This document shows positions 1 through 64,000 of a stretch of DNA of 64,000 nt, one piece after another. The translations under genes were made by a program, and so were the position numbers. The notes under the pieces were generated by a model, which saw nothing but the letters and a program-made list of their open reading frames with translations, was not told where the DNA came from and ran no database searches. Source of the DNA: Escherichia phage T5. The DNA lies in sequence record NC_005859.1. One strand, 5' to 3'. The first letter of the stretch is position 1. The number at the start of each line of letters is the position of its first letter.

Positions 1-5
1 CAATA

Positions 6-344
6 ATGATTGTTGGGGTATCTTCATGGTTCTCTGTCAGGAATGAGATGGAGAACGTTCAGATTATGACCGGGTTAGGTCTTATAGACCGTTTTCTTGG
101 TACAACGGATTTTACTGGTGGTGGGCTATCTAGGGGTAATTCTGTTCTTCGCTTCGTTGAAAAGCATAAGCTCAAACATTGGTGTGTGCTGGATGATGCT
201 GGTGCTATGATGTATCAGTATCCAACGGTTATAGTCAATGGTAGAACTGGAATAAATCTTCAAGATTTAAGAGCTGTTAGCTATATGTTAGAATTTAGTC
301 CAGATCTTGAAATGTGTAAAGCCCTACAACAATTTAAGGTGTAA
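6..344 (+). CDS. hypothetical protein (may be 5'-truncated by window edge)
   Basis: 112-aa ORF; tightly packed with downstream gene (stop 344, next ATG 347). Confidence 0.45.
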   Translation: MIVGVSSWFSVRNEMENVQIMTGLGLIDRFLGTTDFTGGGLSRGNSVLRFVEKHKLKHWCVLDDAGAMMYQYPTVIVNGRTGINLQDLRAVSYMLEFSPDLEMCKALQQFKV

Positions 345-346
345 AT

Positions 347-775
347 ATGTTTAATAATGTATTCTCTAAAGAAGCTAATCCAATATTGGTTAATTTTTGG
401 CGTACTCTTCCAGCCAACCTGTACAATGAGGCTATTAATGCTCTAAAAATATGGTGTGAGAATAATGAAATCTCCTTTGCTTTTAAAGGCGAGATTGAAG
501 AAGCTCCCTGTATTGGTTTAATTGTGCAGGTAGAGGATGGTCTTGAAGAGATTGTCGGCTGGAAAGAGTTAGATGAAATGGGCTTGGTTTTTGCATTAAA
601 CTATAAGCTGTTTATGCCTAATAAACACCGTATTGTTGTTAACTATAAAACCAGTGAATCTCCTGGCTTTCAAGTTAATGAACATTACGGTTGGTCTTAC
701 TCACCGGAAGAAGTAAATGATGGTATCCAAAAACTTCGTCGTTTTGGTTATCAAATTCCGGGTTTAACTGCCTAA
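347..775 (+). CDS. hypothetical protein, tandem paralog A
   Basis: 142-aa ORF; shares PCIG...W.EL..MGL..ALN..LF.P...RFGY.IPGL pattern with next ORF. Confidence 0.6.
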   Translation: MFNNVFSKEANPILVNFWRTLPANLYNEAINALKIWCENNEISFAFKGEIEEAPCIGLIVQVEDGLEEIVGWKELDEMGLVFALNYKLFMPNKHRIVVNYKTSESPGFQVNEHYGWSYSPEEVNDGIQKLRRFGYQIPGLTA

Positions 776-784
776 GGAGGCACA

Positions 785-1177
785 ATGGAACAAATATATT
801 GGCGTCAGATTGATCCTAGTTTGGTGAAGTGTGCAGAGAAGCTGCTACAACGTTGGTTGGGGGTAAGACAAGCCTCCTTCACTTTTCCGGAGCAGCAAAT
901 AGACGATCCCTGTATTGGTGTTTTCCTATCAGGCTACGCTGGGGAATGGGAATTGGATTGGAATGAATTGTCTGCTATGGGTTTAATTGTTGCACTAAAT
1001 TTCTCTTTGTTCCATCCACGTGGTTTGGCTATATGTCGTGTGCCTGATGATGGTTGTTCGCCCCATCTTTTACGGGTGGAAGATGATATTTGGGAGTACA
1101 CTCCAGATACTCTCAAAGAAGCTAAAGAACAGTTAAACCGTGTTGGGATCTATGTTCCAGGCCTGAATGATGAATGA
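785..1177 (+). CDS. hypothetical protein, tandem paralog B
   Basis: 130-aa ORF; RBS aaggagg upstream; clear similarity to 347..775 product. Confidence 0.6.
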   Translation: MEQIYWRQIDPSLVKCAEKLLQRWLGVRQASFTFPEQQIDDPCIGVFLSGYAGEWELDWNELSAMGLIVALNFSLFHPRGLAICRVPDDGCSPHLLRVEDDIWEYTPDTLKEAKEQLNRVGIYVPGLNDE

Positions 1178-1200
1178 TTTTTATTAGCTGAACTCTGATT

Positions 1201-1227
1201 ACCGAGTCATTTTGGCTCGGTTTTCTC
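1201..1227 (+). terminator. rho-independent terminator
   Basis: stem accgagtc/ggctcggt with following T-run, just after stop of 785..1177. Confidence 0.55.
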
Positions 1228-1268
1228 TGTACTCAAAGACACTGATAGCACCATCCGGAAAATTTTAC

Positions 1269-1297
1269 TTGCAGGATGCCCAAAATCTTGATATAAT
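1269..1297 (+). promoter_or_regulatory. sigma70-type early promoter
   Basis: -35 TTGCAG, 17-bp spacer, extended -10 TGaTATAAT, followed by T5-early-like ATTTATATTGAATTGAGAGA tract. Confidence 0.5.
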
Positions 1298-1794
1298 ATT
1301 TATATTGAATTGAGAGACATTAGTAAAAATTGATTTTGCTAATTTTTCTTGTTTACAATCCGCGATACGGAACAGTTAGGCTGCCCCATTAAGGGTTGTT
1401 TTAACTGTTACTAGTGTTTATATTGCATTAGTTAATATTCAATTAAGTGATCTGTGTACCCTGAATTCGGAAAGGTAAATCCAAACCGTGCATATTTAGC
1501 TCGTTATATAGGCAGAGTTTTATATGGGGGTGCGAACGAAAAGAGCAGCGAATGGCGGCACGTACAGTAGTCACCTACCAATAGGATAGTGAGGACAAAT
1601 AGAATCGGCTTAGCGGCCAATGACCTAGGTTCTATTCTGTATATGAGCGAAGAGAGCACAGCACTGAGATATGATAACTTATTCATATTGTTTGATGATA
1701 ATTGATGTTTACGTAAATAGTAGTAATAGTTGTTCTATTCTTTCTGAATAGTCCTAAAGAAAAGATTTCGATTAACCAACACAGGAGTATTGTT

Positions 1795-4581
1795 GTGTTT
1801 TCTATCCTCCAAGGTCACGCCGGATTTTCTCGTGATTTAGCAACAGGTATTTGGCGAGAAATCAAAGCGGAAGATTATACCTTTGCCAAGCGATTCTCGA
1901 AAGAGCATCCAGAAGGTAAACCAGCTTCTATGCCCTTCAAATTTGATGTAATAGAAGAGCACGACCCACAAAGCCTTGCCGAAATGTTACCCCTCATGAG
2001 ACGTTTAACGTCTGACCCTCATATCGTTGCGGTGCGAGGTCGATGTCTCGCACCTAAAAATAATGTGCGACGTAAGAAAGGTAACTTTAATGTATCTAAT
2101 CCTAGTAATATTATTGCTATGGACGTGGATGGTATCCTAGATACCGGTGGGTATGACAAATTTAATCTTGTTGGTATGGCCCGCCACATTATTAAGATGT
2201 TGAATAGTATTAGTGAGGATATGTTTCCTCTTGATGCAGGGTTTATTGCTCATGCATCGTCTTCGGCTGGGCTAAAACCAGGTATCCGAATGCACTTAAT
2301 GCTAGAATCTAACGTCAAGGTAACTCAGGGTCAGCTAAAGTTCTTATTTACATCTATCAACGATAGTAGTAAGCAAAAATTTGGTTTTGATATTGCCGAC
2401 CTAGCTTATTATTCATCTGTCCAGCTCCACTATTTTGCCGACCCCTTATTTAGCGATGGTATTGTTGATCCGTTTAAAGCGGAGAGTAAGCCACGTCTGG
2501 TGTATGTTAAAGGTTCGAAAGTAAATTTGCCCAATAATCTGGTTGACTATGAAACAACTAGAGGGGAGTTTAAGGAAGAGTTTTATTCTTTACTTGATCA
2601 AATTAAAGGCAAAAAGATTGCTTCTGATAAAGTAGAAGAAACCATCAGCGAGTTAGAAGAGGCTGATGATGGAGTGTATTTGCGTATTATCCCCAAACTA
2701 TACCATAGAGCATTAGAGGATGGTGTTGATTTTGCATGGCTAGAACGTGAGATTAAACCAGCTTTATCTGAATATATTGCAACTAAAGATAACAGTCGTA
2801 ATATTCAAGATTACTTTAATAACGGTCGTAAGCAGGCTCTCAAAGCGTTTGTTAATAATTCTAAACGTGAGATTCCATTAAATCTGAAAGGTGTTCCACT
2901 TAAGAAATTAGAAGTGGATTCTCCACCAGAAGTTCCATACCTGAAGATTAACATTGTGCCCCCAAAAGGCCATATAACATTTGTTAAGGCAAGTCTTGGT
3001 ACTGGTAAAACTACGGCAGTAACTAAATGGCTGGACGCAGGTGTTCTTCCAGGCAACTTTTTAGCAGTTACAAATACTAGAGCACTGGTATCTTCAAATG
3101 CCAAGAAATTTAGTGCAGGACAATACGATAAGTCTGTAGATATGCTCAACTTTAAACGTGGAGCTATCGATCGTATGTCCACAACTATTCACTCTTTGCA
3201 TAAGTTCAAAAGTTTTATTGGGCAAATAGACACCATTTTTATTGATGAATGTGACGCTGTAATGAATGACCTATTATTCGCCCCTGTTGTTAAACAACGT
3301 CGCGAGTGTATTCAAGTTCTACGTGACATCCTTATGACAGCTAAGACTGTAATCTTATCCGATGGTGATATTAGTGCTGAGACGATTGAAGCATATGGTT
3401 CTCTAATTGATTTTGATAAACCAGTAGCATTTTATAATCATCACCGTAAAATGCTGTCAAAAGCACACGCTTATGAGTTTCCTGATGAATCCAGTATTTG
3501 GGTTGCACTTCAGACTTCTCTAGAGATGGGTGAGAAATCTATTCTAGTATCTGATTGTGGCCCGGATGAGCTGAATGAGAAGGGTATGGCACTGCGTCGT
3601 AATACGGGTGCGTTAGTTAAGGAAATCCATTCAAACTCCACCTCAGATGTGGATATTCGACGTATTCTGGATTATACAACTAATGAGCTAATTGATCAAC
3701 AAATTGATTGCTTATTATGTAGTCCATCCGTAACGAGTGGCGTTGACTTTAACTATTTCGATAATGTGTTTGTTATTACTAGAACCAGTAATCAAGCGCC
3801 AAACATGCGTTTCCAAGCAATCAGGCGCGACCGTGGTGCCCAGAACATCTATTATTTTATTGATAAATCTACGAGTGGATTCTCTGCAGGTTCTGAGCAA
3901 TATAATATTGATGAAGGTTGGCTGGAGTTAGCACAGCAATTATACGCACGTCGTAGAGAGCTGGAATCTAGAAACTATACTAGTACCTTACGTTATTATT
4001 TGCTTGATCAGGGTGCAACTATTGATATTTTCAGCGAAAGCTGGGGAACTATTGAAGGTGCTGGTAAAGAATATACAGAAGAGCGAATCAAAGCTATTCT
4101 GCATTCAACTCCAGATTATTGTGCCCCACGTCATGCAGATGCATATGAAGCTAAACTACTTCTTGTTCGCTATTATCATCTTGAGTCTATTAAAGATGTA
4201 ACAGTTGAGCATGTCGAACAATATATCAAAGATAAACCGAATGATCGAGCTGCATTCTTCCATAAGATGCACGAGATGTTCTGGGAAGATATTAAGAAGT
4301 GTTCAAATGTGACCATTAAACCATTCATAGAGGCTCTGAAAGGTAAGAAGAAAGACTTCTTCCTTAAAACAGGTCAGAGTGCCAACCCAAAATATGCTAG
4401 AATGTATCTTGGTATGATGGGTATTGGTAAGGATATGAACACTGAAAATATTGTAGACTGGTACAGAACCTATTGTAAAATCGAGTGTATGCCAATTCCT
4501 TTCAAATTCATGACAGAGGAAGAGAGGGCTATGGCAGAAGAAGTAATGTCCGAACTTGGAGCAACTAATGAAGATGCATAA
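1795..4581 (+). CDS. large P-loop ATPase, putative replication/origin-binding helicase-like protein
   Basis: 928-aa ORF, GTG start with RBS aggag; Walker A LGTGKTT; Walker-B-like FIDECD. Confidence 0.7.
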   Translation: MFSILQGHAGFSRDLATGIWREIKAEDYTFAKRFSKEHPEGKPASMPFKFDVIEEHDPQSLAEMLPLMRRLTSDPHIVAVRGRCLAPKNNVRRKKGNFNVSNPSNIIAMDVDGILDTGGYDKFNLVGMARHIIKMLNSISEDMFPLDAGFIAHASSSAGLKPGIRMHLMLESNVKVTQGQLKFLFTSINDSSKQKFGFDIADLAYYSSVQLHYFADPLFSDGIVDPFKAESKPRLVYVKGSKVNLPNNLVDYETTRGEFKEEFYSLLDQIKGKKIASDKVEETISELEEADDGVYLRIIPKLYHRALEDGVDFAWLEREIKPALSEYIATKDNSRNIQDYFNNGRKQALKAFVNNSKREIPLNLKGVPLKKLEVDSPPEVPYLKINIVPPKGHITFVKASLGTGKTTAVTKWLDAGVLPGNFLAVTNTRALVSSNAKKFSAGQYDKSVDMLNFKRGAIDRMSTTIHSLHKFKSFIGQIDTIFIDECDAVMNDLLFAPVVKQRRECIQVLRDILMTAKTVILSDGDISAETIEAYGSLIDFDKPVAFYNHHRKMLSKAHAYEFPDESSIWVALQTSLEMGEKSILVSDCGPDELNEKGMALRRNTGALVKEIHSNSTSDVDIRRILDYTTNELIDQQIDCLLCSPSVTSGVDFNYFDNVFVITRTSNQAPNMRFQAIRRDRGAQNIYYFIDKSTSGFSAGSEQYNIDEGWLELAQQLYARRRELESRNYTSTLRYYLLDQGATIDIFSESWGTIEGAGKEYTEERIKAILHSTPDYCAPRHADAYEAKLLLVRYYHLESIKDVTVEHVEQYIKDKPNDRAAFFHKMHEMFWEDIKKCSNVTIKPFIEALKGKKKDFFLKTGQSANPKYARMYLGMMGIGKDMNTENIVDWYRTYCKIECMPIPFKFMTEEERAMAEEVMSELGATNEDA

Positions 4582-5086
4582 ACCAATGCCTCCTATGGCA
4601 TTTATCCTAGAAAAGCTTAGGTATGACGAAAGTACCGGGGACTTAATTTGGTTATCTGGCCCAAGGAAGGGAAAGGTGGCGGGCTCCAAAATGAAAACTG
4701 GAAGACAGTTAGAGTTTACGATAAATGGGGAGCGGACAGCTTACTTAGCCCATAGAATAATCTGGTTTATAAAGACAGGCGAAGATCCTGGGGATAAAAC
4801 TATCGACCACAAAGACGGTGATAGTTTAAACAACTTGTGGGATAATTTACGTAAGGCTACCTATTCCGAAAATGGAAAGAATAAGAAGTGTTCTACTAAT
4901 TCTACCGGATTCACTGGAGTTGTAAAACGAGGTAATAGATATATGGCCTACGCTTACTGCGAGGGAAAGCAGCATATTTTTGGTAGACGAGATACCCCGG
5001 AAGAAGCCCATCAGCTATACCTTAGGGGAGTTAAAGAACTGTTTGGTGAATTTAATCCCTCGGAGAGATATGACAGTGAAGAATAA
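4556..5086 (+). CDS. HNH homing endonuclease with AP2-like DNA-binding domain
   Basis: 176 aa; AHRIIW...IDHKDGDSLNN..NLR.AT..EN HNH motif; C-terminal TGFTGV..RGNRYMAY AP2-like segment; start overlaps preceding gene. Confidence 0.75.
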   Translation: MEQLMKMHKPMPPMAFILEKLRYDESTGDLIWLSGPRKGKVAGSKMKTGRQLEFTINGERTAYLAHRIIWFIKTGEDPGDKTIDHKDGDSLNNLWDNLRKATYSENGKNKKCSTNSTGFTGVVKRGNRYMAYAYCEGKQHIFGRRDTPEEAHQLYLRGVKELFGEFNPSERYDSEE

Positions 5087-5303
5087 AAAATGGGAAACAA
5101 GGAAGTTTCCAGTAAAAGAACGTAAAGTTCCTGTTTATGATACTTCGGAGAAGCTATGTAGGGTGGTACCGCACAGATTAGCTGGCATCCCTAACATATC
5201 CGAATGGTTACTTAAACAACGGAGGACTAGCGTATCCCTTCGCATAGGGTTTGAGTTAGATAAAGTATATGCTGAACTTTCTTCTTTGCTCAAAGAATCA
5301 TAA
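5070..5303 (+). CDS. hypothetical small protein
   Basis: ATG overlapping HNH stop, RBS ggagaga; longer upstream start at 4980 would overlap HNH coding. Confidence 0.3.
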   Translation: MTVKNKKWETRKFPVKERKVPVYDTSEKLCRVVPHRLAGIPNISEWLLKQRRTSVSLRIGFELDKVYAELSSLLKES

Positions 5304-5312
5304 AAAATTTAT

Positions 5313-5341
5313 TTGCTTTCAGGAAAATTTTTCTGTATAAT
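5313..5341 (+). promoter_or_regulatory. T5 early promoter, sequence matches PN25
   Basis: -35 TTGCTT 5313-5318, 17-bp spacer, -10 TATAAT 5336-5341, AT-rich upstream and ATAAATTTGAGAGAGGAG downstream; identical to my memory of PN25. Confidence 0.85.
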
Positions 5342-5371
5342 AGATTCATAAATTTGAGAGAGGAGTTAAAT

Positions 5372-6076
5372 ATGGCTGGTTCTCGCAGAAAGAAACATAT
5401 CCATGAAATCCCGGATGAAGTCTTTAAAAAAGTTATAGAGCATCTGGAAAACGGTGGTACTAAGAAAGCAGCATGTGAAATGCTCGGCGTATCATCCAAT
5501 CCAACTATGGAAAGGATGATTGAAGAGTGGCAAGACCGCCAGATTCAAGTTGCCGAAATGAAGAAAAAGAAACGTGGTACACTCATTGAAGGTATTGAGT
5601 TGGCCAACGTTATTGAACAGTATCTATCTGGCGATTCTTTCGAAGAGATTGCCGATCGTAATTACCGCTCTGTAGCAATGGTTAAATCTGTTCTGGAACG
5701 CTATGGTGCTCTGCTTCGTTTGAACGATATTGTAGATCCATTGAATCCACCAATTATTCCTGATGATGCTGTAGCAGAAGAATTTGAGGTAGGTGAGCTT
5801 GTTTGGGTTCCTGGATACCAGTGTATTGGTGAAATCAAAAAAGCAATGGATAACCCTGTTGGTTGTTACCGTGTTTGGCTTCTATCAGAAGGCAAACAAC
5901 AGAACGTTCATTATATGAATTATGAGCTGGCCTCTGTTAAACACCTGGAAAAGTTAGGGGTTGATGTAAAATCTCTGGGGTATAAATGGACTCGGGAAGA
6001 AGTCATTACGTTGATTAACGAAGCTGTTAAGGCCGCCTTGAAACTTGATAAAGAAAAAGGAAAACGCCGTGAGTAG
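5372..6076 (+). CDS. hypothetical protein with probable N-terminal helix-turn-helix
   Basis: ATG at 5372 sits 6 nt after RBS gagaggag and downstream of the PN25 start site; the track start 5354 lies at the transcription start. Confidence 0.7.
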   Translation: MAGSRRKKHIHEIPDEVFKKVIEHLENGGTKKAACEMLGVSSNPTMERMIEEWQDRQIQVAEMKKKKRGTLIEGIELANVIEQYLSGDSFEEIADRNYRSVAMVKSVLERYGALLRLNDIVDPLNPPIIPDDAVAEEFEVGELVWVPGYQCIGEIKKAMDNPVGCYRVWLLSEGKQQNVHYMNYELASVKHLEKLGVDVKSLGYKWTREEVITLINEAVKAALKLDKEKGKRRE

Positions 6077-6320
6077 ACTAACTGATTTACTTAAAGATGG
6101 GGAAGTAAAAACACTATATCGTAGAAGCTGGGATAACGATAATAACGGCTTAGTGTTACTAACTTTAGATGCTGACTCGGATGTAGCTACTCAGCATACC
6201 TGGGTAGCCGGTAATTATCCATATAGCGAGGTTGTTTCATTAACAGTATGCGAAGCTATTGCAGACGATTGGGAGGTTGCCAGCATTGAGGGTATGCTCG
6301 CTGTTGGCCTGGTGGAGTAA
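6045..6320 (+). CDS. hypothetical protein
   Basis: 91-aa ORF overlapping upstream gene; true start may be GTG near 6070. Confidence 0.45.
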   Translation: MIKKKENAVSRLTDLLKDGEVKTLYRRSWDNDNNGLVLLTLDADSDVATQHTWVAGNYPYSEVVSLTVCEAIADDWEVASIEGMLAVGLVE

Positions 6321-6337
6321 CTACTTAAAAATTTCAG

Positions 6338-6366
6338 TTGCTTAATCCTACAATTCTTGATATAAT
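6338..6366 (+). promoter_or_regulatory. sigma70-type early promoter
   Basis: -35 TTGCTT, 17-bp spacer, -10 TATAAT. Confidence 0.6.
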
Positions 6367-6423
6367 ATTCTCATAGTTTGAAAGAACTATTCTGTTTTAT
6401 TCTTAATTAAGGAAATATAAAAT

Positions 6424-6834
6424 ATGACTACTCCAACTCAGTGGACTGATGAACTGTTCGAAAAAATGTCTTCCGAATACGTTGCTCGTATGGAGCAATT
6501 CCCAGAGGATGAACGTCCGGGTGTTAGCATGGAAATTGTTAGCGAAATTGCCCAGGAAAATGGTGTAACTCCGAACGGTTTTCGTATGAAGCTGACTAAA
6601 GCAGGTTTGTATATTAAGAAAGCTGCTGGTTCTACTTCTAAATCTAGCGCATCTACTGGAGAAAAAGCTTCCGGTGGTTCTCGTACCTCCAAAGCTCAAG
6701 CCCACGCCGACCTTCGCGCAGCATTCTCTGATGCTGGCTTAGCACCAGATTTTCTGGATGATGCAATTATCGACAAACTGACCGGTAAAGCGGCTGCTCA
6801 TCTGGCAGAAGCAATCCGAGCTATCACTAAGTAA
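6424..6834 (+). CDS. hypothetical protein, probably abundant
   Basis: 136-aa ORF with E. coli-preferred codons (ctg, cgt, ggt); promoter plus RBS aaggaaa upstream. Confidence 0.65.
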   Translation: MTTPTQWTDELFEKMSSEYVARMEQFPEDERPGVSMEIVSEIAQENGVTPNGFRMKLTKAGLYIKKAAGSTSKSSASTGEKASGGSRTSKAQAHADLRAAFSDAGLAPDFLDDAIIDKLTGKAAAHLAEAIRAITK

Positions 6835-6870
6835 TTTTAGATAAATCCACCAACAAAAGGAACTATAGCT

Positions 6871-7167
6871 ATGACTAAAGCTGAAATTATTGCACAGTGC
6901 GAAAAATTTGGTGAGTTTTATCTTCATTACGAGAAACTTCGTCAGAAAGGAACCACGTACCTTCAGGGTACAATGGAATTTGATCCGGCCCAAGATAAAT
7001 ATCTGGCTGAGCGTATTAAACGCGAACGTATTCGTAAAGCGAAAGATGATGAAATCCTTGTCTTCTCTCGTACTAATGATAGCTTCCGTTTTATTCCTGT
7101 CGAGAAAGTCCGTCGTGTGACTAGCCTCCAATCAGAGTTAGATCGTGCTTCTCCAGTAGGCCGATAA
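6871..7167 (+). CDS. hypothetical protein
   Basis: 98-aa ORF, RBS aaaggaa. Confidence 0.55.
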   Translation: MTKAEIIAQCEKFGEFYLHYEKLRQKGTTYLQGTMEFDPAQDKYLAERIKRERIRKAKDDEILVFSRTNDSFRFIPVEKVRRVTSLQSELDRASPVGR

Positions 7168-7177
7168 GAAAACAATT

Positions 7178-7199
7178 AGCCCCTATATGGGGCTTTTTG
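7178..7199 (+). terminator. rho-independent terminator
   Basis: agcccc-tatat-ggggct hairpin followed by TTTTT. Confidence 0.7.
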
Positions 7200-7217
7200 T
7201 GTATTTGGGATATGTAA

Positions 7218-7526
7218 ATGAGCGAACAGGTAAATCAAAACTATGAAGGACACGTTGATGACCAGTCCATCATACTTTGGGAGAAGGAGGGGGAACAAGT
7301 AAGATTAACAGTATCTGAATTTCGTGGGAATCTATACATGGGTATTCGTTACTGGCTTCTTGATATTAATGATGAATGGTTTCCAACGAAATCTGGCTTC
7401 TCTTTTCCTTACACCCTAGAAACAACATCACAGCTTTTCTATGCGTTTACACAGATTCTTAGCGAATCTGAGGTTTTACATGAAGTACAGAAACGAGCTG
7501 AAGAACTCAAAGCCAAGAATGCCTAG
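7218..7526 (+). CDS. hypothetical protein
   Basis: 102-aa ORF. Confidence 0.55.
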   Translation: MSEQVNQNYEGHVDDQSIILWEKEGEQVRLTVSEFRGNLYMGIRYWLLDINDEWFPTKSGFSFPYTLETTSQLFYAFTQILSESEVLHEVQKRAEELKAKNA

Positions 7527-7540
7527 TTCTTGGCTTTTTC
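7511..7540 (+). terminator. rho-independent terminator
   Basis: gccaagaa-tgcctag-ttcttggc hairpin overlapping stop codon, then TTTTT. Confidence 0.65.
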
Positions 7541-7553
7541 TTTATAAATGTAT

Positions 7554-7582
7554 TTGCTTTCAACTCAGTTTTGTTATATAAT
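7554..7582 (+). promoter_or_regulatory. sigma70-type early promoter
   Basis: -35 TTGCTT, 17-bp spacer, -10 TATAAT, ATTTATATAAATT downstream. Confidence 0.6.
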
Positions 7583-7613
7583 ATTTATATAAATTAATGA
7601 GAGATATAAATAA

Positions 7614-8585
7614 ATGACTAATGTAAAAGAATTTATTAAACGCTGTCAAGAAGCATATTATCAAGGCATGTCTTTAATCTCTGATGAAGAATATGATCGC
7701 CTGGTAAAACGCTTCCCGTTAGAGGAAGAGATCGGGCCTAAGGGTGATATTCCACATCTATATCGTATGTATTCTTTACAGAAAGTTTACTATAACCGTG
7801 GTGATAAACCACCATTCAATCCTTTAGGTCAGGTGGAAACCGATAAGTTAGATGGTTGTGCAATTTCTCTGCTATATATTAACGGCGAATTTGTTCAAGC
7901 ATTAACCCGCGGTAATGGTATTCTGGGGAATGATGTCACAAGCAACGTAAGATTGCTGAACATTCCTAAAAAGATTTCCCAAAAAGTACCTACTCAAATC
8001 ACTGGTGAAGTTCTAATTACAAAAGAAGTAGAAAATAAACGTAACTTTGCCTCTGGTGCTATTAACCTCAAAGATAGCGATGATTTCGTACAACGTATCG
8101 GGGAAGGTGGTTTAATCTTCGTTGCATACGGTATCCAGTGTTCTGCTGAATCTGTAGGTATTACAGAAGCATATTTAAAAGATATGCTTTGGCTAGAGAA
8201 TGAGAACTTCTTAACAGTTGTTAATGTGCGTTCCTTCTTTAAATGGATTCCGACGGACGGTAAAGTTGTTCGTATTAATGACAACAACAAATTCTTCCGT
8301 GAAGGCTGGACTAATAAATTCCCTCGTGGAGCATTCGCTATTAAAGAGGATGAAGAAGGCGAGATTACAACTCTTACTAAAGTTGAATGGCAGGTAGGGG
8401 CTTCGGGTAAAGTAACTCCAGTTGGTTATTTTGAACCGGTAATTATTGATGATGCTACAATTGTTAAAGCAACTCTTAATAACGTTGATTATATTAACTC
8501 TCTCGATCTAGAGATCGGTTGCCAGATTCGAGTGATTCGTGCTGGTGGTGTAATCCCGTGCATAGTAGAGCGAGTATACGATTAA
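7614..8585 (+). CDS. NAD-dependent DNA ligase, N-terminal part (adenylation and OB domains)
   Basis: 323 aa; LigA-like N-terminus and KLDG adenylation-lysine motif. Confidence 0.8.
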   Translation: MTNVKEFIKRCQEAYYQGMSLISDEEYDRLVKRFPLEEEIGPKGDIPHLYRMYSLQKVYYNRGDKPPFNPLGQVETDKLDGCAISLLYINGEFVQALTRGNGILGNDVTSNVRLLNIPKKISQKVPTQITGEVLITKEVENKRNFASGAINLKDSDDFVQRIGEGGLIFVAYGIQCSAESVGITEAYLKDMLWLENENFLTVVNVRSFFKWIPTDGKVVRINDNNKFFREGWTNKFPRGAFAIKEDEEGEITTLTKVEWQVGASGKVTPVGYFEPVIIDDATIVKATLNNVDYINSLDLEIGCQIRVIRAGGVIPCIVERVYD

Positions 8586-8728
8586 TACATAACCCTTTGC
8601 TACCCATCTACCATATCGGAATTATAAAGTGGTTATTGACATTTTCGCCGCTTAGGTATATACTATTATCATTCAGTTGAGGGATAGAAAGTTATGGCGA
8701 GGGTAAGCAAAGTTAGTTAAAATTGTAG

Positions 8729-8757
8729 TTGCTAAATGCTTAAATACTTGCTATAAT
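8729..8757 (+). promoter_or_regulatory. sigma70-type promoter between ligase halves
   Basis: -35 TTGCTA, 17-bp spacer, extended -10 TGcTATAAT. Confidence 0.55.
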
Positions 8758-8787
8758 ATTTATATAAATTGATAAGGAAGAAATTTG

Positions 8788-9567
8788 ATGAAAATCGAAA
8801 TTCCAACACAATGTCCCTCTTGTGGTTCTAAGCTAGATCTTGTCAACGGACAATTATTCTGTCGTAATAAGTCCAACTGTCCAGCGCAATCAAGTAAGTT
8901 AATTGAGAACTTCTGTACAAAAATGAAGTTAAAGGGCTTTGGCCCGAAAACTATTGAGAAGCTGGAGCTGACGAAGATTTCAGAACTATTTTACCTAACC
9001 GAAGAAGATTTGGTTAGAGCCGTGGGTAGCAAGGTTGCCGCTAAGTTAATTAGCGAATTAAATACTAAAGTTCGCGGAGACATTGACTTTGGTTCAGTTC
9101 TCGGTTCTTTAGGAATCCCTCTAATTGGAGAGGTTGCAGCAAAGAAATTATCCCAAAATTGCACTAGCTTTCAAGATGTGAAGGCTGACGGCAAGGCTGG
9201 AGAAAACTATAAAGCCTGGCTAAATTCCCCACAAGGCAAGGATGTAATCGAATTACCGTGGAAATTCTCAAAGGGTATTAAGGGTGCTAAAGCTGAGGTC
9301 ATCATCACTGATGGTCTAGTAGCCCAGCCAAATGGAATCACGGTGTGTATTACCGGATCTTTGCAAGATTTTGCAAATCGAACGGATGCAACAAACTATT
9401 TAGAAGGTCTAGGATATACGGTTAAGAAATCCGTTACCAAAGACGTCAAATACCTAATCTGTGAGGATGAATCGAAGCGTTCTTCCTCATCTTATAAGAA
9501 AGCCGAAACGAATGGGATAGAAATCCTGTCGATTAAAGAACTATTGGAGAAAAATAATAATGTCTAA
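8788..9567 (+). CDS. NAD-dependent DNA ligase, C-terminal part (Zn finger, HhH, BRCT-like)
   Basis: Cys4 motif CPSCGS...CRNKSNCPAQ typical of LigA zinc finger; separate ORF about 200 bp after the N-terminal part. Confidence 0.75.
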   Translation: MKIEIPTQCPSCGSKLDLVNGQLFCRNKSNCPAQSSKLIENFCTKMKLKGFGPKTIEKLELTKISELFYLTEEDLVRAVGSKVAAKLISELNTKVRGDIDFGSVLGSLGIPLIGEVAAKKLSQNCTSFQDVKADGKAGENYKAWLNSPQGKDVIELPWKFSKGIKGAKAEVIITDGLVAQPNGITVCITGSLQDFANRTDATNYLEGLGYTVKKSVTKDVKYLICEDESKRSSSSYKKAETNGIEILSIKELLEKNNNV

Positions 9568-10327
9568 ACTGAACTGGAACGTAGAAGGTGTAACCGAGTC
9601 TCTGAAAGCAAAAGCCACTGCTCTGGGTGTTGATGTAATCTCTCAAGAACAAGTAGCTGCTATCGCTGCTGAACTGGCTGCTGAAACTGGCAAAGACGTT
9701 ACCGCTCGCTCTGTTGGCTCTAAGCTGCGTAAAGAAGGTTTCGAAGTACAGAAAGCTAACGAAGTACAGAAATCCCCGTGGACTCCTGAGCAGGAAGCTG
9801 AACTGGTTGATTTCCTGAACGCTCATGCTGGTCAGTATACTTATGCTGAAATCGCTGCTGCTGTAGCTGGTGGTCAATTTGGTGCTAAGCAGGTACAGGG
9901 TAAGATCCTGAGTCTGGAAATGACAGCATCTGTTAAGCCGACCGAAAAAGCTGCCGCTGTTCGTTCCTTCACTCCGGATGAAGAAACTGACTTTGTTAAT
10001 CAGGTTGTTGCTGGTGCTACTATTGAAGCTATCGCTGCTCACTTCGGTCGCAATATTAAGCAGATCCGTGGTAAAGCTCTGAGTCTGCTTCGTGAAGGTC
10101 GTATCGCGGCTATGCCGGTACAGGAAACTTCAAGTGCTAAAACTCGTGAAGATCTGCTAGAAGGTCTGGATCTGGTTAACATGACCGTTGCTGAGATCGC
10201 TGAGAAAACTGGTAAGTCTGAGCGTGGTGTTAAATCTATGCTGTCTCGTCGTGGTCTGGTTGCTAAGGACTATGATGGTGCCGCTAAGCGTGCTAAACTG
10301 GATGCAAAAGCTGCGGCTGCTGAATAA
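9560..10327 (+). CDS. hypothetical abundant protein with internal repeated HTH-like modules
   Basis: 255 aa; strongly optimised codon usage; repeated ~45-aa units (TPEQEAELVDF / TPDEETDFVNQ / MTVAEIAEKTGKSERGVKSML). Confidence 0.7.
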   Translation: MSKLNWNVEGVTESLKAKATALGVDVISQEQVAAIAAELAAETGKDVTARSVGSKLRKEGFEVQKANEVQKSPWTPEQEAELVDFLNAHAGQYTYAEIAAAVAGGQFGAKQVQGKILSLEMTASVKPTEKAAAVRSFTPDEETDFVNQVVAGATIEAIAAHFGRNIKQIRGKALSLLREGRIAAMPVQETSSAKTREDLLEGLDLVNMTVAEIAEKTGKSERGVKSMLSRRGLVAKDYDGAAKRAKLDAKAAAAE

Positions 10328-10358
10328 TCTGGTAAATTAAACCTAAGGGGAGGGGGCT

Positions 10359-11867
10359 ATGCTCCTTCCCCTTTTTGCATTTAGAAGGCACGAAAGCGTG
10401 CAAAGGAGAATGACCTTGTTTAACGTGCAAGCTGTAGTGTTGAAGATGCTTCTAGCTTCCGAACAGAAGCAAATAGCATTGGAAACATTCTCAAAACTGC
10501 ATAAAGATCATTTTAATGACGCTTTCTCCTCAATTTACCAAGCCGTCCAGAATTATTATAAAAAATATAACACAATGCCGTCCATTGACGCACTGATGCT
10601 TGAGGCTAATAGGAACGCCCGCCTTTCTCAAGCTCTAGTCGTTTTAGCTAACACTCAAATTCCAGAAGTTAGCATGGAACAGGCACTTGAAGTCCTAGAG
10701 GCCGAGTATACACAGGATTTATTCCTGAAGCTTCTAGAAACAGACGTGCTTCAAGATTTAACAATGCTGGATCAGGGAGAAATTCTTAACCGAGTTGCCT
10801 CCCTTCACTTAAAATTAGAAGAGAAAGTAACGAATACTGGAAAAGTATTCAACGCAGATAACATGCGTATTTTCCAGAGAGAAGAAGATACCAAACTGAA
10901 CTTAATCGCTCTTGGTATTTGTAATGAGTTCGACGCTCAAATTGGTTTAGCTCGCACAGAAACGTTACTGCTTGGTGGTTGGCGTGGTACTGGTAAATCC
11001 ATTATCTGTTCAAACATACAGGTTGGAGATATTGCTCCATACTTCTCAATTGAGATGAAAGAACATGAAGTATTTAGACGTAATCTAGCCATGTTAGCTG
11101 GTGTATCAGCACTAGCAATGCGAAATAATACTCTAGAAGGTGCAGCTCTGTTGAGATTAGCCAGAACTAGAGCTAGAATGTTTAACGGTGGTGAAGAGCT
11201 TTTCGATAACTTCGTTAAACAATACACAATGGCTAAGATGAGTGATTTCTACGATATGGAAAGTAAGCTAATAGAAGGATATGAGCTACATACTCCTATG
11301 ATTATTGTTTATGATCCTGAGCTGTCTATTACAACAGTTGACGTAGAATTAAATAAATTAGTTGCTAGATATGGGGATAAAGTTACAGTAGCTTTACTTG
11401 ACTATATTAACCAAACCCGACTTCCAGATTCTAAAACCATTGATATGTATGACTGGAAAGAACAGATGGTTGTTAGCTCGTCTTTCAAATCCATCTGCCA
11501 GAAACATAACGTGGCTGGTGTAGCTCCTTACCAGATTGATCAAGATGGTAGAACACGTATGTCAAAAGGGATTCTTGATTCCGCAGACATGGCTGCTAAT
11601 CTTAATGCTGCAAAAGCTGATAATGGTCAAGGTGCTATTATGTTTGACTTCGTTAAGACCCGTTCTTCTGATAGCGTGAAGTTTATGCCTAAAATGAACT
11701 GGGAAACCCTGCGGATGGATAACACTACCAACCTAGCAATGGAAGATATATCTCAAATGGAAGCTGAGTTCGTTATCCCTATTGAGAAGGATAAGCCGGC
11801 TCAATCTAAACGTGCTAAGAAAGACAAAGCTGAAAATTCAACAGGTGAACAGGCCAGCGATATATGA
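10359..11867 (+). CDS. DnaB-like replicative helicase
   Basis: Walker A GGWRGTGKS; RecA-like C-terminal half; exact start uncertain (10359 has ggagg RBS, alternatives 10410/10416). Confidence 0.75.
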   Translation: MLLPLFAFRRHESVQRRMTLFNVQAVVLKMLLASEQKQIALETFSKLHKDHFNDAFSSIYQAVQNYYKKYNTMPSIDALMLEANRNARLSQALVVLANTQIPEVSMEQALEVLEAEYTQDLFLKLLETDVLQDLTMLDQGEILNRVASLHLKLEEKVTNTGKVFNADNMRIFQREEDTKLNLIALGICNEFDAQIGLARTETLLLGGWRGTGKSIICSNIQVGDIAPYFSIEMKEHEVFRRNLAMLAGVSALAMRNNTLEGAALLRLARTRARMFNGGEELFDNFVKQYTMAKMSDFYDMESKLIEGYELHTPMIIVYDPELSITTVDVELNKLVARYGDKVTVALLDYINQTRLPDSKTIDMYDWKEQMVVSSSFKSICQKHNVAGVAPYQIDQDGRTRMSKGILDSADMAANLNAAKADNGQGAIMFDFVKTRSSDSVKFMPKMNWETLRMDNTTNLAMEDISQMEAEFVIPIEKDKPAQSKRAKKDKAENSTGEQASDI

Positions 11868-12397
11868 TAACACAGGAAAGGCTAAAAGAGTTATTTGATT
11901 ACTCCCCAGGAACTGGGGAGTTTACTAGAAAAGTATCTAGAGGTAATCAGAAAGCTGGTAGTATAGTAACCAGAAAAGACTCTAACGGTTATATAATTAT
12001 TGGTATAGATGGCAAGGATTACAAAGCCCATCGGATGGCTTTTCTATTTATGGAAAATACATTACCGGAAAAAGTAGACCATGTAAATAGAATACCCTTT
12101 GATAATAGGTGGTGTAATCTAAGAGATGCCACAGCCCAGGAAAATAGTAGAAATAAAACCGCATGTAGTAAGTCTGGATACTTGGGAGTTGCTTGGGATA
12201 TCGAAAAACAAAGATGGAGAGTTCAGGTAAGAGACTCTAATAGCACTCTTAAAAATGGTGGCAGATTTAAGTATGAGGAGCTAGAGCTAGCTGTAAATTC
12301 AGCAAATATACTAAGGACTAAGTTACATGGAGAACGTGCTGTTATAGAAATTTTTGATACATCTAATTATCCTTCACTGGAGGAGTTAAATTCATGA
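11864..12397 (+). CDS. HNH homing endonuclease with AP2-like domain
   Basis: 177 aa; AHRMAF...VDHVNRIPFDNRWCNLR..T..EN HNH motif; YLGVAWD...RWRVQV AP2-like; ATGA overlaps with both neighbours. Confidence 0.75.
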   Translation: MITQERLKELFDYSPGTGEFTRKVSRGNQKAGSIVTRKDSNGYIIIGIDGKDYKAHRMAFLFMENTLPEKVDHVNRIPFDNRWCNLRDATAQENSRNKTACSKSGYLGVAWDIEKQRWRVQVRDSNSTLKNGGRFKYEELELAVNSANILRTKLHGERAVIEIFDTSNYPSLEELNS

Positions 12398-13284
12398 GTC
12401 GAATAACAGAATTACTTGATCTTAAGGGAATTGAGTATAAAGATACTGGTGGAGATATTTTAATCTGTTGTCTCAATCCAGATCATGACGATAAACACCC
12501 AAGTTTGCGTATTGACCCTGAAACAGGTATTATGCACTGCTTGAGTTGTGGCTTCGGTAAAGGTATACCGAGCATTTACCATTATTTTAATGAGACTCAG
12601 TACCGACAGTCCCCAAGGCTATCGCAAGTACGTAAAAAGATTTCAGAGATTAGGAATGGATCAACGAATCTTGCAATTCCTGAATCTGCTTACCTTTTCG
12701 AAGGTGATTTCCGAGGTATAAGTTCTAAGACCTTGAAGAAATATTTTGCTTTCCAACACCAAGCAGACTGGGAAGGCAGAATTGTATTCCCAATCACAGA
12801 TGCTGTTGGACGCAATATCCTATTTTTGGGTCGTTCTATAAACAGTTCTGCCCCTCCTAAATACTTAGTAAAACCAAAACAAGTTTCACCACCAATTTTT
12901 CCTGTACGATATAATACTCCGGTTCTTATTCTAGTTGAAGGCATCTTTGATATGCTGAACCTAGAGGATAATGGTATAGACTATGCTTCTTGCTGCTTTG
13001 GTACACATCAGTTTACTTCGGATAACATTGCAGATAAGTTCAGTCCTTATATTATTGCCGGTGTAAAAGTTGTTGTTATCTTACTAGATAATGATGCTTC
13101 TGGTAATAAAGCTGCACAAGCATTGGCCAAGCTAATTCGTACAAAAACGCGTTTAACACCTGTAGTTGCTAACTTTCTTCTGCCTGAAGGTAAAGACCCG
13201 GGTGACTTAAATAAAGAAGAGATTGATACGTTAGCAAAACGTATTGAAATTTTAGTTGCTGAATCGCTTAAAGATTTGGTATAA
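12394..13284 (+). CDS. DNA primase (CHC2 zinc finger plus Toprim)
   Basis: C..NPDH...H..LSCGFGKG zinc finger; Toprim-like ILVEGIFD and LLDNDASG motifs. Confidence 0.8.
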   Translation: MSRITELLDLKGIEYKDTGGDILICCLNPDHDDKHPSLRIDPETGIMHCLSCGFGKGIPSIYHYFNETQYRQSPRLSQVRKKISEIRNGSTNLAIPESAYLFEGDFRGISSKTLKKYFAFQHQADWEGRIVFPITDAVGRNILFLGRSINSSAPPKYLVKPKQVSPPIFPVRYNTPVLILVEGIFDMLNLEDNGIDYASCCFGTHQFTSDNIADKFSPYIIAGVKVVVILLDNDASGNKAAQALAKLIRTKTRLTPVVANFLLPEGKDPGDLNKEEIDTLAKRIEILVAESLKDLV

Positions 13285-13288
13285 TATA

Positions 13289-13333
13289 TTGGTAAGTTAG
13301 AGAAGAAACACTGAAGTTATACTTACTTACCAA
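13289..13333 (+). promoter_or_regulatory. leader hairpin immediately 5' of DNA polymerase RBS
   Basis: 9-bp stem ttggtaagt / acttaccaa with ~27-nt loop ending 1 nt before SD aggaga; possible extended -10 TGgTATAAT at 13277-13285. Confidence 0.35.
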
Positions 13334-13346
13334 GAGGAGATTAAAT

Positions 13347-15914
13347 TTGAAAATCGCAGTAGTTGATAAAGCTCTAAACAACACTCGTTATGATAAACAT
13401 TTCCAGCTATACGGCGAGGAAGTTGATGTATTCCATATGTGTAACGAGAAGTTGTCCGGTCGTTTGCTCAAAAAGCATATTACTATCGGAACTCCGGAAA
13501 ACCCATTTGACCCGAATGATTATGATTTTGTTATACTGGTAGGTGCCGAACCTTTCCTGTACTTTGCAGGTAAGAAAGGTATTGGTGATTATACCGGTAA
13601 ACGTGTAGAGTATAATGGATATGCTAACTGGATTGCGAGTATCAGCCCAGCCCAGTTACACTTTAAACCTGAAATGAAACCAGTTTTTGATGCAACAGTA
13701 GAGAATATCCACGATATTATCAATGGTCGTGAGAAGATTGCAAAAGCTGGTGATTACCGTCCTATTACTGACCCTGATGAGGCTGAAGAATATATCAAGA
13801 TGGTGTATAATATGGTTATCGGACCCGTCGCATTCGACTCCGAAACCTCAGCACTATACTGTCGAGATGGTTATCTGCTTGGTGTTTCTATTTCTCACCA
13901 AGAGTATCAGGGTGTATATATCGATTCTGATTGTCTCACAGAGGTTGCAGTATATTATCTCCAGAAAATTCTGGATAGTGAAAACCACACTATTGTTTTT
14001 CACAACTTGAAGTTTGATATGCACTTTTATAAGTACCATCTGGGACTTACTTTTGATAAAGCACATAAAGAACGCAGGCTCCATGATACCATGTTGCAGC
14101 ACTATGTTTTAGATGAACGTCGTGGTACTCATGGCTTGAAATCTCTAGCAATGAAGTATACCGATATGGGTGACTATGACTTCGAACTAGATAAGTTCAA
14201 AGATGATTACTGTAAAGCACATAAAATCAAGAAAGAAGATTTCACCTATGATTTAATTCCGTTTGATATTATGTGGCCATATGCTGCGAAAGATACGGAT
14301 GCCACTATACGTTTGCACAACTTCTTTTTACCAAAAATTGAGAAGAATGAAAAACTTTGCAGTCTGTATTACGATGTTTTGATGCCTGGTTGCGTATTCT
14401 TGCAACGTGTTGAGGATCGTGGAGTACCTATCTCTATTGATCGTTTGAAAGAAGCTCAGTATCAGTTGACTCATAATTTGAATAAAGCCCGTGAGAAACT
14501 GTACACTTATCCAGAAGTTAAACAGCTAGAACAAGATCAGAATGAAGCATTTAACCCGAACTCTGTTAAGCAGCTACGTGTTCTTCTGTTTGATTACGTT
14601 GGCTTAACTCCAACAGGTAAACTGACGGATACTGGAGCAGATTCTACGGATGCAGAAGCTCTAAATGAACTGGCTACGCAGCATCCAATTGCTAAAACTC
14701 TGCTAGAGATTCGTAAGCTGACTAAGCTGATCTCTACTTATGTTGAGAAGATTCTACTGAGTATTGATGCAGATGGTTGCATTCGTACTGGTTTCCATGA
14801 ACATATGACTACTTCTGGTCGTCTGAGTTCTTCTGGTAAACTGAACCTGCAACAGTTACCCCGTGATGAATCTATTATCAAGGGTTGTGTAGTAGCTCCT
14901 CCTGGGTATCGTGTAATCGCGTGGGACTTAACAACTGCGGAAGTTTATTATGCTGCTGTTCTATCTGGTGATAGAAATATGCAACAGGTATTTATCAACA
15001 TGAGAAATGAACCCGATAAATACCCAGACTTCCACTCCAACATCGCACACATGGTGTTTAAGCTGCAATGCGAACCCCGTGATGTTAAAAAGCTGTTCCC
15101 AGCTCTGCGTCAGGCTGCTAAAGCAATCACCTTCGGTATTCTGTATGGTTCTGGCCCAGCTAAAGTAGCGCATTCTGTTAACGAAGCATTACTAGAACAA
15201 GCAGCCAAGACGGGCGAACCGTTTGTTGAATGTACTGTTGCAGATGCTAAAGAGTACATTGAGACTTACTTCGGTCAGTTCCCACAGCTTAAGCGTTGGA
15301 TTGATAAGTGCCACGATCAGATCAAGAATCATGGATTTATCTATAGTCACTTTGGTCGTAAACGTCGTCTGCATAATATCCATTCCGAAGACCGTGGTGT
15401 TCAGGGTGAAGAAATTCGTTCTGGATTTAATGCAATCATTCAGTCTGCTTCTTCTGATAGTCTCCTTTTAGGTGCTGTAGATGCAGATAATGAGATCATT
15501 TCTCTTGGTTTAGAACAAGAGATGAAGATTGTTATGTTGGTTCATGACTCCGTAGTTGCTATTGTTCGTGAGGATTTGATCGACCAATACAATGAAATCC
15601 TGATTCGTAATATTCAGAAAGACCGTGGTATCAGTATTCCTGGCTGTCCGATTGGTATTGATTCAGATTCTGAAGCTGGAGGTTCTCGTGACTATTCTTG
15701 TGGTAAGATGAAGAAACAGCACCCATCAATCGCTTGTATTGATGATGATGAATATACTCGTTATGTCAAGGGTGTATTACTTGATGCAGAATTCGAGTAT
15801 AAGAAACTAGCTGCAATGGATAAAGAGCATCCAGATCATAGCAAATACAAGGATGATAAGTTTATTGCTGTATGTAAAGATTTGGATAACGTGAAAAGGA
15901 TTCTCGGTGCTTGA
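13347..15914 (+). CDS. DNA polymerase, family A (PolA-like with 3'-5' exonuclease)
   Basis: 855 aa, TTG start with RBS aggaga; exo motif DSETSALY; motif B KAITFGILYGSG; motif C VHDS; length matches T5 polymerase. Confidence 0.92.
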   Translation: MKIAVVDKALNNTRYDKHFQLYGEEVDVFHMCNEKLSGRLLKKHITIGTPENPFDPNDYDFVILVGAEPFLYFAGKKGIGDYTGKRVEYNGYANWIASISPAQLHFKPEMKPVFDATVENIHDIINGREKIAKAGDYRPITDPDEAEEYIKMVYNMVIGPVAFDSETSALYCRDGYLLGVSISHQEYQGVYIDSDCLTEVAVYYLQKILDSENHTIVFHNLKFDMHFYKYHLGLTFDKAHKERRLHDTMLQHYVLDERRGTHGLKSLAMKYTDMGDYDFELDKFKDDYCKAHKIKKEDFTYDLIPFDIMWPYAAKDTDATIRLHNFFLPKIEKNEKLCSLYYDVLMPGCVFLQRVEDRGVPISIDRLKEAQYQLTHNLNKAREKLYTYPEVKQLEQDQNEAFNPNSVKQLRVLLFDYVGLTPTGKLTDTGADSTDAEALNELATQHPIAKTLLEIRKLTKLISTYVEKILLSIDADGCIRTGFHEHMTTSGRLSSSGKLNLQQLPRDESIIKGCVVAPPGYRVIAWDLTTAEVYYAAVLSGDRNMQQVFINMRNEPDKYPDFHSNIAHMVFKLQCEPRDVKKLFPALRQAAKAITFGILYGSGPAKVAHSVNEALLEQAAKTGEPFVECTVADAKEYIETYFGQFPQLKRWIDKCHDQIKNHGFIYSHFGRKRRLHNIHSEDRGVQGEEIRSGFNAIIQSASSDSLLLGAVDADNEIISLGLEQEMKIVMLVHDSVVAIVREDLIDQYNEILIRNIQKDRGISIPGCPIGIDSDSEAGGSRDYSCGKMKKQHPSIACIDDDEYTRYVKGVLLDAEFEYKKLAAMDKEHPDHSKYKDDKFIAVCKDLDNVKRILGA

Positions 15915-16404
15915 TTTCAAATTGCCCGTCTATGCGTTACGGGCGTTTGTATCAATTGAGCAAGAAGGTGATTATTCCGTAATTACAACAAGATATAATA
16001 AATATGTGCTAGATAACAGGAAGTTGCCTGGCACGTTTTCTCAACGTAGGCTTATTCTATTTGAGAAACGGAAAGAATTACCATACAAGCTCTATCCTAT
16101 TAGGGGTAGAATATCAATGTTGTCTCAATTAGTTGGGTCAAAGCGTAACCAATTTATAGATTCTGATGGAAATCTTATTAATTGGAAGAAAACTACGTTC
16201 TATGATGTTGTCACCTCTAAAGTTTTGCATTCAGCTAGAATTTATAATGGAAAATACCAATGCTATGTGGCTAAAGTCCCTTATCCATTTGTATTATCCT
16301 ATGTTCCAGCTTATATAAGCTATATTCTGGTAAATAATAGCCCTGTTATTTATCAAGTCCATCAAGAGGAGCCTGAAATTCCTAGACTTAGAATAAAATT
16401 ATGA
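15907..16404 (+). CDS. hypothetical protein
   Basis: 165-aa ORF coupled between polymerase and helicase; GTG start overlapping polymerase stop. Confidence 0.5.
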   Translation: MLDFKLPVYALRAFVSIEQEGDYSVITTRYNKYVLDNRKLPGTFSQRRLILFEKRKELPYKLYPIRGRISMLSQLVGSKRNQFIDSDGNLINWKKTTFYDVVTSKVLHSARIYNGKYQCYVAKVPYPFVLSYVPAYISYILVNNSPVIYQVHQEEPEIPRLRIKL

Positions 16405-17753
16405 AGGTTGTTATATCTAATAAAGCCTATTTCAAGCCCGATGATGAACTTTGGGATTATTGTAGTAAGCAAACCACTTATCACATAGAGACAATGACTA
16501 GTAAATACCCTATTATGTATAAGAATAGTGGTGTTGTTGCCAAAGAGATTAAGTGGATTCCTATTACGCGTCTGGACTTATTAGATGCTAAAGGAATAAA
16601 ATACGAATTAGTCGATAAACGCACACTAGCACCGGTAGATATACCAAAACCTAAGTTCAAGCTGCGTGAAGAAGATCAGCTTCCAATATACGAAGAATGC
16701 GATGATACCTGTATTATTAATGGTAAGCCTGGGTTTGGTAAAACTATCCTAGCACTTGCACTTGCGTATAAATTTGGCCAGAAAACTTTAGTAATCTGTA
16801 CGAATACATCCATTCGTGAAATGTGGGCGGCAGAAGTTCGTAAATGGTTTGGGTTTGAACCAGGTATCATAGGTTCTGGGAAATACAATATTGATCCGCC
16901 AATTGTAGTCAGTAATATTCAAACAGTGAATAAACATGCGAATAATCTTTCTAAAGTATTCGGTACTGTTATAGTTGATGAAGTTCACCATTGTGTGGCT
17001 ACAACTTTCACTAACTTCCTAGAAATATCATGTGCTCGCTATAAAATTGGACTATCCGGTACACTAAAACGAAAAGACGGTTTACAAGTTATGTTCAAAG
17101 ATTTCTTTGGATATAAGATATTTAGCCCGCCGGTTAATAATACTGTTGCACCTACAATCCATAGGTACTCCGTGCCTGTTGAGCTATCAGGAAACCAAAA
17201 CGTACCGTGGGCATTACGTGCTAACGATGTGTATAATCATCCTGAATATCGAGAGACTATTATAAACCTAGCACATTTATATGTGAATATGGGACATAAA
17301 GTACTCATTGTAAGTGATAGAACAGAGTTAATCCAAACAATACTAGAAGCTCTTACACAGCGTGGTGTTACAACCTATGAAATTATAGGAGCAACCCACT
17401 TAGATGACCGATTAAAAATTCAGGAAGATATAGCAAAAGGCGGGCCGTGTGTGCTTGCAGCAGCTCAAAGCATCTTCTCTGAAGGTATTTCACTTAACGA
17501 GCTGTCTTGTTTAATAATGGGAAGCCTCATTAATAATGAATCTCTCATTGAACAGCTTGCAGGCCGTGTTCAACGTATTGTCGAGGGTAAACTCGACCCA
17601 ATCGTTGTAGATCTAATTATGAAAGGTGGCACTGGGTTAAGGCAGGCTTCTGGACGTATGGCAGTATATCGTAACAACGGGTGGAAAACTATTACTATGA
17701 CTCCGGAGAAAGCAGTTCAATTAGCTAAAATTGCATTTGGCAACAGCTCATAA
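16401..17753 (+). CDS. SF2 helicase (DEAD/DEAH-like), T5 D10-like
   Basis: 450 aa; Walker A GKPGFGKT; Walker B DEVHH; helicase C-terminal region. Confidence 0.8.
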   Translation: MKVVISNKAYFKPDDELWDYCSKQTTYHIETMTSKYPIMYKNSGVVAKEIKWIPITRLDLLDAKGIKYELVDKRTLAPVDIPKPKFKLREEDQLPIYEECDDTCIINGKPGFGKTILALALAYKFGQKTLVICTNTSIREMWAAEVRKWFGFEPGIIGSGKYNIDPPIVVSNIQTVNKHANNLSKVFGTVIVDEVHHCVATTFTNFLEISCARYKIGLSGTLKRKDGLQVMFKDFFGYKIFSPPVNNTVAPTIHRYSVPVELSGNQNVPWALRANDVYNHPEYRETIINLAHLYVNMGHKVLIVSDRTELIQTILEALTQRGVTTYEIIGATHLDDRLKIQEDIAKGGPCVLAAAQSIFSEGISLNELSCLIMGSLINNESLIEQLAGRVQRIVEGKLDPIVVDLIMKGGTGLRQASGRMAVYRNNGWKTITMTPEKAVQLAKIAFGNSS

Positions 17754-17765
17754 ATGATGTATAAT
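17737..17765 (+). promoter_or_regulatory. sigma70-type early promoter
   Basis: -35 TTGGCA, 17-bp spacer, -10 TATAAT, then ATATACATAAATTTGAGAGAG. Confidence 0.55.
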
Positions 17766-17836
17766 ATATACATAAATTTGAGAGAGAAAGTTTCGGATTG
17801 ATAAGAAAGTCCGAAGCAGAAAAATAAAAATTTTAG

Positions 17837-17866
17837 TTGCTAAATTCTCTCGAAATCTAGTATAAT
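17837..17866 (+). promoter_or_regulatory. sigma70-type early promoter (second of a tandem pair)
   Basis: -35 TTGCTA, ~18-bp spacer, -10 TATAAT, then ATATACATAAATTCGAGGAG; near-duplicate of the promoter 100 bp upstream. Confidence 0.55.
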
Positions 17867-17973
17867 ATATACATAAATTCGAGGAGAAAACAAAAATTAA
17901 ATTCTTCGATTATGAAAAGCTATACTTACTAGCTAGAGGAAATTCCGACCTAATTATTAAGCTATTCAAAAGA

Positions 17974-18258
17974 ATGCTTACAGAGCCTGATGCTCACCAA
18001 TTATTGGTCGGTTCCTCATTCATTTTGAATGAATCAACAATAGTTGATAATCCAAATAAATTGTCTAATAGGCAACTGGCAGAATATCTAGGAATTTTAA
18101 GTCTACGAAATTATGCCGAATACAAGTTTACAAACGATCCTAGTTTGGACATACAATATGTTCCAGTATGGATACCACGTTTAGTAATCGACACTAACCC
18201 ACTAATCGCAATTAACAAATCGAAATTAATCTTTAAAGAGGAAATAAAATATGGCTAA
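17974..18258 (+). CDS. hypothetical protein
   Basis: 94-aa ORF; poor codon usage. Confidence 0.4.
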   Translation: MLTEPDAHQLLVGSSFILNESTIVDNPNKLSNRQLAEYLGILSLRNYAEYKFTNDPSLDIQYVPVWIPRLVIDTNPLIAINKSKLIFKEEIKYG

Positions 18259-19024
18259 GTCTTGGGGCGAAACTACTGGCGGTTCTAACGATAAAATCGA
18301 ATTCCTGAAGTTCAACAACGGTATCACTCGTGTTCGTATCGTTTCTGGTGTTCTTCCACGTTATGTCTATTGGCTGACTAATAAAGAGGGTAGCGTAGCT
18401 CCTTTCGAATGTCTCCGTTTTAACCGTGACAAAGAGAGCTTTGTTCGTGGTAAAGCTGATCCGGTTCATGAGTTGGGCTTCTTTGAGAAAGAGCTGGATA
18501 AAGATGGCAATCGTGTACCGCTGAAACCGAAGAAAAACTATATCGCTTTTGTTATCGACCGTTCTGATAACAAACTGAAAGTAATGGAAGTCAAAGCTAC
18601 TATTCTGAAAGGCATCCAGTCTATCATGAAGCAGTTGAATCTGGCAACTCCGTTTGATATTGATATTTCTATCGAGAAAAAAGGCAAAGGTTTCGATACT
18701 GAGTATGATGTACAGCAGATTGCTGCTATGCAGTTCCAGATTAAGCTGCAAGATCCTAACAGTGCAGAATCTAAGCAATATGCTGCAGATGTAGATCTGA
18801 TTGGTGAAGCTATGTGTGACGAAGATGGCGACATCATTAAGTTCGAGAAAGTTCCTTCTCTGGAACAAACCTATCCGGTTCCTACCTATGAAGAGCAGAA
18901 AGAAGCAATTCAAGCCTTCATGGAAGGTCGTGAGAATAAAGATGACGATGCCAAGTCTGGTAACAGCAATGCTGGTTCTCAGAAAGGTATTGACCAGGAA
19001 GCTGCAAGCGATCTGGATGACTAA
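18251..19024 (+). CDS. abundant acidic-tailed protein, possibly ssDNA-binding
   Basis: 257 aa; strong RBS agagga; optimised codons; acidic C-terminus DQEAASDLDD as in many SSBs; function inferred only. Confidence 0.65.
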   Translation: MAKSWGETTGGSNDKIEFLKFNNGITRVRIVSGVLPRYVYWLTNKEGSVAPFECLRFNRDKESFVRGKADPVHELGFFEKELDKDGNRVPLKPKKNYIAFVIDRSDNKLKVMEVKATILKGIQSIMKQLNLATPFDIDISIEKKGKGFDTEYDVQQIAAMQFQIKLQDPNSAESKQYAADVDLIGEAMCDEDGDIIKFEKVPSLEQTYPVPTYEEQKEAIQAFMEGRENKDDDAKSGNSNAGSQKGIDQEAASDLDD

Positions 19025-19030
19025 TAAATA

Positions 19031-19055
19031 GAGGGGCTTCGGCCCCTTTCTTTTT
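19031..19055 (+). terminator. rho-independent terminator
   Basis: aggggc-ttcg-gcccct hairpin followed by T-run. Confidence 0.75.
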
Positions 19056-19060
19056 AATAT

Positions 19061-20038
19061 ATGAGAATATTATTTAGTGCTGATCATCATATCAAACTAG
19101 GACAAGATAAAGTTCCAAAGGAATGGCAGAAGCGTCGCTTCCTGATGCTAGGAGAACGGTTAAATGATATATTCCATAATCATAACTGTGATCTTCATAT
19201 TGCTGGTGGTGATATACTTGATGTTGCCGACCCGTCGTCAGAAGAAATAGAACTGCTTGAACAGTTCATGTCAAGACTTGACCATCCAGGCAAAATTTTT
19301 ACTGGAAATCATGAAATGTTAACTAAAACCATTTCGTGTCTGTATCATTACGCAGGGGTTATTAATAAAGTAACTAGTGGGAAGTGGGAAGTAATTACCA
19401 AACCATATCGTTCCCCTGAATTTGATATTGTTCCGTATGATGAGATCCATAAAGCTAAGTGGAAACCTCCGGTATCAAAACTATGTTTCACGCATGTTCG
19501 TGGTGAAATCCCTCCACATGTAAAACCAGAAATTGATCTAACTAAGTACAACTGTTATGATACTGTAATTGCTGGCGATTTACATTCTTATACTAATAGC
19601 CAGACTATCGGATCTACTAGACTCCTCTACCCAGGGTCTCCATTAACTACATCGTTCCATAGAGAACGCACAAAAGGTACAAATGGTTGCTTTATTATTG
19701 ATACCGACACATTAAAAGTAGAATGGATTGAACTAGGTGATTTACCACAACTGATTCGTAAAACAATCGGAGCAGGTGAAGAGATGGAACCTAGTGATTA
19801 TGATCGTGTAGTCTACGAAGTTACTGGTGACGTTGTTCAATTAAAGTCTATCAAAGACTCTGATTTATTAGATAAGAAGATTAACCATCGAGTTACTAAA
19901 GACGCTAAGTTAAATCTTGTTGATCTTGATATGTTAGGTGAACTTGAACTTTACTTCCGTGAAGTCGAGAAGCTATCTCAAGGCGACATTGATAGAATCT
20001 TGGCTAGAGCTGCGAAATATGTCAAAGATTACAATTAA
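19061..20038 (+). CDS. SbcD/Mre11-like metallophosphoesterase nuclease (T5 D12-like)
   Basis: 325 aa; N-terminal ILFSADHH and GGDILD calcineurin-like motifs. Confidence 0.8.
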   Translation: MRILFSADHHIKLGQDKVPKEWQKRRFLMLGERLNDIFHNHNCDLHIAGGDILDVADPSSEEIELLEQFMSRLDHPGKIFTGNHEMLTKTISCLYHYAGVINKVTSGKWEVITKPYRSPEFDIVPYDEIHKAKWKPPVSKLCFTHVRGEIPPHVKPEIDLTKYNCYDTVIAGDLHSYTNSQTIGSTRLLYPGSPLTTSFHRERTKGTNGCFIIDTDTLKVEWIELGDLPQLIRKTIGAGEEMEPSDYDRVVYEVTGDVVQLKSIKDSDLLDKKINHRVTKDAKLNLVDLDMLGELELYFREVEKLSQGDIDRILARAAKYVKDYN

Positions 20039-21857
20039 GACACTAAAATTTAGTAACGTTATGTCTTACGGTAAGGACATCGTAATTCATTTCGATAAGA
20101 ATCCAGTTACTCAACTAATTGGGGGCAATGGGCTAGGGAAATCCACCATCGCTACGGTTATCGAGGAGTTGTTTTATAACAAGAACTCTCGAGGTATCAA
20201 GAAGGATGCATTGTTCTCTTGGAATGCCCCTAAGAAAGAATACGATATGCACGCTTACTTCTCAAAAGATGAAGATGAGTATGAATTGCATAAAGTAGTT
20301 AAATCAACTGCTAAAGTTACACTCATTAAGAATGGAGAAGATATTAGTGGGCATACGGCAACCCAAACATATAAGATGATTGAAGAGATTATGGGTGGTG
20401 ACTTTCAAACATTCACCAAACTAATTTATCAATCAGTGGGTTCCAACCTAGATTTTCTAAAAGCAACGGATGCAACACGTAAGGCTTTTCTTGTTAACTT
20501 GTTCAATCAAGAGCAATACAAAGAAATGTCGGAAACTATTAAGGCTGACCGTAAAGAAATAGCAAATACCTTAAATAATTTGCAGGGCCAGATGGCTGTA
20601 ATTACGAAAATCCTTAATGGGAAAAATAATCTAGGAACTTTGCAGGAACCTGTAGAAGTACCGGAGTTTGATGAAGAGCCATTAGCACAAGAACTTACTG
20701 AATCGAAAATTAAGGCGGCATTAGCCAAGTCTCAAGAGGCTAATATTACTAAGTTGCGTAATTTGGACAAAGCTGTACAAGTTGCCGAACAATCTTTCGA
20801 ACCTTTCAAAAATTTGCCCGCGCCCACCGACCAAAATGAAGAGATCTCGAGTGTTACGCGTGACCTAACGATTGTGACCTCACGTGCGAGCGAAGTTAAG
20901 AAACGTTATCAGAAGTTCAAGCAAGAGGCTTCAAATACTGAATGTCCTACTTGCGGTACTCATCTGAATACAACTGCTGCTCAAAAAGCCATGGATATGG
21001 CTAGAGTAGAATATGATCCTCTGTTCAAAGAGAAGCAATCTCTTGAAGCTAAGCTAGAACAGTTGAAGAAAGAACAACTTGAGTACGTTGCGTATACTAG
21101 AGCAAAGGATGCTTTGGATAAAGCAGTGGTAGCTAGAGACGAGTTCAAAAATTCAATGAGTGATGCTTCTTTTGAAGAACTCAATGTGCAAATCCTACAG
21201 GTGCAAATCCGACAATTAGAGCAGGAAATCGCTGATGGCCGTTCTAAGGTTGCAATTGCCAAAGAGCATAATGCAACTGTCGAATTAGCCAATGCAAAAT
21301 ATAAAGCAAAGCTAGAACAGATTGAGAAAGCAGAAGCAGAAATGACTGAGATTACCTCCAAACTGGATGGAGTATCAGAAGCTGTTGCTGATCTCGATAT
21401 TCTAATTGCTGCATTGAAAAATCTGGTGGGGTATAAACTAGAGCATAGTGTGAAAGTATTTGAAGAGCTAATTAATAAATATCTTTCTATTATGACTGGC
21501 GGTAAATTCGCACTTGGATTTGAACTTGATGAAACAAAATTACAAGTAGTAATCTTCAATGATGGAAATCGTACCAGTATGGAGAACTGCTCTACTGGTC
21601 AGCAAAGTCGAATTAATCTAGCAACCCTGTTAGCTATTCGGATGCTGTTAACATCTATTAGTAAAGTTAATATTAATCTTCTATTCCTTGATGAAGTAAT
21701 TAGCTTTATTGATACGAAAGGACTTGATACTCTCGTTGAACTATTAAATGAGGAAGAAAGTCTAAATTCTATCATTGTTTCTCATGGGCATACGCATCCA
21801 TTAGCTCATAAGATTACTGTCAAAAAAGATGCAGAAGGATTTTCCTACTTAGAATAA
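20019..21857 (+). CDS. SbcC/Rad50-like ATPase (T5 D13-like)
   Basis: Walker A GGNGLGKST; long coiled-coil middle; signature/Walker B region LFLDEV; start set at internal ATG 20019 (track start 19938 overlaps D12 by 100 nt). Confidence 0.8.
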   Translation: MSKITIKTLKFSNVMSYGKDIVIHFDKNPVTQLIGGNGLGKSTIATVIEELFYNKNSRGIKKDALFSWNAPKKEYDMHAYFSKDEDEYELHKVVKSTAKVTLIKNGEDISGHTATQTYKMIEEIMGGDFQTFTKLIYQSVGSNLDFLKATDATRKAFLVNLFNQEQYKEMSETIKADRKEIANTLNNLQGQMAVITKILNGKNNLGTLQEPVEVPEFDEEPLAQELTESKIKAALAKSQEANITKLRNLDKAVQVAEQSFEPFKNLPAPTDQNEEISSVTRDLTIVTSRASEVKKRYQKFKQEASNTECPTCGTHLNTTAAQKAMDMARVEYDPLFKEKQSLEAKLEQLKKEQLEYVAYTRAKDALDKAVVARDEFKNSMSDASFEELNVQILQVQIRQLEQEIADGRSKVAIAKEHNATVELANAKYKAKLEQIEKAEAEMTEITSKLDGVSEAVADLDILIAALKNLVGYKLEHSVKVFEELINKYLSIMTGGKFALGFELDETKLQVVIFNDGNRTSMENCSTGQQSRINLATLLAIRMLLTSISKVNINLLFLDEVISFIDTKGLDTLVELLNEEESLNSIIVSHGHTHPLAHKITVKKDAEGFSYLE

Positions 21858-21860
21858 AAC

Positions 21861-22343
21861 ATGGCTGTAGATAGTAGAGAGAAAGGTAAACGTGGAGAAT
21901 ATCAGGTAAGAGATATTCTACGTGAGCGTACAGGTCTTGAGTGGGAACGTGTTCCTGGCTCTGGTGCTTTTGGCCAGAGCCACGGACTGAAAGGTGACAT
22001 CTACCTTCCACCACAAAGTGGACACATTAGTAAATACTGCTTCGAAGTTAAGTGGTATAAAGATGATAATATATCAAGTAATTTATTTAATGTTGGTGAA
22101 TCCACTCTAGAGAAGTGGTGGCAGCAGTGCTCACGTGAAGGTGAGCAGATGAACTCCAAACCTGCATTAATATTCAAAAAAGACAGAGGACAGTGGTTAA
22201 TAGCTTTGGATAGCTCAGACCCGATGGTTGACAACTTAATGAGTCGTACCCATATGGTGTTAAATAAGAAAGACATGGAAATCGTAATTGGTTTATTTGA
22301 GCCGTGGCTACATCATGCATCTGTTGAGGACTTAATTAAATAA
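21861..22343 (+). CDS. hypothetical protein (T5 D14-like position)
   Basis: 160-aa ORF between SbcC-like and FEN genes. Confidence 0.6.
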   Translation: MAVDSREKGKRGEYQVRDILRERTGLEWERVPGSGAFGQSHGLKGDIYLPPQSGHISKYCFEVKWYKDDNISSNLFNVGESTLEKWWQQCSREGEQMNSKPALIFKKDRGQWLIALDSSDPMVDNLMSRTHMVLNKKDMEIVIGLFEPWLHHASVEDLIK

Positions 22344-23218
22344 TGAGTAAATCCTGGGGAAAATTTATTGAAGAAGAGGAAGCTGAAATGGCTTCCCGTC
22401 GTAATCTAATGATTGTCGATGGAACTAACTTAGGCTTTCGCTTCAAACATAACAATAGTAAAAAACCATTTGCCTCAAGTTATGTTTCAACTATTCAATC
22501 TCTGGCAAAATCCTACTCTGCCAGAACTACGATTGTTCTAGGTGATAAGGGAAAATCCGTATTTCGTCTAGAACATCTACCAGAGTATAAAGGTAATCGT
22601 GATGAAAAGTACGCACAACGTACGGAAGAGGAGAAAGCGCTAGATGAGCAGTTCTTTGAGTATTTGAAGGATGCTTTCGAGTTGTGTAAAACTACATTCC
22701 CAACTTTTACCATTCGTGGTGTAGAAGCAGACGATATGGCAGCTTATATTGTTAAGCTCATCGGGCATCTTTATGATCACGTTTGGCTAATATCTACAGA
22801 TGGTGACTGGGATACTTTATTAACGGATAAAGTTTCTCGTTTTTCTTTCACAACACGTCGTGAGTATCATCTTCGTGATATGTATGAACATCATAATGTT
22901 GATGATGTTGAGCAGTTTATCTCCCTGAAAGCAATTATGGGAGATCTAGGAGATAATATTCGTGGTGTTGAAGGAATAGGAGCAAAACGCGGATATAATA
23001 TTATTCGTGAGTTTGGTAACGTACTGGATATTATTGATCAGCTTCCACTGCCTGGAAAGCAGAAATATATACAGAACCTGAATGCATCGGAAGAACTGCT
23101 TTTCCGAAACTTGATTCTGGTTGATTTACCTACCTACTGTGTGGATGCTATTGCTGCTGTAGGTCAAGATGTGTTAGATAAGTTTACAAAAGATATTTTG
23201 GAGATTGCAGAACAATGA
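22343..23218 (+). CDS. D15: flap endonuclease / 5'-3' exonuclease (T5 D15-like)
   Basis: 291 aa, same length as T5 FEN; N-terminal LMIVDGTNLGFR and acidic metal-binding residues. Confidence 0.85.
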   Translation: MSKSWGKFIEEEEAEMASRRNLMIVDGTNLGFRFKHNNSKKPFASSYVSTIQSLAKSYSARTTIVLGDKGKSVFRLEHLPEYKGNRDEKYAQRTEEEKALDEQFFEYLKDAFELCKTTFPTFTIRGVEADDMAAYIVKLIGHLYDHVWLISTDGDWDTLLTDKVSRFSFTTRREYHLRDMYEHHNVDDVEQFISLKAIMGDLGDNIRGVEGIGAKRGYNIIREFGNVLDIIDQLPLPGKQKYIQNLNASEELLFRNLILVDLPTYCVDAIAAVGQDVLDKFTKDILEIAEQ

Positions 23219-23661
23219 TTAAAATTAAGTTAACTCATCCAGATTGTATGCCTAAGATTGGATCTGAAGATGCCGCAGGTATGGATCTGCGAGCATTCTT
23301 TGGTACTAATCCTGCAGCGGATTTACGAGCTATTGCACCAGGCAAATCCCTAATGATTGACACCGGTGTTGCGGTAGAAATTCCGCGAGGTTGGTTCGGT
23401 TTGGTGGTTCCTCGTAGCTCTTTAGGTAAGCGCCATTTGATGATCGCAAACACCGCAGGAGTGATCGACTCAGACTATCGTGGTACTATTAAGATGAACC
23501 TCTATAATTATGGTTCTGAAATGCAAACTCTAGAGAATTTCGAAAGACTTTGTCAGTTGGTAGTGCTACCACATTATTCAACCCATAACTTTAAAATCGT
23601 TGACGAACTAGAGGAGACTATTCGTGGAGAAGGCGGATTTGGAAGTTCAGGAAGCAAATAA
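23215..23661 (+). CDS. dut: dUTPase
   Basis: 148 aa; dUTPase motifs AAGMDL, RSSLGKR, GVIDSDYRG. Confidence 0.85.
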   Translation: MIKIKLTHPDCMPKIGSEDAAGMDLRAFFGTNPAADLRAIAPGKSLMIDTGVAVEIPRGWFGLVVPRSSLGKRHLMIANTAGVIDSDYRGTIKMNLYNYGSEMQTLENFERLCQLVVLPHYSTHNFKIVDELEETIRGEGGFGSSGSK

Positions 23662-23887
23662 TTTTACTGATCCTAATATAGTAGGTACTGATACTAGTAC
23701 ACCAACTTATCAGACTAAAACTACAGAACCAGAAACGTTTGTACTAAAAACAGACAAAGAAGGTAATGTTACTTTCTGGGATCCTGAAGGTTTTGTAGAG
23801 CTTTGTACTAATACAGATAATGATCAGTTAAAATTACTACTAACTATTTATAATCTTGGTATTATAGAAGGTTGTAGAAGTGAATAA
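23624..23887 (+). CDS. hypothetical small protein
   Basis: 87-aa ORF overlapping dUTPase end; followed by terminator. Confidence 0.4.
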   Translation: MEKADLEVQEANNFTDPNIVGTDTSTPTYQTKTTEPETFVLKTDKEGNVTFWDPEGFVELCTNTDNDQLKLLLTIYNLGIIEGCRSE

Positions 23888-23895
23888 TAGAAAAA

Positions 23896-23930
23896 CCCCA
23901 GTGGACAAAATCCACTGGGGTTTCTTTTTT
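23896..23930 (+). terminator. rho-independent terminator ending the plus-strand module
   Basis: 10-bp stem ccccagtgga / tccactgggg, loop caaaa, then 10-nt T-run. Confidence 0.85.
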
Positions 23931-24084
23931 ATTAAACCTTACTAGCAAGTAAAGAATTAACTACTTGGGTTAAGTCTGCTATTTGCTTTTTAAAATCTCT
24001 ATTAGACAATTAGCTGAGTGTTTGTCATATAATATTGCTATTGAATACCTAGCTCGATGATGTTTCCCTGTAAAATGCTATGTG

Positions 24085-24116
24085 AAAATAAAGGGGCCTA
24101 ATGACCCCTCTTTTTT
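24085..24116. terminator. bidirectional terminator-like hairpin at convergent junction
   Basis: aggggcc..gacccct hairpin flanked by A-run on one side and T-run on the other; directly 3' of tail fibre gene. Confidence 0.55.
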
Positions 24117-27100
24117 ACATACCTAATTTATCCTCAATTGCAGATAACCTCGCTTCAAATCCTTTTGCGATAAAAAGGTTTAACTCTTCAAGGCGGAATG
24201 AGTAATGATCGCCAGCCGGGATTGTTTTGTAGATCGGGTTTTCAGTTCCATCTTCATTTGCAGGGCCGTATTCAGAAACAACCGTATGTTCATCCCATTT
24301 GTCATAGCAGATGAAACCATATTTGAACGGATCAAGCCCAAAACTTTCCATGATCTCAATTGCACGCTGCACGGTCAAACCGCAGTGTTCGCGAATATCA
24401 TTCATGTCAGCTTGCTCCTTCCACGTCCAAAACCCAATCTCCTTCGCAATAGCTTTGGCCGCTTCGGTTTCAGGATCGCTCATGGCTCGAACATCGTTCT
24501 TCAATCTAGCATCGGAGGTGTTAATTGTACCATTTACGGCGTAAACCTGCTTAACCCTACCAGATCCCCAGCCTAAGTTATATCTGTTATCTGCCATCGG
24601 CATTAACGTTCCGTTATGGTCAACCCCCCACCGTGGGAGACGAGAGATGCTTCCAGACTCACATGTCTCCAACACAACCTGTGTTGGCGTTGAAGTTGGA
24701 CCCCACCCCCCAGCGGACTTAATTGCTACACTACCACGCATTGAGTCGAACTTCTCTCCATCATGACCAGACGCACCAATATAGAAAGTCGAACCGGGTT
24801 GTGTAGCGCCAATATATCGCGTCGTATCTGCTAGACTACCATCACACCACATAGCTCGAATAGCTGGCGCCGAGGCCCCAGAACCACGTGGCGCAATCAA
24901 GTCAATCTCTGGTGCCTGGGGTGCAACAATTTTCAGCCCTCGTCCATCCTGTATACTCGGGGCGTTAAACCTAGGCACAGCAGCATTTAGTGTTTCAATG
25001 CTACGCACCAACCCAAGATCTGAGTGCATAGCTCCATCTGGAACTAGCCAAAGATCTCCATTATCTGACAGTCTGAATGCCGGAACCCTATCGCTAATCG
25101 TCTTACCTTTAGGAGTGACAAGTAAACGAATCCACCCCCCGTGATTGGTTGCCGATGTATCGCCAGCCCCCAGGAAATGCAATGCTGCATTGCTATGTTC
25201 AGTATATGTAGAACCTAACCACGGGCGTGAACCATAACCACCTAAAAGCTGGTTGTTCTTCGTTACGCTATTGGACGCTCCGCGAGTGTAGTTATGGAAC
25301 ACGGCAGAACCTCCAGCCGTATTCTCAATACCAAAAGAACACTCCGTTGCGCTATCGCCGATAAAGTTAACGCCAATCCCGGTTGTCGCGGTTGTCTCCT
25401 TCAGTGGTAAGCTCTGTGACGCGGTAACATCAATCTCTTTGCTATTGACACCACCCTTAACAACCAAATCACCATTTGGTGAAAGAATCATCTGACCTTC
25501 CGATATCCCATCACCATTTGGTCGAAAATATATCATTTGACCAGCTTTTGCGCTAATGATTGGAGAGCCTGCATTGTTGCAACGAATTGCCGCACCTTGA
25601 CCAAATGAGATTTTTGTGTCTCCAGCGCTGGCCGATGTGCAAGAAATTTCAACCTGGTTATCTAGCGACGTTGCCCCCGCTGGACGAAGCTGCAATAGTC
25701 TATCAGTTCCGCCAGAGGAAGATAAAATCAATCTACCTTCACCACCTTCACGAACTATAGAGCCGCGACCAATTACGATCCCCTTATCAGACGATGGCAT
25801 TTTTGATGTAGCGCCGCCACCAACACCGAGGTTTCCGTTCAGAACGCCAGCGCCACCAACCGAAAGCTCATTACCAGACAGGCGACCTGATACGCTCATT
25901 GACTTAACACTCACATCTTGGTTCATGCCGCTGACAACAGACTCACGCCAGGCTGACCACGTGCCATTGCTACAATAACGTGTAAACTCACGATTTAAGT
26001 CAGTGCCAAAAAGTCGCTGGCGGTTAGTGAAATCAGTGTCACCCACTTTGCGGATTGACTCGACGTAAAGAATGAAGTTACCACCTATTCCGCTTGGCTT
26101 GTTGGTAATGTTGTTGCCGCCACCAGCACTAACGCACTGGTAAACACGAATCGACCCGGGATCGCTTTTCTTAATCATCAAGGAGTTAAGATCAAGTTCC
26201 TGGTCACTAATGTTTTTAGCCTCCCAAGGTCCGGCGAATCCATTAGTAAAATCCATTAGCCCAGCAACAGAGAAACCAGCATCCATCATCTTGCGCGTTA
26301 CAATCTTGCTGTTTTGTTTATGATCAGGATTCTCACCAAAAGCTAGATCTCCATCAATATCAATACCTAGAAGCTTTGCGTTCATGTTATTGAGCTTGAA
26401 TCCAACCGACACATTAGAATCTGAGTCGCGCACTAACATGATGGGCGTATGTTGCTTACCACTGACTCGCAGGTTTGTAGCAGCTGTGTTTGTGTCATCG
26501 TTGGAAAATTCAGCAGTCCGAGATGAGATCTTATAACTGATCTTTGCATCTTTCGCTTCGATTCGCCCATCGTGACGCACGATAAAATCTCCAGTACTGG
26601 TGCCGTCGGAAGTCTTAGCCCTGATGTGGATTTCGCCAAGTGAGCCATTGTTTGGTGGTGACCAAATAACACCGCGCTCGCCTCCGTCGTTGTTCATGAA
26701 CCACAGATGGGCGTTTCCTTGTGTTGATTTTAACCTGATAGACGGCGTTTCTTTCCGTATATCAAGATCACCTGACATAACATCGCCTGCTTTTTTCACC
26801 TGCGCATCGTTAGTTACGTTGCCAAGTCCAACGTCCGATTTCGACGGTTTGTTTGCCGTGCCGTAGAGAGTGTTGGCGTAAACAATGTCACTTGCAAGGT
26901 TGCGGTCAGTGGTTGCTAGCACCTTAACGATTCCAGTGTTGTACTGCACGTTAATTGCAGCATGGGTATCTCCGCAATGAGAGTAAAAGCCAGAACCGTG
27001 ATCGTTAATATCAACGTTTGCACCTGATTCGCGAGCCGCTCGCCAGTATTGACCGCCATTAGCTTTAAGCTTGTTGATCAAGTCTACGTTGCTCTGCACG

Positions 27101-28305
27101 GAGCTATAGGAAAGACCGTTACCGCCAAGACCGAAAGCGCCTACAAGCATAGCATTTTCAAGGCCCAAGTCTGCCTTAGTAGGCTTATTTACCTGGTCGT
27201 AAATCCTTGCGGCTAGGCTTTCAATAAATCCTGATGGTTGAGTATCTTGACTAACAAATCCTTCTGGAATGTATAATTCAGTCCTGCCAGTCTGTGCCAG
27301 TACTGCAACCCTTGTTTCTTTAATAAAGGCTCGCTGATAGCACCAGACTTCGAAATAGCCATCACCTTCTACAAGGCCGTAACGCAGTTGGTTATCCCAG
27401 GCAAGGTTTGGTGAACCGAGTCGGCGAACACTTAAAAATTTAGTTATATTTTCACTGGTTACCCCTCTTGCATCGTTAAGACCGCGAGCAGATATCTCTA
27501 CAAAGTCAATATTACCGTAACTTGAACCGTAGTTACCGCCATTTGTAATCATTAGCGTTAGGTGACAGCTTACTGCACCTGGATCGGTAAGTTTAGCTAT
27601 CTTGACGTAAACGCTATTGTTGTTTGTACCGACGGGCCAGTCGTATTGCGTTACTGGGCTTACGAGTTCACTTGCCATATCGAGATATTCTTTCGCCTTA
27701 TTCTCTGACGTTTTGGCATTGGTTTCGCTTGTTTTTGCTGCTGTCTCGCTTTTCTTTGCATTGGTTTCTGATGTTTTTGCTGCTGTGGCAGAGTTTGCAG
27801 CCGCTGTTTTTGATGCATCCGCCGCCTGAGCGCTATTACCAGCATTTGTTTCAGATGTTTTTGCGGCCCTCGCGGAATTTTCTGCCGCCGTTGCAAAGGA
27901 AGATGCGCTACTAGCACTTGATGCTGCGTTCGTTTCTGAAGTTTTTGCAGCATTTTTACTATTATTGGCGTTAGTCTCGGAAGTTTTTGCAGCTTTAGCA
28001 CTATTAGCAGAAGCAGTAGCAGAGGAGGCAGACTGAGTTGCAGATTGCTGAGAAGATGTTGCGGAAATTTCTGCCTCATTCTCAGAATCTTTGGCATTTA
28101 ACTCTGATTGCTTAGCATTAATTTCAGACTGCTTAGCTGCAGGGCCGGATGCTTTAGAAGACTCTATCGCAGAGGTTACGTCTGCAGCAGTAATAGAGCT
28201 AATGGAATTAGAAAGCACAACTGTATACTTAGGATATTTACTTGCAGTTATACTATTCTGGTCCATAGTGACCATTTGCTGTAGAATTATTTTAGTTATA
28301 GCCAT
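24115..28305 (-). CDS. ltf: L-shaped tail fibre protein (pb1-like) with C-terminal intramolecular chaperone domain
   Basis: 1396 aa, same length as T5 pb1; N-terminal AKTSETNA-type repeats; C-terminal ...AMSDPETEAAKAIAKEIGFWTWKE... chaperone/autoprotease-like segment. Confidence 0.85.
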   Translation of the reverse strand: MAITKIILQQMVTMDQNSITASKYPKYTVVLSNSISSITAADVTSAIESSKASGPAAKQSEINAKQSELNAKDSENEAEISATSSQQSATQSASSATASANSAKAAKTSETNANNSKNAAKTSETNAASSASSASSFATAAENSARAAKTSETNAGNSAQAADASKTAAANSATAAKTSETNAKKSETAAKTSETNAKTSENKAKEYLDMASELVSPVTQYDWPVGTNNNSVYVKIAKLTDPGAVSCHLTLMITNGGNYGSSYGNIDFVEISARGLNDARGVTSENITKFLSVRRLGSPNLAWDNQLRYGLVEGDGYFEVWCYQRAFIKETRVAVLAQTGRTELYIPEGFVSQDTQPSGFIESLAARIYDQVNKPTKADLGLENAMLVGAFGLGGNGLSYSSVQSNVDLINKLKANGGQYWRAARESGANVDINDHGSGFYSHCGDTHAAINVQYNTGIVKVLATTDRNLASDIVYANTLYGTANKPSKSDVGLGNVTNDAQVKKAGDVMSGDLDIRKETPSIRLKSTQGNAHLWFMNNDGGERGVIWSPPNNGSLGEIHIRAKTSDGTSTGDFIVRHDGRIEAKDAKISYKISSRTAEFSNDDTNTAATNLRVSGKQHTPIMLVRDSDSNVSVGFKLNNMNAKLLGIDIDGDLAFGENPDHKQNSKIVTRKMMDAGFSVAGLMDFTNGFAGPWEAKNISDQELDLNSLMIKKSDPGSIRVYQCVSAGGGNNITNKPSGIGGNFILYVESIRKVGDTDFTNRQRLFGTDLNREFTRYCSNGTWSAWRESVVSGMNQDVSVKSMSVSGRLSGNELSVGGAGVLNGNLGVGGGATSKMPSSDKGIVIGRGSIVREGGEGRLILSSSGGTDRLLQLRPAGATSLDNQVEISCTSASAGDTKISFGQGAAIRCNNAGSPIISAKAGQMIYFRPNGDGISEGQMILSPNGDLVVKGGVNSKEIDVTASQSLPLKETTATTGIGVNFIGDSATECSFGIENTAGGSAVFHNYTRGASNSVTKNNQLLGGYGSRPWLGSTYTEHSNAALHFLGAGDTSATNHGGWIRLLVTPKGKTISDRVPAFRLSDNGDLWLVPDGAMHSDLGLVRSIETLNAAVPRFNAPSIQDGRGLKIVAPQAPEIDLIAPRGSGASAPAIRAMWCDGSLADTTRYIGATQPGSTFYIGASGHDGEKFDSMRGSVAIKSAGGWGPTSTPTQVVLETCESGSISRLPRWGVDHNGTLMPMADNRYNLGWGSGRVKQVYAVNGTINTSDARLKNDVRAMSDPETEAAKAIAKEIGFWTWKEQADMNDIREHCGLTVQRAIEIMESFGLDPFKYGFICYDKWDEHTVVSEYGPANEDGTENPIYKTIPAGDHYSFRLEELNLFIAKGFEARLSAIEDKLGM
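27660..28100 (-). repeat. in-frame tandem coding repeats in tail fibre N-terminus
   Basis: reiterated gcattggtttc.gatgtttttgc.gctgt DNA units encoding AAKTSETNA-like peptide repeats. Confidence 0.7.
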
Positions 28306-28568
28306 TATTGAGTTACTCCATCACTAATATAAACCTTGCCTTCCATAATACGGAAAGAACTAGCAGCACTACCAACAGCTGTTCTAGTAATAATTACATC
28401 ATAGTATCCAGCCAATCTCTGTCTAGGGTTATATCTATCTCTTTCTTTGGATGCTTTGGAAGCAATAGTAGTTACAGCACTAACAGGTAGGCTTATAGAT
28501 GCTACACCTTGTGCAGCATCAACAATAGCTGTAGTAAAAGATGCTACAGTTTCAGCCCCATCTTCCAA
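28305..28568 (-). CDS. collar protein-like, C-terminal fragment (frame 2 of an apparently split gene)
   Basis: 87-aa ORF with weak TTG start; overlaps the end of 28544..28729 in a different frame. Confidence 0.4.
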
Positions 28569-28729
28569 GCTGCTTTTAATACTCCCTCTAAGAGAGAGAA
28601 ATCAGTAAGATCTACTGGTTTGGATGTAGATGGGTAAACACTATCATCTACGTCCATAAATTGCATAAGTAAACCATAAGGTACGTTCTCGTCTACCACT
28701 AAATCAATAACTCTATTTTCTGTACTCAT
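28544..28729 (-). CDS. collar protein-like, N-terminal fragment
   Basis: 61-aa ORF with ATG start; with the next ORF would make ~140 aa if fused. Confidence 0.4.
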
Positions 28730-28733
28730 TATT

Positions 28734-30800
28734 TTACCTTATATGGATATACCCGTTTTGCAGGTCTATCTTCATTTTGTAGGATCCCTCTGGGTTAGAG
28801 GATAGTGCTGCTGCACGATCATATATAATATTTACACCAATTTGTGATAAGAAAGCATTGTTAGCAACAATTTTACTAGCAGTTACCGTGCCATTAACTA
28901 TCATATCTCCGTGTAAAACCATTGCAGGGCTAGTCCACGCCGAACCATTCCACTGTCTAGTAAAAGCTGTCCCAGGAGCACCACTCTTATATTCAGTTAA
29001 TACGTCATATTTAACAGGACCACTGCCGAAATTAGATGTAAAAAATGAATTAGCTTGTGAGTCATTCCATGCTGTTAAATTAGCAATAGCAAGAGAATAC
29101 ATTCCAGGACCACGTTGTCCTGTAGCCCCCGGCCTGCCATCAACACCTTCTGTACCACTCCATTGAACTACGTCAGACCAACTAGTTCCCGATACTAATT
29201 GATTAGTAACTGGGTCCAGAGTACCTGTAGAACAGTAAATATTCTGAGTATTAGATGTTCTATTTGGTGGAGTTTTAGACCAACCAGAAGGTGGGTATGC
29301 AGGACTTGTTGGTTTAGCAGGTAATGAAGTACCTATAATATAGATAAATACTGTTTGCTTCCCTTGTATACCCGTCTGTATATCAATATCACCATTTGGG
29401 GTACCAATTACAACCTCACTAGAGATCCTAAGTATATTACCATCATAACGAATATACTGTGTAGCATTACCAATATCTAATTTTGGTTTAGCAGTAACAT
29501 TATCCATGCCCATCCAGATACCGGATTTTGTATCGCCCCAAGTTTTACCCTGTGTATAAATTGCTGGGTTATCTTGACCGGTTAAATTAGTCATGACAAA
29601 GTTAGCAGCATTAATAGTTTTAGTTATTACACTCCCATCAACGTTAACTATCTTTTTAACAGGGTCAAAGGATATTGGTGCTTTTCCTTCTGCGTCTAGA
29701 AGACCTATATTAATAGCACCAGTTGCAGCGTCAATTAAGAAAGTTTGTTTCCAGGTAGATCCATCTTTAATTTTACCCTTAATGTACGCATAGTTTACTT
29801 CGATACCAGTTTCATTAACAAAACTATTGTCTAATGGTGTACTCTCATTTAATATAAATGTCTGTACTGCGGAATCAGTAACATCTTGAGCATCTGGTCC
29901 CCAGGCAATAGATGACACTTTAAATTTATGCTCTACTTTCCACGGGAATGATATAATTGTTGCCGACTGAGCAGCCCCCACGTTGATTTTTTGTGCCTTA
30001 GTCCATCCAGTTCTTACAAACTCTGCCGAATCTATATAAGATAGAACGAACTCACGAACATTAGCACCCGCACCCCTATTCCAGTCCCACTGCACACGTA
30101 AATCATAACGCTCTTTACCGTCTGCTATGCGCGCAGCTTTAAACACAATATTAATAGGAGCCGCAGGAGGTACAAAGTTATATCTAACTTCAAAGACATT
30201 AGGATATTCATAGTATCCTGATGAATCAATAGTAACACCGTCTGGTAGGCTTATTTGACCAGAAATTCTTACCTTATAGGATCCAATTGGCACACCACCA
30301 AACATAATAGTAGGCATTAGTGCACCAACGTAATATTTAACCCATGGATTATTGGCATTAGAATTATCTTTTAATTCTATAGTGCAATAATCGGCCTCCC
30401 CTGTAGTATCTATATAAACTATTGGTGCTCCAACACCAACATCTACTGGTTCTGACTCGCATCGAGCACCAGTGATTCTAGGTGCTGATTTCATTTTAAA
30501 AGTTTGCTTATCAGATAGATTAATTCCTATCTGTGCATTAAGAAGTTCAGAGTCTATTATGGAATCATAAAATGCACCCTGAACTTCATAAGTTGTTGTA
30601 GGTTTTAAGTTATTAATAGTTACAGAGAAAGTATCAATACCCGTGAAATCCCTACGAGTAACGTTGCTGCCTTCTTTAAGCCAAAATGATCTACCTATAA
30701 CGTCGTAATCAGAGTAGATAGAATGCTGGATATACGCCAACGTATATCCAGTTAAGACGCTATTTAGAACCATTTTAGCTGGTGCATTATTTGAAATCAT
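28734..30800 (-). CDS. baseplate/tail tip protein pb4-like
   Basis: 688 aa, same length as T5 pb4; beta-rich, fibronectin/Ig-like repeats. Confidence 0.75.
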
Positions 30801-33650
30801 TTAAATAGTAGCCCAACCAACAGATTGCTCTCCGTTTTCCCCTTCAGCTCGTATTCTAAACCGTAATTTACGATTGATACCTAGAGCCCCCGAGTTTAGT
30901 AAAGCAAAATCCGCCTTATTATATGTTAATAGATAATCATAGGTATAGACATCTTCTATTCTAACACTACGAAGCATTCTATCTTGAGAATCATAAATTT
31001 CCAAAGTATAGTAAATTTCAGGAATTATTTCTTCCTCTGGAATCTTATCCCAAGCAAGTTTAACATCCGGTCCAACAAATTCAGTTACGTCTCCTGAAGC
31101 AGTATTAACAACCCTAAAGTTACTAACTACGCTTAAGTTCTTTGCGGAGTTAAGATCTACAGATAGTGTAACTGGAGAACTACGTCTACCATTAATATCT
31201 ACTGCGCGTAGCTCAAAAATAGCTAAACCAGCAGGCTCCCCTATAATCTCCTGAATCATTCTCTCATTAGGATTATTTTCCAGTTGTTGAACTATGTAGG
31301 GATTAACATGTCCAGAATGTGCAATAGAATAGTATACTACGTTATTTGTAAGACTAGGAAGCCAGGATAGCTCACCATTCTTACCTATAGCACCAACTAC
31401 GCCACCTGGAGTAGGGGTGTACTTAAAGTCTCTAGGCGGTAGAACGTTATTACTAATATCAGGAATATCATTACCACTATTATCTACCTGTTCGGAATTA
31501 ATAAATACATCTTCTCCATACTCTTGGAGGACTAGATTAATTTTACCATCACGAGTATTTTCTACTTCGTCAACCAGGAAGAATTTGTCCTTCCAGCCGT
31601 AACGTTCATATGTGAAAGCAATAGGATCGTTAGGCTCTATACCTATAAATTTATAGGGTACGGAAAAACTTAAAGTACGGGAGTATCTAGATTTCTTAAG
31701 TTCCCTATCTGCGTAACTCCTAGCAGTGTAGTAATTAGTAATATTAGCAAAAGATAACTGAAGTTTCTTGTCAAGACCTTTATCCTGCTCTTTAAACTTC
31801 GAGTTATAGAACGTAATAGAGTTTGTTTTCCAGCTTAGTGCAGGGTCTACTAAGGATGCCTGTACTGAGTTAAACTTATTTCTACCAGTAGTATCAGATA
31901 AGTCTAAATCTCCATAAGTATCTAGAAAATTTATTCTCAGAGGATTCGTAGAATATTTTTCTACTGTTATTCTATACTCACCTGATAGGTTATTTATAGC
32001 TCCACCAAAGGATTCTAATATACCTTGAACGTTTTTAAAAACTGATTCAGAAGTATCCAGTATAGTATTTAGTTGAACTATTTGACGATTCTCAGATAGG
32101 GGGTCATTCCACCCAACGTAACGCCAGTAGGGCTGCCAACTAGTCTGGTAGGACTCGTCAATTATATCAAGTATTTTTGCCTCTGATATTACTTTTTGTA
32201 GCGGGAACTGATCTAAAGTAATATCAGCACCATAACGATCTGAAGTCAGGTAATCCATAAGTTGCCAGATACCATTTAAGCTAGTCTTATCTGCTTTTAT
32301 AGTACCATCAGAGTTGTATACTTTAACTTTCTTACCCTGCACTTCTGCGCTAATTTCAGGAATTTCAGTTCTATTCTCATTAATAGTAAATCTAACTATA
32401 GCATAAGCTGTATCCAATAACTTATAACGAGAATCCCAGTATTCCGGTCCGTTGCCGTTCTGATTCTGTAGATAAAATCCTTTTTTCTTAGCAATGTCTA
32501 CAAGTACTTGTGCAGCAGTCTGGTCTGGTTTTCCATGAAAGGTCCAGATTCTTATATCCCCATTACCATCGTTATACTTATATTCTTGTCCATGAACAGA
32601 AGGTTGAGATGTACTTGTACCAGCAGCTAGACGGTGCATTGTATCACCGACTATCTTTTTACGTCCAAAACAAGTTCTAGTATCGGAGTCTGTTTCATCA
32701 AAACATATCATAGGGCTATCTCCGATATAGAAATCTAGAAATCCATCTATCTCACCTTCTGCAAAAGCATATACTACGTATACTATATTAGGGTTATTTA
32801 GTTCCGTATCTGCAAAAATAGGTATACCAGGAATTTTCTGAACACCATATACTACAGGTATAAATTTAGCTGCTAAGTTAAAGTCTAGGTCAACTTCTTT
32901 AGTTACAGTCTCATAGTATTTTTTAAGGCTGTAGCTTCTAGACAGACCAAATAACTTTTTCTTAGACTGTAATTTATATCGTTCTTCTTTAACTTGGTAT
33001 TTAGCTAGAATAGTTGTACTTTTATTAGAGTGGAAGAATCCATAGTCTTCTTGGTACTCAGGACGTTTAGCCCCATTTGATGGCTGAAGAGTTCCATTAA
33101 CAACTTCAAGACCTCTATGAGATGCATCATCTGTATACCTGCCGTTTACTCTATCAAAATCATAAAATTGATTAGAACAGTTCCAAGTAATAACTGATGT
33201 ACCTATTCCGGAAGTATTAACGTTATCTTTTATTCCGCCTCCGGTAATTCTACCGCGGAAGAATAATAAAGGGCCATCTGTATCAGGATCTACAGGAAGA
33301 ATATTTCCTTCTTCATTGATTATTGCCTGATGGATAGTTATACCCCTATCTAGGAAAGATACTCCATTTTGAACTAGCTTTAGTACCTCATCTTCGGCAG
33401 TACCAGTTATTGTGAAGGATAGACTACCAATAGATAATTGACGGTTCTGTTTATGGGAGCTTATACTTTTTACTTTACCTGATCTGTACAAAATACCATT
33501 ATATGTAACATCTCTAAAATAATCTGTTAAGTAGATATAAGTAGCTGCGGAACCAGATGAACTTGGCAATTCAAGAGCTATAAGACATGCTGTCTTTAAT
33601 TTATCATGGGTATTCAGGTAATTTTTAGCACTATCGAGTATTTTCTTCAT
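30801..33650 (-). CDS. baseplate hub protein pb3-like
   Basis: 949 aa, same length as T5 pb3; directly downstream of Dit-like gene. Confidence 0.75.
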   Translation of the reverse strand: MKKILDSAKNYLNTHDKLKTACLIALELPSSSGSAATYIYLTDYFRDVTYNGILYRSGKVKSISSHKQNRQLSIGSLSFTITGTAEDEVLKLVQNGVSFLDRGITIHQAIINEEGNILPVDPDTDGPLLFFRGRITGGGIKDNVNTSGIGTSVITWNCSNQFYDFDRVNGRYTDDASHRGLEVVNGTLQPSNGAKRPEYQEDYGFFHSNKSTTILAKYQVKEERYKLQSKKKLFGLSRSYSLKKYYETVTKEVDLDFNLAAKFIPVVYGVQKIPGIPIFADTELNNPNIVYVVYAFAEGEIDGFLDFYIGDSPMICFDETDSDTRTCFGRKKIVGDTMHRLAAGTSTSQPSVHGQEYKYNDGNGDIRIWTFHGKPDQTAAQVLVDIAKKKGFYLQNQNGNGPEYWDSRYKLLDTAYAIVRFTINENRTEIPEISAEVQGKKVKVYNSDGTIKADKTSLNGIWQLMDYLTSDRYGADITLDQFPLQKVISEAKILDIIDESYQTSWQPYWRYVGWNDPLSENRQIVQLNTILDTSESVFKNVQGILESFGGAINNLSGEYRITVEKYSTNPLRINFLDTYGDLDLSDTTGRNKFNSVQASLVDPALSWKTNSITFYNSKFKEQDKGLDKKLQLSFANITNYYTARSYADRELKKSRYSRTLSFSVPYKFIGIEPNDPIAFTYERYGWKDKFFLVDEVENTRDGKINLVLQEYGEDVFINSEQVDNSGNDIPDISNNVLPPRDFKYTPTPGGVVGAIGKNGELSWLPSLTNNVVYYSIAHSGHVNPYIVQQLENNPNERMIQEIIGEPAGLAIFELRAVDINGRRSSPVTLSVDLNSAKNLSVVSNFRVVNTASGDVTEFVGPDVKLAWDKIPEEEIIPEIYYTLEIYDSQDRMLRSVRIEDVYTYDYLLTYNKADFALLNSGALGINRKLRFRIRAEGENGEQSVGWATI

Positions 33651-34261
33651 AGACTTTCCCTCAAGGAAAGTGAAATACCAGAGTAAGTACCATTGTTATT
33701 TAGGGTAGAACCGAAGGAATCTCCGTTCATTAGCTTAGTTCTAAATAAGATACCATTAAAAACTGGTTTTTCACTACCCGTAGTAGTAATAAATAGATCA
33801 GGATACAGGGAAATATTCCATACGTTTCCTGAACTACTAAAATTTGTTATTTTATAAACTTTAGGATGAGTAGATAATTTAAATAAATCCCCAGCTTTTG
33901 GCTGCCCAGTTAGGGTTCCATTAGTATTTAGTATAATTTGAGAACCTTTTTGACCGGCGGGTATGGTAACACTCTTGGTATCACCACGTACTCTAAATGC
34001 TTCATACTGAGGCAGGAGTACATCTAAATAATCTCCAGTTCTTTTATACTCTAAAAGCCTAGAGTCTAGAAATGCATATTCATCCGGGAAAAGTTCCGGG
34101 TATGAGATATTAATTCCCCAGTATTGAGCAGATATTTTAACCTCTTTGACTTTACCATTAGGTAATTCATCACGAATCATAGGGTCGTTATCTACTAAAT
34201 TGACGCTTTCAAAACCTAACCCTGGGTACTCTGGGTTCGTGTATGGATCTGGTAGTCTCAT
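33647..34261 (-). CDS. distal tail protein (Dit, pb9-like)
   Basis: 204 aa, same length as T5 pb9; between tape measure and hub genes. Confidence 0.75.
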   Translation of the reverse strand: MRLPDPYTNPEYPGLGFESVNLVDNDPMIRDELPNGKVKEVKISAQYWGINISYPELFPDEYAFLDSRLLEYKRTGDYLDVLLPQYEAFRVRGDTKSVTIPAGQKGSQIILNTNGTLTGQPKAGDLFKLSTHPKVYKITNFSSSGNVWNISLYPDLFITTTGSEKPVFNGILFRTKLMNGDSFGSTLNNNGTYSGISLSLRESL

Positions 34262-34288
34262 AGTTAATTTCTCCTCTTTAATAACAAT

Positions 34289-34317
34289 ATTATAATAGTA
34301 TTGGAAAATTTTATCAA
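34289..34317 (-). promoter_or_regulatory. sigma70-like promoter upstream of Dit gene
   Basis: minus strand -35 TTGATA, 17-bp spacer, -10 TATAAT, then RBS gaggag. Confidence 0.35.
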
Positions 34318-34332
34318 GAAATTTTTATTTTT

Positions 34333-34363
34333 CCATAAAGAAAAGGAGGACATAAAGTCCTCC
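34333..34363 (-). terminator. rho-independent terminator after tape measure gene
   Basis: minus-strand hairpin ggaggac-tttat-gtcctcc followed by TTTTCTTT. Confidence 0.6.
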
Positions 34364-34370
34364 TCCAATA

Positions 34371-37300
34371 TTAAGAATTACCAAGAGATTTCAGGGTGGT
34401 TCCATTCTCATTAAGAGCCAGTTCCACGGCATCTCTGAAAGCAGTACTGTTATTCGATGCAAAATCTCTGAAGCTTGCCGCATCCATAGTGCTGATATTC
34501 AGGATAATAGGTCTTCCAGAGGTAGTCTTTGATCCATCGGAAAGCTGATCATTAGGTGTAGCTTTCATAGGAACCATAGGAGTTACTACTTCGGTACCAT
34601 GCTCACCCATTTGATAACTAACTCCAGGGTACATCATACCGCCCTCAGCACGCGGAACAAATGAGTTGGCATTACCAATACCTTTATCACCGCGTAGGTA
34701 GGATAGTTCTCCTGAACTAGCTTGCATAGATACATCAACATTTTTCTGTCGCTCACCTAGAGTTAAGTACTGAGTAGTATCTGCCCCAGAATCCGCAATA
34801 GAAGACATGCCAGATGCAGAAGATGCTTGAGCAAGAGCTAACGCACCTGCTAAACCTGCCGCCACCATCAAAGGAATAGAGAACGGGTATGGTACAGCTG
34901 TTGCTGCTTGCATTACTGCTACTGCTGTCTGAATGATGATCTGTTTCTTAGCTGCATCTTGCTGAATCTTCAGCTTTTCAGCTTCTAATTTTTTCAGCTT
35001 AGCTTTAGATGCCTCAGATTTGCCATCACGCTTCTGTTCTGCTGCAATAGCCTGATCAATTGCACTAACCTGCTGACTAGTACTGTATTGAATCATAGAA
35101 GCTACAGTCTGCATACCGGAAGCAATCATAGACGTAGTATCTAAAGATCCCTGAGAGAACTGAATCATAGCATTAGTTAAATTACCCATGCTTTGAGCCA
35201 CAGCGGTTGCTTCGGAATTTAATTCAGACAACTTAGAGATCGCCTGGTCATAAGAAGCCATTCTATTTTGCATATCAGCAAAATCTTTATCTTCTCCGAT
35301 TAACCCAGTAGTAGGAGTATAAGTAGCCCCAACAGAAGATCCTACCTGTTGCTGCATTTGACTTTCTCGCTGCTTTTTAAGCTGCTCTAAAGCTGCTGAA
35401 GTTTTATAAATCTCATTACGATACTTAAGCTCCTCTTCCGTATTACCCTTAGATAGTTCCAGCTGTTGCTGGAGAATGGATAATCTCTCCGTAAGAATTT
35501 GAGATTGACCAGTAACATTTCTCTGCGTTTGACTGACCTCTAGTGCATCCATGAGGGCTGATACATGTGAGGCTGTTCCCTGTTTCTCCGCTTCCCATAT
35601 TTCTCTACTTATTTGTGCTTGAGCACGTCTAGACTGCTCTACTTTAGCTTGACCATCCGCTTGTTTAGAGTATAATTCCGTTTTTTCCTGCTCTAACTGC
35701 AGCTCTAGTCTTAACTGCGCCAAACGATACTGAGTACTCGTCATAGTGCGGTCATTCAGAAGAGCTATTTCTCTATCAACACCAAGAATCTTATCAGTAT
35801 AGTCTTTAGTCTTCTTAGCATTTTCGAATCCCTGGGCTTTAGTATTAAGAATTTCTGTCTCTATCTTAGCTACTTGTTTTAATGCTTCGGGATCATTAGG
35901 GTTAATAGCTAGCAACGCTTTTGCCGCCGTAAGCTGTTCCTGCTGTTGTCGTAGTAACACCTCTCTAGCTGCTGCTTCTGCCTTGGCCTTATCCTTAGTC
36001 TGGTTGTAAACCTCATCTTTACGCTTAGCTACTTCCAGTGCATTTTGCTCACTCTTATCCATAGCAGTTACATATTCTGATAGACCTTTCTGTGCAGCCT
36101 TCATTTGGTCTAGGCTTGAGAAACCTAGATTTAGGTTCTTAACTAGAGTATCCGCACTTTGCCCGGTTACTTTAGAAGTATCTTCTACTGCTTTTACAAC
36201 ACTATTTAGGTCACTAGAGGCTTTTTTAGCGTTAGTAATACTACTTGCCGCCATTCTTATGTTATTTGCAGTATCACTAGAGCTTTTCTTCAGGAAATCA
36301 AAGTTCTTCTGTATCTCTGATACAGCTTTGAGGTTATTAGGATCAACTTCGAATACTCCTTTGTCTCCTGGAACAGCAGTATCAGCATACTTCATCTTAG
36401 CGCCTAACTGCTCAGCTAGTTTGCCATTACGTAACAGAGCTTCTCCAGTATCCTGTACCGCTTGTCTTAGAACCTTCTCAGTTTTAGTGCGTTCTTCTAT
36501 CTCTTTGTTTTGACGAGCCAATTCATTAGTGAGTTGTACTACTAACTTATTACTCTCATCACCACCAATACCGCCAGCAGTAAGGGCATTGGCGATAGGA
36601 GCAGTAGCCGCCTGTTTTGCCTTAAGATCATCCAATTGCTGCTTAAGCTCTTGAGCTTTCTTAACACGTTCTTCGCTTTCTTTAAGATATGTATCTAGAT
36701 CTTCTCGCGCCCCTACAGCATTCTCTATTAAAGCTGTAACGTTTTCAGCTGGAGTAGTTTTAGCGGATGCACTACGTGCCATTGCGGAAACTCTCATCTG
36801 GGAAGATTTAGTTTGGTATAAGAAAGTATTAAGGGTATCCATAACAGGATTTAAGTATGTAGCAGCACTTTGTTGTAAACTTCTTAGAGCTGAGTTAGCA
36901 TTGGCAGCAAATTGTTCCCAAGAGGTTGCCTTAAGAGCATCATCTAGGTATCCAAATCTACGAGTAGACTCTGCAATAACTTCATTTGCATACGCTTGTT
37001 GTTTCTGGTATGTAGTTAAACTATCTACAGTATATTTAATACCTGTACTGGTAGCATTTAATTGTTTAACGTAATTTTCATACGCATCGTTAAGACGAAT
37101 AGTAACACCAAGTTCATCCAGAAGTTCGATTTCTTGTTTTGATACACCCTTAATTACACGGTTAAGTGCATCAGTCATATCAACACCAAGAACAGCAGCC
37201 GCACGACGTGCTACTAAACCGAACTGCTCTAGTTGTTCGCTGTCAAATCCATAAGCGGAAGCAGAGGATGCTTGACGCATAGCCTCTTCAAAGGATATAG

Positions 37301-38030
37301 CACCATTAGTAGCGTTTTGTAGTGATAAAGCTAGTGTCTGTACCGGTGTACCTGTCATGGTGCCGACAATAGTACCGAACTGTTCCAGCCTATTTAGCTG
37401 GTCACCTACTTTTAGGCTCTCAAAAGCAGTCTGTAGGACGAATACGTTAGAAGCAAGAGCTGCGTACATAATAGGTAACCTACCGCCGATCTTAGCCATT
37501 GCTGCAAAGTCACGAGTAGCTCCGCGTGCGGAACCGGAAGTATTACCTAAAGCTCTAGAAGCCCTACCAGCAGCACCAGCAGTGTCATTAAAACCCTTAG
37601 ATGTACCACCTAAAGCTCTATTGGTGTCATACAATCTATCTTGAACTTTCTCTGTTGCAGCTGCAACATCATTACCCATTGCTTTAACAGATCTAGAAAC
37701 CCCATCGAATCCAATTTCTAGTTTATCTGTTACTTCAATAAGTTGGATAGCCAGGTAATCTAGCTTATCACCAATACCATCAATGGATTTAGTGATACCA
37801 GCCATACCCCTACTAGCCTGCATTTTAGTAAGACTTTTTGCTGCTCTATCTGCTGCCCTCTCAATGGAGTATAGAGTTCTGGGCATTTTACCTAACTGTT
37901 CATTTGTCAGTTCGGAAGCAGCAGCAGCATTTTCTAATGCATCAGATACGTTTTCAATAGACTTTGCAGTACGGGTTGCCCCCTTCTGTTTAACGTCTAT
38001 TAGTAATTCTCGTATTAGCTTATCAGTCAT
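34371..38030 (-). CDS. tape measure protein (pb2-like)
   Basis: 1219 aa, same length as T5 pb2; long coiled-coil; hydrophobic segment near C-terminus. Confidence 0.85.
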   Translation of the reverse strand: MTDKLIRELLIDVKQKGATRTAKSIENVSDALENAAAASELTNEQLGKMPRTLYSIERAADRAAKSLTKMQASRGMAGITKSIDGIGDKLDYLAIQLIEVTDKLEIGFDGVSRSVKAMGNDVAAATEKVQDRLYDTNRALGGTSKGFNDTAGAAGRASRALGNTSGSARGATRDFAAMAKIGGRLPIMYAALASNVFVLQTAFESLKVGDQLNRLEQFGTIVGTMTGTPVQTLALSLQNATNGAISFEEAMRQASSASAYGFDSEQLEQFGLVARRAAAVLGVDMTDALNRVIKGVSKQEIELLDELGVTIRLNDAYENYVKQLNATSTGIKYTVDSLTTYQKQQAYANEVIAESTRRFGYLDDALKATSWEQFAANANSALRSLQQSAATYLNPVMDTLNTFLYQTKSSQMRVSAMARSASAKTTPAENVTALIENAVGAREDLDTYLKESEERVKKAQELKQQLDDLKAKQAATAPIANALTAGGIGGDESNKLVVQLTNELARQNKEIEERTKTEKVLRQAVQDTGEALLRNGKLAEQLGAKMKYADTAVPGDKGVFEVDPNNLKAVSEIQKNFDFLKKSSSDTANNIRMAASSITNAKKASSDLNSVVKAVEDTSKVTGQSADTLVKNLNLGFSSLDQMKAAQKGLSEYVTAMDKSEQNALEVAKRKDEVYNQTKDKAKAEAAAREVLLRQQQEQLTAAKALLAINPNDPEALKQVAKIETEILNTKAQGFENAKKTKDYTDKILGVDREIALLNDRTMTSTQYRLAQLRLELQLEQEKTELYSKQADGQAKVEQSRRAQAQISREIWEAEKQGTASHVSALMDALEVSQTQRNVTGQSQILTERLSILQQQLELSKGNTEEELKYRNEIYKTSAALEQLKKQRESQMQQQVGSSVGATYTPTTGLIGEDKDFADMQNRMASYDQAISKLSELNSEATAVAQSMGNLTNAMIQFSQGSLDTTSMIASGMQTVASMIQYSTSQQVSAIDQAIAAEQKRDGKSEASKAKLKKLEAEKLKIQQDAAKKQIIIQTAVAVMQAATAVPYPFSIPLMVAAGLAGALALAQASSASGMSSIADSGADTTQYLTLGERQKNVDVSMQASSGELSYLRGDKGIGNANSFVPRAEGGMMYPGVSYQMGEHGTEVVTPMVPMKATPNDQLSDGSKTTSGRPIILNISTMDAASFRDFASNNSTAFRDAVELALNENGTTLKSLGNS

Positions 38031-38839
38031 CTAATGTTTTCCTGTATAAAACTATTAGTTAAAGATAGTATAGTTTCTAGCTCAGAGTAGTGACAAGTTT
38101 CGGTGTACCCATCTGGAAGGATACGTTTATCTAATACTCCTGTGTTTACTGAGTCCTTTACTACTTTTTCTAGCCCCCTAGCCATAGAACCATAAGAAAA
38201 AGTATGAGAAAAAATTACCGAGTGCTCGCATAGTGATTTATTGCTCTGCTGCCTCATTCTCTCTAGTACATCCTTACCAGTGATCCCAAATTTTAGAAAG
38301 TGAGTCCCTTGATACGTTAATTTCTGTATATAAAAAGTAGCTGGTATATTAGGATTAAATCCTCCTGAAGCACAATCAGGACACCCTGTATCGTGATTAA
38401 TAAAATGGTGTATAGACACATCCCAGATACAACCATCTTTTAAACACTTAAGTATAATCTTAGAATCTTTATTAATATAGGTGGAAGACCAAGATAGAAA
38501 GTTATATCCTTTCTCGGCACACTTACTTTTTATTTGTTCTTCTCTTTCTTCCTTCGTCCATCTAGCTTTGCCTGCGCATGCAGGGCATTTTTGGGCAGTA
38601 ATCCGTAAAAAGTTATCCAACCTAGGAGACCAGGTGTAATAACATTTATTACACTTAAGTGTAAGGGTGCTTTTAATATTAGTGTACTCACCTATCCAGC
38701 CAACAAAGGATAAATTTTTATCATTGCAAATGTTGCTTATCTGAGACTCTCTATCCTGTTTAGTAATCTTCTTTCCCATACTATACCAACCTATATGTTT
38801 ATAAATAAAAAAGGCTCTGGGCATATCACCCAGAGCCAA
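38027..38839 (-). CDS. putative homing endonuclease-like protein (two zinc-ribbon modules, T5orf172/GIY-YIG-like C-terminus)
   Basis: 270 aa; two CxxC...CPxC modules; paralog of 48023..48856. Confidence 0.55.
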   Translation of the reverse strand: MALGDMPRAFFIYKHIGWYSMGKKITKQDRESQISNICNDKNLSFVGWIGEYTNIKSTLTLKCNKCYYTWSPRLDNFLRITAQKCPACAGKARWTKEEREEQIKSKCAEKGYNFLSWSSTYINKDSKIILKCLKDGCIWDVSIHHFINHDTGCPDCASGGFNPNIPATFYIQKLTYQGTHFLKFGITGKDVLERMRQQSNKSLCEHSVIFSHTFSYGSMARGLEKVVKDSVNTGVLDKRILPDGYTETCHYSELETILSLTNSFIQENIR

Positions 38840-38873
38840 GCCTCATCGTGGAACGCCCCATTGGAGGAAACTT

Positions 38874-39242
38874 TTACCGTGCTCGAGATTTGGCATGTGG
38901 CTTAACGTTAGGTATTCTACCGTTTTGCGGCTTATGCTTCTCAGCACGTTTACGTGCAGCGTCTACAGCTTTAGCATCAAATATATTGATAATGTGTAGA
39001 ACAAATTCTTTCTCTATAGGATCTGTAATCCCATAAATATCAAATAAAACACCTAAAGCAGCCTTGTCTTTACCTATAAAGATAGGGAAGTCACCAGGTA
39101 TGAAACAGTCAACTAGACTATTATAAATATTCATACTAATAGCTACAATAGGTGGAAAGTCTTCAAGTTCAACAGGCATGGCCTTAGGATCAGGCTCTAT
39201 ACCCATTGATTCACAAAGTATTAAATATTGTTGTTTAGTCAT
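38874..39242 (-). CDS. putative tail assembly chaperone
   Basis: 122-aa acidic ORF upstream of tape measure region; position-based. Confidence 0.4.
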   Translation of the reverse strand: MTKQQYLILCESMGIEPDPKAMPVELEDFPPIVAISMNIYNSLVDCFIPGDFPIFIGKDKAALGVLFDIYGITDPIEKEFVLHIINIFDAKAVDAARKRAEKHKPQNGRIPNVKPHAKSRAR

Positions 39243-39303
39243 TTTAGATGCTGAGCTTTTAATACACTTATCTGCAAAATCAGCAACAGCATCTAGTAAT
39301 TCT

Positions 39304-39708
39304 TTACGCTTTTGAGCTACGAAAAGTATCTAGGTGGAACACTGTCTGGTTGATCCAAGAATCAAACGCAGCAGAGTTCTGCATAAGCATTACAGCATTA
39401 TCACGACTAAATGGAACTTCAGTAGCAGGATCAGCATCTGTTTCAATCAGCATCAGTTTTTCAACGTCACCTACAGTCAAACCAGTCCAACCTTTAATCG
39501 CAGCATCAACGAAAGCTTCAATAAACTTATCATCATCCTGTACCTGAATCAAAGTACCATTAACCCACTCGTCACGCTTAGCAGAGGTGATAACTCGTTT
39601 AGAAGTAGCACGAGACATATAATTAAGCTCTAGCTTAAAGTTTGGCATACCTGGGTATGAAAGAGTGACAGTACGAGTTTCTAAAGTAATATCTTTTAAG
39701 TTAATCAT
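39304..39708 (-). CDS. hypothetical tail-associated protein
   Basis: 134-aa ORF between tail tube and chaperone genes. Confidence 0.5.
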   Translation of the reverse strand: MINLKDITLETRTVTLSYPGMPNFKLELNYMSRATSKRVITSAKRDEWVNGTLIQVQDDDKFIEAFVDAAIKGWTGLTVGDVEKLMLIETDADPATEVPFSRDNAVMLMQNSAAFDSWINQTVFHLDTFRSSKA

Positions 39709-40604
39709 TATTTTCTTTCTCCAAAGAAGTTTATTTCTACAGGGTCTGAATCAGCAGTAGGGATTACGTCATACTCTACCTGATACAAATCTGAGAAGTT
39801 TAGGCGTTTTGAAATACGTGCTAAAGGGAATGTTATAGAAACATATTTATTTTTAATAATTAGTGGAGTTCTTGTTTCAGGATCTAGATTCAAGAACTTA
39901 TCTCCTACCAATCTCTTAACATAATAGAAAGCTAGCGTTGCGGAAGCATTCATCTCATTGACATAAGCTCGTTTATTAGTATAAATTTTATTTATATCAA
40001 ATATATTTCTATCTTCTCTCCAAGAACATTGTTGCTGGAAAGACATAGATGCTGAAATTAGCGCTGGCAACGGAGAGCTATTAGTGTACACAGCAGGAGC
40101 GCTATATGGAAGAACTTCACCCTGTGTAATTGTATATCCATCTCGGAAAGTAGATACTTCAGAGAATTTTCCAGACTCAATACCAACATTTAGGATCGGT
40201 ATACTCTTATCTAGAGAAAAATCAACTGTTGATACATAACAGTTTTCGAAATAAATACAGCTATTATTATGATTAATAATATACATATTGAACATAATAG
40301 GTTCAATATTGGGAGTATTTCTTGGCAAAAATAAAGAATTTCCCTCACGCGTGAATCCCATCCAATCAAAGAAGTTAGATTCAATAAGCGTAGTACTGAA
40401 ATTTATTGCCAATGAAATAGATGAAGGATCTTGAGCATTAATAATAGAGTCTGCATAGTTTGTACGATTATGAATAGTACGTCTAAGAGTTTTAAACTCT
40501 TGAAAAGACGTACTAGCGTCATAGTTAGAGAGGGCATCGAAATGATACCCTCTACCGTCATACTCAATAACTATTTTAGACTCTCGCATGAGAGAATAAA
40601 ACAT
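39708..40604 (-). CDS. hypothetical structural protein
   Basis: 298-aa ORF coupled downstream of tail tube gene. Confidence 0.55.
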   Translation of the reverse strand: MFYSLMRESKIVIEYDGRGYHFDALSNYDASTSFQEFKTLRRTIHNRTNYADSIINAQDPSSISLAINFSTTLIESNFFDWMGFTREGNSLFLPRNTPNIEPIMFNMYIINHNNSCIYFENCYVSTVDFSLDKSIPILNVGIESGKFSEVSTFRDGYTITQGEVLPYSAPAVYTNSSPLPALISASMSFQQQCSWREDRNIFDINKIYTNKRAYVNEMNASATLAFYYVKRLVGDKFLNLDPETRTPLIIKNKYVSITFPLARISKRLNFSDLYQVEYDVIPTADSDPVEINFFGERK

Positions 40605-40608
40605 TTAA

Positions 40609-42003
40609 TTAACCACCTGCTGTTACAGTAATAACTTTAGTGCCTTTAACACCAGAGCCGTCTTTAGCCGTGGCTTCAACAGTTACCGCACCGGTTTTAC
40701 TAGCATCTGCTCTTAGTAACCCTGTTGCATTGATAGTAGCTGCATCACCGGCAGTGATAGCCCAAGTAACTTCCTTATTCCTTGCGGAAGAAGGAGTAAC
40801 TTCAACACTCATCTGAAGAGTAGCTGATCGATTTAATGTAGTAACATTTCCAGCAGACTTAACAGTAATTGCGGTTACAGCATCAGTAGCACCGTCACCA
40901 TTAACAATTAGATTATTAATAGTTGTTCTAGTATACTTACTAGAGAAGCCTAAGTAACCTTCGTCACCAGCATCCAGATCTGACGGAATAGCCTTAAATT
41001 CTACTGAAGTACCAAGTACATCATCAGTCTCAATAGTAGGAATATTAACGTGCGCCTGTTTAGCTACTAGAATAGCTGCAGGACGTTCATCATCATACTC
41101 GCCACCAAGTACTAGGGCGATTTCAAAGCGGTTAACTACCTTCAGAGTTTTGATAAGATCTTTATACAGTTCCATAGAACCAAGAGATTTATCATTCAGG
41201 TAAGCAGTTAATGAACCAGTTAATTCAAAAGCACCAGTAAAGGAACCAATTGGAATAGTAACACGGGACATTACATTAGGTGTTAGGTAAGTAATGTTGT
41301 TGTTAATAGTAAAAGTACCACCGGTAATTGGTATATCATAAGACTTATTGGTATCCATGTCCTTGATCTTCAAGATCGTTAGTTTGTTCTTAATGTAAGA
41401 ACCCTGGATAGTCATATAAGTTTCATCATCAATACCTATTTGATCTGGATCAAATGGTTGCTCATCCAGTGGGATTAGCTGGTTACCATTACCAGACCAA
41501 GTTACACGACCAATATCTTCAATATCAACGTTAACTTCTGCCTGATTAATCTGACAGGAATCGATATAACTCCACGTTTTATCAGTCAGAATGTAAATAT
41601 GTAGCATTGCTAACTCATGATAGGAATTATCTTTAAAGTTAACCATGAAGTTAGTAGCATTATTATGTGCTCCAGTAGTTCCTTCAAGATTAATAGCTCT
41701 ACCACTAGAAAGTGCATGCCATAACATATAGTCAGGAACAATTTGTTTGCTAGTATTTTTATCTTTATACGGCAGGATATAAGTAGAGAAACTCCACTCA
41801 GCTGCGTTTAAAGAGTCGTTAAAACGTTTAGAACCACGAGTTGGACGCGGACCAGCTTCATTAACAGTAATATCTGTTGAGTTACTGTCCTGACCCCAAG
41901 AAATATCATCCTGAACTAGAATCTCTTGCGTGTTGGTCTTATTATGACCAGTCTTAACCGTAGACACGAAGATTCGAGTATTACGTAATAGTTGTAAAGA
42001 CAT
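40609..42003 (-). CDS. major tail tube protein (pb6-like) with C-terminal Ig-like domain
   Basis: 464 aa, same length as T5 pb6; C-terminal Big_2-like ...VTVEATAKDGSGVKGTKVITVTAGG. Confidence 0.8.
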   Translation of the reverse strand: MSLQLLRNTRIFVSTVKTGHNKTNTQEILVQDDISWGQDSNSTDITVNEAGPRPTRGSKRFNDSLNAAEWSFSTYILPYKDKNTSKQIVPDYMLWHALSSGRAINLEGTTGAHNNATNFMVNFKDNSYHELAMLHIYILTDKTWSYIDSCQINQAEVNVDIEDIGRVTWSGNGNQLIPLDEQPFDPDQIGIDDETYMTIQGSYIKNKLTILKIKDMDTNKSYDIPITGGTFTINNNITYLTPNVMSRVTIPIGSFTGAFELTGSLTAYLNDKSLGSMELYKDLIKTLKVVNRFEIALVLGGEYDDERPAAILVAKQAHVNIPTIETDDVLGTSVEFKAIPSDLDAGDEGYLGFSSKYTRTTINNLIVNGDGATDAVTAITVKSAGNVTTLNRSATLQMSVEVTPSSARNKEVTWAITAGDAATINATGLLRADASKTGAVTVEATAKDGSGVKGTKVITVTAGG

Positions 42004-42029
42004 TTAATTATTTTCTCCTAATCTGTAAC

Positions 42030-42515
42030 TTATCTGCGAAGTGACCTACGTGGAGGCTGATACCTCACTGTTACATTTATTTCTGCTAAACCATATGGGG
42101 CCAGTAGACCCTCATCTGTACTAACTGATGTAATGATCATATCAGTTGCCTCACATGGGAAGGTCGATCCATTAGGTTTACTAACAGTATATTCTAAATT
42201 TCCACCTGTGTCAATAACGGTTTTTATATCCGCTACGAGTTTTTCAAGTTGCTCTTGAATGTCTGTTTTCTCTTTATCGTACACCAGGATTGGAAGTTCT
42301 AAAAACATCCACTGTTGGCCTGAAGGAAGATACTGCCCAGTTTCAGTTCCGATATGAACTGCTACATAAGGAAACTCTCGTATTTCCTCAAATTTATAAG
42401 TTTGACGAGAAACGTTTCCATATAGGTTATTAAAATATTCGTCAGGTTGAGAACCATCCATTTGTTTAGAGATTCGGTCAACCATAGCTTGTGCAATACT
42501 TGTTCTATGATCCAT
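42030..42515 (-). CDS. tail terminator-like protein
   Basis: 161-aa ORF directly upstream of tail tube gene. Confidence 0.55.
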   Translation of the reverse strand: MDHRTSIAQAMVDRISKQMDGSQPDEYFNNLYGNVSRQTYKFEEIREFPYVAVHIGTETGQYLPSGQQWMFLELPILVYDKEKTDIQEQLEKLVADIKTVIDTGGNLEYTVSKPNGSTFPCEATDMIITSVSTDEGLLAPYGLAEINVTVRYQPPRRSLRR

Positions 42516-42518
42516 TTA

Positions 42519-43286
42519 TTAGGTTCCTTGATTAACCTTAATTTTATATCTGGAGTGAATCAGGTCTCTTGCAGCTTTTGCTATAGCCTCACCAATAAGT
42601 TTTTGTGGGTTTCTAGCGCCAGGATAAGGTCGTAGGGATAATCTTCTATATGTAGATACTGCCGGATTGAACACAGAATATGGACGAGTCATATAGTTAT
42701 ATGTTACGTTTAATTCAGGAGAGCCTTTACTAGTTTCAGAATCACGAAGCATAACATCTTTAATTTTTAAAGAGTTTGCAAAGCGACCAGTTCTAAACTT
42801 TAATGGTGCTCCAGCTTTTTTCATATCCTTTATTAAGTATTCTTTAGCAACTATTTCTAGTATAATCTTCATATTGCTGTTAGACACAAAACGTCCAGAA
42901 GCACCTGTTACTGCACCAGAATATCCATCTTCAACATCACTAGGATCACCAAAGTTTACCTGTACCCTACCAGTAGAACGTTTTTTACCTACTGAGGATT
43001 TTTTACCGGCGGTTGCTTGTATTAGATTCTCCAGAGCACCTAAATCTCCAGAAAGATCTAAACTAGAGGATACAGCTTTTAGTATAGAAGCTGTCCTAAT
43101 GTTAAGGAGATCTTGTGATACAGGTTTTGAAAACTTAAAGGATACTTGAGCAACAGTACCATCTCTGGTAGGATCTTTTAACCCTGTTTCAACAGAGTAT
43201 ACAACAGTATTCTTATTGTTTTCAGATCGGCTTGCAGTATCTAGCTGCTCTTTAATAATTTGTCTAGCTAGATCAGAAAGAGACAT
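42519..43286 (-). CDS. tail completion / neck protein
   Basis: 255-aa ORF in head-tail joining position. Confidence 0.5.
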   Translation of the reverse strand: MSLSDLARQIIKEQLDTASRSENNKNTVVYSVETGLKDPTRDGTVAQVSFKFSKPVSQDLLNIRTASILKAVSSSLDLSGDLGALENLIQATAGKKSSVGKKRSTGRVQVNFGDPSDVEDGYSGAVTGASGRFVSNSNMKIILEIVAKEYLIKDMKKAGAPLKFRTGRFANSLKIKDVMLRDSETSKGSPELNVTYNYMTRPYSVFNPAVSTYRRLSLRPYPGARNPQKLIGEAIAKAARDLIHSRYKIKVNQGT

Positions 43287-43798
43287 TATACTCTCCTATA
43301 CACTTCAATAATAGTACGAATATGCTCTGGAATACCAGATTTAGTGTTATTGAAGGTTACTGTTTCACCACCAATTGTTCTAGCTTGGCGATAATCTTGT
43401 TTGTGCCAATGATCTACTAGCATACATGCTGCAAGTTTGAGATCCTCAGGCATTGGGTTAAACCCACCCTGTGTATATTCTACGTCCATATAACCTTCTG
43501 GAGGATTAAATTTAAGAAGTATAACCCCATCAGAATACAACTTATACTGTTCAGGATCTATCTCCTTATCATTAATAGTCATTTTGGTTACTGAAGTAGC
43601 TGAGGGAGAACTTAAAAAGTATTTTTTACGAGTAGGTTTTGTAGTGATTAACTGGTCTACTGCGTCAGCATCATCCATACCTAAAAGGCTAGTAATCAGC
43701 GCATTGGCAGCAGTAATCATCACCTCTACTCCAGATTCTAGTTCCGGTCGTTTTAAACCACCATATAATCTATAGTCTTCAGCTGTGATTATTTGCAT
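43286..43798 (-). CDS. head completion / head-tail connector protein
   Basis: 170-aa ORF; first gene after the post-capsid terminator. Confidence 0.5.
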   Translation of the reverse strand: MQIITAEDYRLYGGLKRPELESGVEVMITAANALITSLLGMDDADAVDQLITTKPTRKKYFLSSPSATSVTKMTINDKEIDPEQYKLYSDGVILLKFNPPEGYMDVEYTQGGFNPMPEDLKLAACMLVDHWHKQDYRQARTIGGETVTFNNTKSGIPEHIRTIIEVYRRV

Positions 43799-43810
43799 TT
43801 ATTTTTCCCA

Positions 43811-43838
43811 ATAAAAAAGGAGAGCCGAAGCTCTCCTT
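43811..43838 (-). terminator. rho-independent terminator after major capsid gene
   Basis: minus-strand hairpin aaggagagc-ttcg-gctctcctt followed by TTTTTTATT. Confidence 0.8.
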
Positions 43839-43857
43839 ATCGGCTGAAAAGCCTGTA

Positions 43858-45234
43858 TTAAGACGCAGCGTAAGTACCAGATACAACGCCATTTGCAAAG
43901 TAACGTTGCAGGTTAACACGCTGAGTAACGTAGTACGCATCACGCTGTTTACCAGCTTGGCGCTCACGTTCAACAGTAACAGCGCGCTGACGTGGCATTA
44001 CGAAGTTATCTTTATAAACAATAACTGCGAACTCTGCTGAGTTAGCTTTAGCTGGGAAATACTCGGAAACTACAACCGGCAGACCATAAATACGACCAAC
44101 CTGACCTTGCAGTTTAACAGAATCGTTACCAACCTGGGCAACATCCTGCCATTCTTCATCTTCCAGCAGATCGTAGTAAGCATCCATAGATACGATCAGT
44201 ACCAGTTTGCTCAGTTTCAGACCATGACGACCCAGTTTACGACGCAGTTTGGAGATAGTTTTAGCAGTTACTAGAACAGAACCATCAGCTTTAGCCTCAG
44301 TAACAACCTTAGCACTATCTTCACTAGCAAGGGTCAGCAGACCTTTCGGCTTACCAGAACCATCACCAGTCATGAAAGCTTCTTCGATAGAAACAGCGTG
44401 TGCTTCAATCAGACGCTTACGCAACAGCGGCAGCAGGGAGAAGATTGCATCTTCTTCAGTTTCATCAGTAATAAAGGACTTGGCAGCCAGTTTGTAAGTA
44501 CTGAAGTGGATTTCTTTAAGAGCTCCTTTAACTTCCTCACCAGTAGTTGTATCGGTACCATAAGTAGAAGCAGCAACCCAAGTAGCTTTACCAGCATCCG
44601 GTTCAACCAGCATAGTAAGAATCTTACTGGACATCGGCAGTTCTTCGAACAGTGCGCCAACTACCAGCTCTTTCTGCAGGTCGCGGATAATACGCTGAGA
44701 GAAAATAGTTTCATAGCTTTCACTAGAAACTTCTACGGAAGAAGACTGATTCACTGCTTTCAGGTGTCTCTGACCATGCTCGGTCTCGAATACGCCTTTT
44801 TCCATTACATAAGATAACAGAACCAGTTTTTCTACTTCGTCTTCAAAGTTTTCCTGAGTACCATACAGTGCTTTAGCTACGCTATCACCGACGAAGGAAC
44901 GACCTTCACGAGCTGTCAGCAGAGATTTGATTTCATCCTGAAGACCAACAATAGTTTCCTGCTGTTTTTCTACTGTCTGCGCAAACAGTTCATTACTCTT
45001 CTTAGATTTCTCATCCAGCGACTTAACCAGTTCCAGAGCCTCTTCCAGACGCTTACGGTCTTCGCCAACTGCTTTAGAAACCAGGTCATTCATACGAGCC
45101 AGTTCTTTTTCTTCCTGCTCTTTACGCATACGTTCAGCTTCCTGAGCTTTCTGAGCAGCGGTCAGACCTTCCAGAGATTTAGCCAGATCACCCAGACCAA
45201 GTTCTTCTTTCAGCTTATTAATATCAATAGTCAT
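43858..45234 (-). CDS. major capsid protein (pb8-like, HK97 fold expected)
   Basis: 458 aa, same length as T5 pb8; optimised codons; strong terminator downstream. Confidence 0.85.
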   Translation of the reverse strand: MTIDINKLKEELGLGDLAKSLEGLTAAQKAQEAERMRKEQEEKELARMNDLVSKAVGEDRKRLEEALELVKSLDEKSKKSNELFAQTVEKQQETIVGLQDEIKSLLTAREGRSFVGDSVAKALYGTQENFEDEVEKLVLLSYVMEKGVFETEHGQRHLKAVNQSSSVEVSSESYETIFSQRIIRDLQKELVVGALFEELPMSSKILTMLVEPDAGKATWVAASTYGTDTTTGEEVKGALKEIHFSTYKLAAKSFITDETEEDAIFSLLPLLRKRLIEAHAVSIEEAFMTGDGSGKPKGLLTLASEDSAKVVTEAKADGSVLVTAKTISKLRRKLGRHGLKLSKLVLIVSMDAYYDLLEDEEWQDVAQVGNDSVKLQGQVGRIYGLPVVVSEYFPAKANSAEFAVIVYKDNFVMPRQRAVTVERERQAGKQRDAYYVTQRVNLQRYFANGVVSGTYAAS

Positions 45235-45251
45235 TTTTAAATAATTCTCCG

Positions 45252-45884
45252 TTATTCTTTAACGTAGCCTAAAGCTATCGCAAGTTTTTCTAGTTCAGAA
45301 AGATTACGTTCTTGAGCTGGGACAGCTTTAGAACTTATTGCAGTAAAAGATTTACGCCATTCAGTATAATCATGACCATTCATGCTCTTAGCGAGATTGA
45401 ATGTTGAGTCCTGATTACAAGGTACAGAAACTACCGAAACTTCGTATAGTTCTAAATCTTTAATAATAAATATATCAGTAGCTTCATCCCACTCTGCATC
45501 TAGGCAGCGGAATCCGATACTAAAAGTTTTCAGTACACCGTTTTTAATTAGTGAAAAGATAGCCGGGTCAGAACTTTCATTGATCTCACATTCGATTTCG
45601 AGACCCATTTCAGTAGGGTTAAGATCAATACACTTACCGATTGGACGACGATGATCGTGTCCGAAAAGAATAATCGGGTTTTTCATGTAGTTAGTAAGTG
45701 CATTAGACGTTTTCCACGCAGAAGCAGGAATTACATCACCAGCGCGATCTTTACTAATTGTGTTAGCGAATCCACGGATTTTTACAACACCTTCTTTGGA
45801 TTCGCTATCAATAGATTTAATATAAGCATCTAAATGAACGGGTGCTGATTTTAACTTGTTATAGTCAATAGCAGCTTGTGTCAT
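45252..45884 (-). CDS. prohead maturation protease (pb11-like)
   Basis: 210 aa, same length as T5 pb11; adjacent to capsid gene. Confidence 0.75.
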   Translation of the reverse strand: MTQAAIDYNKLKSAPVHLDAYIKSIDSESKEGVVKIRGFANTISKDRAGDVIPASAWKTSNALTNYMKNPIILFGHDHRRPIGKCIDLNPTEMGLEIECEINESSDPAIFSLIKNGVLKTFSIGFRCLDAEWDEATDIFIIKDLELYEVSVVSVPCNQDSTFNLAKSMNGHDYTEWRKSFTAISSKAVPAQERNLSELEKLAIALGYVKE

Positions 45885-45887
45885 TTA

Positions 45888-46382
45888 TTAGCCTCCAGGA
45901 ACAGTAGGATTAACTGTCACAGCACATGTAGTAGAATCCTTACTTACTTGCTTACTATCTGTTACAGTTACTTTATAAGAGCCGGCATCCTCAGCTGCTG
46001 CTGTAGGCTTAGTATAGGTAGCTCCTGAAGCATCCGGAATAGGAGAACCATCTTTAGTCCATGCATAAGTATATGGACCAGTACCACCAGTTGCAGTAAC
46101 AGAAAGTGTTAATGCTGCTCCCTCTTCAACTGACATGCTAGCAGTTAAATCTTTAGAAAGAGTTAATGGTGGAGCCGGTGGGGCCGGAGGAATTGCTTTA
46201 CCATAAGCCTCTACAAATTTCTTCCATACTTTACGGTTAGTATGCGCAGATGAAAGCCCTAGTTCTCTACGCAGAAAAGCATAGCTAGGAACATATTTAT
46301 GCGCAGCAACCGTAGCAAAGAAGATATGAGATTCTGGTAGTTTTTCACCAAAAATGGTCCTTAGACCACTATAATCAATCAT
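45888..46382 (-). CDS. capsid decoration protein (pb10-like) with Ig-like domain
   Basis: 164 aa; C-terminal TLSVTATGGTGPYTYAWTKDG Ig-like segment. Confidence 0.7.
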   Translation of the reverse strand: MIDYSGLRTIFGEKLPESHIFFATVAAHKYVPSYAFLRRELGLSSAHTNRKVWKKFVEAYGKAIPPAPPAPPLTLSKDLTASMSVEEGAALTLSVTATGGTGPYTYAWTKDGSPIPDASGATYTKPTAAAEDAGSYKVTVTDSKQVSKDSTTCAVTVNPTVPGG

Positions 46383-46384
46383 TC

Positions 46385-47596
46385 TTAATCTCCCTCGGTG
46401 GAACCTTTAGGTCTACCACCTTCTTGACCAGATACACCTGTTGCAGAACCAGCGACGTTAGCAGGAATACGGATCTTATTCATCTGCTCATCATCTAAAG
46501 GCTCCAGGTTCAGCTCTGAACGAGCTTCGTTACCGGTTATAATACCATTATTAACCAATGAGGTTAAATGTTTAGCCTCTGCTTCTTTATCTGGTGTTAA
46601 TGCTGCGACTTCCTTAGTATTAGGAGTGATCTTATAACCAAAAAAGAAAGTAAGAGAACTAGTCAGTTTGTTCAGCATAGGAATGATAGTCATATAATAG
46701 AACAATTCGATGTTTGGTCGAATATTCGCATTATTACCACCATCAAGCAGTACTTGCGGAACTCCAAAGGCTAGACAAATAGATTTATTAAACCCTTCTA
46801 TGTCTTCCTTAAAGTCTAGATCTTTAAAAGAGGATATTTGGGAGTACGGTTTAGCTTTCATACCACCATCTAGAATCAGGACAGAGGACTGACCCGTACT
46901 AGGATTATAATCGAGTTGTAATTCTTCTTGTTTACGCTCACGCAATTTCTTGTTCAGGATTTCATCCGTCTCAAGAATAAGACCAATCACGGTTCCGTTA
47001 TCGAGGAATTTCTCTTTAAAGTTAAGCATCTTAGAACGCTTCTCAAGAGAATCAATAACAGTAGCAACACGAGATTGGCCAGAAATTTGAGAGTTTGTGC
47101 CACACACGTAACTGTTATCCTTTATAAAGATAATCTCATCTACGCGATAGTTTATCTGATTATTAAATATAAATTTTTTGATAAACTTATTGGCATCTGC
47201 CTCGACCTGCATAAGAGCGGCCGGGACATGGTAAAGCGATGTGCCATCCCAATAGATGTATGCACAACCTTCAAAAAGTAGGTCAGTGACTACAAGTCTA
47301 CGGAATGTGCTTATATCCATGAATGGATTAGGTCGTACATTTAAGAGAGTGTCTAGAGTCTTTGTTTTGACGCCATTAGCGTACGTAACAATATTATATT
47401 TATCTCCGACAGTATAAGAACACTCCGCCGCACTATCTATAACCATATTAGCAGTTCTATTGAGAATCTCAATTTTACTGTAGGCTTGTCCAGTGGTAAA
47501 AGGCTTACGGTTAGTGCGATGACTAACTGGTTCCATGTCTCTTATAATACGTTGACCCGGATTTAGCTTTTCAGTAATCCAGCTTTTAAAACCCAT
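46385..47596 (-). CDS. portal protein (pb7-like)
   Basis: 403 aa, same length as T5 pb7; between terminase and protease. Confidence 0.8.
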   Translation of the reverse strand: MGFKSWITEKLNPGQRIIRDMEPVSHRTNRKPFTTGQAYSKIEILNRTANMVIDSAAECSYTVGDKYNIVTYANGVKTKTLDTLLNVRPNPFMDISTFRRLVVTDLLFEGCAYIYWDGTSLYHVPAALMQVEADANKFIKKFIFNNQINYRVDEIIFIKDNSYVCGTNSQISGQSRVATVIDSLEKRSKMLNFKEKFLDNGTVIGLILETDEILNKKLRERKQEELQLDYNPSTGQSSVLILDGGMKAKPYSQISSFKDLDFKEDIEGFNKSICLAFGVPQVLLDGGNNANIRPNIELFYYMTIIPMLNKLTSSLTFFFGYKITPNTKEVAALTPDKEAEAKHLTSLVNNGIITGNEARSELNLEPLDDEQMNKIRIPANVAGSATGVSGQEGGRPKGSTEGD

Positions 47597-48048
47597 TATA
47601 AGAACCTTGCGAATCCTGATTTTGTTTCAGTCTTGACTTGTGTCTTTTCTTGAGGATTCTGTATTTTGTCTTTCTGCTTTTGAACCCATGCTTTCTGTTT
47701 ATTAGCAGAAAATAATGGAGGTTCTTTCGTGTAAACCTTATGTAATAATTGGTGATGGTGCTGGCACAATGTTACCACGTCCCTAACTAACTCATGCTCA
47801 TATTTCTTGTAGAATGCTTCCCTATTTGAAAGGACGATATTCTCATCAGTGAAATCCAGCTGGAGTTCTTTAGCAAATTTTTTTATTAGCTGAGATATAG
47901 TATGATAGTGATGAAGTTCTAGGTCTTCACTACTACCACATATAGCACAGCAACCATCCTTACTATACCTAGATTTTATACCATCCCTCATTATGGAAAT
48001 GGCATCACGTTTGTACTTAGTATTAGTGGCCATACTCCTCCAATCCAA
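47596..48048 (-). CDS. HNH endonuclease
   Basis: 150 aa; CxxC...HHYH...HHHQLLH zinc/HNH motifs. Confidence 0.7.
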   Translation of the reverse strand: MDWRSMATNTKYKRDAISIMRDGIKSRYSKDGCCAICGSSEDLELHHYHTISQLIKKFAKELQLDFTDENIVLSNREAFYKKYEHELVRDVVTLCQHHHQLLHKVYTKEPPLFSANKQKAWVQKQKDKIQNPQEKTQVKTETKSGFARFL

Positions 48049-48856
48049 AGCTATTTAGAAAGATTACTATATCCTCAGGAGCAACATTAAAAAATTCCGT
48101 GCTTCCTGTAAAATTAGAAAACCCACAGTTTTTATTATAATATTCTCTGTGAACTTCCTTTTCTAAATCTAAAGCAGTCTCTCTATCTGGCAGATGATAC
48201 ATGGTGAACAAGTACAGGTCAGAAAATCCAGATTCTCTTTTAACTTCATTCAACCGTTTCTCGGGATATAAGCTTATGCCTACTTTAGTACCGCTAGAGA
48301 AGGACATGATATAGAGGAATCCACCATTCTCCCACTTAAGAGAACAATAAGGACATCTCTTACCTTGAGTCAATCCATCTAAGGTAATGAAACAGTCATG
48401 CCCATTATTGCAGCGTAGATGTAGTTTTGTTTTAGCATTAGTATAGCTGCTTAACAGAGTATACCCTATATTAGATATTCTGTTACTAACTTCATCTAAC
48501 GATATTGTATTATTGGAGCAGTGTGGACAACCTCTCCTCATATGGAGTATAGAATGTGGTGTTGCTTCCCAAACGTGTGCTCTCTGGCATTTAAATACTG
48601 TTTTTGTACGTTGGTTTACATATTCACCGACAATTTGGATTCCACGATCAGCTAATCTAATATTTATATCTTTTATTGTTAGCTTTTGTCGACCCATAGA
48701 ATCTCCTACACCCATGTAGAGCATTAATTTTTCTTGTTTACGTTCTATTATGGGAGAAGTTCTCCCGATCAATGAATATAGTATACATAATCGTATCGAA
48801 TTTGTAAAGGGGATTTTAAAATACAGGAATGGGATACCAACTGAGTAGTATCCCAT
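48023..48856 (-). CDS. putative homing endonuclease-like protein (two zinc-ribbon modules, T5orf172/GIY-YIG-like C-terminus)
   Basis: 277 aa; KCQRAHVW...GCPHCS and RCNNGH...RCPYCS modules; paralog of 38027..38839. Confidence 0.55.
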   Translation of the reverse strand: MGYYSVGIPFLYFKIPFTNSIRLCILYSLIGRTSPIIERKQEKLMLYMGVGDSMGRQKLTIKDINIRLADRGIQIVGEYVNQRTKTVFKCQRAHVWEATPHSILHMRRGCPHCSNNTISLDEVSNRISNIGYTLLSSYTNAKTKLHLRCNNGHDCFITLDGLTQGKRCPYCSLKWENGGFLYIMSFSSGTKVGISLYPEKRLNEVKRESGFSDLYLFTMYHLPDRETALDLEKEVHREYYNKNCGFSNFTGSTEFFNVAPEDIVIFLNSFGLEEYGH

Positions 48857-48867
48857 CCTATACTTAT

Positions 48868-50184
48868 TTATTTACCACGGGAAATAGAGTAAATTCCATA
48901 GCGGAGCGCATCACAAAGGTGAGAGTTAGCATCATGACGTGGTTTTTCACGTGATAATTTCTCTTCGCCTTCTTGGAAGTCCCACTTATAGTTCTGCAAT
49001 GCATGAATTAAGGAGGAACATGAAGCATCTACAATAATCTTGCCCTGCTGGAATAGCGCTTGCAGGCATGCTAGACCATCTAGGACAGACTTTTTAGCTG
49101 GAGCAGATGCAATTTCATGCTCATATGCTAAATCCTGGCGGAACTGAGCTGCTGCAGAGTCAACAAAAATACGATCAACTTTATAACGATCTATACAGTG
49201 CTGAATATAAGCAGCATGCTGAGCTGTAGTTTTCTCCGCCTGCTGGTACTCTTCTAATACATAGTAAGTATCCGTATCGTAATGATATTTAATAGTAAGA
49301 ACTGCTGTAGGATCACGATAACCAACGTCAATACCAAGCAACGTTTCGAATGCTTCATCATCTTTAAAGAAGTGACGCATACCTTTGAGGTCTTTAACAT
49401 GATCGATAGCATTAAAGGTATCAAAGATCTGGCCCTCGAATACAGAGAAGTCAGCCTCGTATTCTTGGCGGAAGTAGTTTTTACTAACTGTACGGCGTGC
49501 TTCCTCAATATCATTCAAGTCAGCACGTGGGTTATCACGATATGTACCATGAATAGATACCCAGTTAGGCAACGTATCATCAAATCCGTAGGCGTAAAAC
49601 TCTTTAAACCAGTTACCTCCACGAGGGGTGGAAATAAATAGAGCCTTAGAATTAGGTTTATCCAGAGTAGGACGCAGCTGAACCCTGAAAGCATCACCAC
49701 CCACATCGGAAATTGCCGCTTCGTCAAAGATGATAAAATCATATGAACGTCCAACTGCGGAGTCAGCCTGCGCCGCAGAAGCTAGTTTGAAGAGCGAGCC
49801 GTTTGCCAGCTCAATCTCTTTATCTTTGGCGTTTTCACGTTCGGTTTGTAGGCCATACTTCTTGATAAGACCACGAATCTGTGACCAACCAATGTTAGCC
49901 AGTGAGTAGTTAGGGGCAACTACTAGTACCTTCACATTAGGTTCCAGCAATTTTAGGAACCCAAGTGTGTATGCGATGAAGGATTTGCCTACACGACGTG
50001 ACACACACGCTGTTACAAAACGATGTCTAGGGTCCTCTAGGGCATTAATAATCGCTATTTGAGGACCATTAGGTGTAATACCTTCTTGTGCTAGTATTCC
50101 TGAAACAGGTAGACGAAAGAAACGTTTATCTATCCCGAAATCGATAACATCTACTGTATTAACGTAGGGTCTTGATACTTCCAT
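48868..50184 (-). CDS. terminase large subunit
   Basis: 438 aa; Walker A CVSRRVGKS; Walker B IIFDEAA; C-terminal RNaseH-like nuclease region. Confidence 0.85.
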   Translation of the reverse strand: MEVSRPYVNTVDVIDFGIDKRFFRLPVSGILAQEGITPNGPQIAIINALEDPRHRFVTACVSRRVGKSFIAYTLGFLKLLEPNVKVLVVAPNYSLANIGWSQIRGLIKKYGLQTERENAKDKEIELANGSLFKLASAAQADSAVGRSYDFIIFDEAAISDVGGDAFRVQLRPTLDKPNSKALFISTPRGGNWFKEFYAYGFDDTLPNWVSIHGTYRDNPRADLNDIEEARRTVSKNYFRQEYEADFSVFEGQIFDTFNAIDHVKDLKGMRHFFKDDEAFETLLGIDVGYRDPTAVLTIKYHYDTDTYYVLEEYQQAEKTTAQHAAYIQHCIDRYKVDRIFVDSAAAQFRQDLAYEHEIASAPAKKSVLDGLACLQALFQQGKIIVDASCSSLIHALQNYKWDFQEGEEKLSREKPRHDANSHLCDALRYGIYSISRGK

Positions 50185-50666
50185 TACTTCTTACCTCCAG
50201 TAGCTAGGGAAGTAATTAAGTCCATGTAGTTTTGATCCCCAGCTCCAGCAATAATATTATTCTGGATGTTGGTCTGGTTAGCTGGAGTACGGGCTGCTGC
50301 CTTCACTTTCTCCAGTTCTACCATCATTTTCATTTCTTCCATTTTCATTTTATGTGCTTTCCAGAGAATATCCATAATATCTTGGTCAGAACCCATGCCA
50401 GTTTCTTCCAGTTCCTCTAGTTTACGCTTGATAACTTCATCCAGAACACCAAATAAACGATCTCTGTTACGGAAACCACTCTCCATAAAAATATCATTTA
50501 AGTAGTTCTTAACTTCACTACGATTCATAATATCTCGAAAAGCAATTTCGGACATTCCAAGACTACGTGCGGCAGAAGGCACGTCGCTGCCACACTGTAA
50601 ATAAGCTTCAATCACATCCATCCCTTCAGGGGACATAAGATCTGGTACTAATACATCATTTGCCAT
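50184..50666 (-). CDS. putative terminase small subunit
   Basis: 160-aa ORF coupled upstream of terminase large subunit. Confidence 0.5.
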
Positions 50667-50676
50667 ATTTCCTCCT

Positions 50677-52599
50677 TTAGGTAAGGCGTTGAATTATAAG
50701 TTTAATATTAGGTAAGCATGCTTTCATGCCAATTATATTACTCATGGAAGAATCTAACCAAATAGAGATATTATTATTTCCATCATTTCTCATATAGTAA
50801 GTTAGAGTATAGTATCCTGTTTGCCCAACAGATCCAGGCAACCCAGATACCCAATATGGTGTTGGATTATACGCAGCAGCCTGCAATTTACAAGCGTTTA
50901 CAACTGTACCTTTTATAGTAAAGAATGGAACGTATTCTCCGGCTGGTAGAGATAGTATTTGATGCAGTTTTTTATTTATGGTATTCCCCCCTATCCTAAA
51001 TCTACTATCACCGTATTCTGCCCCTTGGGATAACATTTCTGTAGGATTGAAGCAACCAATACCGCCTGCGGATAGCCATGTATCATCTATAAACTCCATA
51101 GTACATACAATAGCACCATTTCTACTGCTATTAAGATCTAACCCCACAGTACCAACATGTACAGATCCATTACCCTGGAATACTATGTTTCCAGATAATA
51201 TAGTGCTACCACTACCTCCCAGGAGTCTTAATGGTAATAAATTCTCACTCCAAACGTCGCCATAGTTATTACCTATTTTTGGTGGATTACTAGATACATA
51301 CCAAGATGCTGAAGGTAAAAAATTATAAATACTAACAACATTAGCATGTAAGCCACCAACATTACCACCTTTAATACTAGGAGCATTATTGCTCTCTGTG
51401 GTTGGTAGCCCAAATGTTGCTATACCTGATATTCCTGTTGAGGGAGAATCTTTACTTAGATTACAACCAACATCACGAAAATCAGCTCTGTTACCAACGT
51501 TGAAATTTTTCTCTATAAAATTAATAAATTTCCAAGATGTATTATTAACATTAACCCCTTTAATAATAAATTCTCTTGGGCTGAGCTTAATGTCATTACC
51601 GTTAAATAACCCACCGTCTATATTATACCCAGAACCATTGTATACTAGGTTAGTAACATACCATGTAATTTTAGATGGATAAATGCCTAAATGTTCGCTG
51701 TAGATACCTATAGGTCCATTGGCAGAATCATTAGGATCTCCCATACTTTCCCAGTAAGCATAGTTAGTAGGATCAGCACGTGCGAAACCTACGGAATACT
51801 TTGGTGATTCTGGATTACTGGGGTTATACGTAAAGTTAAGGGCTCCAGAGCTCGAAGCTCCCTGCACAGCCCCACCGGTAGTATAGTTTGGTCCTTCCAT
51901 ACCATAAAGAACCCTATTACAAGACCTACCACGAACGTATATAGCATTAAAACCAAAGTTCCTAGCTCCTGGGTGTCTAACATAATCACTAGGGATAGTT
52001 AAGGTTCCTGCATCAGCCACCACATAACCGGAACCACTCCACGCAGATTTGTAAAGAGCAGCACCACCTAAGTACATTGCACTTGATGCAAACCCCCTTC
52101 TCCCACTAAAAGCACCGAACATATGTTGACATCCTGTGCCATCTCTTAACTTTTGTGGTATAGTGCCACTAGTACCCGTATTAAAATAACCTACATCAAG
52201 TGAAAGATCGGCACTAGCTGTTATTTGTGTTTTTAATCCACCCTGAGACATAATCTGAGGATTTATAATACCATAGGCTTTTGCACCTACTCCCATAGAC
52301 ATGCCAGATAGCATATGTCTAGAGCCATCAGAAAACTCAATCTCTGTTAATACAACTCTATTAGGGTCATTATTATGTAGCTGTGTAACTCTACTAGGCA
52401 TTTCAGACCAGTAATAGTCACCAGCCCCCTGATCCAATCTTAATCCAGTAGAATGAGTTTCCGTTATAATTACGTGCGACATATCTGAATGAAAGATGGT
52501 TTGGGAATCAGGGTTGATATGTTGGTTAGTATCTCCACCACTACCCCTTCGCAGTGAGAGTATAGATTTGTTATTTAGCTTGCCAGCGAAAAAACTCAT
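50677..52599 (-). CDS. oad: receptor-binding tail protein (pb5-like, FhuA-binding)
   Basis: 640 aa, same length as T5 pb5; Gly/Asn-rich beta protein; adjacent to llp. Confidence 0.75.
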
Positions 52600-52618
52600 A
52601 AGTTCTCCAAAAATTTAG

Positions 52619-52647
52619 TTGCTTATACTGCCATAATTCTGTATAAT
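52619..52647 (+). promoter_or_regulatory. sigma70-type early promoter for llp
   Basis: -35 TTGCTT, 17-bp spacer, -10 TATAAT, PN25-like TAGTATTATAAATT downstream. Confidence 0.6.
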
Positions 52648-52678
52648 AGTATTATAAATTAAATAGGGGAGAATGTAA

Positions 52679-52912
52679 ATGAAAAAATTATTTTTAGCTA
52701 TGGCAGTGGTACTTCTTTCGGCTTGCTCTACTTTTGGACCTAAAGATATTAAATGTGAGGCATACTATATGCAGGATCATGTGAAATATAAGGCTAATGT
52801 TTTTGATAGGAAAGGGGATATGTTTTTGGTGTCACCAATTATGGCCTATGGATCTTTCTGGGCCCCCGTAAGCTACTTTACCGAAGGAAATACATGCGAG
52901 GGAGTTTTCTAA
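52679..52912 (+). CDS. llp: lytic-conversion lipoprotein Llp (receptor-blocking superinfection exclusion)
   Basis: 77 aa; signal peptide with lipobox LLSAC; same length and position as T5 Llp. Confidence 0.8.
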   Translation: MKKLFLAMAVVLLSACSTFGPKDIKCEAYYMQDHVKYKANVFDRKGDMFLVSPIMAYGSFWAPVSYFTEGNTCEGVF

Positions 52913-53075
52913 GTAAAAACCACCTTAGTAACCATCACCACTTAAGATGAACCTAGTGCAGAATTAGTTCAGGATACCACACAAGACACTATGGAAGGTG
53001 TGATGGGAATATTTACACTAATCACTGCAATTGCTAGAGTATTTTAAATACCACACTTATAGGAGCATGAAAGAT

Positions 53076-53204
53076 ATGTCAAACAAAAGAAAGAGCAGAC
53101 GTGGAGAAGTGTACGATAGCTGGATTAATAGCTTTGGATTAGGAACTATTTTATTCTTTATTTTCGTAGGTTTTTGGTTAGCAGCTATGGCGGGGTGGAT
53201 TTAA
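53076..53204 (+). CDS. small membrane protein (42 aa)
   Basis: hand-translated; RBS aggag 10 nt upstream; basic N-terminus then hydrophobic helix; not in ORF track (<60 aa). Confidence 0.45.
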   Translation: MSNKRKSRRGEVYDSWINSFGLGTILFFIFVGFWLAAMAGWI

Positions 53205-53311
53205 TGGAATGGGTAATTATTGCGTTGCTAGGGGTTGTGATTATTGGACAATGTATTTTAGATAATCACTTAGCTAGAATTGAAACTTTATTAACGGAGA
53301 AGCGTAAATGA
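53204..53311 (+). CDS. small membrane protein (35 aa)
   Basis: hand-translated MEWVIIALLGVVIIGQ...; ATG overlaps upstream stop (TAATG). Confidence 0.4.
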   Translation: MEWVIIALLGVVIIGQCILDNHLARIETLLTEKRK

Positions 53312-53502
53312 TGGAAGTAGTAGCTATAATAACAGTAATACTAGTCTGGGCAATTTTCATTGCTTCTTGCACCGTGTACGTTCGCCTAAAAACTCTAGAA
53401 GCTCAAGTAAAACAACAACAATTTGCTATAGAAAAATTAGTAGAACTCCAACGTTGTGATAGCATTCGTATTCTGCAAATTGAGAGGGAATTAGATGTTT
53501 AG
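53308..53502 (+). CDS. small membrane protein (64 aa)
   Basis: N-terminal transmembrane helix then coiled region; start overlaps upstream stop. Confidence 0.5.
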   Translation: MMEVVAIITVILVWAIFIASCTVYVRLKTLEAQVKQQQFAIEKLVELQRCDSIRILQIERELDV

Positions 53503-53740
53503 CATTATAGTTGCTTTTATTATCGGAATAATCGCGGGAGTTTTCGGAATGACTGCGGCTATTAACAAGCATCGTAAATACATTGCGGAAGTATCGCGGG
53601 AGATTGCGGAAAGGGAGCGGAAGTTTGACGAAAAACGTGCGGAGTTTGAGCGGGAGTGGTCGGACGGTTCTCGGGCGTCGCGGAAGAGATTCCGTGAGTT
53701 CAGACCAAAATACGGAGTTGATGACCATTCTATGCGCTAA
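53495..53740 (+). CDS. small membrane protein (81 aa)
   Basis: N-terminal transmembrane helix then charged ER-rich tail; start overlaps upstream stop. Confidence 0.5.
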   Translation: MFSIIVAFIIGIIAGVFGMTAAINKHRKYIAEVSREIAERERKFDEKRAEFEREWSDGSRASRKRFREFRPKYGVDDHSMR

Positions 53741-53850
53741 TTGGGAAATCTCGAAATTTCATAAGATTACACATGAAGGTGTGTCCACTGCCTCCGGCGA
53801 AAATACTTAGTCTGCTAACCGCCACCCCCGTTACTATTACCATGCTAACT

Positions 53851-53887
53851 GTTTCACCCTGCAACCATTTTAATTGCAGGGTGAAAC
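53851..53887. other. perfect 14-bp-stem hairpin at late / pre-early junction
   Basis: gtttcaccctgcaa - ccattttaa - ttgcagggtgaaac; no adjacent U-tract. Confidence 0.6.
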
Positions 53888-53904
53888 AATTTCAACTTTA
53901 ATTA

Positions 53905-54639
53905 TTACGCAACTTTTAATTTCTCAATATATTGTTGCGGGCTGCAACTATATTCTGCGCGTTCTTCTTCGGTCATACCTTCCCAACATAATTGCAGGCG
54001 GTCGGCTAGGAACTGATAATCATTATCATCCTCAAGAGATTCATCAATAAAGGTTTCACCTATCAATGTCACGCCGATTGATAGAATATCATTAACGGCT
54101 TGTGCGTCCAGCGTTTTAAATCCGTATGACGCTGCCGCTGATAGCACGCCTTTATGATCATCAATCATTGTAAAATCAGCGTTCGGATATAATTGTTTGA
54201 ATAGCCCAAAATAGTAACTTTTATAAACTGCGTCTTTGCTGTGGTATATCTCGCTAACTTTATCAGCCTCAAAATATTTGTGTAGTGTATCGCGGGAAAA
54301 TACACGGATATTACTATCACCACGACCGCGCAACCCTTGTTTACGCAAATAATAATAGTCCGACTTGCTCATTAGTCGAGCGGTGCAAATAATGTTTAAA
54401 GTATTTGCGTCATTCATGCACTGGCGCATATATGTAACAAGGGGCAATAGTGTATCTTGCATTATTAAATCATGTTTGCAGGCTTCATTTTTATACTTAT
54501 TTAAATCTAAATTGCCCTCGCTATCAAAGCAAGGCGCTACACGATGAAACGAATTAATGATAGTGCCGTCCAGATCCCAAATCATGACGCGGGAAATATG
54601 CGGGAAATTACGGGTAATATTCGTTTTAACTTGATTCAT
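53905..54639 (-). CDS. dmp: 5'-deoxyribonucleotidase (HAD family), Dmp-like
   Basis: 244 aa; HAD motif I IWDLDGT; terminal-repeat-like position next to A1. Confidence 0.75.
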   Translation of the reverse strand: MNQVKTNITRNFPHISRVMIWDLDGTIINSFHRVAPCFDSEGNLDLNKYKNEACKHDLIMQDTLLPLVTYMRQCMNDANTLNIICTARLMSKSDYYYLRKQGLRGRGDSNIRVFSRDTLHKYFEADKVSEIYHSKDAVYKSYYFGLFKQLYPNADFTMIDDHKGVLSAAASYGFKTLDAQAVNDILSIGVTLIGETFIDESLEDDNDYQFLADRLQLCWEGMTEEERAEYSCSPQQYIEKLKVA

Positions 54640-54719
54640 TTTGTTACGTTCTCCATTTGAGGGATTAGATTAATTCAGCATTACCCGCTATTAAATAGCG
54701 GGTAATAATAAATTAACTA

Positions 54720-55115
54720 TTAAAGGCCATACGCTAGCGCATCAGCGATAAAACTAACATCCTCGCCCGATACGCTGGAACGAATGCCAGCGCATGTATA
54801 CACCTTTGCGCTCATTAGCTGATCATCAAGGCAAGCGGGGCAAGGTGCGACTACTGCGAAAGCTAAACCGGATTTTACCGCGTCAATAATGATTGTTTCC
54901 TGTTTCATAGTGTCAACATAAACACCTTTTGCTTTAATATGGCTTGTTAGTTTGCCCTGCATATATGCAAACGTTGTAACTTGCATCGCGTCATTGAAAT
55001 CTAATAGCTCATCAATAACGTGACCGGCCTCGACGTGATAACGCTGACCATTAGAATAAACCAGAACAATAGAAGACTGAGCGCGATCGAATGGGATACG
55101 GTTAGATTTAGCCAT
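54720..55115 (-). CDS. hypothetical pre-early protein
   Basis: 131-aa ORF between dmp and A1. Confidence 0.55.
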   Translation of the reverse strand: MAKSNRIPFDRAQSSIVLVYSNGQRYHVEAGHVIDELLDFNDAMQVTTFAYMQGKLTSHIKAKGVYVDTMKQETIIIDAVKSGLAFAVVAPCPACLDDQLMSAKVYTCAGIRSSVSGEDVSFIADALAYGL

Positions 55116-55151
55116 GTTTATAACTCCAATTAGTTTAATAAGGGATTTAAT

Positions 55152-55430
55152 TTATTTGCTAGCTTCAAGACTTACAACAAAAGCGAGATTTGTTTCTTTC
55201 CATACGTCAGGAATATCATTTTCCTGTAAATGGTCTTTCGCTTCATACTCATTTTCAAAAGAATAAAAATCGCCGGACTCAATTATATAAATATGCCCGT
55301 TTAGTTCATTTTGATAAATATAACAATTATTATCTTTTAAATTGCGGTATACAGTACCATGCCGTAAAACATCAAGCGACCATGTATCAGCGGTGTTTTT
55401 CATGCTGGGAAGATTAATTTTAATAGCCAT
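55152..55430 (-). CDS. hypothetical pre-early protein
   Basis: 92-aa ORF. Confidence 0.5.
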   Translation of the reverse strand: MAIKINLPSMKNTADTWSLDVLRHGTVYRNLKDNNCYIYQNELNGHIYIIESGDFYSFENEYEAKDHLQENDIPDVWKETNLAFVVSLEASK

Positions 55431-55486
55431 TTAATTTAGCTCCTGTAATAGCGGCTATATCTCAAGCCGCTAGGGGAATAATTTAA

Positions 55487-57157
55487 TTACGCAAAGAATT
55501 TACCATTCTTAAAGTCAATCAAAGTGCGTTGACCGTTTGCATAGGTAATAATATGCGTTTGAGTCCAGCTAGACGCGCCAACGTTGTAACCCATGTCCAG
55601 ACTACCAGTCACGCCAGCGGTATAAACGCCGCCGTAAATGCTGGCGGTGTGGGTGTGTCCGGTGTTTAATTTGCCCAATTTCTTAAACTGTTTCGGGTTG
55701 CCACGGCTCCCGTTAATGCCGTTGTGACCGTGTACGCCGCATTCAATGCCTGCAATCTTGAAAGATTGGTCAGTGGTCAGGAAAATGGCGTTAAATTCAC
55801 AGCCTGCAACCTTGCGCAGCGCATAATCAAGCACGTTAAAAGTATCGTCTTTTTCTGCAATAGCTCCATAAATCGCAGCATTCAGGCGGTGATATAGTTC
55901 CGCGTTTGCTGGGTCGTCTTTAATGTTAGCATTACGATCATCTAACCAGCGGGATAGCGCCAGATCATGATTAGATTCAACAATGATTGTTTGAGAAAAA
56001 TCACGCTCCATTGATTCCAGTACGCGCCCCGTATCGATAAGATCATCTAATACCTTATCACGTCCGGCGGCATATTGTTTCGCTAGGAATACGCCAGATG
56101 CGCGGTTGTGATGGTTGCGTGATGTAAAATCATGCACGTCGTGTACAAACTGATATTTTGGTTTAAGAATATCAACAAGCCCGTAGGTGTCACCATGCCC
56201 CCAAGACGCAGCGGCGCACTCCTCATCTAATTTTTCAGCGTGAATGTCGCCATATTGTAAACCTAAAACGTGCCCCGTTGTTTCATAACATCCGGCAGGA
56301 GTGGCGCAAGTATTCAAATCATAAAACACGCCGCTCTCGTCCATCGTTTCAAGCTGGCGCACAAAAAACTCACCGTCCTCGTCAAACTCAACAATAAGCG
56401 CACCGAAGTTATGCAGCGCCTCGGCCTTTTGTCCTGCTTTCTGCTGGATGTAATTTTTTAGCGTTGCCGTTCCGGTTGAATACATACGGCGCACAATTTC
56501 ACCTTTTAAAGCTGGCACGCTTTCGGCGGTGATTTTAGCCGCTCCAATTGCTAGACCTTCAAGATTCAGCGCGGTTGCAGTTTCAGCGAATCCAGAAAGC
56601 GGATAATCTGCGGTGGGTAAAACGTTAATTTCAGCCATGAAAGCAAATCGGCGATTATTTAAAAACACGTTTTTATTGCAGATATATTTGTCAAATGCGG
56701 AATCGTATCTGATACCGTCGGCGCCCTCGCCATTTTGAAAACCGTTTTTGTTATAGATAAACTTGCTAACCAGCAAATCAGCGCCGATAAATTGGGCGTA
56801 TTGTTCAAGTGAGGCTAAAAAGTTTTTATGCGGGAACGTATTATTCTGAATCGATGTAATAATAAAGCGTTTACCTTGTTTTACTTCCCATTGCTCAACC
56901 GTGCTAGAAACAATCCCCGCCGCTTCTGGGCGCTCATCGTTTTTAATGGCTTTTGCTACTTTCGCCGCTTTCGGTTTCGCTGGTTTATTTGCTTCCAGCC
57001 AGTCACAAATTGCGGTAGAGTGTTTTGTTGTATCGTAAACCATTTTTGAAATATCGTCGCAAACTTCCAATTTAGTAGCGCGCAGACGTTTACCGTAGAA
57101 ATTAAAGTCAGCGGCCATTTTCAGGATAACGGTTTGTTTTTCTGCGGAAATAACCAT
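55487..57157 (-). CDS. A1: A1-like pre-early protein with metallophosphoesterase domain
   Basis: 556 aa, same length as T5 A1; calcineurin-like motifs GDIH, GDTYG, ESNHD, GHNG, HTHT in C-terminal half. Confidence 0.75.
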   Translation of the reverse strand: MVISAEKQTVILKMAADFNFYGKRLRATKLEVCDDISKMVYDTTKHSTAICDWLEANKPAKPKAAKVAKAIKNDERPEAAGIVSSTVEQWEVKQGKRFIITSIQNNTFPHKNFLASLEQYAQFIGADLLVSKFIYNKNGFQNGEGADGIRYDSAFDKYICNKNVFLNNRRFAFMAEINVLPTADYPLSGFAETATALNLEGLAIGAAKITAESVPALKGEIVRRMYSTGTATLKNYIQQKAGQKAEALHNFGALIVEFDEDGEFFVRQLETMDESGVFYDLNTCATPAGCYETTGHVLGLQYGDIHAEKLDEECAAASWGHGDTYGLVDILKPKYQFVHDVHDFTSRNHHNRASGVFLAKQYAAGRDKVLDDLIDTGRVLESMERDFSQTIIVESNHDLALSRWLDDRNANIKDDPANAELYHRLNAAIYGAIAEKDDTFNVLDYALRKVAGCEFNAIFLTTDQSFKIAGIECGVHGHNGINGSRGNPKQFKKLGKLNTGHTHTASIYGGVYTAGVTGSLDMGYNVGASSWTQTHIITYANGQRTLIDFKNGKFFA

Positions 57158-57253
57158 AATAATAAAACTCCATTAAAGGGATTAAAAAACGTTTGTTATT
57201 GGCAATATTGCCAAATATAACGCCTTGAATAATAGGCGTTATAATTTGCAACA

Positions 57254-57451
57254 TTAATTTAAAGGCATAAGGCTAGAACTAACACCACAAGCAACGGCGG
57301 CAATAAAACAAATCAGACCTAAACGCTTTGCTAACTTAGATTTACGTTTAAAATAATACGAATCTAAATCATTTTGAAAATAAGCGAACAATAACGAGGC
57401 CGCCATAATAAACAAGCCTAGAATGAGGGATTCAGTAGGGTAAAAGATCAT
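57254..57451 (-). CDS. small membrane protein
   Basis: 65 aa with two hydrophobic helices. Confidence 0.45.
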   Translation of the reverse strand: MIFYPTESLILGLFIMAASLLFAYFQNDLDSYYFKRKSKLAKRLGLICFIAAVACGVSSSLMPLN

Positions 57452-57507
57452 TTTAAAACTCCAGTCAAAGGGAAATTATAGTGGGGAATATTCCCCACTA
57501 ATTAAAT

Positions 57508-57915
57508 TTATTCGCCTGCGGCTTGTTTTACTTCATCGGCAACGCCTAACAGTTGCGCCACGGCGTCCAGCGTTTCCAATTTTGCACTTTCCAGTGATGC
57601 CAGATCGTCAGCGTCTTTGATAATACCGGAATCGATGGCATGTTTTGCAATCACACGCACGTAGTGCGCTTTGCGGATAGAACTGCCGCCGCCAACCTTG
57701 CGAGGTTTATCGCTTTTCTGATACGCTTTCGCGCTGGTCAATTTTGAGCGAACAGACACGGGAGAAGCCGCGCCAACTGCTTTTGCAATCTCTTTTAAAC
57801 CGTCGCTATTTGCGAAATCTAAACCGTTTTCATTAATTAACTGCTGGTACATGGAAACAGCTTTCTGAGTGTTTTCTTCATTCCAAGCGAATTTTGCGGT
57901 TTTAGCGTTAGTCAT
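57508..57915 (-). CDS. A2: A2-like pre-early DNA-binding protein
   Basis: 135-aa ORF immediately after A1 in transcription order; size and position match T5 A2. Confidence 0.65.
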   Translation of the reverse strand: MTNAKTAKFAWNEENTQKAVSMYQQLINENGLDFANSDGLKEIAKAVGAASPVSVRSKLTSAKAYQKSDKPRKVGGGSSIRKAHYVRVIAKHAIDSGIIKDADDLASLESAKLETLDAVAQLLGVADEVKQAAGE

Positions 57916-58010
57916 GATGTAACTCCTGTTTATTTAATTTAAGGGATAAGATTAACATAATGTTAATCGTTATATCCCCCGAACTACTGGGGGATATAAA
58001 AGTAACACTA

Positions 58011-58262
58011 TTACGCTACGGCTTCCCATTTTTCGTTACGCTGGGCAACCTTTACAACGTCGCCGGATTTAACCCGAACGTTGTAAACAGTTTTTCCGTT
58101 GTTACTCCGTTCCGTTTCAGCGTATACCGCATCAATTACATCAAACGGCATAAGCGCCGCGCCTTTAATGCGTTCGGTTTTTCCGGTTACCTCATCCGTT
58201 TTAGTAACGAAAGGGATAAAAACGGATTGACCAATTTTTGGCGCAGTAGTAACGTTTTGCAT
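58011..58262 (-). CDS. hypothetical protein
   Basis: 83-aa ORF; GC-richer codon usage like the A1/A2 block. Confidence 0.5.
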   Translation of the reverse strand: MQNVTTAPKIGQSVFIPFVTKTDEVTGKTERIKGAALMPFDVIDAVYAETERSNNGKTVYNVRVKSGDVVKVAQRNEKWEAVA

Positions 58263-58495
58263 AATATAAACTCCAGTTTATTAAGGGGGATTGTTCCGCA
58301 TTACCTGCTGTAAAAGTAGTGGCAGGTAATAAGCAACAATCCGCTCGCCAATATAATCAATTTAAAGAACTCCACTCAGGCCGCTATATCCCAGTTAGGG
58401 GGCGGGACACATTATGGTAAGTGCCGACCGTCATATTTTATCAAGTTATCGCTCTCATCGAACTGGGTACATCTTAAAGCCTATCGGCTAGGGTG

Positions 58496-58699
58496 TCAAA
58501 CTATTTTTTGCAGTTTTTTATGATTTTCTTTCAAGTCAATCATAATGTTTCGCCAGATCATTTCCAGACCTTGCTGGCGGCCTTTCTTGTACTGCCTAAA
58601 TCGATATTTTACCGATTGCTGGGCTATTGTCAACAATTTTTTAGTAGTACCATCTAATTTTTTAGCTGGTTTACCAGTGATCAATAAAGTTTGTTTCAT
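58496..58699 (-). CDS. hypothetical basic small protein
   Basis: 67-aa Lys/Arg-rich ORF in an otherwise non-coding stretch. Confidence 0.3.
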   Translation of the reverse strand: MKQTLLITGKPAKKLDGTTKKLLTIAQQSVKYRFRQYKKGRQQGLEMIWRNIMIDLKENHKKLQKIV

Positions 58700-59191
58700 A
58701 TCGTCGATTCCTTATAATATATAAGTTTACCGCCGATAGACTTTAAGATGTACCCAATTTTTAAAGAGCGTGGCGGTAAACTTCCCGCCGTGTAGTTCGT
58801 CATTGCCGCCCTACGAGATAAATAATAGGGGATACCCAAAAATGGCGCAACCTTATTTTTGTAAAGAAACGTAAAGAAGGCAACACGTCCGGCGCTCACC
58901 TAAGTTTAAAGGAAACGGGCGCGCGAATACCATAAAACCTAGCAGGTTGGCAAGTAATTTTTTCCTTTATATTTGCCTTGCCCTAGTTGACAAATCTTAG
59001 AAAGCTCGTGGTGACGATAAACGGGTTATCCCCTTATGATGGGATGCCTGAAAAATTTACCGCGTCAGAAAGCGTTTTAGGCGGCTTATTTTCGATTTAA
59101 CAAATATTTAACAAAAGCAAAATTGAAAAATAGTTGGAAAAGATATTGACTTTTAAAAATCAAGACTAAACGAGTTATTTTATAAAATTAA

Positions 59192-59710
59192 TTAATTGAC
59201 AATTCCAAATTCAGCTTTTTTAGTTTCTACCCATAATAATAACTCTTGTAAATCATAACCTGATTTACTAACACTTTTGTTACTAGTAGGATCTTTAACT
59301 ATAGCGCGCAAATAGTTTCTTCCGTTATTATCAACTCTAGAACCATTATAATAGATATGCTTAGGCAACTTATTAGCACGCTTATAATCTTTCTTGTTAT
59401 TCATATTCTGCTTATGGTCTACTAAGCGAAGATTATTAATGTTATTATTAGCACGGTTACGATCATTATGATCGATTGTTAGATTGCTATCAATCTCACC
59501 ATTAAATAATACCCATATTATTCTATGCACTGCGTATTGTTCGCCTGCTAACTTTACTCGATAGTAACCTGTGTTACTATAATGCCCTGCAATATCACCC
59601 ACCTTACTATTACCTTTCTGTACTTTCCATCTTAGAAATGATGGGGATGTTTCATCATAATAAAAGTTATCATTAGCAAGCGAATAATCTATATCTTTAA
59701 ATAGACCCAT
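59192..59710 (-). CDS. HNH homing endonuclease with AP2-like domain
   Basis: 172 aa; AVHRIIW...IDHNDRNRANNNINNLR...HKQN HNH motif; third member of the family at 4556 and 11864. Confidence 0.7.
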   Translation of the reverse strand: MGLFKDIDYSLANDNFYYDETSPSFLRWKVQKGNSKVGDIAGHYSNTGYYRVKLAGEQYAVHRIIWVLFNGEIDSNLTIDHNDRNRANNNINNLRLVDHKQNMNNKKDYKRANKLPKHIYYNGSRVDNNGRNYLRAIVKDPTSNKSVSKSGYDLQELLLWVETKKAEFGIVN

Positions 59711-59876
59711 TGTTATAGTTTCCTTATGTTATTAATTTAATCTCTATTATATTATATCAAAACCATTAGCAAACTACCTAATGAGTTTTTCAGGTTTAAT
59801 TAGCAGACTCATAATCACTTTAAAATCCTATTAGCCAACTAACTATATTTTGTTATATAATAACTGCATAAATTAG

Positions 59877-60010
59877 TTAGTGAGAAACACTATCATTTAA
59901 GTTATCCACAGCCTTATACATTTTGTAAATTAACTTGACACAATAGGAAGGCTTTATAGCACTTTTACACAGACTTATCCACAGGTTATTCCACTGTATA
60001 AATATACAGG
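59877..60010. repeat. left arm of ~130-bp imperfect inverted repeat, with DnaA boxes and 16-bp palindrome
   Basis: TTATCCACA at 59903-59911 and 59975-59983; palindrome ctgtataaatatacag 59994-60009; reverse complement aligns by eye with 63192-63320. Confidence 0.65.
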
Positions 60011-60275
60011 GTAAATGGAAAACATATTATAATGATGCCCAAAATAAGCGGCCTAAAACGCTTTCTAACGAGCAAAACGCTATAGGGTAATATTAAAGTA
60101 AAGCCTCAACGCGTCGCCCTGGTGGCTTCGCCGTGTTTTGCTCTTTACTATACCGCTGCGCGGTTAGCATAAAACTAGGCGCTAGGCAAGGAAAATAAAA
60201 AGGTAAAATAATATTTGCCTATGCTAGAAAATTACCTTTATCATTCACTCACCGATTAACGAGGGAGGCCAACAA

Positions 60276-61286
60276 ATGCGGCTATATAAACCAGATAACG
60301 CAACCGTCTTAAAGGGCGCCTTGCGCAACCTGCTGGATGGTAGCAGGACAACCAGCATTAAACATTTTATTAACAAGGCTGAAACTATTCACCAAAACTT
60401 TTTTAATGATTATGATGCCTATGATATGGATAGTTTTCTACCCCTATATAAGCAGGGGGCAACGATTATCTTATATAATCGTGATTGCCATATCTTTACG
60501 GGCAGGGGAGCGGGGCCGGATACTGATTTTATTGTTGCGCAGGGTAATAATATCGTTGCGTATCATAGCAATTCAGGCCGTCAATCATTTAATATAAATA
60601 ATTTTGAGCTTGTTGGGCTTGAATTAATAAACGGACTTTCTAGCCTTGAGGGATTTTTAGATGTTATCTGGAAGTATTTATCTGCTGGATGGCATAGACC
60701 TGATAGTGATGGATCTCAATATACGGCTGTAATGGCTTTTGATGGCGACGGTAATTTTTTATTACCATCGGAATTATATCCGTATGTATATAATGAGCTA
60801 GTACAAGAAGCGGGTTTTATTTTCTGGAAAGATGAGAATCAGATCATTGACAACACGGAAAAACATGCTGTAAATTCTAACACTCAAAGCGTTAACACTC
60901 AAATCACTGAAAACAAAGGAAAAAATGCCATGACCAAGATCGCTAATATCGTTGCCGCTAATAAATCCGCCGTTGTAAATGCTGCAAAACTGGAAGCGGG
61001 CAAAATTGCATTAACTCAAATCACGAAAGTAGCGGCTAAAAAAGCACCATTTATGATTAAAGGTTATATTGATACGCCTATTGGTCGGGTAGTTATTGCT
61101 AACCTGCTGAGCGTAGCGGTTGACCAGTACGCCCCTAGCAACCAAAAGGCGAAAGCGGTAGCGGGTGCAGCTATGGAAGCGGCTATGCTAGAAATGGTGC
61201 AAAGTTTTAACATCGCTGAAATGATTGATGAAATGGTGAAAGGTATTGATATTTCTACTTTTACCGTTAACACCGAAAGCGAGTAA
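60276..61286 (+). CDS. hypothetical protein (336 aa), first gene of inverted-repeat-bounded cassette
   Basis: RBS gagggagg; mixed alpha/beta N-terminal domain, Ala-rich helical C-terminus. Confidence 0.65.
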   Translation: MRLYKPDNATVLKGALRNLLDGSRTTSIKHFINKAETIHQNFFNDYDAYDMDSFLPLYKQGATIILYNRDCHIFTGRGAGPDTDFIVAQGNNIVAYHSNSGRQSFNINNFELVGLELINGLSSLEGFLDVIWKYLSAGWHRPDSDGSQYTAVMAFDGDGNFLLPSELYPYVYNELVQEAGFIFWKDENQIIDNTEKHAVNSNTQSVNTQITENKGKNAMTKIANIVAANKSAVVNAAKLEAGKIALTQITKVAAKKAPFMIKGYIDTPIGRVVIANLLSVAVDQYAPSNQKAKAVAGAAMEAAMLEMVQSFNIAEMIDEMVKGIDISTFTVNTESE

Positions 61287-61314
61287 TAATTAACCTAATG
61301 TAAAGTTTTGTAAA

Positions 61315-61340
61315 GGTCGCCATAATCGGCGGCCTTTTTT
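61315..61340 (+). terminator. possible terminator/attenuator
   Basis: short GC stem (tcgcc/ggcgg) followed by CCTTTTTTG. Confidence 0.35.
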
Positions 61341-61404
61341 GTTATAATGCCTTTACACCGTTTGAGGACGGTTGAAAATTTTCCCAAAATTTTGGAGGCT
61401 TAAA

Positions 61405-61635
61405 ATGGTTGCTTATTCTTCTTCTGACGCTCTTTTCACTGGAAAAGGCTGGGTATCAAATCGCTGGATCATTCAAGAAATGGTGCAGGAGTTCGGCATT
61501 GCTAAAACTTACACTACCATTCAGGCGCTTTATGATAATGATCAAATCGATCAGCAAACGGCGGGCTTTTTGCTGGATACCCTGAAAGCGGAACACTGTA
61601 CTAAAAAACAAGCCGCCAAAATTGTTTTAATGTAA
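61405..61635 (+). CDS. hypothetical protein
   Basis: 76 aa from ATG with RBS ggagg 6 nt upstream (track start 61372 is TTG). Confidence 0.55.
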   Translation: MVAYSSSDALFTGKGWVSNRWIIQEMVQEFGIAKTYTTIQALYDNDQIDQQTAGFLLDTLKAEHCTKKQAAKIVLM

Positions 61636-61684
61636 TTAATAACGGGGCGTTACTTTCGCCCCACTAACTAGGGGAGTATTACAA

Positions 61685-61849
61685 ATGGTTATTTTTCGAG
61701 CTATTCTGGCAGGTATCTTGGGCGCTATTCTGACCCTTTTTGCTACCGCTTACGGTATTCAAGATTCTTATTGTGGTTTAGTAAATACTAAACCTATGGT
61801 TATTATTGGCGCGGGTATCGCTGTATTTTCTTATCTGCTGGGCTGCATG
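61685..61849 (+). CDS. small membrane protein (54 aa)
   Basis: hand-translated MVIFRAILAGILGAILTLFATAYG...; RBS gggag; not in ORF track. Confidence 0.35.
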
Positions 61850-61866
61850 AATAAAGGAGAATAAAA

Positions 61867-62079
61867 ATGATCCGCAACGTTTCTCTTGCTCGTTCAAAGG
61901 GTTTTAAGCTGGTGGATGTTAACACATTCGAGCGGGAAGATTGTAAAATCGAATATGTAGCACGTAATAAAAACGCCTTTCGTGTTACAGAAAAGAAATT
62001 TGATAAGCGCGGCAACGTGATAGCTGAAACGGTTAAACATTTTGCCACCTTTTACGCGGCTTTTCGTGGAGTGTTATAA
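61867..62079 (+). CDS. hypothetical protein
   Basis: 70-aa ORF, RBS aaaggaga. Confidence 0.55.
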   Translation: MIRNVSLARSKGFKLVDVNTFEREDCKIEYVARNKNAFRVTEKKFDKRGNVIAETVKHFATFYAAFRGVL

Positions 62080-62080
62080 A

Positions 62081-62425
62081 ATGGTAATTTATGAAGGCAA
62101 TCGCTTTGTTGCTATTTGCCGACCGGGATTATTAGCAAACTACTTAAATCAGGTGTCACCTGAATATAAAGGCGTCATTAATATTTATGAGGGCAAGGCG
62201 CATTATAAGATTAATGCGGTCGTTGCCCGTGAATTAGCATTTCAATTTTTGACTTTCGCATCTTGTGATATTCAGGTCATGGGTGAAGCGTTAATTGCAG
62301 AAAATGAAGATGATTTTATTAATATCTTCCGCAAGGTATACACCGAGCGCCTGATAATGAAAGGCGCATATATTCAGTCAACTGCGGAAAGTATTGAAAC
62401 AGCTTTCAGAAAGGTGGCGCAATGA
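62081..62425 (+). CDS. hypothetical protein
   Basis: 114 aa from ATG 62081 (RBS ggag), 1 nt after upstream stop. Confidence 0.55.
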   Translation: MVIYEGNRFVAICRPGLLANYLNQVSPEYKGVINIYEGKAHYKINAVVARELAFQFLTFASCDIQVMGEALIAENEDDFINIFRKVYTERLIMKGAYIQSTAESIETAFRKVAQ

Positions 62426-62440
62426 AGCTATATATTTTCG

Positions 62441-62719
62441 TTGGTAATGTTGAGGCTGCGAATGATTCCGCTGGTGGCGATAACGTTCGCCACTATTGGC
62501 AAAAATATATTTACTAGGGTTATTATGATTACACTGATTTGCGTTAAAGCCGAAGGCGACACGATAGCGCGAGAAGGGCAAAAATATAAAGCCCAAAAAG
62601 ATCAATTACTCAAAACAATTGAGCGTTACAAAATACCCGATCTCAAGTATTCCGTAGTAGGACGCGATGGGATTCTAAGGGCGACACTTGAGAACGCTAT
62701 CTTTGAGATAGTCAACTAA
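62441..62719 (+). CDS. hypothetical protein (start uncertain)
   Basis: track ORF begins with TTG; internal ATG at 62525 would give 64 aa. Confidence 0.35.
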   Translation: MVMLRLRMIPLVAITFATIGKNIFTRVIMITLICVKAEGDTIAREGQKYKAQKDQLLKTIERYKIPDLKYSVVGRDGILRATLENAIFEIVN

Positions 62720-62734
62720 TAACGGGGCGTTATT

Positions 62735-62938
62735 ATGAGCAATAAAATTATTGTGACCAAAACTACCACAATGGTAGACGTTTTTTATGTGCCCGATACG
62801 CCGGAGAATCGGGGAGCGGTCGAGCGGGGCGAGTATGATAGCGTTATTTATGATGCCGATGGTTATTATCAGCATTTGGTCGATTCCTACGGGGAAGAGG
62901 AGAAGATCACGCATCGATTACCCGAGGGGGATTTATGA
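62735..62938 (+). CDS. hypothetical acidic small protein
   Basis: 67-aa ORF. Confidence 0.5.
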   Translation: MSNKIIVTKTTTMVDVFYVPDTPENRGAVERGEYDSVIYDADGYYQHLVDSYGEEEKITHRLPEGDL

Positions 62939-63048
62939 AACGATGGTTTAATCACTGGTATAAACGGTTTTTAGTACGGCATCGCAAGTCTAGACAGCAA
63001 GATGATTGGCGGGAAATGGCAAAGCGTAACAATTGCCCACTTCTCTGA
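62935..63048 (+). CDS. small basic protein (37 aa)
   Basis: hand-translated MKRWFNHWYKRFLVRHRKSRQQDDWREMAKRNNCPLL; ATGA overlap with upstream stop; followed by terminator. Confidence 0.35.
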   Translation: MKRWFNHWYKRFLVRHRKSRQQDDWREMAKRNNCPLL

Positions 63049-63055
63049 TAACCGA

Positions 63056-63077
63056 CGGGGATCAGCTCCCCGTTTTT
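63056..63077 (+). terminator. rho-independent terminator closing the plus-strand cassette
   Basis: cgggga-tcagc-tccccg hairpin followed by TTTTT. Confidence 0.7.
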
Positions 63078-63191
63078 CACGCCTCCAGTTAAATCCCCCT
63101 TTGTTTTAGTATCCCCATCAAAATTAAACGCGTTAGAATGCGATCTAGGACGTTTTAGGCATATATTAGAATTATTCACTGCGTAGGAATA

Positions 63192-63320
63192 CTGTATAAA
63201 TATACAGTAGGATAACCTGGGGATAAGTCTGTTGATAACGCTTCAAAATGGCTAGGATTTTGTCAAGGCGAATCGTGCTGTTGATAAGTCTGTGGATAAC
63301 TTAAATAACAGTGTTTCTCA
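63192..63320. repeat. right arm of inverted repeat, with DnaA-box cluster and 16-bp palindrome
   Basis: palindrome ctgtataaatatacag 63192-63207; DnaA-box-like 9-mers (rc TTATCCACA at 63291-63299; variants at 63209-63239 and 63279-63287); tail cttaaataacagtgtttctcac mirrors the left arm. Confidence 0.65.
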
Positions 63321-63323
63321 CTT

Positions 63324-63480
63324 CCGTTTTTAAATACGAATCATTATCATTCGTATTCCGCTTTTTAAATGAGAATCATTCCGCTTTTTAAATGAGAATC
63401 ATTTCACTTCCTGAATAGTTCTCATTCCCTTTCTTAAATGAGAATCATTATCATTTGCATTTCACTTTTTAAATGAGATT
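63324..63480. repeat. array of ~22-bp direct repeats (CCGCTTTTTAAATGAGAATCATT)
   Basis: two perfect tandem copies 63358-63403 plus three degenerate copies; each holds the small dyad AATGA-n3-TCATT. Confidence 0.75.
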
Positions 63481-63509
63481 GATTCTCATTATCATTCGCA
63501 TTCAGGCGA

Positions 63510-63527
63510 GCAGGGCAATTGCCCTGC
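63510..63527. other. perfect 18-bp palindrome
   Basis: gcagggcaattgccctgc followed by gcttttg. Confidence 0.7.
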
Positions 63528-63533
63528 GCTTTT

Positions 63534-63756
63534 GTGCAAATCCGACATTTGCCCCCATGGATTACGCGTGGGCGTGTATGTGCAAATCCGACAATTTTTG
63601 GTAGTGTGCGAATCCGACCCGAAAAATTTTTATAGTGTGCAAATCCGACAATGAATTTTCCCAAAAACTCCAGCAATCACGAACTGCGTTCGAATCCTGT
63701 GGAATTAGCTAGAGTATGTGCAAATCCGACATGTGTTGAGATGTGCGAATCCGACA
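63534..63756. repeat. iteron-like array: six copies of 14-bp GTGC(A/G)AATCCGAC(A/C)
   Basis: copies at 63534, 63580, 63606, 63646, 63718, 63743 with irregular 25-72 bp spacing, all same orientation, non-coding. Confidence 0.8.
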
Positions 63757-63892
63757 AGATTTTTGTGACTTCGATGGGAGGGTGTGTGATTGTATGGGTT
63801 TGAGGGGAAGATGAGAGAGCGAGAGAAATTTGGGAGGCTAGAAGGATATGGGCGCAGGATTGGTGCGGAGCACCTGATTTGCGGGGATTTTG

Positions 63893-63936
63893 GGGAAGAG
63901 TTGAGATAATTTGGGAAGATTTGAGATAGGTGCAGA
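63893..63936. repeat. purine-rich tandem repeat (TTTGGGGAAGAGTTGAGATA-like, 2 copies)
   Basis: within a strongly G+A-skewed plus-strand tract 63770-63940. Confidence 0.5.
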
Positions 63937-64000
63937 AAAAGTAAAATTTTATTAGCTAAAGGGGGCAAAATAGCTTGACAAGTGAAAATTTCTGTGGCTC

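Follow-up and report, generated by a model that had tools for sequence, protein, structure and literature searches.

Gene D5 of bacteriophage T5 encodes a highly codon-adapted string of four helix-turn-helix modules and is probably a stoichiometric coat of replicating phage DNA

The D5 locus

The stretch of DNA analysed here (the window) comprises the last 64 kb of phage T5 (64,000 nucleotides, NC_005859.1), and the open reading frame (ORF) at 9560-10327 is 100% identical at the DNA level to T5 records. It begins with ATG and encodes 255 residues, with a computed mass of 27.1 kDa, a pI of 6.3 and 17% alanine. An exact-sequence look-up of the protein returned UniProt D5_BPT5 / AAS77164.1 ('D5 protein'), for which the UniProt name is "Putative transcription factor D5", and PHROG 323 ('transcriptional regulator, D5-like') matches residues 1-253 with E=1.2e-71. 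The gene is T5.118 in the CRISPRi-ART annotation (PMC11879866 supplement), and was rated by that method in the 'Fit', or fitness-important, class (PMC11879866); one T5 record, AY692264, places the 'D5 protein' note on the adjoining dnaB ORF (10359-11867) instead. The ORF is the long-known T5 gene D5, which has been on record, together with its general role, since the 1970s: a clear known homologue of the protein that the first-pass annotation had singled out from the letters alone does exist, namely D5 itself. It is the modular architecture of D5 that constitutes the undescribed part, and its interest is modest.

The D5 profile matches 654 clusters at 50% identity. In the T5 annotation the gene lies within the early replication module, between ligB and a DnaB-like helicase, and the order PC4-ligA-ligB-D5-DnaB-primase-PolA is kept in the relatives L003-L007 at ~50% identity. 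To judge from the title of McCorquodale et al. 1979, as cited in PMC12630848, T5 D5 binds DNA and influences both replication and the expression of late genes. Our literature search returned little more on the gene, and no modern D5 biochemistry within the accessible literature. We know of no structure of D5. The D5 papers of 1979 (Rice et al.; McCorquodale et al.) reportedly describe cooperative dsDNA binding and a size of ~29 kDa; the family trait of a very abundant early protein of about that mass agrees with the calculated 27.1 kDa given above and with the abundance described below.

The idea that D5 is the phage DNA-binding protein that triggers DRT4 was rejected, the trigger being T5 ORF55. 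A PADLOC scan gave a single weak match (mad1, E=0.0016, 16.7 bits, over the HTH of module M4) and an NCBIfam scan gave none; no defence or anti-defence label applies to D5.

The features of the transcription unit are collected in Table 1. A consensus scan of the P-K28 promoters gave TTGACA-17-TATACT (11/12) and TTGCTA-17-TATAAT with TG, and a marine relative carries a promoter with a 12/12 consensus at the equivalent site. The end of ligB and the start of D5 share an overlap of 8 nt, and the terminator-like hairpin beyond D5 overlaps the annotated dnaB ATG at 10359. In phage HdH2 a 'terminator' feature is annotated at the matching place after D5, and L003 has a hairpin at the equivalent position.

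Table 1. Features of the ligB-D5 unit, in window coordinates
Feature	Coordinates	Strand	Basis
Early promoters P-K28b (8636-8664) and P-K28a (8729-8757), strong, driving the ligB-D5 unit	8636..8757	+	annotated in AY692264
ligB, NAD-dependent ligase subunit B, upstream and co-transcribed, ordinary codon usage	8785..9567	+	annotation
Shine-Dalgarno-like GGAG, 10 nt 5' of the D5 ATG	9546..9549	+	read from sequence
Gene D5 (T5.118 / T5p116), stop codon included	9560..10327	+	exact protein look-up, PHROG 323
Module M1, tri-helical HTH, residues 5-66; invariant W6, recognition segment R50-S-V-G-S-K-L-R-K58	9572..9757	+	
Module M2, tri-helical HTH, residues 70-127; W74-T-P-E...Q113-G-K-I-L-S, then conserved linker V125-K-P	9767..9940	+	
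Module M3, tri-helical HTH, residues 133-190; F137-T-P-D-E-E...R170-G-K-A-L-S-L, then conserved linker M-P-x-Q	9956..10129	+	
Module M4, sigma-70 region 4-like HTH, residues 193-236; T209-V-A-E-I-A-E-K-T-G...R-G-V-K-S-M-L-S-R-R-G	10136..10267	+	
Conserved C-terminal tail and helix, residues 237-255; D-Y-D-G-A-A-K-R-A-K-L-D-A-K...	10268..10324	+	
Intrinsic-terminator-like hairpin (13 bp stem, 8 GC pairs) and T-run, 18 nt past the D5 stop	10345..10383	+	

Codon usage and abundance

We computed the codon adaptation index (CAI) with two sets of weights, those of Sharp & Li 1987 and a set that we derived from 4,884 codons of 28 ribosomal-protein, EF-Tu, EF-G and rpoA genes of E. coli K-12. D5 ranks first among the 58 gene-like ORFs in the window with either set, scoring 0.695 with the former (median 0.25, z=3.7) and 0.762 with the latter, for which the reference genes themselves have a mean of 0.684 and a range of 0.546-0.839. 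Sharp & Li values for the flanking genes are 0.235 for ligB (0.32 with the derived weights) and 0.258 for dnaB, and the major capsid gene reaches 0.63. With the derived weights, the single top codon is used at 70% of D5 positions, and w falls below 0.1 for just 3 codons; the effective number of codons (Nc) of D5, 31.2, is the lowest of the 15 genes computed (capsid gene 34.2). Amongst homologues, a strong bias shows in that of L006 (Nc 37.4, the second lowest of 12 genes) and is not evident in that of the AT-rich marine relative L003, which is mid-range at 41.5.

These values bear out the first-pass annotation, which had described the codon usage of this gene as far more E. coli-optimal than that of the neighbouring replication genes, and the very high expression that it had deduced from this bias is confirmed by published protein data: in T5 and BF23 lysates D5 ranks among the most intense bands, together with those of the capsid and tail tube, and is described as 'very abundant', and it is not in virions (PMC10644984), and it is among the top spectral counts in preparations of phiR2-01 (PMC8624392). 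D5 is among the most abundant proteins of the T5-infected cell and is required for infection. The highest-CAI early genes of the window besides D5, D11 SSB and the A2-like T5.113, also encode DNA binders.

Across the window as a whole, the top CAI values fall on the major capsid protein and on D5, D11 (SSB family), T5.113 and A2, which bind DNA or are predicted to do so; within this window, CAI ranking is a useful heuristic for capsid and DNA-binding proteins.

Four-module architecture

The AF2 model of D5 (pLDDT 93.1) contains three 3-helix bundles, M1 (helices 11-22, 29-43 and 49-58), M2 (76-88, 95-101 and 109-118) and M3 (139-150, 155-162 and 166-178). By DSSP of the same model, M4 consists of two full helices (210-217 and 221-231) and a short 3-residue turn, followed by the terminal helix. 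Pfam HTH-type matches are found in every module: M4 passes the cut-off of Sigma70_r4_2 (PF08281) at residues 204-230 (28.6 bits vs 25.7, E=1e-6), M2 and M3 have sub-threshold Myb, HTH_23 and LuxR-type matches, and M3 has HTH_23 and EutK_C matches. About four HTH-like modules were what the first-pass annotation had read from the sequence, and structure prediction agrees. The pTM of the model is only 0.52, too low to fix how the modules are placed with respect to one another, on which the four-groove model proposed below depends.

Conservation and charge follow the modules. W6, R50, K55, L56 and R57 of M1 are invariant among 40 homologues, as are G171, K172, L174, S175 and P186 of M3 within the family. 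All modules combine acidic helices 1 and 2 with a basic third segment (family means +1.5 to +4.1; +4 in M4), and K/R account for at least 90% of residues at 18 positions, mostly within the recognition segments. Overall, D5 is near-neutral to acidic (net charge -1 at the pI given above; family mean -3.2). In the tail, conservation among the 40 homologues (50-81% identity) is complete at G240 and reaches at least 90% at D237 and K246; the AF2 helix at 240-254 (block pLDDT 84-92) is a candidate protein-protein or cooperativity element.

How are the modules related to one another? The first-pass annotation had read internal duplications from the motifs TPEQEAELVDF (residues 75-85), TPDEETDFVNQ (138-148) and VAEIAEKTGKSERGVKSML (210-228). 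For M2 and M3 this is clear, with a Smith-Waterman z of 7.5 (0/500 shuffles reach the score) and an hhalign value of 96.4% (E=1e-9) between alignments of each module from the 40 homologues. The other pairs are more distant: their Smith-Waterman z-scores run from -0.3 to 2.6, with M1-M2 at chance, and the profile comparison gives 78% for M3-M4 (E=2e-5), 53% for M1-M4 and 52% for M1-M2 (both E=1.4e-4), 39% for M1-M3 and 7% for M2-M4. M2/M3 is thus the only obvious recent duplication, and the remaining modules are more distantly related.

A search of PDB sequences with the whole of D5 gave a best E of 0.56 (a Myb protein), and whole-chain Foldseek against the PDB a best E of 0.05, with generic multi-HTH proteins only; the equivalent search in BFVD returned D5 orthologues only. 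The tandem four-module, single-chain architecture of D5 is without a solved equivalent.

A proposed coat on replicating phage DNA

We consider it probable that D5, an essential protein produced early and in the amounts of a structural protein, is a stoichiometric and largely sequence-independent coat on replicating T5 dsDNA. Because each module pairs acidic helices 1 and 2 with a basic recognition segment, the four tri-helical HTH modules of a D5 monomer could insert as many as four recognition helices, each into the next major groove along the DNA. The conserved linkers (VQKA, VKP and MPxQ) and the C-terminal helix may set the spacing and mediate the neighbour-neighbour contacts that would amount to cooperativity. 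The resulting D5-DNA nucleoprotein would be the template state required for continued phage DNA replication, and would also bring about the early-to-late switch in transcription, in that early promoters would be occluded or remodelled and late ones permitted, making it a coat functionally like phi29 p6. The very strong early promoters P-K28a/b and the ribosomal-protein-grade codon usage would together supply the high dose of D5, and the terminator behind the gene would insulate the weakly expressed helicase gene.

What, then, is being coated? The first-pass annotation had suggested a stoichiometric binder of the nucleoid or the transcription machinery, for example a modifier of the host nucleoid or of host RNA polymerase (RNAP). 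A DNA binder with a role in transcription fits the 1979 title, but host targets are unlikely. T5 A1 destroys host DNA at the pre-early stage (bioRxiv 10.64898/2026.04.02.716235), before the early gene D5 is expressed, and therefore the substrate of D5 should be phage DNA.

Several points count against a coat. The near-neutral to acidic overall charge is unusual in a non-specific DNA coat, and to this can be added the low pTM of the AF2 model, the 'D5 protein' note on dnaB in AY692264 and the mid-range Nc in the AT-rich marine relative. Moreover, modules of the kinds found in Myb, GcrA and sigma-r4 HTHs typically read DNA in a sequence-specific manner. Could D5 be a conventional sequence-specific transcription factor, turning late genes on or early genes off, in which four HTHs read a long composite operator like Myb R2R3 or GcrA, and the replication defect is secondary? 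This is what the database names imply ('putative transcription factor', and 'transcriptional regulator' in PHROG); a 2020 study calls the mechanism of the T5 early-to-late switch 'unknown' (PMC7472727), and arrays distantly related to that of D5 occur as fusions with a LuxR / sigma-r4-type HTH protein. However, abundance at the level of the capsid and CAI at the level of ribosomal proteins suit a stoichiometric protein and not a regulator, and the remaining top-CAI early genes encode stoichiometric DNA binders, so we regard a specific factor as unlikely.

The M4 match invites a different question, namely whether D5 acts mainly on host RNAP, with M4 or the C-terminal helix docking (e.g. on the beta-flap or sigma) and redirecting the enzyme from early to late promoters, by sigma appropriation or GcrA-like recruitment, and with DNA binding secondary. 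We judge this quite improbable. gpD5 was reportedly found by Ficht & Moyer in 1980 in a T5 transcription-replication complex, which would favour such a role. So would the Sigma70_r4_2 match, which is above the gathering score, the best match in structure, to GcrA, an activator that binds sigma-70 (full-length GcrA in 7ye1 and 7ye2), and the late-gene phenotype, as far as the 1979 title conveys it (via PMC12630848). Yet gpA1, a pb8 fragment and gpT5.026 were all that accompanied RNAP purified from T5-infected cells at 3, 15 and 25 min (PMC7472727), with no ~27 kDa band in spite of the abundance of D5; since the purified enzyme carried no D5, a stable complex is argued against, and with it the host polymerase binder of the first-pass annotation. 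D5 also lacks both sigma region 2 and the sigma-interaction domain of GcrA, and the dose that such a role needs, roughly the number of RNAP molecules, is far below the abundance seen.

A coat could also serve mainly as a protective shield that excludes host methyltransferases, restriction enzymes and other DNA-targeting defences, the effects on replication and late genes following from lost protection. T5-like phages evade Dam, Dcm and R-M methylation by a 'nonspecific mechanism', for which a DNA-binding protector has been proposed (PMC10644984); the hyper-abundance of D5, and the acidic outer surface expected once its basic helices face the DNA, would fit such a protector. Against this, D5 is an early gene, carried on the second-step-transfer DNA, and the insensitivity of T5 to restriction has been put down to pre-early functions; methylation avoidance and restriction resistance are, besides, separable (PMC10644984). 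Protection as the main function of D5 therefore seems to us very improbable.

Returning to the stoichiometric coat on replicating DNA, we can speculate further that D5 is the prototype of a phage 'poly-HTH chromatin' protein, in which four GcrA-like modules polymerise on all new phage DNA and present an acidic outer surface. A single coat would then explain the activation of the replication template, the early-to-late switch and the non-specific escape from Dam/Dcm/R-M methylation, with a module common to A2/T5.113 and a copy number that varies in viral relatives (five-module variants, and LuxR / sigma-r4-type HTH fusions). In this full form the proposal is a long shot.

Relative to the accessible records, the new elements are the four-module HTH architecture, the GcrA-like fold, the homology between M1 and A2, and codon adaptation of ribosomal-protein grade. 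Experimental handles are offered by the four-module HTH array with its GcrA-like modules, by the module common to the essential pre-early A2, and by the way in which each module pairs its acidic body with a basic recognition helix.

Comparison with known systems

The modules of D5 have the fold of a generic three-helix HTH, and share that of the N-terminal DNA-binding domain (DBD) of GcrA from Caulobacter crescentus (PDB 5yiu/5yiv, PF07750): in hhalign, this domain aligns end to end with M3 (78.8%, E=1.6e-5) and gives 65% with M1. Pairwise Smith-Waterman between the GcrA DBD and single T5 modules is not significant (z<=1.8), and Pfam GcrA PF07750 has no match at E<=10 to T5 D5, as a whole protein or as modules, with homologues reaching 17-19 bits against a cut-off of 26.9. 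As the M3 and M1 profiles did not retrieve GcrA from PDB sequences, finding only designed HTH repeats, engrailed variants, TraR and RcsB, we do not claim membership of the GcrA family. D5 differs from GcrA in having four DNA-binding domains, and in lacking the C-terminal sigma-70-interacting domain, its own C-terminus being a single 15-residue helix with no GcrA-profile match beyond the DBD. GcrA is, furthermore, a low-copy, methylation-sensitive activator.

Closer to home, M1 has a homologue in residues 5-61 at the N-terminus of T5 A2 (hhalign 94.8%, E=4.8e-8; common motif K-F-x-W-N-E-E-N-T), and the early A2 paralogue T5.113 aligns to M1 in the same register at 59%. The A2/T5.113 family is PHROG 1725 'DNA binding protein' and Pfam PF26822 Phage_T5_A2, and D5, A2 and T5.113 are all codon-optimised DNA binders of T5. 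A2 and T5.113 (135-136 aa), however, each have one such module and an unrelated C-terminal half, compared with the four modules of D5. A2 acts in second-step DNA transfer, and not in replication or late expression.

The sigma-70 family is represented by the region 4 HTH of M4 alone. Sigma70_r2 has no match in D5 at E<=10, the other 200 residues forming three more HTH modules, and D5 is without sigma regions 2 or 3 and without a receiver or ligand domain. As to Myb, the weak Myb/SANT match in M2 (PF00249) is below threshold at 17.6 bits against 24.4, and the triple-Trp signature is absent, D5 having two Trp only, W6 in M1 and W74 in M2.

Amongst histone-like phage proteins, neither phi29 p6 nor the HU-type TF1 resembles D5 in sequence or fold. 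At 27 kDa, D5 links four HTHs in one covalent chain, whereas p6, at ~12 kDa, oligomerises along DNA; p6 also works at the ends of protein-primed origins, a type of origin that T5 lacks. In phenotype, though, D5 and p6 fall into the same class: phi29 p6 is an abundant architectural dsDNA binder that coats the viral genome, is needed for replication and modulates the early-late switch (PMC4974454).

Identity and naming of D5

The ORF under study is the already known gene D5. Indeed, an exact-sequence look-up of the 255-aa product returned UniProt D5_BPT5 ('Putative transcription factor D5') and AAS77164.1 ('D5 protein'), PHROG 323 ('transcriptional regulator, D5-like') matches it at E=1.2e-71, and other T5-like records label it 'D5 protein/DNA-binding protein'. 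Positions 9000-11000 of the window match T5 records AY692264 and AY587007 at 100% identity. The CRISPRi-ART annotation places D5 at 67310-68077 of NC_005859, which makes the window the final 64 kb of the T5 genome, right terminal repeat included. However, whilst UniProt, AY543070, T5_ev219 and DT57C give the name D5 to this ORF, AY692264 calls it 'putative transcription factor (Myb-like)' and puts its 'D5 protein' note on the next gene, dnaB. The majority assignment fits the description of D5 as a DNA-binding protein, reportedly of ~29 kDa: the calculated mass of the 255-aa product is 27.1 kDa, whereas dnaB encodes 502 aa. Other names wander too: 'D6' is the primase in AY692264 but the DnaB-like helicase in the CRISPRi-ART table, and 'D3' is assigned to two different ORFs across annotations. 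What our analysis adds is descriptive: a GcrA-like four-module HTH architecture, a module that D5 has in common with A2 and T5.113, a conserved charge pattern, a conserved promoter-ligB-D5-terminator unit, and a quantified codon adaptation.

Features discussed in the text (window positions unless stated)
Feature	Position	Strand	Description
T5p111 / T5.113	6424-6834	+	early ORF, 136 aa; 'D3' in one annotation, 'hypothetical' in another
ligA	7614-8585	+	NAD-dependent DNA ligase subunit
P-N25, P-N26			upstream of P-K28b/P-K28a, more distant
P-K28b, P-K28a			immediately upstream of ligB; annotated strong early promoters
ligB	8785-9567	+	NAD-dependent DNA ligase subunit
D5	9560-10327	+	255 aa, calculated mass 27.1 kDa
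HTH_33 match	D5 residues 32-68		Pfam, below gathering score
Myb match	D5 residues 71-100		Pfam, below gathering score
HTH_23 and EutK_C matches	D5 residues 145-184		Pfam, below gathering score
Sigma70_r4_2 match	D5 residues 204-230		Pfam, sole D5 match above its gathering score
Terminator-like hairpin	10345-10383	+	13-bp GC-rich stem and T-run, 18 nt past D5 stop
dnaB	10359-11867	+	502 aa, annotated ATG at 10359
D11	18251-19024	+	257 aa; 'hypothetical protein' in AY692264
A2, right terminal-repeat copy	57508-57915	-	pre-early, 135 aa
SET-domain gene (PF00856)	L003/L004/L005 8144-8509		121 aa, marine T5-like loci
P0247	L009 2579-4099		marine phage-like contig
P0267	L010 3396-4916		marine phage-like contig

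Expression and codon adaptation

The end of ligB and the start of D5 share 8 nt; a terminator is annotated at the corresponding place in phage HdH2, and a marine relative carries a perfect-consensus promoter ahead of ligB and a hairpin behind D5. The annotated dnaB ATG sits in the hairpin loop: either the true start lies downstream, or helicase expression needs read-through or unfolding of the hairpin. The ligase is split into two separately encoded subunits, and two strong promoters lie between ligA and ligB. This split is kept in distant relatives, one of which (L006) has an additional 279-aa ORF between the halves.

The codon optimisation noticed in the first-pass annotation proved robust. 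With Sharp-Li E. coli weights, D5 has a CAI of 0.695, the highest of 58 gene-like window ORFs (median 0.25; ligB 0.235, dnaB 0.258, major capsid gene 0.63); when the weights are instead taken from 28 genes of the E. coli K-12 str/S10/spc/alpha region (ribosomal proteins, EF and rpoA), it reaches 0.762, again first of 58 and above the reference genes' own mean of 0.684. The single preferred codon is used at 70% of D5 codons, and the Nc (Wright) of 31.2 is the lowest among the genes computed. Within the window, the best-adapted codons are found in the genes of the capsid protein and of stoichiometric DNA binders, some of them predicted. Strong transcription, codons of the top grade and the terminator behind the gene jointly account for the high D5 dose relative to its neighbours. 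This dose is hard to reconcile with a purely site-specific regulator.

D11 has the third-highest CAI in the window (0.55 / 0.67; Nc 33.7), and its product belongs with PHROG 1607 ('single strand DNA binding protein', E=8e-106).

Module architecture and relatives

The proposal of about four HTH-like modules also holds, as each D5 quarter has a different HTH-type Pfam match. Modules M2 and M3 are clearly a duplication (Smith-Waterman z=7.5, a score reached by 0/500 shuffles; profile-profile 96.4%, E=1e-9), whilst the remaining pairs show a weaker, in-register relation (39-78%), save M2-M4, which are unrelated by profile-profile comparison (7%). With 40 homologues as input, AlphaFold2 gave a model of good local but not global confidence (pLDDT 93.1, pTM 0.52). 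In this model M1-M3 are three-helix bundles, DSSP assigns M4 two full helices and a short turn, and residues 240-254 form a terminal helix. All four modules share an identical, family-conserved charge layout, with helices 1 and 2 acidic and the third segment basic (family means +1.5 to +4.1); D5 as a whole is roughly neutral.

The full chain has no PDB equivalent by sequence (E>=0.56) or Foldseek (E>=0.05) search, and in a viral structure library the architecture was found in D5 orthologues only. We call the modules GcrA-like tri-helical HTHs but do not place them in the GcrA family, since Pfam GcrA does not match T5 D5, module profiles did not retrieve GcrA from PDB sequences, and pairwise GcrA-module scores were not significant.

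Across 1.84 billion representatives, 654 clusters match the D5 profile at E<=1e-3 and 78 at E<=1e-30, the best matches being nearly all 235-260 aa. Metagenomic relatives, marine and other, at 50-53% identity keep the order PC4-ligA-ligB-D5-DnaB-primase-PolA, and five-module variants occur (P0135, with an additional M2 copy, P0208 and P0214). Elsewhere, P0247 and P0267 (506-569 aa) place a LuxR/GerE- or sigma-70-region-4-type HTH before four to five tandem D5-like modules, and P0251, P0265, P0266 and P0275 have 6-10 each. The SET-domain gene lies between DnaB-like helicase and primase, where T5 has an HNH endonuclease.

The N-terminal HTH of A2 is homologous to M1 (hhalign 94.8%, E=4.8e-8), and its 'KFAWNEENT' matches the D5-family consensus; the Phage_T5_A2 Pfam family, precomputed on several D5 homologues, is consistent with this. 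A2 CAI is raised (0.45 / 0.54). T5.113 is an A2 paralogue (PHROG 1725 'DNA binding protein' matches both, E ~1e-50). It ranks fourth by CAI in the window (0.56 / 0.64), is classed 'Fit' by CRISPRi-ART, and shows a weak N-terminal alignment to M1 (59%).

A proposed role for D5

Rice et al. reportedly described, in 1979, a gpD5 of ~29 kDa that binds duplex DNA cooperatively. Spectral counts place D5 among the major phiR2-01 proteins (PMC8624392), and D5 (T5.118) is 'Fit' in CRISPRi-ART, i.e. knock-down harms the phage (PMC11879866 supplement). On the best-supported reading, D5 coats replicating phage dsDNA stoichiometrically. Of the earlier interpretation, a stoichiometric DNA binder tied to transcription stands, whilst two more specific roles are disfavoured: stable binding to RNAP, as gpA1, a pb8 fragment and gpT5.026, but no D5, accompanied the enzyme isolated from infected cells (PMC7472727), and action on the host nucleoid, because pre-early A1 destroys host DNA (bioRxiv 10.64898/2026.04.02.716235). 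More speculatively, D5 could shield phage DNA, a thought prompted by the unexplained, non-specific means by which T5-like phages avoid methylation (PMC10644984).

As a coat, each monomer could place four basic recognition helices in successive major grooves, with conserved linkers and the C-terminal helix perhaps providing spacing and cooperativity. Continued replication and the early-to-late switch would both require the resulting nucleoprotein state; a 2020 study still termed the mechanism of that switch unknown (PMC7472727). The closest functional analogue of such a coat would be p6 of phi29 (PMC4974454).

Follow-up and report, generated by a model that had tools for sequence, protein, structure and literature searches.

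A probable HNH–AP2 homing endonuclease gene in the helicase/primase overlap of phage T5, with a synonymously re-coded candidate target in the primase gene

The open reading frame (ORF) that separates the replicative helicase and primase genes of Escherichia phage T5 is very likely a free-standing homing endonuclease gene, which encodes an I-HmuI–type HNH_3 core followed by an AP2-type domain, is inserted at the overlap of its two neighbors, and would home into a target at the 5′ end of the primase gene. It lies in a 64,000-nt stretch of T5 DNA (NC_005859.1; hereafter the window), which is 99.5% identical to T5 st0, in line with the earlier assignment of this DNA to a T5-like phage. The helicase, endonuclease, and primase proteins encoded by an IMG/VR contig of 121,750 bp (L016) match those of the window at 100%. 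Coordinates of all the features are listed in Table 1.

Table 1. Features of the helicase/primase region (positions in the window)
Feature	Position	Strand	Description
DnaB-like replicative helicase gene (upstream host gene)	10359..11867	+	DnaB_C match
Left junction ATGA	11864..11867	+	Helicase stop TGA overlaps endonuclease ATG
HNH–AP2 gene	11864..12397	+	ATG start, 177 aa; from ORF listing, intact
First 33 codons of the endonuclease gene	11864..11962	+	83–100% nt identity per 10-codon window across all allele classes
HNH_3 (putative beta-beta-alpha-metal) nuclease core	12020..12151	+	aa 53–96; D72-H73, N85, N94, N97
AP2-like DNA-binding domain	12176..12343	+	aa ~105–160; three strands and a long helix
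C-terminal tail (…IEIFDTSNYPSLEELNS)	12344..12397	+	Missing from homologues elsewhere (alignment)
Right junction ATGA	12394..12397	+	Endonuclease stop overlaps primase ATG
DnaG-type primase gene (downstream host gene)	12394..13284	+	Zn_ribbon_DnaG, DNAG_N, and Toprim matches
Synonymously re-coded tract, primase nt 7–78	12400..12471	+	Predicted recognition/cleavage site and immunity determinant
Tract core, primase nt 51–69	12444–12462	+	Re-coded in T5

The original prediction described an ORF between helicase and primase with 4-nt ATGA overlaps at both ends, which is what can be read in the sequence. The helicase gene ends in ...GAT ATA TGA and the endonuclease gene, which is T5p118 in the T5 st0 annotation, ends in ...AAT TCA TGA. 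The helicase coordinates are those of the longest ORF, and an ATG at 10410 may be the true start; the gene is annotated as a "putative replicative DNA helicase" in T5 st0, and a 1,467-nt version is annotated in some relatives. The downstream gene encodes a CHC2 zinc ribbon and a Toprim domain, and is annotated as a primase in T5 and its relatives. In phages without the insert, the same single ATGA joins helicase and primase, and the ATG found at the left junction is the primase start. The insert, which is 530 or 527 nt long, is therefore flanked by a duplicated ATGA, and the two overlaps are not due to chance. In addition, while other members of the family stop soon after HGE(F)A in our alignment, the junction protein has a tail whose coding sequence contains a Shine–Dalgarno–like GGAGGAG (12379–12385), now placed ahead of the primase start. 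The corresponding motif at the 3′ end of the gene, (C/T)T(G/A)GAGGAG…TCATGA, is conserved in all alleles. We also considered a target duplication through resemblance of this tail to the helicase 3′ end, which we discarded as a short AAATTCA match, seen by eye only and probably fortuitous.

The stop/start overlap typical of coupled genes is conserved in all the carriers examined, at both junctions, as well as in the empty site. There is no annotated promoter between helicase, endonuclease, and primase in T5 st0, and a promoter consensus scan revealed no enrichment of promoter-like sites (10 observed versus 9.6 expected). The conserved overlaps and the lack of an annotated promoter suggest that the endonuclease gene may be translationally coupled to helicase and primase. 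With no promoter annotated for it alone, the gene would presumably be transcribed along with the early replication operon. A terminator scan picked up a weak hairpin inside the endonuclease gene, at 12023–12042.

We next consider the predicted HNH–AP2 architecture of the protein, both halves of which are upheld. HNH_3 (Pfam PF13392) matches aa 53–96 above threshold (E 6e-8, 32.6 bits versus a cutoff of 24.8), spanning positions 1–46 of the 46-position profile, and PHROG 99 "HNH endonuclease" matches the protein at E 1e-57. In an alignment of 48 homologues, H73, N85, and N97 are invariant, while D72 and N94 are at least 90% conserved; 16 of 16 alleles found at the helicase/primase site preserve the catalytic D-H/N/N set. 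An AlphaFold2 model of the T5 protein (pLDDT 92.6) places strands at 70–73 and 86–89 and a helix at 91–95 in the HNH region. The direct match to Pfam AP2 (PF00847) is below threshold (E 0.015–0.03, 16.1 bits versus a cutoff of 33.3) and covers profile positions 2–37 only, and we therefore relied on homologues and on the structure model. AP2 is detected at E ≤ 1e-3 in 31 of the 48 aligned full-length homologues, with a best value of 7e-13. The C-terminal domain in the model consists of strands 109–112, 117–123, and 129–135 and a helix 137–158, which form the three-stranded antiparallel sheet packed on one helix that defines the AP2 fold. Its best Foldseek matches in the PDB are plant and Plasmodium AP2/ERF domains (7wq5, 7et5, 1gcc, 5wx9, and 3igm), including AtERF1 (1gcc, TM 0.75 normalised to the target, probability 1.00) and 7et5 (probability 1.00). 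A sequence search of the PDB with the T5 protein returned spurious weak matches only (a lectin, biotin ligase). Both the homologues and the model thus support the assignment of the C-terminal domain to AP2, in a diverged form.

How the gene is distributed among relatives speaks directly to its origin. Among 434 records of T5-like phages, a 50-nt probe spanning the empty junction aligns without a break in 364 and is split in 70, always at exactly the same point; since many of these records are near-duplicates (RefSeq/GenBank pairs), the counts do not represent independent events. Rather than being universal at this site, as would be expected were the proposed insertion wrong, the gene is missing in ~84% (about five in six) of T5-like phages, and comparison with these relatives reveals the seamless helicase/primase junction that a precise insertion predicts. 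A synthetic insert-free junction aligns as one 547-nt piece in BF23, DT57C, SPC35, and others. Among the junctions at about 42 loci that we read base by base, no insert-free one contains remnants of the gene. The gene is therefore polymorphic for presence at a single, precise site with a seamless empty counterpart. Farther away, helicase and primase adjoin and the gene is absent in Klebsiella and Yersinia phages and in 40+ IMG/VR contigs (36–72% primase identity), the exceptions being L081 and L071/L072/L076, contigs with an unrelated insert or a gap at the junction. In L081, a distant relative, the junction is occupied by an unrelated GIY-YIG gene. These comparisons indicate that the empty site is the ancestral state.

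Where present, the gene is maintained. It is under strong purifying selection, with dN/dS of 0.02–0.08 within its class at dS 0.1–0.8, which indicates that the ORF is coding, and all 16 tabulated alleles are intact, as is an unannotated copy in 3sent1. The alleles, which all occupy the same site, fall into three divergent classes, besides which there are recombinants. Nucleotide identity between classes falls to 47–59% right after codon 33, and a comparison of T5 with VAH1 gives dS = 0 over codons 1–33 versus 1.56 over codons 34–160. This sharp drop defines a recombination boundary inside the endonuclease gene. The AP2-like region is the most divergent between classes (33–67% nt identity). Moreover, the history of the gene is at odds with that of its surroundings. 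Between VAH1 (Tequintavirus) and S132 (Epseptimavirus), dS is 0.049 for the endonuclease gene and 0.29 for the primase body, and between HdH2 and H8 the values are 0.046 and 0.395. Identity between VAH1 and S132 is 96–100% from the insert to ~570 nt into the primase gene and then 88–91%, while the last ~800 nt of the helicase gene, compared as nucleotide identities, are 84–95% identical. Such near-identity of the gene in phages whose flanks have diverged points to recent transfer, and the dS values together with the identity profile indicate that gene and flanks have discordant histories and that flanking sequence has apparently been co-converted. The empty sites, the outgroups, and this discordance all support the original proposal of a mobile homing endonuclease insertion.

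Carriers and noncarriers also differ in the opening stretch of the primase gene. We compared tract type with insert status base by base in about 42 loci and by identity bands in the rest. Over primase nt 1–78, there is essentially no variation among the 24 distinct insert-free loci, while in 18 of 18 carriers examined the same codons 1–26 are re-coded, purely synonymously, in one of five ways. The core reads GAT ACT GGT GGA GAT ATT TTA in T5 and GAC ACA GGT GGG GAC ATC CTC in insert-free phages. Its central part, GGT GGG GAY ATC CTC (primase codons 19–23), is retained in every insert-free phage examined, including Klebsiella phage Sealy and Yersinia phage phiR2-01. T5 and BF23 show 13 differences per 78 nt in the tract versus 20 per 1,613 nt in the flanks (Fisher p 4e-10). 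Similarly, a 70-nt probe made of the insert-free tract has 355 records with at least 95% identity, while every listed carrier has at most 86%. The G+C content of the tract is 0.44–0.56 in insert-free phages versus 0.28–0.42 when re-coded, which agrees with a report that AP2 domains favor GC-rich sites (PMC10448857). These findings suggest that the enzyme probably recognizes or cleaves the core of the tract, and that re-coding of this core confers self-immunity.

We infer the following scenario for activity, target, homing, and coupling. The gene would have entered the 4-nt stop/start overlap between helicase and primase in a T5-like phage, the former primase ATG, which overlaps the helicase stop, becoming its own start. 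The primase gene would acquire, from the 3′ tail of the insert, a new ribosome-binding site (GGAGGAG) as well as a new ATGA overlap, so that the essential genes remain expressed. During mixed infection, the enzyme may bind GGT GGG GAY ATC CTC of the insert-free phage through its AP2 domain, a relatively G+C-rich target that is ~55–70 nt inside the primase gene, just 5′ of the codons for the zinc-ribbon cysteines, and may nick or cut nearby. Recombinational repair from the carrier would then copy in the endonuclease gene along with more or less of the adjoining primase sequence. Carriers would be protected because their target codons are synonymously re-coded, with ATC CTC changed to ATT YTW.

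The part of this scenario that is most open to challenge is the target, which competes with the possibility that the re-coded tract consists of donor sequence passively carried along by co-conversion, or that it adapts the primase translation-initiation region to a new upstream context, the real site lying across the helicase/primase junction and being disrupted when the gene inserts. A recognition site spanning the insertion point would leave carriers protected by the insertion alone, translation initiation is affected by the opening codons of a gene, and co-conversion tracts of variable length are evident. Two carriers, GSP044 and SP01, have the insert, yet primase nt 7–42 are of the insert-free type, and tract versions do not correspond one to one to endonuclease classes, the T5-type tract being found with all three. 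However, all five independent versions of the tract alter primase positions 51, 66, and 69, although they differ elsewhere. Between carrier subtypes, tract dS is saturated (>1.2) and exceeds that of the endonuclease gene (~0.4) with which it would hitchhike, and insert-free phages of three further genera keep the core unchanged. We therefore regard this explanation as doubtful, though still deserving serious attention, and favor the tract as target.

Other explanations concern the nature and the history of the gene itself. It might once have been a homing endonuclease that is now immobile and domesticated, kept because it benefits the phage, for instance by excluding competitors without being copied itself or as an AP2-type DNA-binding regulator of the replication operon. 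The strong purifying selection, the tight operon integration, with the primase ribosome-binding site inside the endonuclease tail, and the co-option as regulators elsewhere of AP2 domains from such genes (PMC10448857) would agree with domestication. We nevertheless consider it distinctly unlikely since ~84% of close relatives replicate normally without the gene, the catalytic residues are intact in all alleles, and the near-identity of the gene between diverged flanks indicates recent transfer. That the gene was already there in the ancestor and was cleanly deleted in most T5-like lineages is very improbable, even if the duplicated ATGA could mediate precise deletion and the alleles are old, with dS up to >1 between classes. 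Every outgroup examined lacks the gene (the Klebsiella and Yersinia phages and the 40+ IMG/VR contigs), which led us to reject ancestry with multiple losses; the 364 probe-matched contiguous junctions, without a remnant in those read base by base, and the discordant divergences of gene and flanks also argue against it. Finally, T5 DNA is nicked at specific sites and I-HmuI is a nickase, so the protein might be the enzyme that makes site-specific single-strand nicks in virion DNA as a normal phage function. HNH_3 enzymes of the I-HmuI type are indeed nickases (PMC5714182). We give this possibility hardly any credence and rejected it, because BF23 has multiple specific nicks (PMC10644984), yet is without the gene, which is also missing from most other T5-like phages. 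A mobile homing endonuclease gene is the reading that we retain.

The diversity of alleles and tracts also raises a more speculative idea. The three classes are constant at both ends (codons 1–33 and the 3′ tail) and have swapped nuclease/AP2 cores (33–80% nt identity), and synonymous re-coding of primase codons 17–25 has taken place on at least five separate occasions. It is conceivable, although we think it rather unlikely, that the junction hosts a continuing arms race, with successive rounds in which targets escape and specificities change, instead of a single static insertion, in which classes would displace each other by cutting formerly immune tracts, with the constant ends serving as homology arms for cassette exchange.

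As a discovery, the gene matters little since it is an already annotated element of a known kind in a well-studied phage. Some nine homing endonuclease genes are predicted in T5 (PMC3326045), and genes of this type are considered to account for most of the differences between T5-like phages (PMC10644984). Many records already label the ORF at this junction as HNH or homing endonuclease, and copies in relatives are called "putative H-N-H-endonuclease P-TflX" or "HNH homing endonuclease"; the name hegJ / P-TflX comes from these annotations of relatives. In the literature that we searched, there was no cleavage, nicking, or homing assay on this enzyme, and the labels P-TflX, hegJ, and F-TflVIII led to nothing relevant to this gene. 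What is added here for an uncharacterised enzyme is a concrete and cheaply testable prediction, consisting of 1) the exact empty site, 2) a candidate recognition core of ~20 nt (GGT GGG GAY ATC CTC, primase codons 19–23), and 3) natural variants predicted to be immune together with natural candidate substrates (BF23 and DT57C). If correct, it would reveal a new HNH–AP2 specificity and a clean case of self-immunity through purely synonymous re-coding of an essential gene.

Homing endonucleases that combine HNH_3 and AP2 have been described (PMC5714182, group 2; Magnani 2004, as cited in PMC10448857). Like these I-HmuI–like enzymes of the His-Me finger group 2, the T5 protein has an N-terminal HNH_3 with D-H…N…N and a C-terminal AP2 domain, but the latter has diverged below the Pfam threshold, and the junction alleles, unlike family members elsewhere, end in ~17 additional residues, whose coding sequence includes the ribosome-binding site of the neighboring gene. 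The gene also resembles the "IPA-HNH" genes of ICP1 in being small (about 160–180 aa class), phage-borne, and free-standing (PMC10448857). Within T5, only three HNH enzymes have been characterised, all in the tRNA region (PMC3326045). These enzymes, described in 2004, are likewise free-standing HNH proteins regarded as homing endonucleases (as cited in PMC3326045 and PMC2330249). They have, according to these sources, demonstrated site-specific activity and lie in the tRNA gene cluster, while the junction enzyme lies in the replication operon and its activity is predicted. Its closest paralogues within the window share ~29–36% identity over partial alignments.

The closest parallels in behavior are the genes involved in T4-type "intronless homing," such as those for SegF, SegG, SegB, and MobE, which likewise sit next to conserved essential genes or between two of them (PMC2330249; Edgell, Gibb & Belfort 2010). 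Shared traits include a patchy distribution, a predicted target in the neighboring gene tens of nucleotides away, predicted protection of carriers by sequence differences, and co-conversion of flanking markers. In contrast, the T4-type enzymes belong mostly to other nuclease families (Seg proteins are GIY-YIG and MobE is a different HNH type), and the T5 gene stands out by its exact 4-nt overlaps and by an apparent protection through purely synonymous re-coding, in five versions. An HNH gene between two functionally linked essential genes is a recurrent insertion hotspot, as illustrated by MobE and by T5 P-TflVIII between nrdA and nrdB (PMC3326045). The gene at the helicase/primase junction is wedged between two linked essential genes in the same way, but it occupies a different locus and is a distant paralogue.

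The 177-aa open reading frame (ORF) at 11864-12397 named in the original prediction was recovered in the ORF listing with an ATG start, and reading the sequence confirmed its predicted 4-nt overlaps with both neighbors. The upstream ORF ends in …GAT ATA TGA with the ATG of the studied ORF at 11864, and the studied ORF itself ends in …AAT TCA TGA with the next ATG at 12394. The neighbors are the expected helicase and primase, as seen from a DnaB_C match upstream and Zn_ribbon_DnaG, DNAG_N, and Toprim matches downstream. The gene is already annotated. In T5 st0, which is 99.5% identical to the window across 2.9 kb, it is T5p118, [quoted passage not shown] and in relatives it is labeled "HNH homing endonuclease," "putative H-N-H-endonuclease P-TflX," or "F-TflVIII family." The helicase, endonuclease, and primase proteins of a 121,750-bp IMG/VR contig (L016) are 100% identical to those of the window. 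T5 record AY587007 (locus L093, 2021-2245) annotates a truncated version of the gene, ORF111 (225 nt), and leaves a ~300-nt gap ahead of the primase; compared with the window and T5 st0, this record likely has a frameshift or a sequencing difference.

Coordinates of HNH endonuclease genes in the window and endonuclease allele classes
Feature	Position	Strand	Details
HNH endonuclease ORF	11864..12397	+	ATG start, 177 aa, ORF listing
HNH_3 gene, free-standing	4556-5086	+	176 aa, Pfam E 1e-12
HNH_3 gene, free-standing	59192-59710	-	172 aa, Pfam E 2e-15
Endonuclease allele class 1			T5-type
Endonuclease allele class 2			VAH1/S132/NR01-type
Endonuclease allele class 3			ev219/8sent1748/3sent1-type

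The HNH half of the predicted HNH-AP2 architecture is well founded, with Pfam HNH_3 matching aa 53-96 (32.6 bits, threshold 24.8) and PHROG 99, an HNH endonuclease family, matching with E 1e-57. In a 48-homolog alignment, no variation is seen at H73, N85, and N97, and conservation reaches at least 90% at D72 and N94, a D-H…N…N pattern that, judged by sequence, is that of I-HmuI-type enzymes. The AP2 half is supported by homologs and a structure model: the protein's own Pfam AP2 match is subthreshold (E 0.015, 16 bits vs. 33.3), while AP2 is matched in 31 of the 48 aligned homologs (best E 7e-13). In a confident AlphaFold2 model (pLDDT 92.6), the C-terminal part consists of strands 109-112, 117-123, and 129-135 plus a long helix (137-158), and the top PDB matches by Foldseek are AP2/ERF domains (WRINKLED1 7wq5, TEM1 7et5, AtERF1 1gcc, AtERF96 5wx9, and PfAP2 3igm), with a TM of 0.75 normalized to target for AtERF1. 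The combination of HNH_3 with AP2 has been described for homing endonucleases (PMC5714182, group 2; PMC10448857, citing Magnani et al. 2004). Two other free-standing HNH_3 genes in the window are distant paralogs with 29-36% identity to the studied gene in partial alignments, the one on the plus strand overlapping the end of a 928-aa ORF. Within the studied gene, codons 54-60 (12023-12042) form a weak terminator-like hairpin (6-bp stem, then a T-rich run) encoded by an AHRMAF motif; the AHQLAF coding of other allele classes should weaken it.

We then compared helicase–primase junctions using a synthetic empty site, in which the helicase through …GATAT is fused directly to primase ATGAGTCG…. 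This query gave a single uninterrupted 547-nt match in BF23, DT57C, SPC35, pork27, and many others, and two pieces with 530 nt between them in T5, SP15, Gostya9, and similar phages. Only one ATGA is present at the empty site, so that the insert measures 530 nt (527 in one class) and has a duplicated ATGA at its boundaries. With a 50-nt junction probe, 364 of 434 records were contiguous and 70 matched the left 29 nt only, which puts the insert in ~16% of records, RefSeq/GenBank duplicates swelling both counts. Read base by base, all carriers have the insert at the identical position with both ATGA overlaps kept, and 3sent1 has an intact but unannotated copy there, also with both overlaps. In distant relatives (IMG/VR contigs with 36-72% primase identity, Klebsiella phage Sealy, and Yersinia phage phiR2-01), the gene is absent from all those examined and helicase abuts primase directly in almost all, which makes the empty state ancestral. 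These findings support the predicted mobile insertion: the gene is not universal among T5-like phages, and the outgroups examined lack it. One distant relative (L081, IMG/VR contig 3300048672_000414, 744-1526) has a 260-aa GIY-YIG-domain ORF between helicase and primase, preceded by three small ORFs and overlapping the primase start. It is a different selfish-type gene, of another nuclease family, at the same junction, suggesting that this junction is a recurrent landing site. The endonuclease start ATGATAACACAGGAA (11864-11880) and the primase start ATGAGTCGAATAACAGAA (12394-12412) have in common, besides ATGA, an ATAACA(C)AG(G)AA microhomology that may be coincidental or may be left over from the original illegitimate insertion.

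Just past the Walker A GTGKS, at 11023/11024, the window helicase (502 aa vs. 507) is missing 15 nt encoding QQYLN, which is present in T5 st0, BF23, and the other T5-like helicases compared; a sequencing error or an in-frame deletion particular to the strain could explain this, and L016, whose helicase is a 100% gapless match, appears to share it. A strong terminator-like hairpin at 10345-10373 (13-bp stem, eight GC pairs, then a T run) may act as the terminator of the D5 transcription unit upstream. Because it overlaps the first ATG (10359) of the longest helicase ORF, and a shorter helicase of 1467 nt is annotated in several relatives, the true start may be the ATG at 10410. In VSe12, Shivani, SHSML-45, EH7, vB_SLGBLB0002, and R2, T5 similarity starts 58 nt into the helicase ORF (query nt 59) and "HNH homing endonuclease (x2)" is annotated under the match, suggesting a second endonuclease gene just upstream of helicase. 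Two separate ORFs (7614-8585 and 8785-9567) make up the NAD-dependent DNA ligase, with adenylation and OB domains on one and HhH and BRCT on the other; the ~200 nt between them contain annotated promoters in T5 st0. These genes-in-pieces are conceivably the scar of an earlier mobile-element insertion. A 330-nt hypothetical ORF between primase and DNA polymerase, present in BF23 (L003, 2692-3021), VAH1, and GSP044 and absent from T5, DT57C, and SPC35, is another presence/absence polymorphism adjoining the locus.

The 16 extracted alleles and the 3sent1 copy are all intact, and dN/dS in the T5 class is 0.02-0.08 at dS 0.1-0.8, indicating that the protein is preserved by selection. Between classes, overall identity is ~69-72% (nucleotide) and ~62-66% (protein), vs. 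88-99% for the genes flanking the insert. The alleles are mosaic: codons 1-33 show 83-100% nucleotide identity across classes (T5 vs. VAH1, dS 0, vs. 1.56 in codons 34-160), the polluks allele is T5-type to ~codon 110 and different beyond, and H8 and SHSML-45 contain a short VAH1-type patch (HINRIRS). Gene and flanks appear to have discordant histories, with dS of 0.049 for endonuclease and 0.29 for primase body between VAH1 (Tequintavirus) and S132 (Epseptimavirus), and of 0.046 and 0.395 between HdH2 and H8. VAH1/S132 identity is 96-100% from the insert to ~570 nt into primase, falling to 84-95% across the final ~800 nt of helicase and 88-91% in distal primase, which looks like co-conversion around a homing event.

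The T5 st0 annotation has no promoter between helicase and primase, and a consensus scan found no enrichment of promoter-like sites. The endonuclease uses the former primase ATG in its unchanged, weak Shine–Dalgarno context (AGGTGA, 13 nt upstream). The protein encoded at this site ends in a C-terminal tail (…SLEELNS) that homologs elsewhere do not have. In all alleles this tail is conserved, and its coding sequence places GGAGGAG 8 nt ahead of the primase's new ATG. This arrangement would fit translational coupling on both sides and suggests that the element may keep, or even improve, primase initiation.

T5 and BF23 differ at 13 positions in primase nt 1-78, every change being synonymous. 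The other 813 nt of primase have only 10 differences, as do the final 800 nt of helicase (Fisher p 4e-10), where the terminal 200 nt match exactly. All 24 distinct insert-free loci have essentially a single version of the nt 1-78 tract, and the 18 carriers have five (T5-type, GSP044/SP01, HdH2/H8/SHSML-45/phiAPCEc03, NR01, and polluks). Although mutually different, all five alter nt 51, 66, and 69, insert-free phages reading GAC ACA GGT GGG GAC ATC CTC and carriers always GAT … ATT YTW. The Klebsiella and Yersinia phages, which lack the insert, also have the core GGT GGG GAY ATC CTC. When a 70-nt probe was made from the insert-free version of the tract, 355 records matched at ≥95% identity, all carriers listed being at ≤86%. 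Recoding lowers local G+C from 0.44-0.56 to 0.28-0.42, in keeping with a report that AP2 domains prefer GC-rich DNA (PMC10448857). The tract encodes D-T-G-G-D-I-L-I-C-C, directly ahead of the primase zinc ribbon; by analogy, this is the kind of conserved motif that such endonucleases usually target (T4 Seg and Mob; PMC2330249).

From the clustering, shared changes, outgroups, census, rate, base composition, and motif position, we lean slightly toward a recognition or cleavage site ~50-70 nt inside the primase of insert-free phages, with synonymous recoding shielding carriers from their own endonuclease. The chief competing reading places the site across the insertion point, with passive co-conversion of the tract. 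It is favored by GSP044 and SP01, carriers whose primase nt 7-42 are of insert-free type; on the other side, tract dS between carrier subtypes is saturated (>1.2, from 26 codons only) vs. ~0.4 for the endonuclease gene, a change faster than simple hitchhiking. As for the role of the protein, nicking of T5 virion DNA is unlikely, since BF23 is nicked (PMC10644984) yet lacks the gene. A domesticated function is conceivable, but ~84% of relatives manage without it. An ancestral gene with many clean losses is contradicted by the outgroups examined, which lack it.

What is new here is analytical, namely the exact empty site, the occupancy figure, the allele classes, and the predicted target/immunity tract. 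Patchy homing endonuclease content across T5-like phages has been documented (PMC3326045, PMC12639943, and PMC10644984), and the nearest known counterparts are the general group of HNH_3-AP2 homing endonucleases and, among T4-type phages, the endonucleases of intronless homing.

Follow-up and report, generated by a model that had tools for sequence, protein, structure and literature searches.

Bacteriophage T4 DNA polymerase, gp43, is a repressor of its own translation, acting by way of a hairpin and a sequence that overlaps the Shine-Dalgarno (SD) element of its message (PMC3014915). For the T5 locus examined here, the original prediction was that a structured leader at 13277–13346, abutting the ribosome-binding site of the DNA polymerase gene, may be a translational operator by analogy with gp43. 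The two are alike in placement: the operator hairpin of T4/RB69 gp43 also stands just upstream of the SD, in the 5′ untranslated region (UTR) of the polymerase gene. No description of post-transcriptional control of T5 replication genes was found in the literature searched. Our analysis covered a window made up of the right-hand 64 kb of the T5 record (121,750 bp); coordinates are those of the window, and all features described lie on its + strand. The findings indicated that the T5 hairpin is a new, previously undescribed structured leader, and comparison among related phages suggested that it probably tunes polymerase production.

The leader lies between the genes for primase and polymerase. 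The primase gene D6 (12394–13284, 296 aa) was identified from the list of open reading frames (ORFs), Toprim and DnaG zinc-ribbon Pfam matches, and the annotation of AY692264, a reference with 99.9% identity over 12394–15914. The DNA polymerase gene D7-8-9 (13347–15914, 855 aa) was placed by the same ORF list and annotation and by Pfam, with matches to the family A polymerase domain PF00476 (2e-66) and the 3′-5′ exonuclease domain PF01612. Its predicted TTG start at 13347 was credible, as the ATG of relatives aligns exactly with it. The SD sequence GAGGAG (13334–13339) is separated from the TTG by a 7-nt spacer, and its GGAG core is found at the equivalent position in all relatives.

The 9-bp stem was present as claimed, with TTGGTAAGT at 13289–13297 facing ACTTACCAA at 13325–13333 and 27 nt between the arms. 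The end of the 3′ arm, A13333, stands 0 nt before GAGGAG and 1 nt before AGGAG, the latter being the distance originally given. A repeat finder extended the arms to 12 nt with one mismatch (13289–13300 and 13322–13333). Repeat counts and thermodynamics alone did not set the stem apart from chance: each dinucleotide shuffle of the 64-kb window contained about 16 perfect inverted repeats of 9 bp with 3–40-nt loops, fold z-scores were −0.55 (84 nt), −1.1 (41-nt core), and −2.4 (45-nt element), and the predicted folding energy was marginal, at −7 to −10 kcal/mol. An Rfam covariance-model scan of 13150–13500 yielded no family, only two sub-threshold chance matches (E 0.14 and 5.5). It is the comparison of T5 with its relatives that established the stem-loop as real. 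Structure prediction and covariation described a conserved 45-nt RNA stem-loop (13289–13333) of three helices. Within it, RNAalifold and covariation placed the outer stem (13289–13297/13325–13333) and two inner 3-bp helices, helix 2 (13303–13305/13322–13324) and helix 3 (13307–13309/13316–13318), and the structure model added a 5′ bulge (13298–13302) and an apical loop, ACUGAA (13310–13315).

For this comparison, primase-polymerase junctions were gathered from IMG/VR, GenBank phages, and metagenomes. The original prediction was to fall if the hairpin were not conserved; instead, the hairpin was kept, with compensatory changes, across related phages. The element was present in Tequintavirus, Epseptimavirus, Sugarlandvirus, Novosibvirus, and related phages. 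Approximately 30 Tequintavirus and Epseptimavirus loci carried it with at most one substitution, and in more distant phages a hairpin stood at the equivalent place with its stem sequence changed. With the T5 stem, UUGGUAAGU/ACUUACCAA, as the reference, that of Sugarlandvirus read UGGGUAAGU/GCUUACCUA with two wobbles, that of Eos CUGUAAG/CUUACAG, and that of Enterobacter phage KKP_3711 AUGUAAG/CUUACAU; the stem of Proteus Novosibvirus, GUUGGAU/AUCCAAC, had six of the seven core pairs replaced. The Pantoea phages AAS21 and L032 retained the T5 core with one or two mismatches at pairs 2–3. In Pectobacterium phages the stems were rebuilt, and the abutment of the hairpin on the SD, a GAGAAAG bulge motif, and the apical CUGA were retained. 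Degenerate-motif scans of IMG/VR and metagenomes returned T5-like phages only, together with AT-rich chance matches, and added two new variants (L200 and L226).

Covariation was determined in a register-correct alignment (A5) of 12 distinct leaders, for which the register of the Proteus stem was corrected by trimming to the hairpin, as covariance-model realignment had not sufficed. Paired cells made up 94.4% in this alignment compared with 27–49% when the partners were slid, and double-sided changes were found at 8 of the 15 pairs. The covariation score of 0.371, compared with 0.180 in shuffles, was reached by none of 500 shuffles. The outer stem and both inner helices were given independently by RNAalifold; helix 3 showed C-G to U-A covariation in three lineages, and helix 2 showed A-U to G-C covariation in Proteus phages. 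Five U.G or G.U wobbles were observed, and none of the unpaired cells held A.C or C.A, a pattern indicating pairing in the sense-strand RNA and not DNA symmetry or antisense RNA.

That pattern bears directly on whether the element acts at the level of DNA, be it as an operator for a DNA-binding protein, as a cruciform, or as a downstream element belonging to the early promoter Ppol described below. The element does overlap +1 to +42 of a promoter that is shut off after 30 min, and its most conserved block (13301–13311) lies at about +10 to +20, as such a role might lead one to expect. However, the wobbles fit sense RNA pairing, 27 bp separate the half-sites, the conserved interior between them is asymmetric and has covarying helices of its own, and every other T5 early promoter is without the element; of the explanations weighed, a DNA-level role was the least probable.

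Constraint on the element extended beyond pairing. The unpaired nucleotides A13301, G13302, A13310, G13313, A13314, and A13321 never varied, even where the Proteus phages replaced 6 of 7 outer-stem positions, and such invariance may suggest a sequence-specific ligand. Among hairpin-carrying phages, leader identity to T5 was 66–85% compared with 41–51% for polymerase third-codon positions; conservation is higher in the leader than in the DNA that codes for the polymerase. The element was also specific to the polymerase gene, with the hairpin covariance model matching at just one place in the entire T5 genome (71.5 bits, E 2e-13). A search of the whole genome with models R1 and R2 for further copies, which might form a regulon, returned none; a weak match at 17870–17916 (E 4.6) was rejected as a second copy, being merely another promoter leader. 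At the other T5 early promoters, the leaders (CAUAAAUU...GGAG) are short and unstructured. In all enterobacterial relatives, the 3′ arm of the hairpin was 0–5 nt from the SD.

Several more familiar readings of the region were tried and rejected. An upstream small ORF was not sustained, as a TAG in T5 and a 1-nt insertion in Eos interrupt the Sugarland frame (TTG GGT AAG ... TGA), and in the Proteus phages an SD-like AGGAGG with UUG is out of frame with the T5 equivalent. A σ70-dependent pause at TATACT (13319–13324) was dismissed as the hexamer is not conserved, the relatives having TTTACT, TGAACT, or TGTACT. The tandem G.A positions of a K-turn are absent, and a CsrA site was set aside as the loop lacks GGA in T5, Sugarland, and Eos. 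A separate observation was that positions 13301–13309 follow the invariant pattern AGN-AGN-AAN, which resembles the (ARN)3 pattern of Hfq and coincides with the covarying helix positions.

The distribution of the element has clear limits. In the Vibrio Demerecviridae (L036–L039 and L084), with a polymerase identity of about 48%, an invariant TATAAT is followed, 3–5 nt downstream, by a hairpin that has a T-run and is simply a terminator, some 45 nt away from the SD; these loci gave no match to the T5 hairpin model R2. Relatives with 42–50% identical polymerases kept the promoter and had a short leader with no hairpin, indicating that the element is not intrinsic to the T5 polymerase lineage.

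The shared position at the primase-polymerase junction, with a hairpin 3–5 nt after TATAAT in each case, raised the idea that the T5 element is a transcriptional insulator or a terminator derivative, either descended from the Vibrio primase-operon terminator or acting like it by pausing or stopping upstream RNA polymerase. The Vibrio hairpins carry a T-run (GAGGTAATTC...GGATTACCTC TTTTTTATTTT and GGGTGACT...AGTCACCC TTTTTATATT) and have short loops, whereas the T5-type hairpin has no U-tract, is followed by AAGAGGAGAUUAAAU, has a large structured interior, and abuts the SD. A G+C-rich stem with an immediate U-tract, the mark of an intrinsic terminator, was found only in the Vibrio relatives and not in T5, where the stem is A-U rich and the interior is 27 nt. 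A terminator scan of 12300–14300 detected no terminator-like site between primase and polymerase, and as model R2 did not match the Vibrio loci, their hairpin is a candidate for homology only. We therefore considered a terminator origin or action very unlikely, if a little less so than a DNA-level role.

The original prediction had overlooked an early promoter, Ppol, immediately upstream of the hairpin. Its −35 element, TTGCTG (13256–13261), is preceded by an A/T-rich tract (13245–13255) and is conserved in relatives, and TTGCT also occurs in the T5 promoters PN25, PK28a, and PH207. After an 18-bp spacer, the extended −10 element TGgTATAAT (13277–13285) contains the hexamer TATAAT (13280–13285), which was invariant across every relative examined, down to 48% polymerase identity; the hexamer holds the TAA stop codon of D6 (13282–13284) and ends 3 nt upstream of the stem. 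The discriminator that follows, ATATT (13286–13290), is the signature present in the discriminator of all T5 early promoters (Klimuk et al. 2020, PMC7472727). The layout thus follows the T5 early σ70 pattern of a TTGCT-type −35, a 17–18-bp spacer, TATAAT, ATATT, and an upstream A/T tract, and it agrees with the architecture of the named promoters PN25, PN26, PK28a, and PH207. A “putative promoter” feature in AY692264 maps to 13244–13312 and covers the −35 of Ppol. A simple promoter scan missed Ppol because TTGCTG agrees with TTGACA at only three of six positions.

A study by Klimuk et al. detected an early primer-extension product named “Ppol” in vivo, which was present at 20 min and gone after 30 min (Klimuk et al. 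2020, PMC7472727). From the shared name and the sequence signature, we infer that this Ppol is the site at 13256–13290. In the literature searched, no T5 transcription-start map beyond that study was found. Annotated starts of the named T5 promoters fall on the 7th or 8th nucleotide after TATAAT; by comparable spacing, transcription from Ppol is predicted to start at G13292 (7th nucleotide after the −10) or possibly at G13291 (6th), inside the 5′ arm of the stem.

The predicted position of this start implied two forms of the leader RNA. As no terminator-like site follows primase, RNA polymerase transcribing that gene must cross the element, yielding RNA with the full 9-bp stem, and as the predicted Ppol start is inside the 5′ arm, the full stem would form only in this read-through RNA, leaving Ppol RNA with at most 6–7 bp. 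Partition-function calculations predicted a hairpin probability of approximately 1.0 in read-through RNA, 0.99 with +1 at 13291, and 0.11 with +1 at 13292, figures that are equilibrium estimates, as co-transcriptional folding could favour the local hairpin. In all isoforms, the SD had a predicted probability of being unpaired of 0.5–0.85, so the hairpin does not sequester it. Stem pairs 2 and 3, which lie upstream of or at the predicted start, covary (UA/AU/CG/GU and GC/UA, respectively), suggesting that RNA from upstream promoters, the read-through form, is a functional and selected context. Some Tequintaviruses carry a 387-bp insertion at the junction; there, the inserted ORF is expressed from the old promoter by way of a short leader of the ordinary kind, and a second copy of the promoter (TTGCTA-17-TATAAT-ATATT) has been restored directly before the hairpin. 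Of the structured leader originally placed at 13277–13346, the hairpin was thus upheld; the leader as drawn would be complete only in read-through transcripts, which alters how any mechanism must work.

One mechanism that would make use of two such isoforms is a factor-free throttle on translation in cis, in which the hairpin removes the upstream standby surface for the ribosome beside the SD. The full stem would keep translation of read-through RNA low and the weakened stem of Ppol RNA would allow more, so that polymerase output tracks Ppol activity and not transcription of the upstream operon. Consistent with a throttle, the predicted start falls within the 5′ arm in all T5-like relatives, abutment on the SD is conserved, the weak TTG start occurs in T5 and one other lineage, and the promoter copy of the 387-bp-insertion phages was restored right before the hairpin. 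The isoform contrast on which it depends, a hairpin probability of about 1.0 (read-through RNA or +1 at 13291) compared with about 0.1 (+1 at 13292), nevertheless hangs on one base of the predicted start and on equilibrium folding, and predicted SD accessibility is nearly equal between the isoforms. A throttle would also leave the invariant loop and bulge bases unexplained, and we judged it improbable.

The main rival to an operator is an element of mRNA stability or processing, a reading that we considered possible, if on balance unlikely, with its two versions taken together. Stem-loops at the 5′ end are a known means of stabilizing Escherichia coli mRNAs, such as that of ompA. By the stability version, Ppol RNA would begin with a 5′-terminal stem-loop that leaves no unpaired 5′ nucleotide, hindering attack by RppH and RNase E. 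The 6–7-bp core begins at the predicted +1 (G13291 or G13292), the distance between the −10 and the hairpin is conserved, and the hairpin and SD together leave almost no single-stranded 5′ UTR. The PN26 transcript likewise opens with a hairpin at its mapped +1 (AUAGUU-UGAAAG-AACUAU, 6373–6390), and the T5 element resembles both this leader and the ompA-type stem-loops in that the hairpin begins no more than 1 nt from the predicted +1. It differs from both, however, in a stem that continues, and covaries, on the upstream side of the predicted start, beyond what a 5′-terminal role explains, and in its invariant loop and bulge bases, the six unpaired nucleotides being more than a plain stabilizer needs. 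With +1 at G13292, moreover, the hairpin would form only about 10% of the time at predicted equilibrium, and a Ppol transcript that was seen at 20 min and was gone after 30 min (PMC7472727) is not notably long-lived.

By the processing version of the same rival, the hairpin in read-through RNA would be a 3′ barrier on the primase message after a cut in the AU-rich spacer between SD and start codon, or it would itself be a nuclease site. Motifs of the RN|AUU type are indeed found in the spacer (13339–13346), whereas 15 interrupted, A-U-rich base pairs are short for an RNase III substrate.

The reading we ranked first, tentatively and with confidence below even, takes the hairpin for an operator that is peculiar to the polymerase gene and acts post-transcriptionally, on translation, when bound by a trans-acting factor. 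It was placed first because of its polymerase-specific location, its abutment on the SD, a scaffold that covaries freely, and the invariant bulge and loop bases. By this mechanism, the trans-acting factor would recognize the invariant nucleotides of the bulge and apical loop, displayed on a stem whose own sequence is free to change, and once bound beside the abutting SD it would limit access of the 30S subunit, setting polymerase output. Control would probably depend on the isoform, as the stem would be full in read-through RNA and shortened in Ppol RNA. Several findings count against an operator: the hairpin does not sequester the SD; the thermodynamics are marginal; and relatives with 42–50% identical polymerases have no hairpin, with the Vibrio phages having a plain terminator at an equal offset from the −10. 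The invariant loop bases could also serve an RNase or the ribosome, and not a repressor.

The leading candidate for the factor is the polymerase itself, which would place its synthesis under autogenous control. This is the leading version of the operator reading; taken on its own, we considered it doubtful. We know of no family A phage polymerase that binds its own mRNA. A further version, to which we gave little weight, is an operator embedded in the promoter, in which read-through RNA would carry the complete, ligand-competent hairpin and Ppol RNA would not, so that the choice of start decides whether polymerase synthesis is under post-transcriptional, and possibly autogenous, repression.

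Among model phages T5 is a classic, and its polymerase is in wide use as an enzyme. A covarying, single-copy RNA with invariant loop bases is a candidate for a new family of cis-regulatory RNA in the Demerecviridae, and, with a start site that overlaps an arm of the hairpin, isoform-specific regulation could be tested here in a simple setting. If the promoter-embedded operator were true, it would link the choice of a transcription start to the control of translation in a new way, and it would be the first case of an RNA operator serving a phage polymerase of the Pol I type. If the hairpin only tunes stability or translation in cis, it would be an ordinary structured leader.

Among phage systems other than T4, the lambdoid nut boxB, the put sites of HK022, and the RNase III sites of T7 (R1.1) are structured RNAs near early promoters or between early genes, with conserved bases in internal loops. 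The T5 element differs from these in being single-copy, and its helix is too short and too interrupted for a typical RNase III site; we know of no evidence for antitermination in T5. The comparison with the T4/RB69 gp43 operator is closer in function than in form. In both, the operator or candidate operator reaches the ribosome-binding site, the 3′ arm in T5 ending at 13333 directly before the SD at 13334–13339, the loop sequence is conserved among relatives, and the gene product is a nucleic-acid-binding replication enzyme. However, gp43 is of the pol-alpha (family B) type (PMC3014915), whereas the T5 polymerase belongs to the unrelated family A. The T4/RB69 hairpin spans 16–18 nt with a UAAC loop (PMC3014915), compared with 45 nt, three helices, and an ACUGAA loop in T5; the two share no sequence similarity, and only in T5 does a predicted promoter start fall inside the 5′ arm. 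The T5 element is thus not homologous to the T4 operator, and the likeness is functional at most. The proposal of a translational operator accordingly stood in part: the element is conserved with compensation, is confined to the polymerase gene, abuts the SD, and has invariant bases, whereas the appeal to T4 did not hold as homology and the promoter had gone unseen. Should the ligand be the polymerase, autogenous control of a replicase would extend, convergently, from the T4-type enzymes of family B to an unrelated enzyme of family A.

At promoter PN26 (window 6361-6390, + strand), where the -10 element occupies 6361-6366 and annotation convention places +1 at A6373, the hairpin AUAGUU-UGAAAG-AACUAU opens the transcript directly. 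The PN26 message is a second T5 message with a 5'-terminal stem-loop at its start. Outside the window, in L244 (15432-15498, - strand), a putative early promoter, TATAATATATT-TGTAAGTTGA, lies upstream of the PhoH-like gene, and its leader begins nearly like the leader (GGTAAGTTAGA) of Ppol, the early sigma-70 promoter before the T5 DNA polymerase gene. The L244 leader is also unusually long, and the two may have a common origin. Within the window, the covariance model of the polymerase hairpin, the conserved stem-loop abutting the Shine-Dalgarno sequence of the polymerase gene, gave a weak match (14 bits, E 4.6) at 17870-17916 (+ strand), in the leader that follows the promoter upstream of T5p123. 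Its sequence, CAUAAAUUCGA...UUCGAUUAUG, could allow pairing of the 5' end with the start-codon region; the match probably arose by chance.

Several Tequintaviruses carry an insertion of approximately 387 bp precisely at the Ppol -10 element, as in Salmonella phage FGS029 (L245, 486-880), where it occupies the slot equivalent to window 13285/13286. The insertion contains a 109-aa ORF that is expressed by the old promoter, and in these phages a second copy of the promoter is regenerated before the polymerase hairpin, an arrangement that resembles a promoter-flanked gene cassette. In the Vibrio Demerecviridae L036-L039 and L084, an intrinsic-terminator hairpin with a T-run was found ca. 60-100 nt before the first codon of the polymerase gene. 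This hairpin begins just 3-4 nt past the TATAAT of the polymerase promoter, and therefore the predicted start site falls inside the 5' arm of the terminator. Such a layout could terminate transcripts arriving from upstream while sparing those initiated at the promoter.

A G+C-rich hairpin of 13 bp, AAGGGGAGGGGGCT-ATG-CTCCTTCCCCTT, spans window 10345-10383 (+ strand), with TTTGCATTTA after it. It occupies the junction of the Myb-like gene (ending at 10327) and the ORF of the replicative helicase, and the helicase ATG (10359) is within its loop. The hairpin precedes the genes for helicase, HNH protein and primase and resembles a terminator, an attenuator, or a structure presenting the start codon. 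The HNH-endonuclease-like ORF (window 11864-12397, + strand) is squeezed in after the helicase gene and before the primase gene, so tightly that stop and start codons overlap. In Vibrio phage D423, an HNH gene is instead positioned between primase and polymerase.

Follow-up and report, generated by a model that had tools for sequence, protein, structure and literature searches.

Organization of the D10/D11 junction

The window analysed here, 64,000 nucleotides in length, covers the right-hand 64 kb of coliphage T5, and the region described is 100% identical to T5. At this junction the helicase gene D10 is followed by a small open reading frame (ORF) and by D11, the gene for a single-strand DNA-binding protein (SSB). 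Two promoter-like sites, P1 and P2, lie ahead of these two genes, with a stem-loop between them. The features of the locus are as follows.

17737..17742, + strand: P1 -35 box TTGGCA, inside the final codons of the D10 helicase
17751..17753, + strand: D10 helicase stop codon, within the P1 spacer
17752-17782, + strand: 31-nt repeated core, copy 1 (repeat family D1)
17760..17765, + strand: P1 -10 box TATAAT (pattern and consensus scans)
17772, + strand: putative P1 transcription start, the A of CATAAATT (PN25 register)
17790..17817, + strand: stem-loop GUUUCGGAUU-N8-AGUCCGAAGC (folding and conservation)
17814..17836, + strand: A-rich UP element of P2, GCAGAAAAATAAAAATTTTAG, at about -59 to -37 (direct sequence reading)
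17837..17842, + strand: P2 -35 box TTGCTA, sharing its AGTTGCTA -35 context with T5P34 and T5P37
17853-17883, + strand: 31-nt repeated core, copy 2 (repeat comparison)
17861..17866, + strand: P2 -10 box TATAAT, inside the annotated T5P38
17873, + strand: putative P2 transcription start (PN25 register)
17881..17886, + strand: Shine-Dalgarno sequence GAGGAG of the small ORF, 9 nt 5' of its ATT
17896..18258, + strand: 120-codon ORF with ATT start, phrog_4258 (PHROG profile and conservation)
18251..19024, + strand: D11, single-strand DNA-binding protein (phrog_1607 'single strand DNA binding protein', E = 8e-106)
19030..19058, + strand: intrinsic terminator AGAGGGGC-UUCG-GCCCCUUU followed by a U-run (scan and folding)

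The small ORF is annotated in a 94-aa form, from the ATG at 17974 (17974-18258), in all five Tequintavirus records inspected (two of T5, BF23, IrisVonRoten and HASG4). The phrog_4258 profile has 120 positions, and the T5 translation aligns with positions 2-120 of the 120 (E = 1.8e-61), the extra N-terminal segment corresponding to positions 2-26. The start codon is ATT in 22 of 22 Tequintavirus loci; at the equivalent position Epseptimavirus, DU_PP_V and L063 carry ATG or GTG, and the other lineages examined ATG. Within Tequintavirus, polymorphisms in codons 2-26 are five synonymous and one non-synonymous (expected synonymous fraction 0.21), similar to the 19:7 synonymous to non-synonymous changes of the rest of the ORF. 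The ATG at 17974 is probably not the true start, and conservation points to a 120-aa protein initiated at AUU. It has no Pfam family, and its PHROG family is annotated as function unknown. We suggest that the annotation of the gene be extended to 120 aa, beginning at the ATT. The original prediction had placed the two promoters ahead of a weak 94-aa ORF and an SSB-like gene; the position and the SSB assignment of D11 are correct, and the ORF is replaced by this longer, conserved one.

The start of D11 overlaps the end of the small ORF at ATGGCTAA; some 900 genomes of Demerecviridae carry D11. The terminator follows D11 directly, with the ATG of D12 next at 19061, and in phage HASG4 the D11-distal site is annotated as a terminator. 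A predicted terminator closing the unit after D11 is in keeping with an arrangement for abundant SSB production, and the SSB gene would share a short unit with one other gene, with two promoters at its head and one terminator at its end.

Sequence anatomy of P1 and P2

Positions 17759-17778 and 17860-17879 carry one and the same 20-mer, GTATAATATATACATAAATT, and a pattern scan of the window finds TATAATATATACATAAATT without mismatch at 17760-17778 and 17861-17879. When up to three mismatches are tolerated, TATAATATATACATAAATT is found at 7 places in the window, where 0.15 would be expected, and not one shuffled sequence out of 100 gave as many. The proposal of near-identical -10 and downstream tracts about 100 bp apart is borne out by this 20-nt identity, the 101-bp spacing and the excess of matches. 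The extended repeat is 31 nt long with 87% identity (27/31) and a start-to-start distance of 101; outside this core, the -35 boxes, spacers, flanks and remainder of the 101-bp unit are unrelated between P1 and P2.

In the consensus scan, P1 reads TTGGCA-17-TATAAT (17737-17765, 11/12 consensus positions) and P2 reads TTGCTA-18-TATAAT (17837-17866, 10/12). The endpoints first given for the pair, 17737 and 17866, coincide with the start of the P1 -35 and the end of the P2 -10; that interval leaves out the P2 downstream tract (17867-17883). Both sites have the sigma-70 pattern of a TATAAT -10 with a TTGnnn -35 at 17 +/- 1 nt. A 6-kb stretch contained 27 promoter-like sites, where shuffled sequence gave 20.8 +/- 4.5. 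Because the AT-rich DNA of T5 is full of consensus look-alikes, a consensus match by itself counts for little here, and the case for P1 and P2 as predicted promoters is one that rests on the T5-family signature and on conservation beyond the consensus match.

The two sites differ upstream. The GAAAAATAAAAATTT block of the P2 UP element is also found 5' of the -35 of a minus-strand promoter at 34294, and the element is kept in Epseptimavirus and in Klebsiella phages. Upstream of P1 there is only AGCTAAAATTGCAT, which is coding sequence, without an obvious A/T-rich UP element.

Relation to the T5 early promoters and to existing annotation

By sequence comparison, the tract shared by P1 and P2 is the signature that marks the T5 early promoters from the -10 through the start site into the initial transcribed bases; PN25 is the prototype of this family. 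PN25 is annotated as early promoter T5P33 with 'repeat c copy 6' (5296-5368), and the oligonucleotide TATAATAGATTCAT, representing -12 to +2 of T5 N25 (PMC7472727), lies at 5336-5349 of the window. PN25 and P1 have 17 of 20 initial transcribed bases in common (tract CATAAATTTGAGAGAG), as well as 24 of 31 core positions by manual count, compared with 27/31 for P2 and P1. P2 has the CATAAATT start context and the GAGGAG tract, as in the T5 early class. The remaining T5 early promoters depart from the P1/P2 pattern by 2-3 bases in 19.

In AY587007, P2 is the putative early promoter T5P38 (75656-75725, window 17822-17891), and P2 is also annotated as a promoter in AY692264 and BF23, which makes three records. 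None of these three annotates P1 as a promoter; in AY587007 it is present only as 'repeat c copy 7' (75592-75620, window 17758-17786). Copies 5 and 6 of 'repeat c' fall within the annotated early promoters T5P31 and T5P33. In the literature searched, no start-site map was found for this junction or for T5-like phages, and searches for a named classical promoter at this site (PH207, PN26, K28a/b) returned only unrelated papers. Klimuk et al. performed primer extension on 19 in vitro promoters and some intergenic regions, and the accessible part of that paper names only P11, PH22, Ppol, P15A, PG25 and PJ5. RNA-seq of the Tequintavirus Bas33 at 20 min gives results at gene level only (PMC13250531).

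Conservation across Demerecviridae

Both P1 and P2 are present in all 22 Tequintavirus and all six Epseptimavirus loci, and the P1 -10 TATAAT is invariant in 28 of 28. More widely, a P1-type promoter lies across the D10 stop codon in 8 of the 9 Demerecviridae lineages examined, as TTGnnA-17/18-TATAAT over the helicase stop in T5, Epseptimavirus, DU_PP_V, L063, Klebsiella and Pantoea phages, Proteus phage PM135 and Vibrio phage IW18. In DU_PP_V, PM135, IW18 and the Klebsiella and Pantoea phages, TTGnnA lies within the helicase C-terminal codons. The P1 -35 is constrained by coding sequence and its conservation is therefore ambiguous; in Sw2, the block is kept as non-coding DNA after insertion of an HNH gene. 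The P1 -10 and start region are invariant although they lie outside the helicase coding sequence. Between T5 and Epseptimavirus, positions 17758-17832 show 0-1 differences, whereas flanking third codon positions differ by 24-40%. While the -10 and start region do not vary, divergence in the P1 spacer (4 of 17 positions) and in the P2 -35 to -10 interval (30%) is close to the neutral rate. The pattern of constraint is promoter-like and, as judged from these comparisons, P1 and P2 are under strong purifying selection. P1 appears to be the ancestral, family-wide promoter of the SSB unit, and not the extra copy of the pair. The most conserved block comprises the start region and the stem-loop, and promoter function alone does not account for it.

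These data bear on the possibility that only P2 works, P1 being a 'repeat c' promoter core to which polymerase, given the coding context, has little or no affinity and which is conserved for another reason, for instance as part of an RNA leader. The labelling of P1 as a repeat in AY587007 and the annotation of P2 alone in AY692264 and BF23 agree with this, as do the lack of a clear UP element at P1 and the frequency of consensus look-alikes in T5 DNA. However, P1 has the better core, with 11/12 matches and the optimal 17-nt spacer, and its -10 and downstream tract are non-coding yet invariant. The -35/17-18/-10 layout over the helicase stop also recurs, with differing sequences, in lineages whose D11 shares only some 31-35% identity with that of T5, and DU_PP_V and L063 carry P1 as the sole promoter for the small ORF. 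We consider a silent P1 very unlikely.

The number of promoters at the D10/D11 junction varies from 1 to 3 by lineage, with inter-promoter distances of 92-117 bp in five lineages. This variation at a roughly constant period, together with the exact 20-mer common to P1 and P2 from which other T5 early promoters are 2-3 bases off in 19, would be expected if the pair had arisen by tandem duplication of a promoter unit of about 100 bp, its near-identity reflecting common descent or gene conversion. The likeness is nevertheless confined to the 31-nt functional core, and PN25, 12 kb away, matches P1 at 24/31 positions against 27/31 for P2. In addition, the tandem cores of Proteus and Klebsiella phages are unlike each other, and Vibrio phage IW18 has an entire gene between its two promoters. 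Unconstrained positions diverge so fast that an old duplication would be undetectable, and with a similarity restricted to 31 nt a segmental duplication is not demonstrable. The promoter duplication originally suggested is not borne out by these data, and we regard such an origin as unlikely.

The inter-promoter stem-loop

The stem-loop at 17790-17817 has a folding energy of -14 kcal/mol (z = -6.25) and accounts for 97% of the ensemble. It shows 0-1 differences between T5 and Epseptimavirus, and in Klebsiella phages it forms again around a loop of 3 nt, with a U-to-C change. In spite of their different sequences, T5, Epseptimavirus and the Klebsiella, Proteus and Vibrio phages all have significantly structured inter-promoter RNA (z of -3.5 to -5.1). 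Among the 22 Tequintavirus loci there are no compensatory stem changes, and three carry single disruptive changes.

Several roles for this segment were considered and rejected. The stem-loop is not an intrinsic terminator yielding a short P1 RNA, because the stem is followed by CAGAAAAAUAAAAA with no U-run, and the terminator scan was empty there. An operator for a dimeric protein is disfavoured by the arm spacing: in Klebsiella phages the arms lie 3 nt apart instead of 8 and still pair, a pattern that favours a nucleic-acid hairpin. A search of Rfam with the P1 leader gave no meaningful match; the highest-scoring hit, on the opposite strand, reached 18.9 bits where the gathering threshold is 100. 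That P1 transcripts might mask the ribosome-binding site of the small ORF was suggested by pairing of UUCUCUCGAA with UUCGAGGAGAA in the 129-nt fold, yet the segment alone has z = -1.1, and in EPS7 the pairing is not preserved (CCTCCC versus GATGAGAGA) and is absent from the fold. A P2-leader hairpin over the ribosome-binding site is not significant (-6.1 kcal/mol, z = -1.5). As for an inter-promoter peptide gene (9 codons from the TTG at 17798, or 22 from the ATT at 17797), nearly every T5/Epseptimavirus change in its variable part is non-synonymous; an additional A shifts the frame in EPS7, and the Klebsiella phage reads in a different frame.

Alternatively, the pair could serve differential regulation and not dosage. 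The two promoters might belong to different early sub-classes, one of them, for example, being turned off at the early-to-late switch and the other persisting, or they might produce mRNAs with a 124-nt structured and a 23-nt leader that differ in translation or decay. The very stable and highly conserved stem-loop of the P1 leader, and the structured inter-promoter RNA in five lineages despite sequence differences, are consistent with this, as are the differences of P1 and P2 in UP element and -35 box and the weak ATT start of the first gene. On the other hand, P1 and P2 have the same -10, discriminator and start region, and Klimuk et al. link this region to class-specific control by gpT5.026. 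Sequestration of the small-ORF ribosome-binding site also failed in T5 (z = -1.1), and the stem has no compensatory changes in the 22 Tequintavirus loci, three of which are disrupted. Differential control seems to us quite unlikely as the purpose of the pair. A more elaborate version deserves very little credence: the P1 transcribed tract and the stem-loop would form an RNA element dedicated to control, its structure conserved across Demerecviridae. The two promoters would then give rise to mRNAs of differing fate, and this, with the AUU start and the D11 overlap, would set or autoregulate the amount and ratio of the 120-aa protein and SSB.

Proposed model

Our preferred reading, to which we assign a probability of roughly 0.7, is that two tandem E. 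coli sigma-70 T5 early promoters, 101 bp apart at the D10/D11 junction, jointly drive the small gene and the SSB gene; we infer activity in vivo, exact starts, additive output and the SSB-dosage purpose from sequence. P1, straddling the helicase stop, would start at about 17772, and P2, which carries the UP element, would start at about 17873 and give a 23-nt leader with the ribosome-binding site. The 101-bp spacing keeps polymerase footprints apart and should permit simultaneous loading of both sites. The outputs of P1 and P2 and read-through from upstream pol-D10 would sum on the unit of the 120-aa protein and SSB, and the strong terminator after D11 would keep SSB high relative to the downstream D12/D13 nuclease genes. 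Transcription from P1 across P2 could also interfere with P2 instead of adding to it. The earlier idea that two promoters boost expression is retained in this model on the strength of the sigma-70 anatomy, the T5 signature, purifying selection and the terminator after D11, without its duplication component, which is not demonstrable.

With P1, the map of T5 gains one probable promoter; the general understanding of phage transcription is unchanged. As T5 early promoters are common in expression vectors, a tandem layout that is natural, strongly conserved and of defined spacing may interest vector designers.

Comparison with known systems

PN25, the promoter of pQE-type expression vectors, resembles P1 and P2 in its TATAAT -10, its CATAAATT start context and a purine-rich transcribed TTGAGAGAG that doubles as a ribosome-binding site. 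Kammerer and colleagues are said to have concluded in 1986 that its transcribed tract acts on late initiation steps. The PN25 cassette has the layout of P2, with the ribosome-binding site at +9 to +18 and an ATG at +25. It differs from the pair in standing alone, in its A/T-rich upstream region and in this ATG at +25. In contrast to PN25, P1 has an intragenic -35 and a ribosome-binding-site-like tract with no ORF after it, and P2 has the transcribed tract TTCGAGGAG with ATT as the start codon behind it.

Within T5, the closest arrangement is T5P36/T5P37 (window 8606-8768, between the halves of the ligase gene), likewise a same-strand putative early tandem, 93 bp apart with one gene after it. 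Unlike those of P1 and P2, its cores are dissimilar, with TTGACA/TATACT in T5P36 and TTGCTA/TATAAT in T5P37. No obvious stem-loop was seen between these two on reading the sequence by eye.

For the small gene, the AUU-initiated infC and pcnB of E. coli serve as a comparison: the small ORF likewise has an in-frame AUU behind a good ribosome-binding site, and its relatives carry AUG there. The autoregulation by initiation factor 3 known from that comparison finds no support in the T5 data. The gene 32 protein of phage T4, which controls its own mRNA via a structured leader, is loosely analogous to the RNA-element control of the 120-aa protein and SSB considered above.

The tandem-promoter arrangement itself is of a familiar kind and ordinary overall. 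In the early A1-A2-A3 promoters of phage T7 and in the rrn P1-P2 promoters of E. coli, strong sigma-70 promoters stand in series about 100 bp apart and serve one high-output unit, and rrn P1 and P2 are regulated differently from each other. The T5 pair is unrelated to these in sequence and differs from them in having cores that are the same over 20 nt and a conserved stem-loop between them.

Gene order and transcription unit

Bases 17000-19100 match two records of Escherichia phage T5, AY587007 and AY692264, at 100% identity; matches came from 441 phage records. D11 lies at 76001 in the IMG/VR copy of the 121,750-bp T5 genome and at 18251 in the window, which therefore corresponds to T5 57751-121750. 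The gene order at the locus is DNA polymerase, a small ORF, D10 helicase, the promoter region, a second small ORF (the one discussed here), D11, whose product is the SSB (phrog_1607), and D12/D13.

Features of the locus (window coordinates)
16401-17753, D10 helicase
17737-17765, P1, upstream putative early promoter, TTGGCA-17-TATAAT, 11/12 in the consensus scan
17790-17817, stem-loop, predicted fold, -14 kcal/mol, z = -6.25
17814-17836, A-rich tract 3' of the stem, in the UP-element position for P2
17837-17866, P2, downstream putative early promoter, TTGCTA-18-TATAAT, 10/12 in the consensus scan
17896-18258, small ORF, 120 aa, phrog_4258
18251-19024, D11
19030-19058, predicted strong intrinsic terminator, AGAGGGGCUUCGGCCCCUUU and U-run, stem GGGGC-UUCG-GCCCC, at most 6 bases past D11

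The terminator is annotated in phage HASG4 and absent from the AY587007 annotation, and the D12 ATG (19061) lies three bases past its U-run. Because it directly follows D11, P1 and P2 would head a short two-gene unit with SSB as its main product, and expression of D12/D13 would rely on read-through. We infer that such a closed unit fits a dosage reading of the two promoters.

Evidence for tandem promoters

The 19-mer from which tandem near-duplicate early promoters were originally predicted has exact copies at 17760-17778 and 17861-17879, and the window holds seven matches when as many as three mismatches are allowed (0.15 expected). The near-identical -10 and downstream tracts are thus real: exact identity covers 20 nt, and the extended repeat, whose copies are spaced by 101, is 31 nt long and 87% identical. 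The consensus scan gave 27 promoter-like matches against 20.8 expected; as such look-alikes are frequent in AT-rich DNA here, the consensus alone was not relied on for either promoter.

The comparison drew on 32 viral-contig loci that surround D11 homologues and on eight GenBank phage regions (L-numbers below denote loci or regions of this set). Both promoters are present in all 22 Tequintavirus and all six Epseptimavirus loci. Three promoters stand in tandem at the junction in the Klebsiella T5-like phages, spaced 92 and 100 bp; Proteus PM135, Pantoea AAS21 and Vibrio PG07 carry two each, and DU_PP_V and L063 a single one. In Vibrio IW18 the order is a helicase-end promoter, a whole gene (phrog_25412) and the promoter of the small ORF; this gene is complete (134 aa, L071 425-930), at a position where T5 has just the stem-loop. 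In eight of nine lineages the helicase stop codon lies within a TTGnnA-17/18-TATAAT site, even where D11 is only 31-35% identical to that of T5, which argues that P1 is an ancestral element and not an extra copy. The promoter duplication originally proposed is not demonstrable.

Between T5 and Epseptimavirus, 24-40% of third codon positions differ in D10, the small ORF and D11, and 0-1 differences are found over the 75 nt at 17758-17832; by our own arithmetic, if each site changed at a neutral rate of about 0.27, all 75 would stay unchanged with a probability near 1e-10. The spacers diverge at an approximately neutral rate (4 of 17 positions in P1, 30% of the -35 to -10 interval in P2), whereas the -10 and start regions of both are unchanged, the pattern that would be expected of working promoters. 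Together, sequence and conservation support well the reading of P1 and P2 as tandem early promoters.

Several relatives vary at this junction. Some Epseptimaviruses carry an HNH homing-endonuclease gene between the D10 helicase and P1 (Salmonella phage Sw2, L004 790-1320; L055, L058); there the 3' end of the helicase gene has been re-coded, and its former codons, which make up the P1 -35 box, are kept as non-coding DNA. The last -10 hexamer ends 4 nt before the ORF ATG in Klebsiella phages (K7_rec16, L006 1152-1360; L066, L067) and Pantoea AAS21 (L068), so transcripts from this last promoter would be leaderless or start inside the start codon. One Tequintavirus locus, L046, has a 4-nt ATAT insertion at the site homologous to 17864, between the P2 -10 and the conserved CATAAATT start context, which would shift or weaken P2 there.

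The region between the promoters

The stem-loop matched no Rfam family, and it was rejected as a terminator because no U-run follows the stem. Four further readings were likewise considered and rejected: that the ribosome-binding site is sequestered, that a short RNA ends at the stem-loop, that a small peptide is encoded between the promoters, and that the stem-loop is a protein operator. Single stem-disrupting changes occur in three of the 22 Tequintavirus loci, none of them compensated. In the Klebsiella phages the right arm is unchanged and the left arm is relocated, giving the pairing CUUCGGA-AAG-UCCGAAG with a shorter loop and a U-to-C change that converts a G-U pair to G-C. In T5, EPS7, Klebsiella, Proteus and Vibrio phages alike, the stretch that separates the last two promoters folds into significant RNA structure (z -3.5 to -5.1), with differing sequences. 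RNA polymerase protects about -55 to +20, so the 101-bp spacing would let both promoters be occupied simultaneously, and the stem-loop may be a linker between them. Our best guess is that it is an RNA-level element in the leader of P1 and read-through transcripts.

Start of the small ORF

The ORF had been described as 94 aa, the length obtained from the downstream ATG used in the T5, BF23, IrisVonRoten and HASG4 records; this is most likely a truncated form of a 120-aa phrog_4258 member, whose homologues are annotated at 117-120 aa. Position 17896 is ATG in EPS7 versus ATT in T5 and BF23, and across loci the start is ATT in 22/22 Tequintavirus, the remaining lineages having ATG or GTG, with ATG in 6/6 Epseptimavirus and DU_PP_V, and GTG in L063. 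Read from ATT, the T5 product aligns with residues 2-120 of the profile, which is 120 positions long (E = 1.8e-61), and GAGGAG lies 9 nt upstream of the ATT. Codons 2-26 hold five synonymous and one non-synonymous polymorphisms within Tequintavirus (expected synonymous fraction 0.21; P ~0.002 by our own binomial arithmetic), a ratio similar to that in the remainder of the ORF, which indicates protein-level selection on the 26 codons that precede the annotated ATG. Start-codon alignment, profile match and polymorphisms together make AUU the most likely start.

Two annotated starts of homologues also look wrong: in Proteus PM135 (L069 1021) a downstream ATG removes the conserved MIFFDYEKIY N-terminus, and in Pantoea AAS21 (L068 913) the TTG falls in the promoter -35 box.

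Relation to known T5 early promoters

The minus-strand promoter at 34250-34294, which we take to be PD/E20, has the upstream block GGAAAAATAAAAATTTCTTGATA, TATAAT and then AAAGAGGAGAAATTAACTATG. A GAAAAATAAAAATTT block is common to the P2 upstream tract and this promoter, where it precedes the -35 box.

The T5P32 core (GATATAATATTTATATTGAATTGAGAGACA, 1290-1320) is nearly identical to the first helicase-end promoter of the Klebsiella set of three (L006 1145-1180), suggesting that one promoter sub-type occupies different places in the genomes of different phages. Between T5P32, a putative early promoter, and the origin-binding-protein gene, 1309-1780 is a stretch of ~470 nt without annotated gene; it appears, by reading, less AT-rich than its surroundings, has no match in Rfam and contains a promoter-like site, TTGATT-18-TACAAT, ~55 bp past T5P32. 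T5P36/T5P37 (8606-8768) are a second tandem pair of putative early promoters annotated in AY587007, 93 bp apart between two ligase gene halves, with cores unlike each other.

AY587007 also annotates P2 as putative early promoter T5P38 (17822-17891), and P1 is copy 7 (17758-17786) of its repeat family 'c', which also has members within the putative early promoters T5P31 (copy 5) and T5P33 (PN25; copy 6). In AY692264 and the BF23 records P2 alone is annotated as a promoter. P2 was thus on record as a predicted promoter; P1 had been noticed as a repeat, not as a promoter. In Klimuk et al. (PMC7472727), TATAATAGATTCAT represents positions -12 to +2 of T5 N25, a register that would place the starts at A17772 (P1) and A17873 (P2).

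Only the AUU start and the conserved stem-loop are mildly out of the ordinary at this locus. The sequence at 5296-5368 (TCATAAAAAATTTATTTGCTTTCAGGAAAATTTTTCTGTATAATAGATTCATAAATTTGAGAGAGGAGTT) we take to be the classical promoter PN25, with which P1 has 17 of the 20 first transcribed bases in common; elements of the kind of P1 and P2 are well known, both within T5 and elsewhere.
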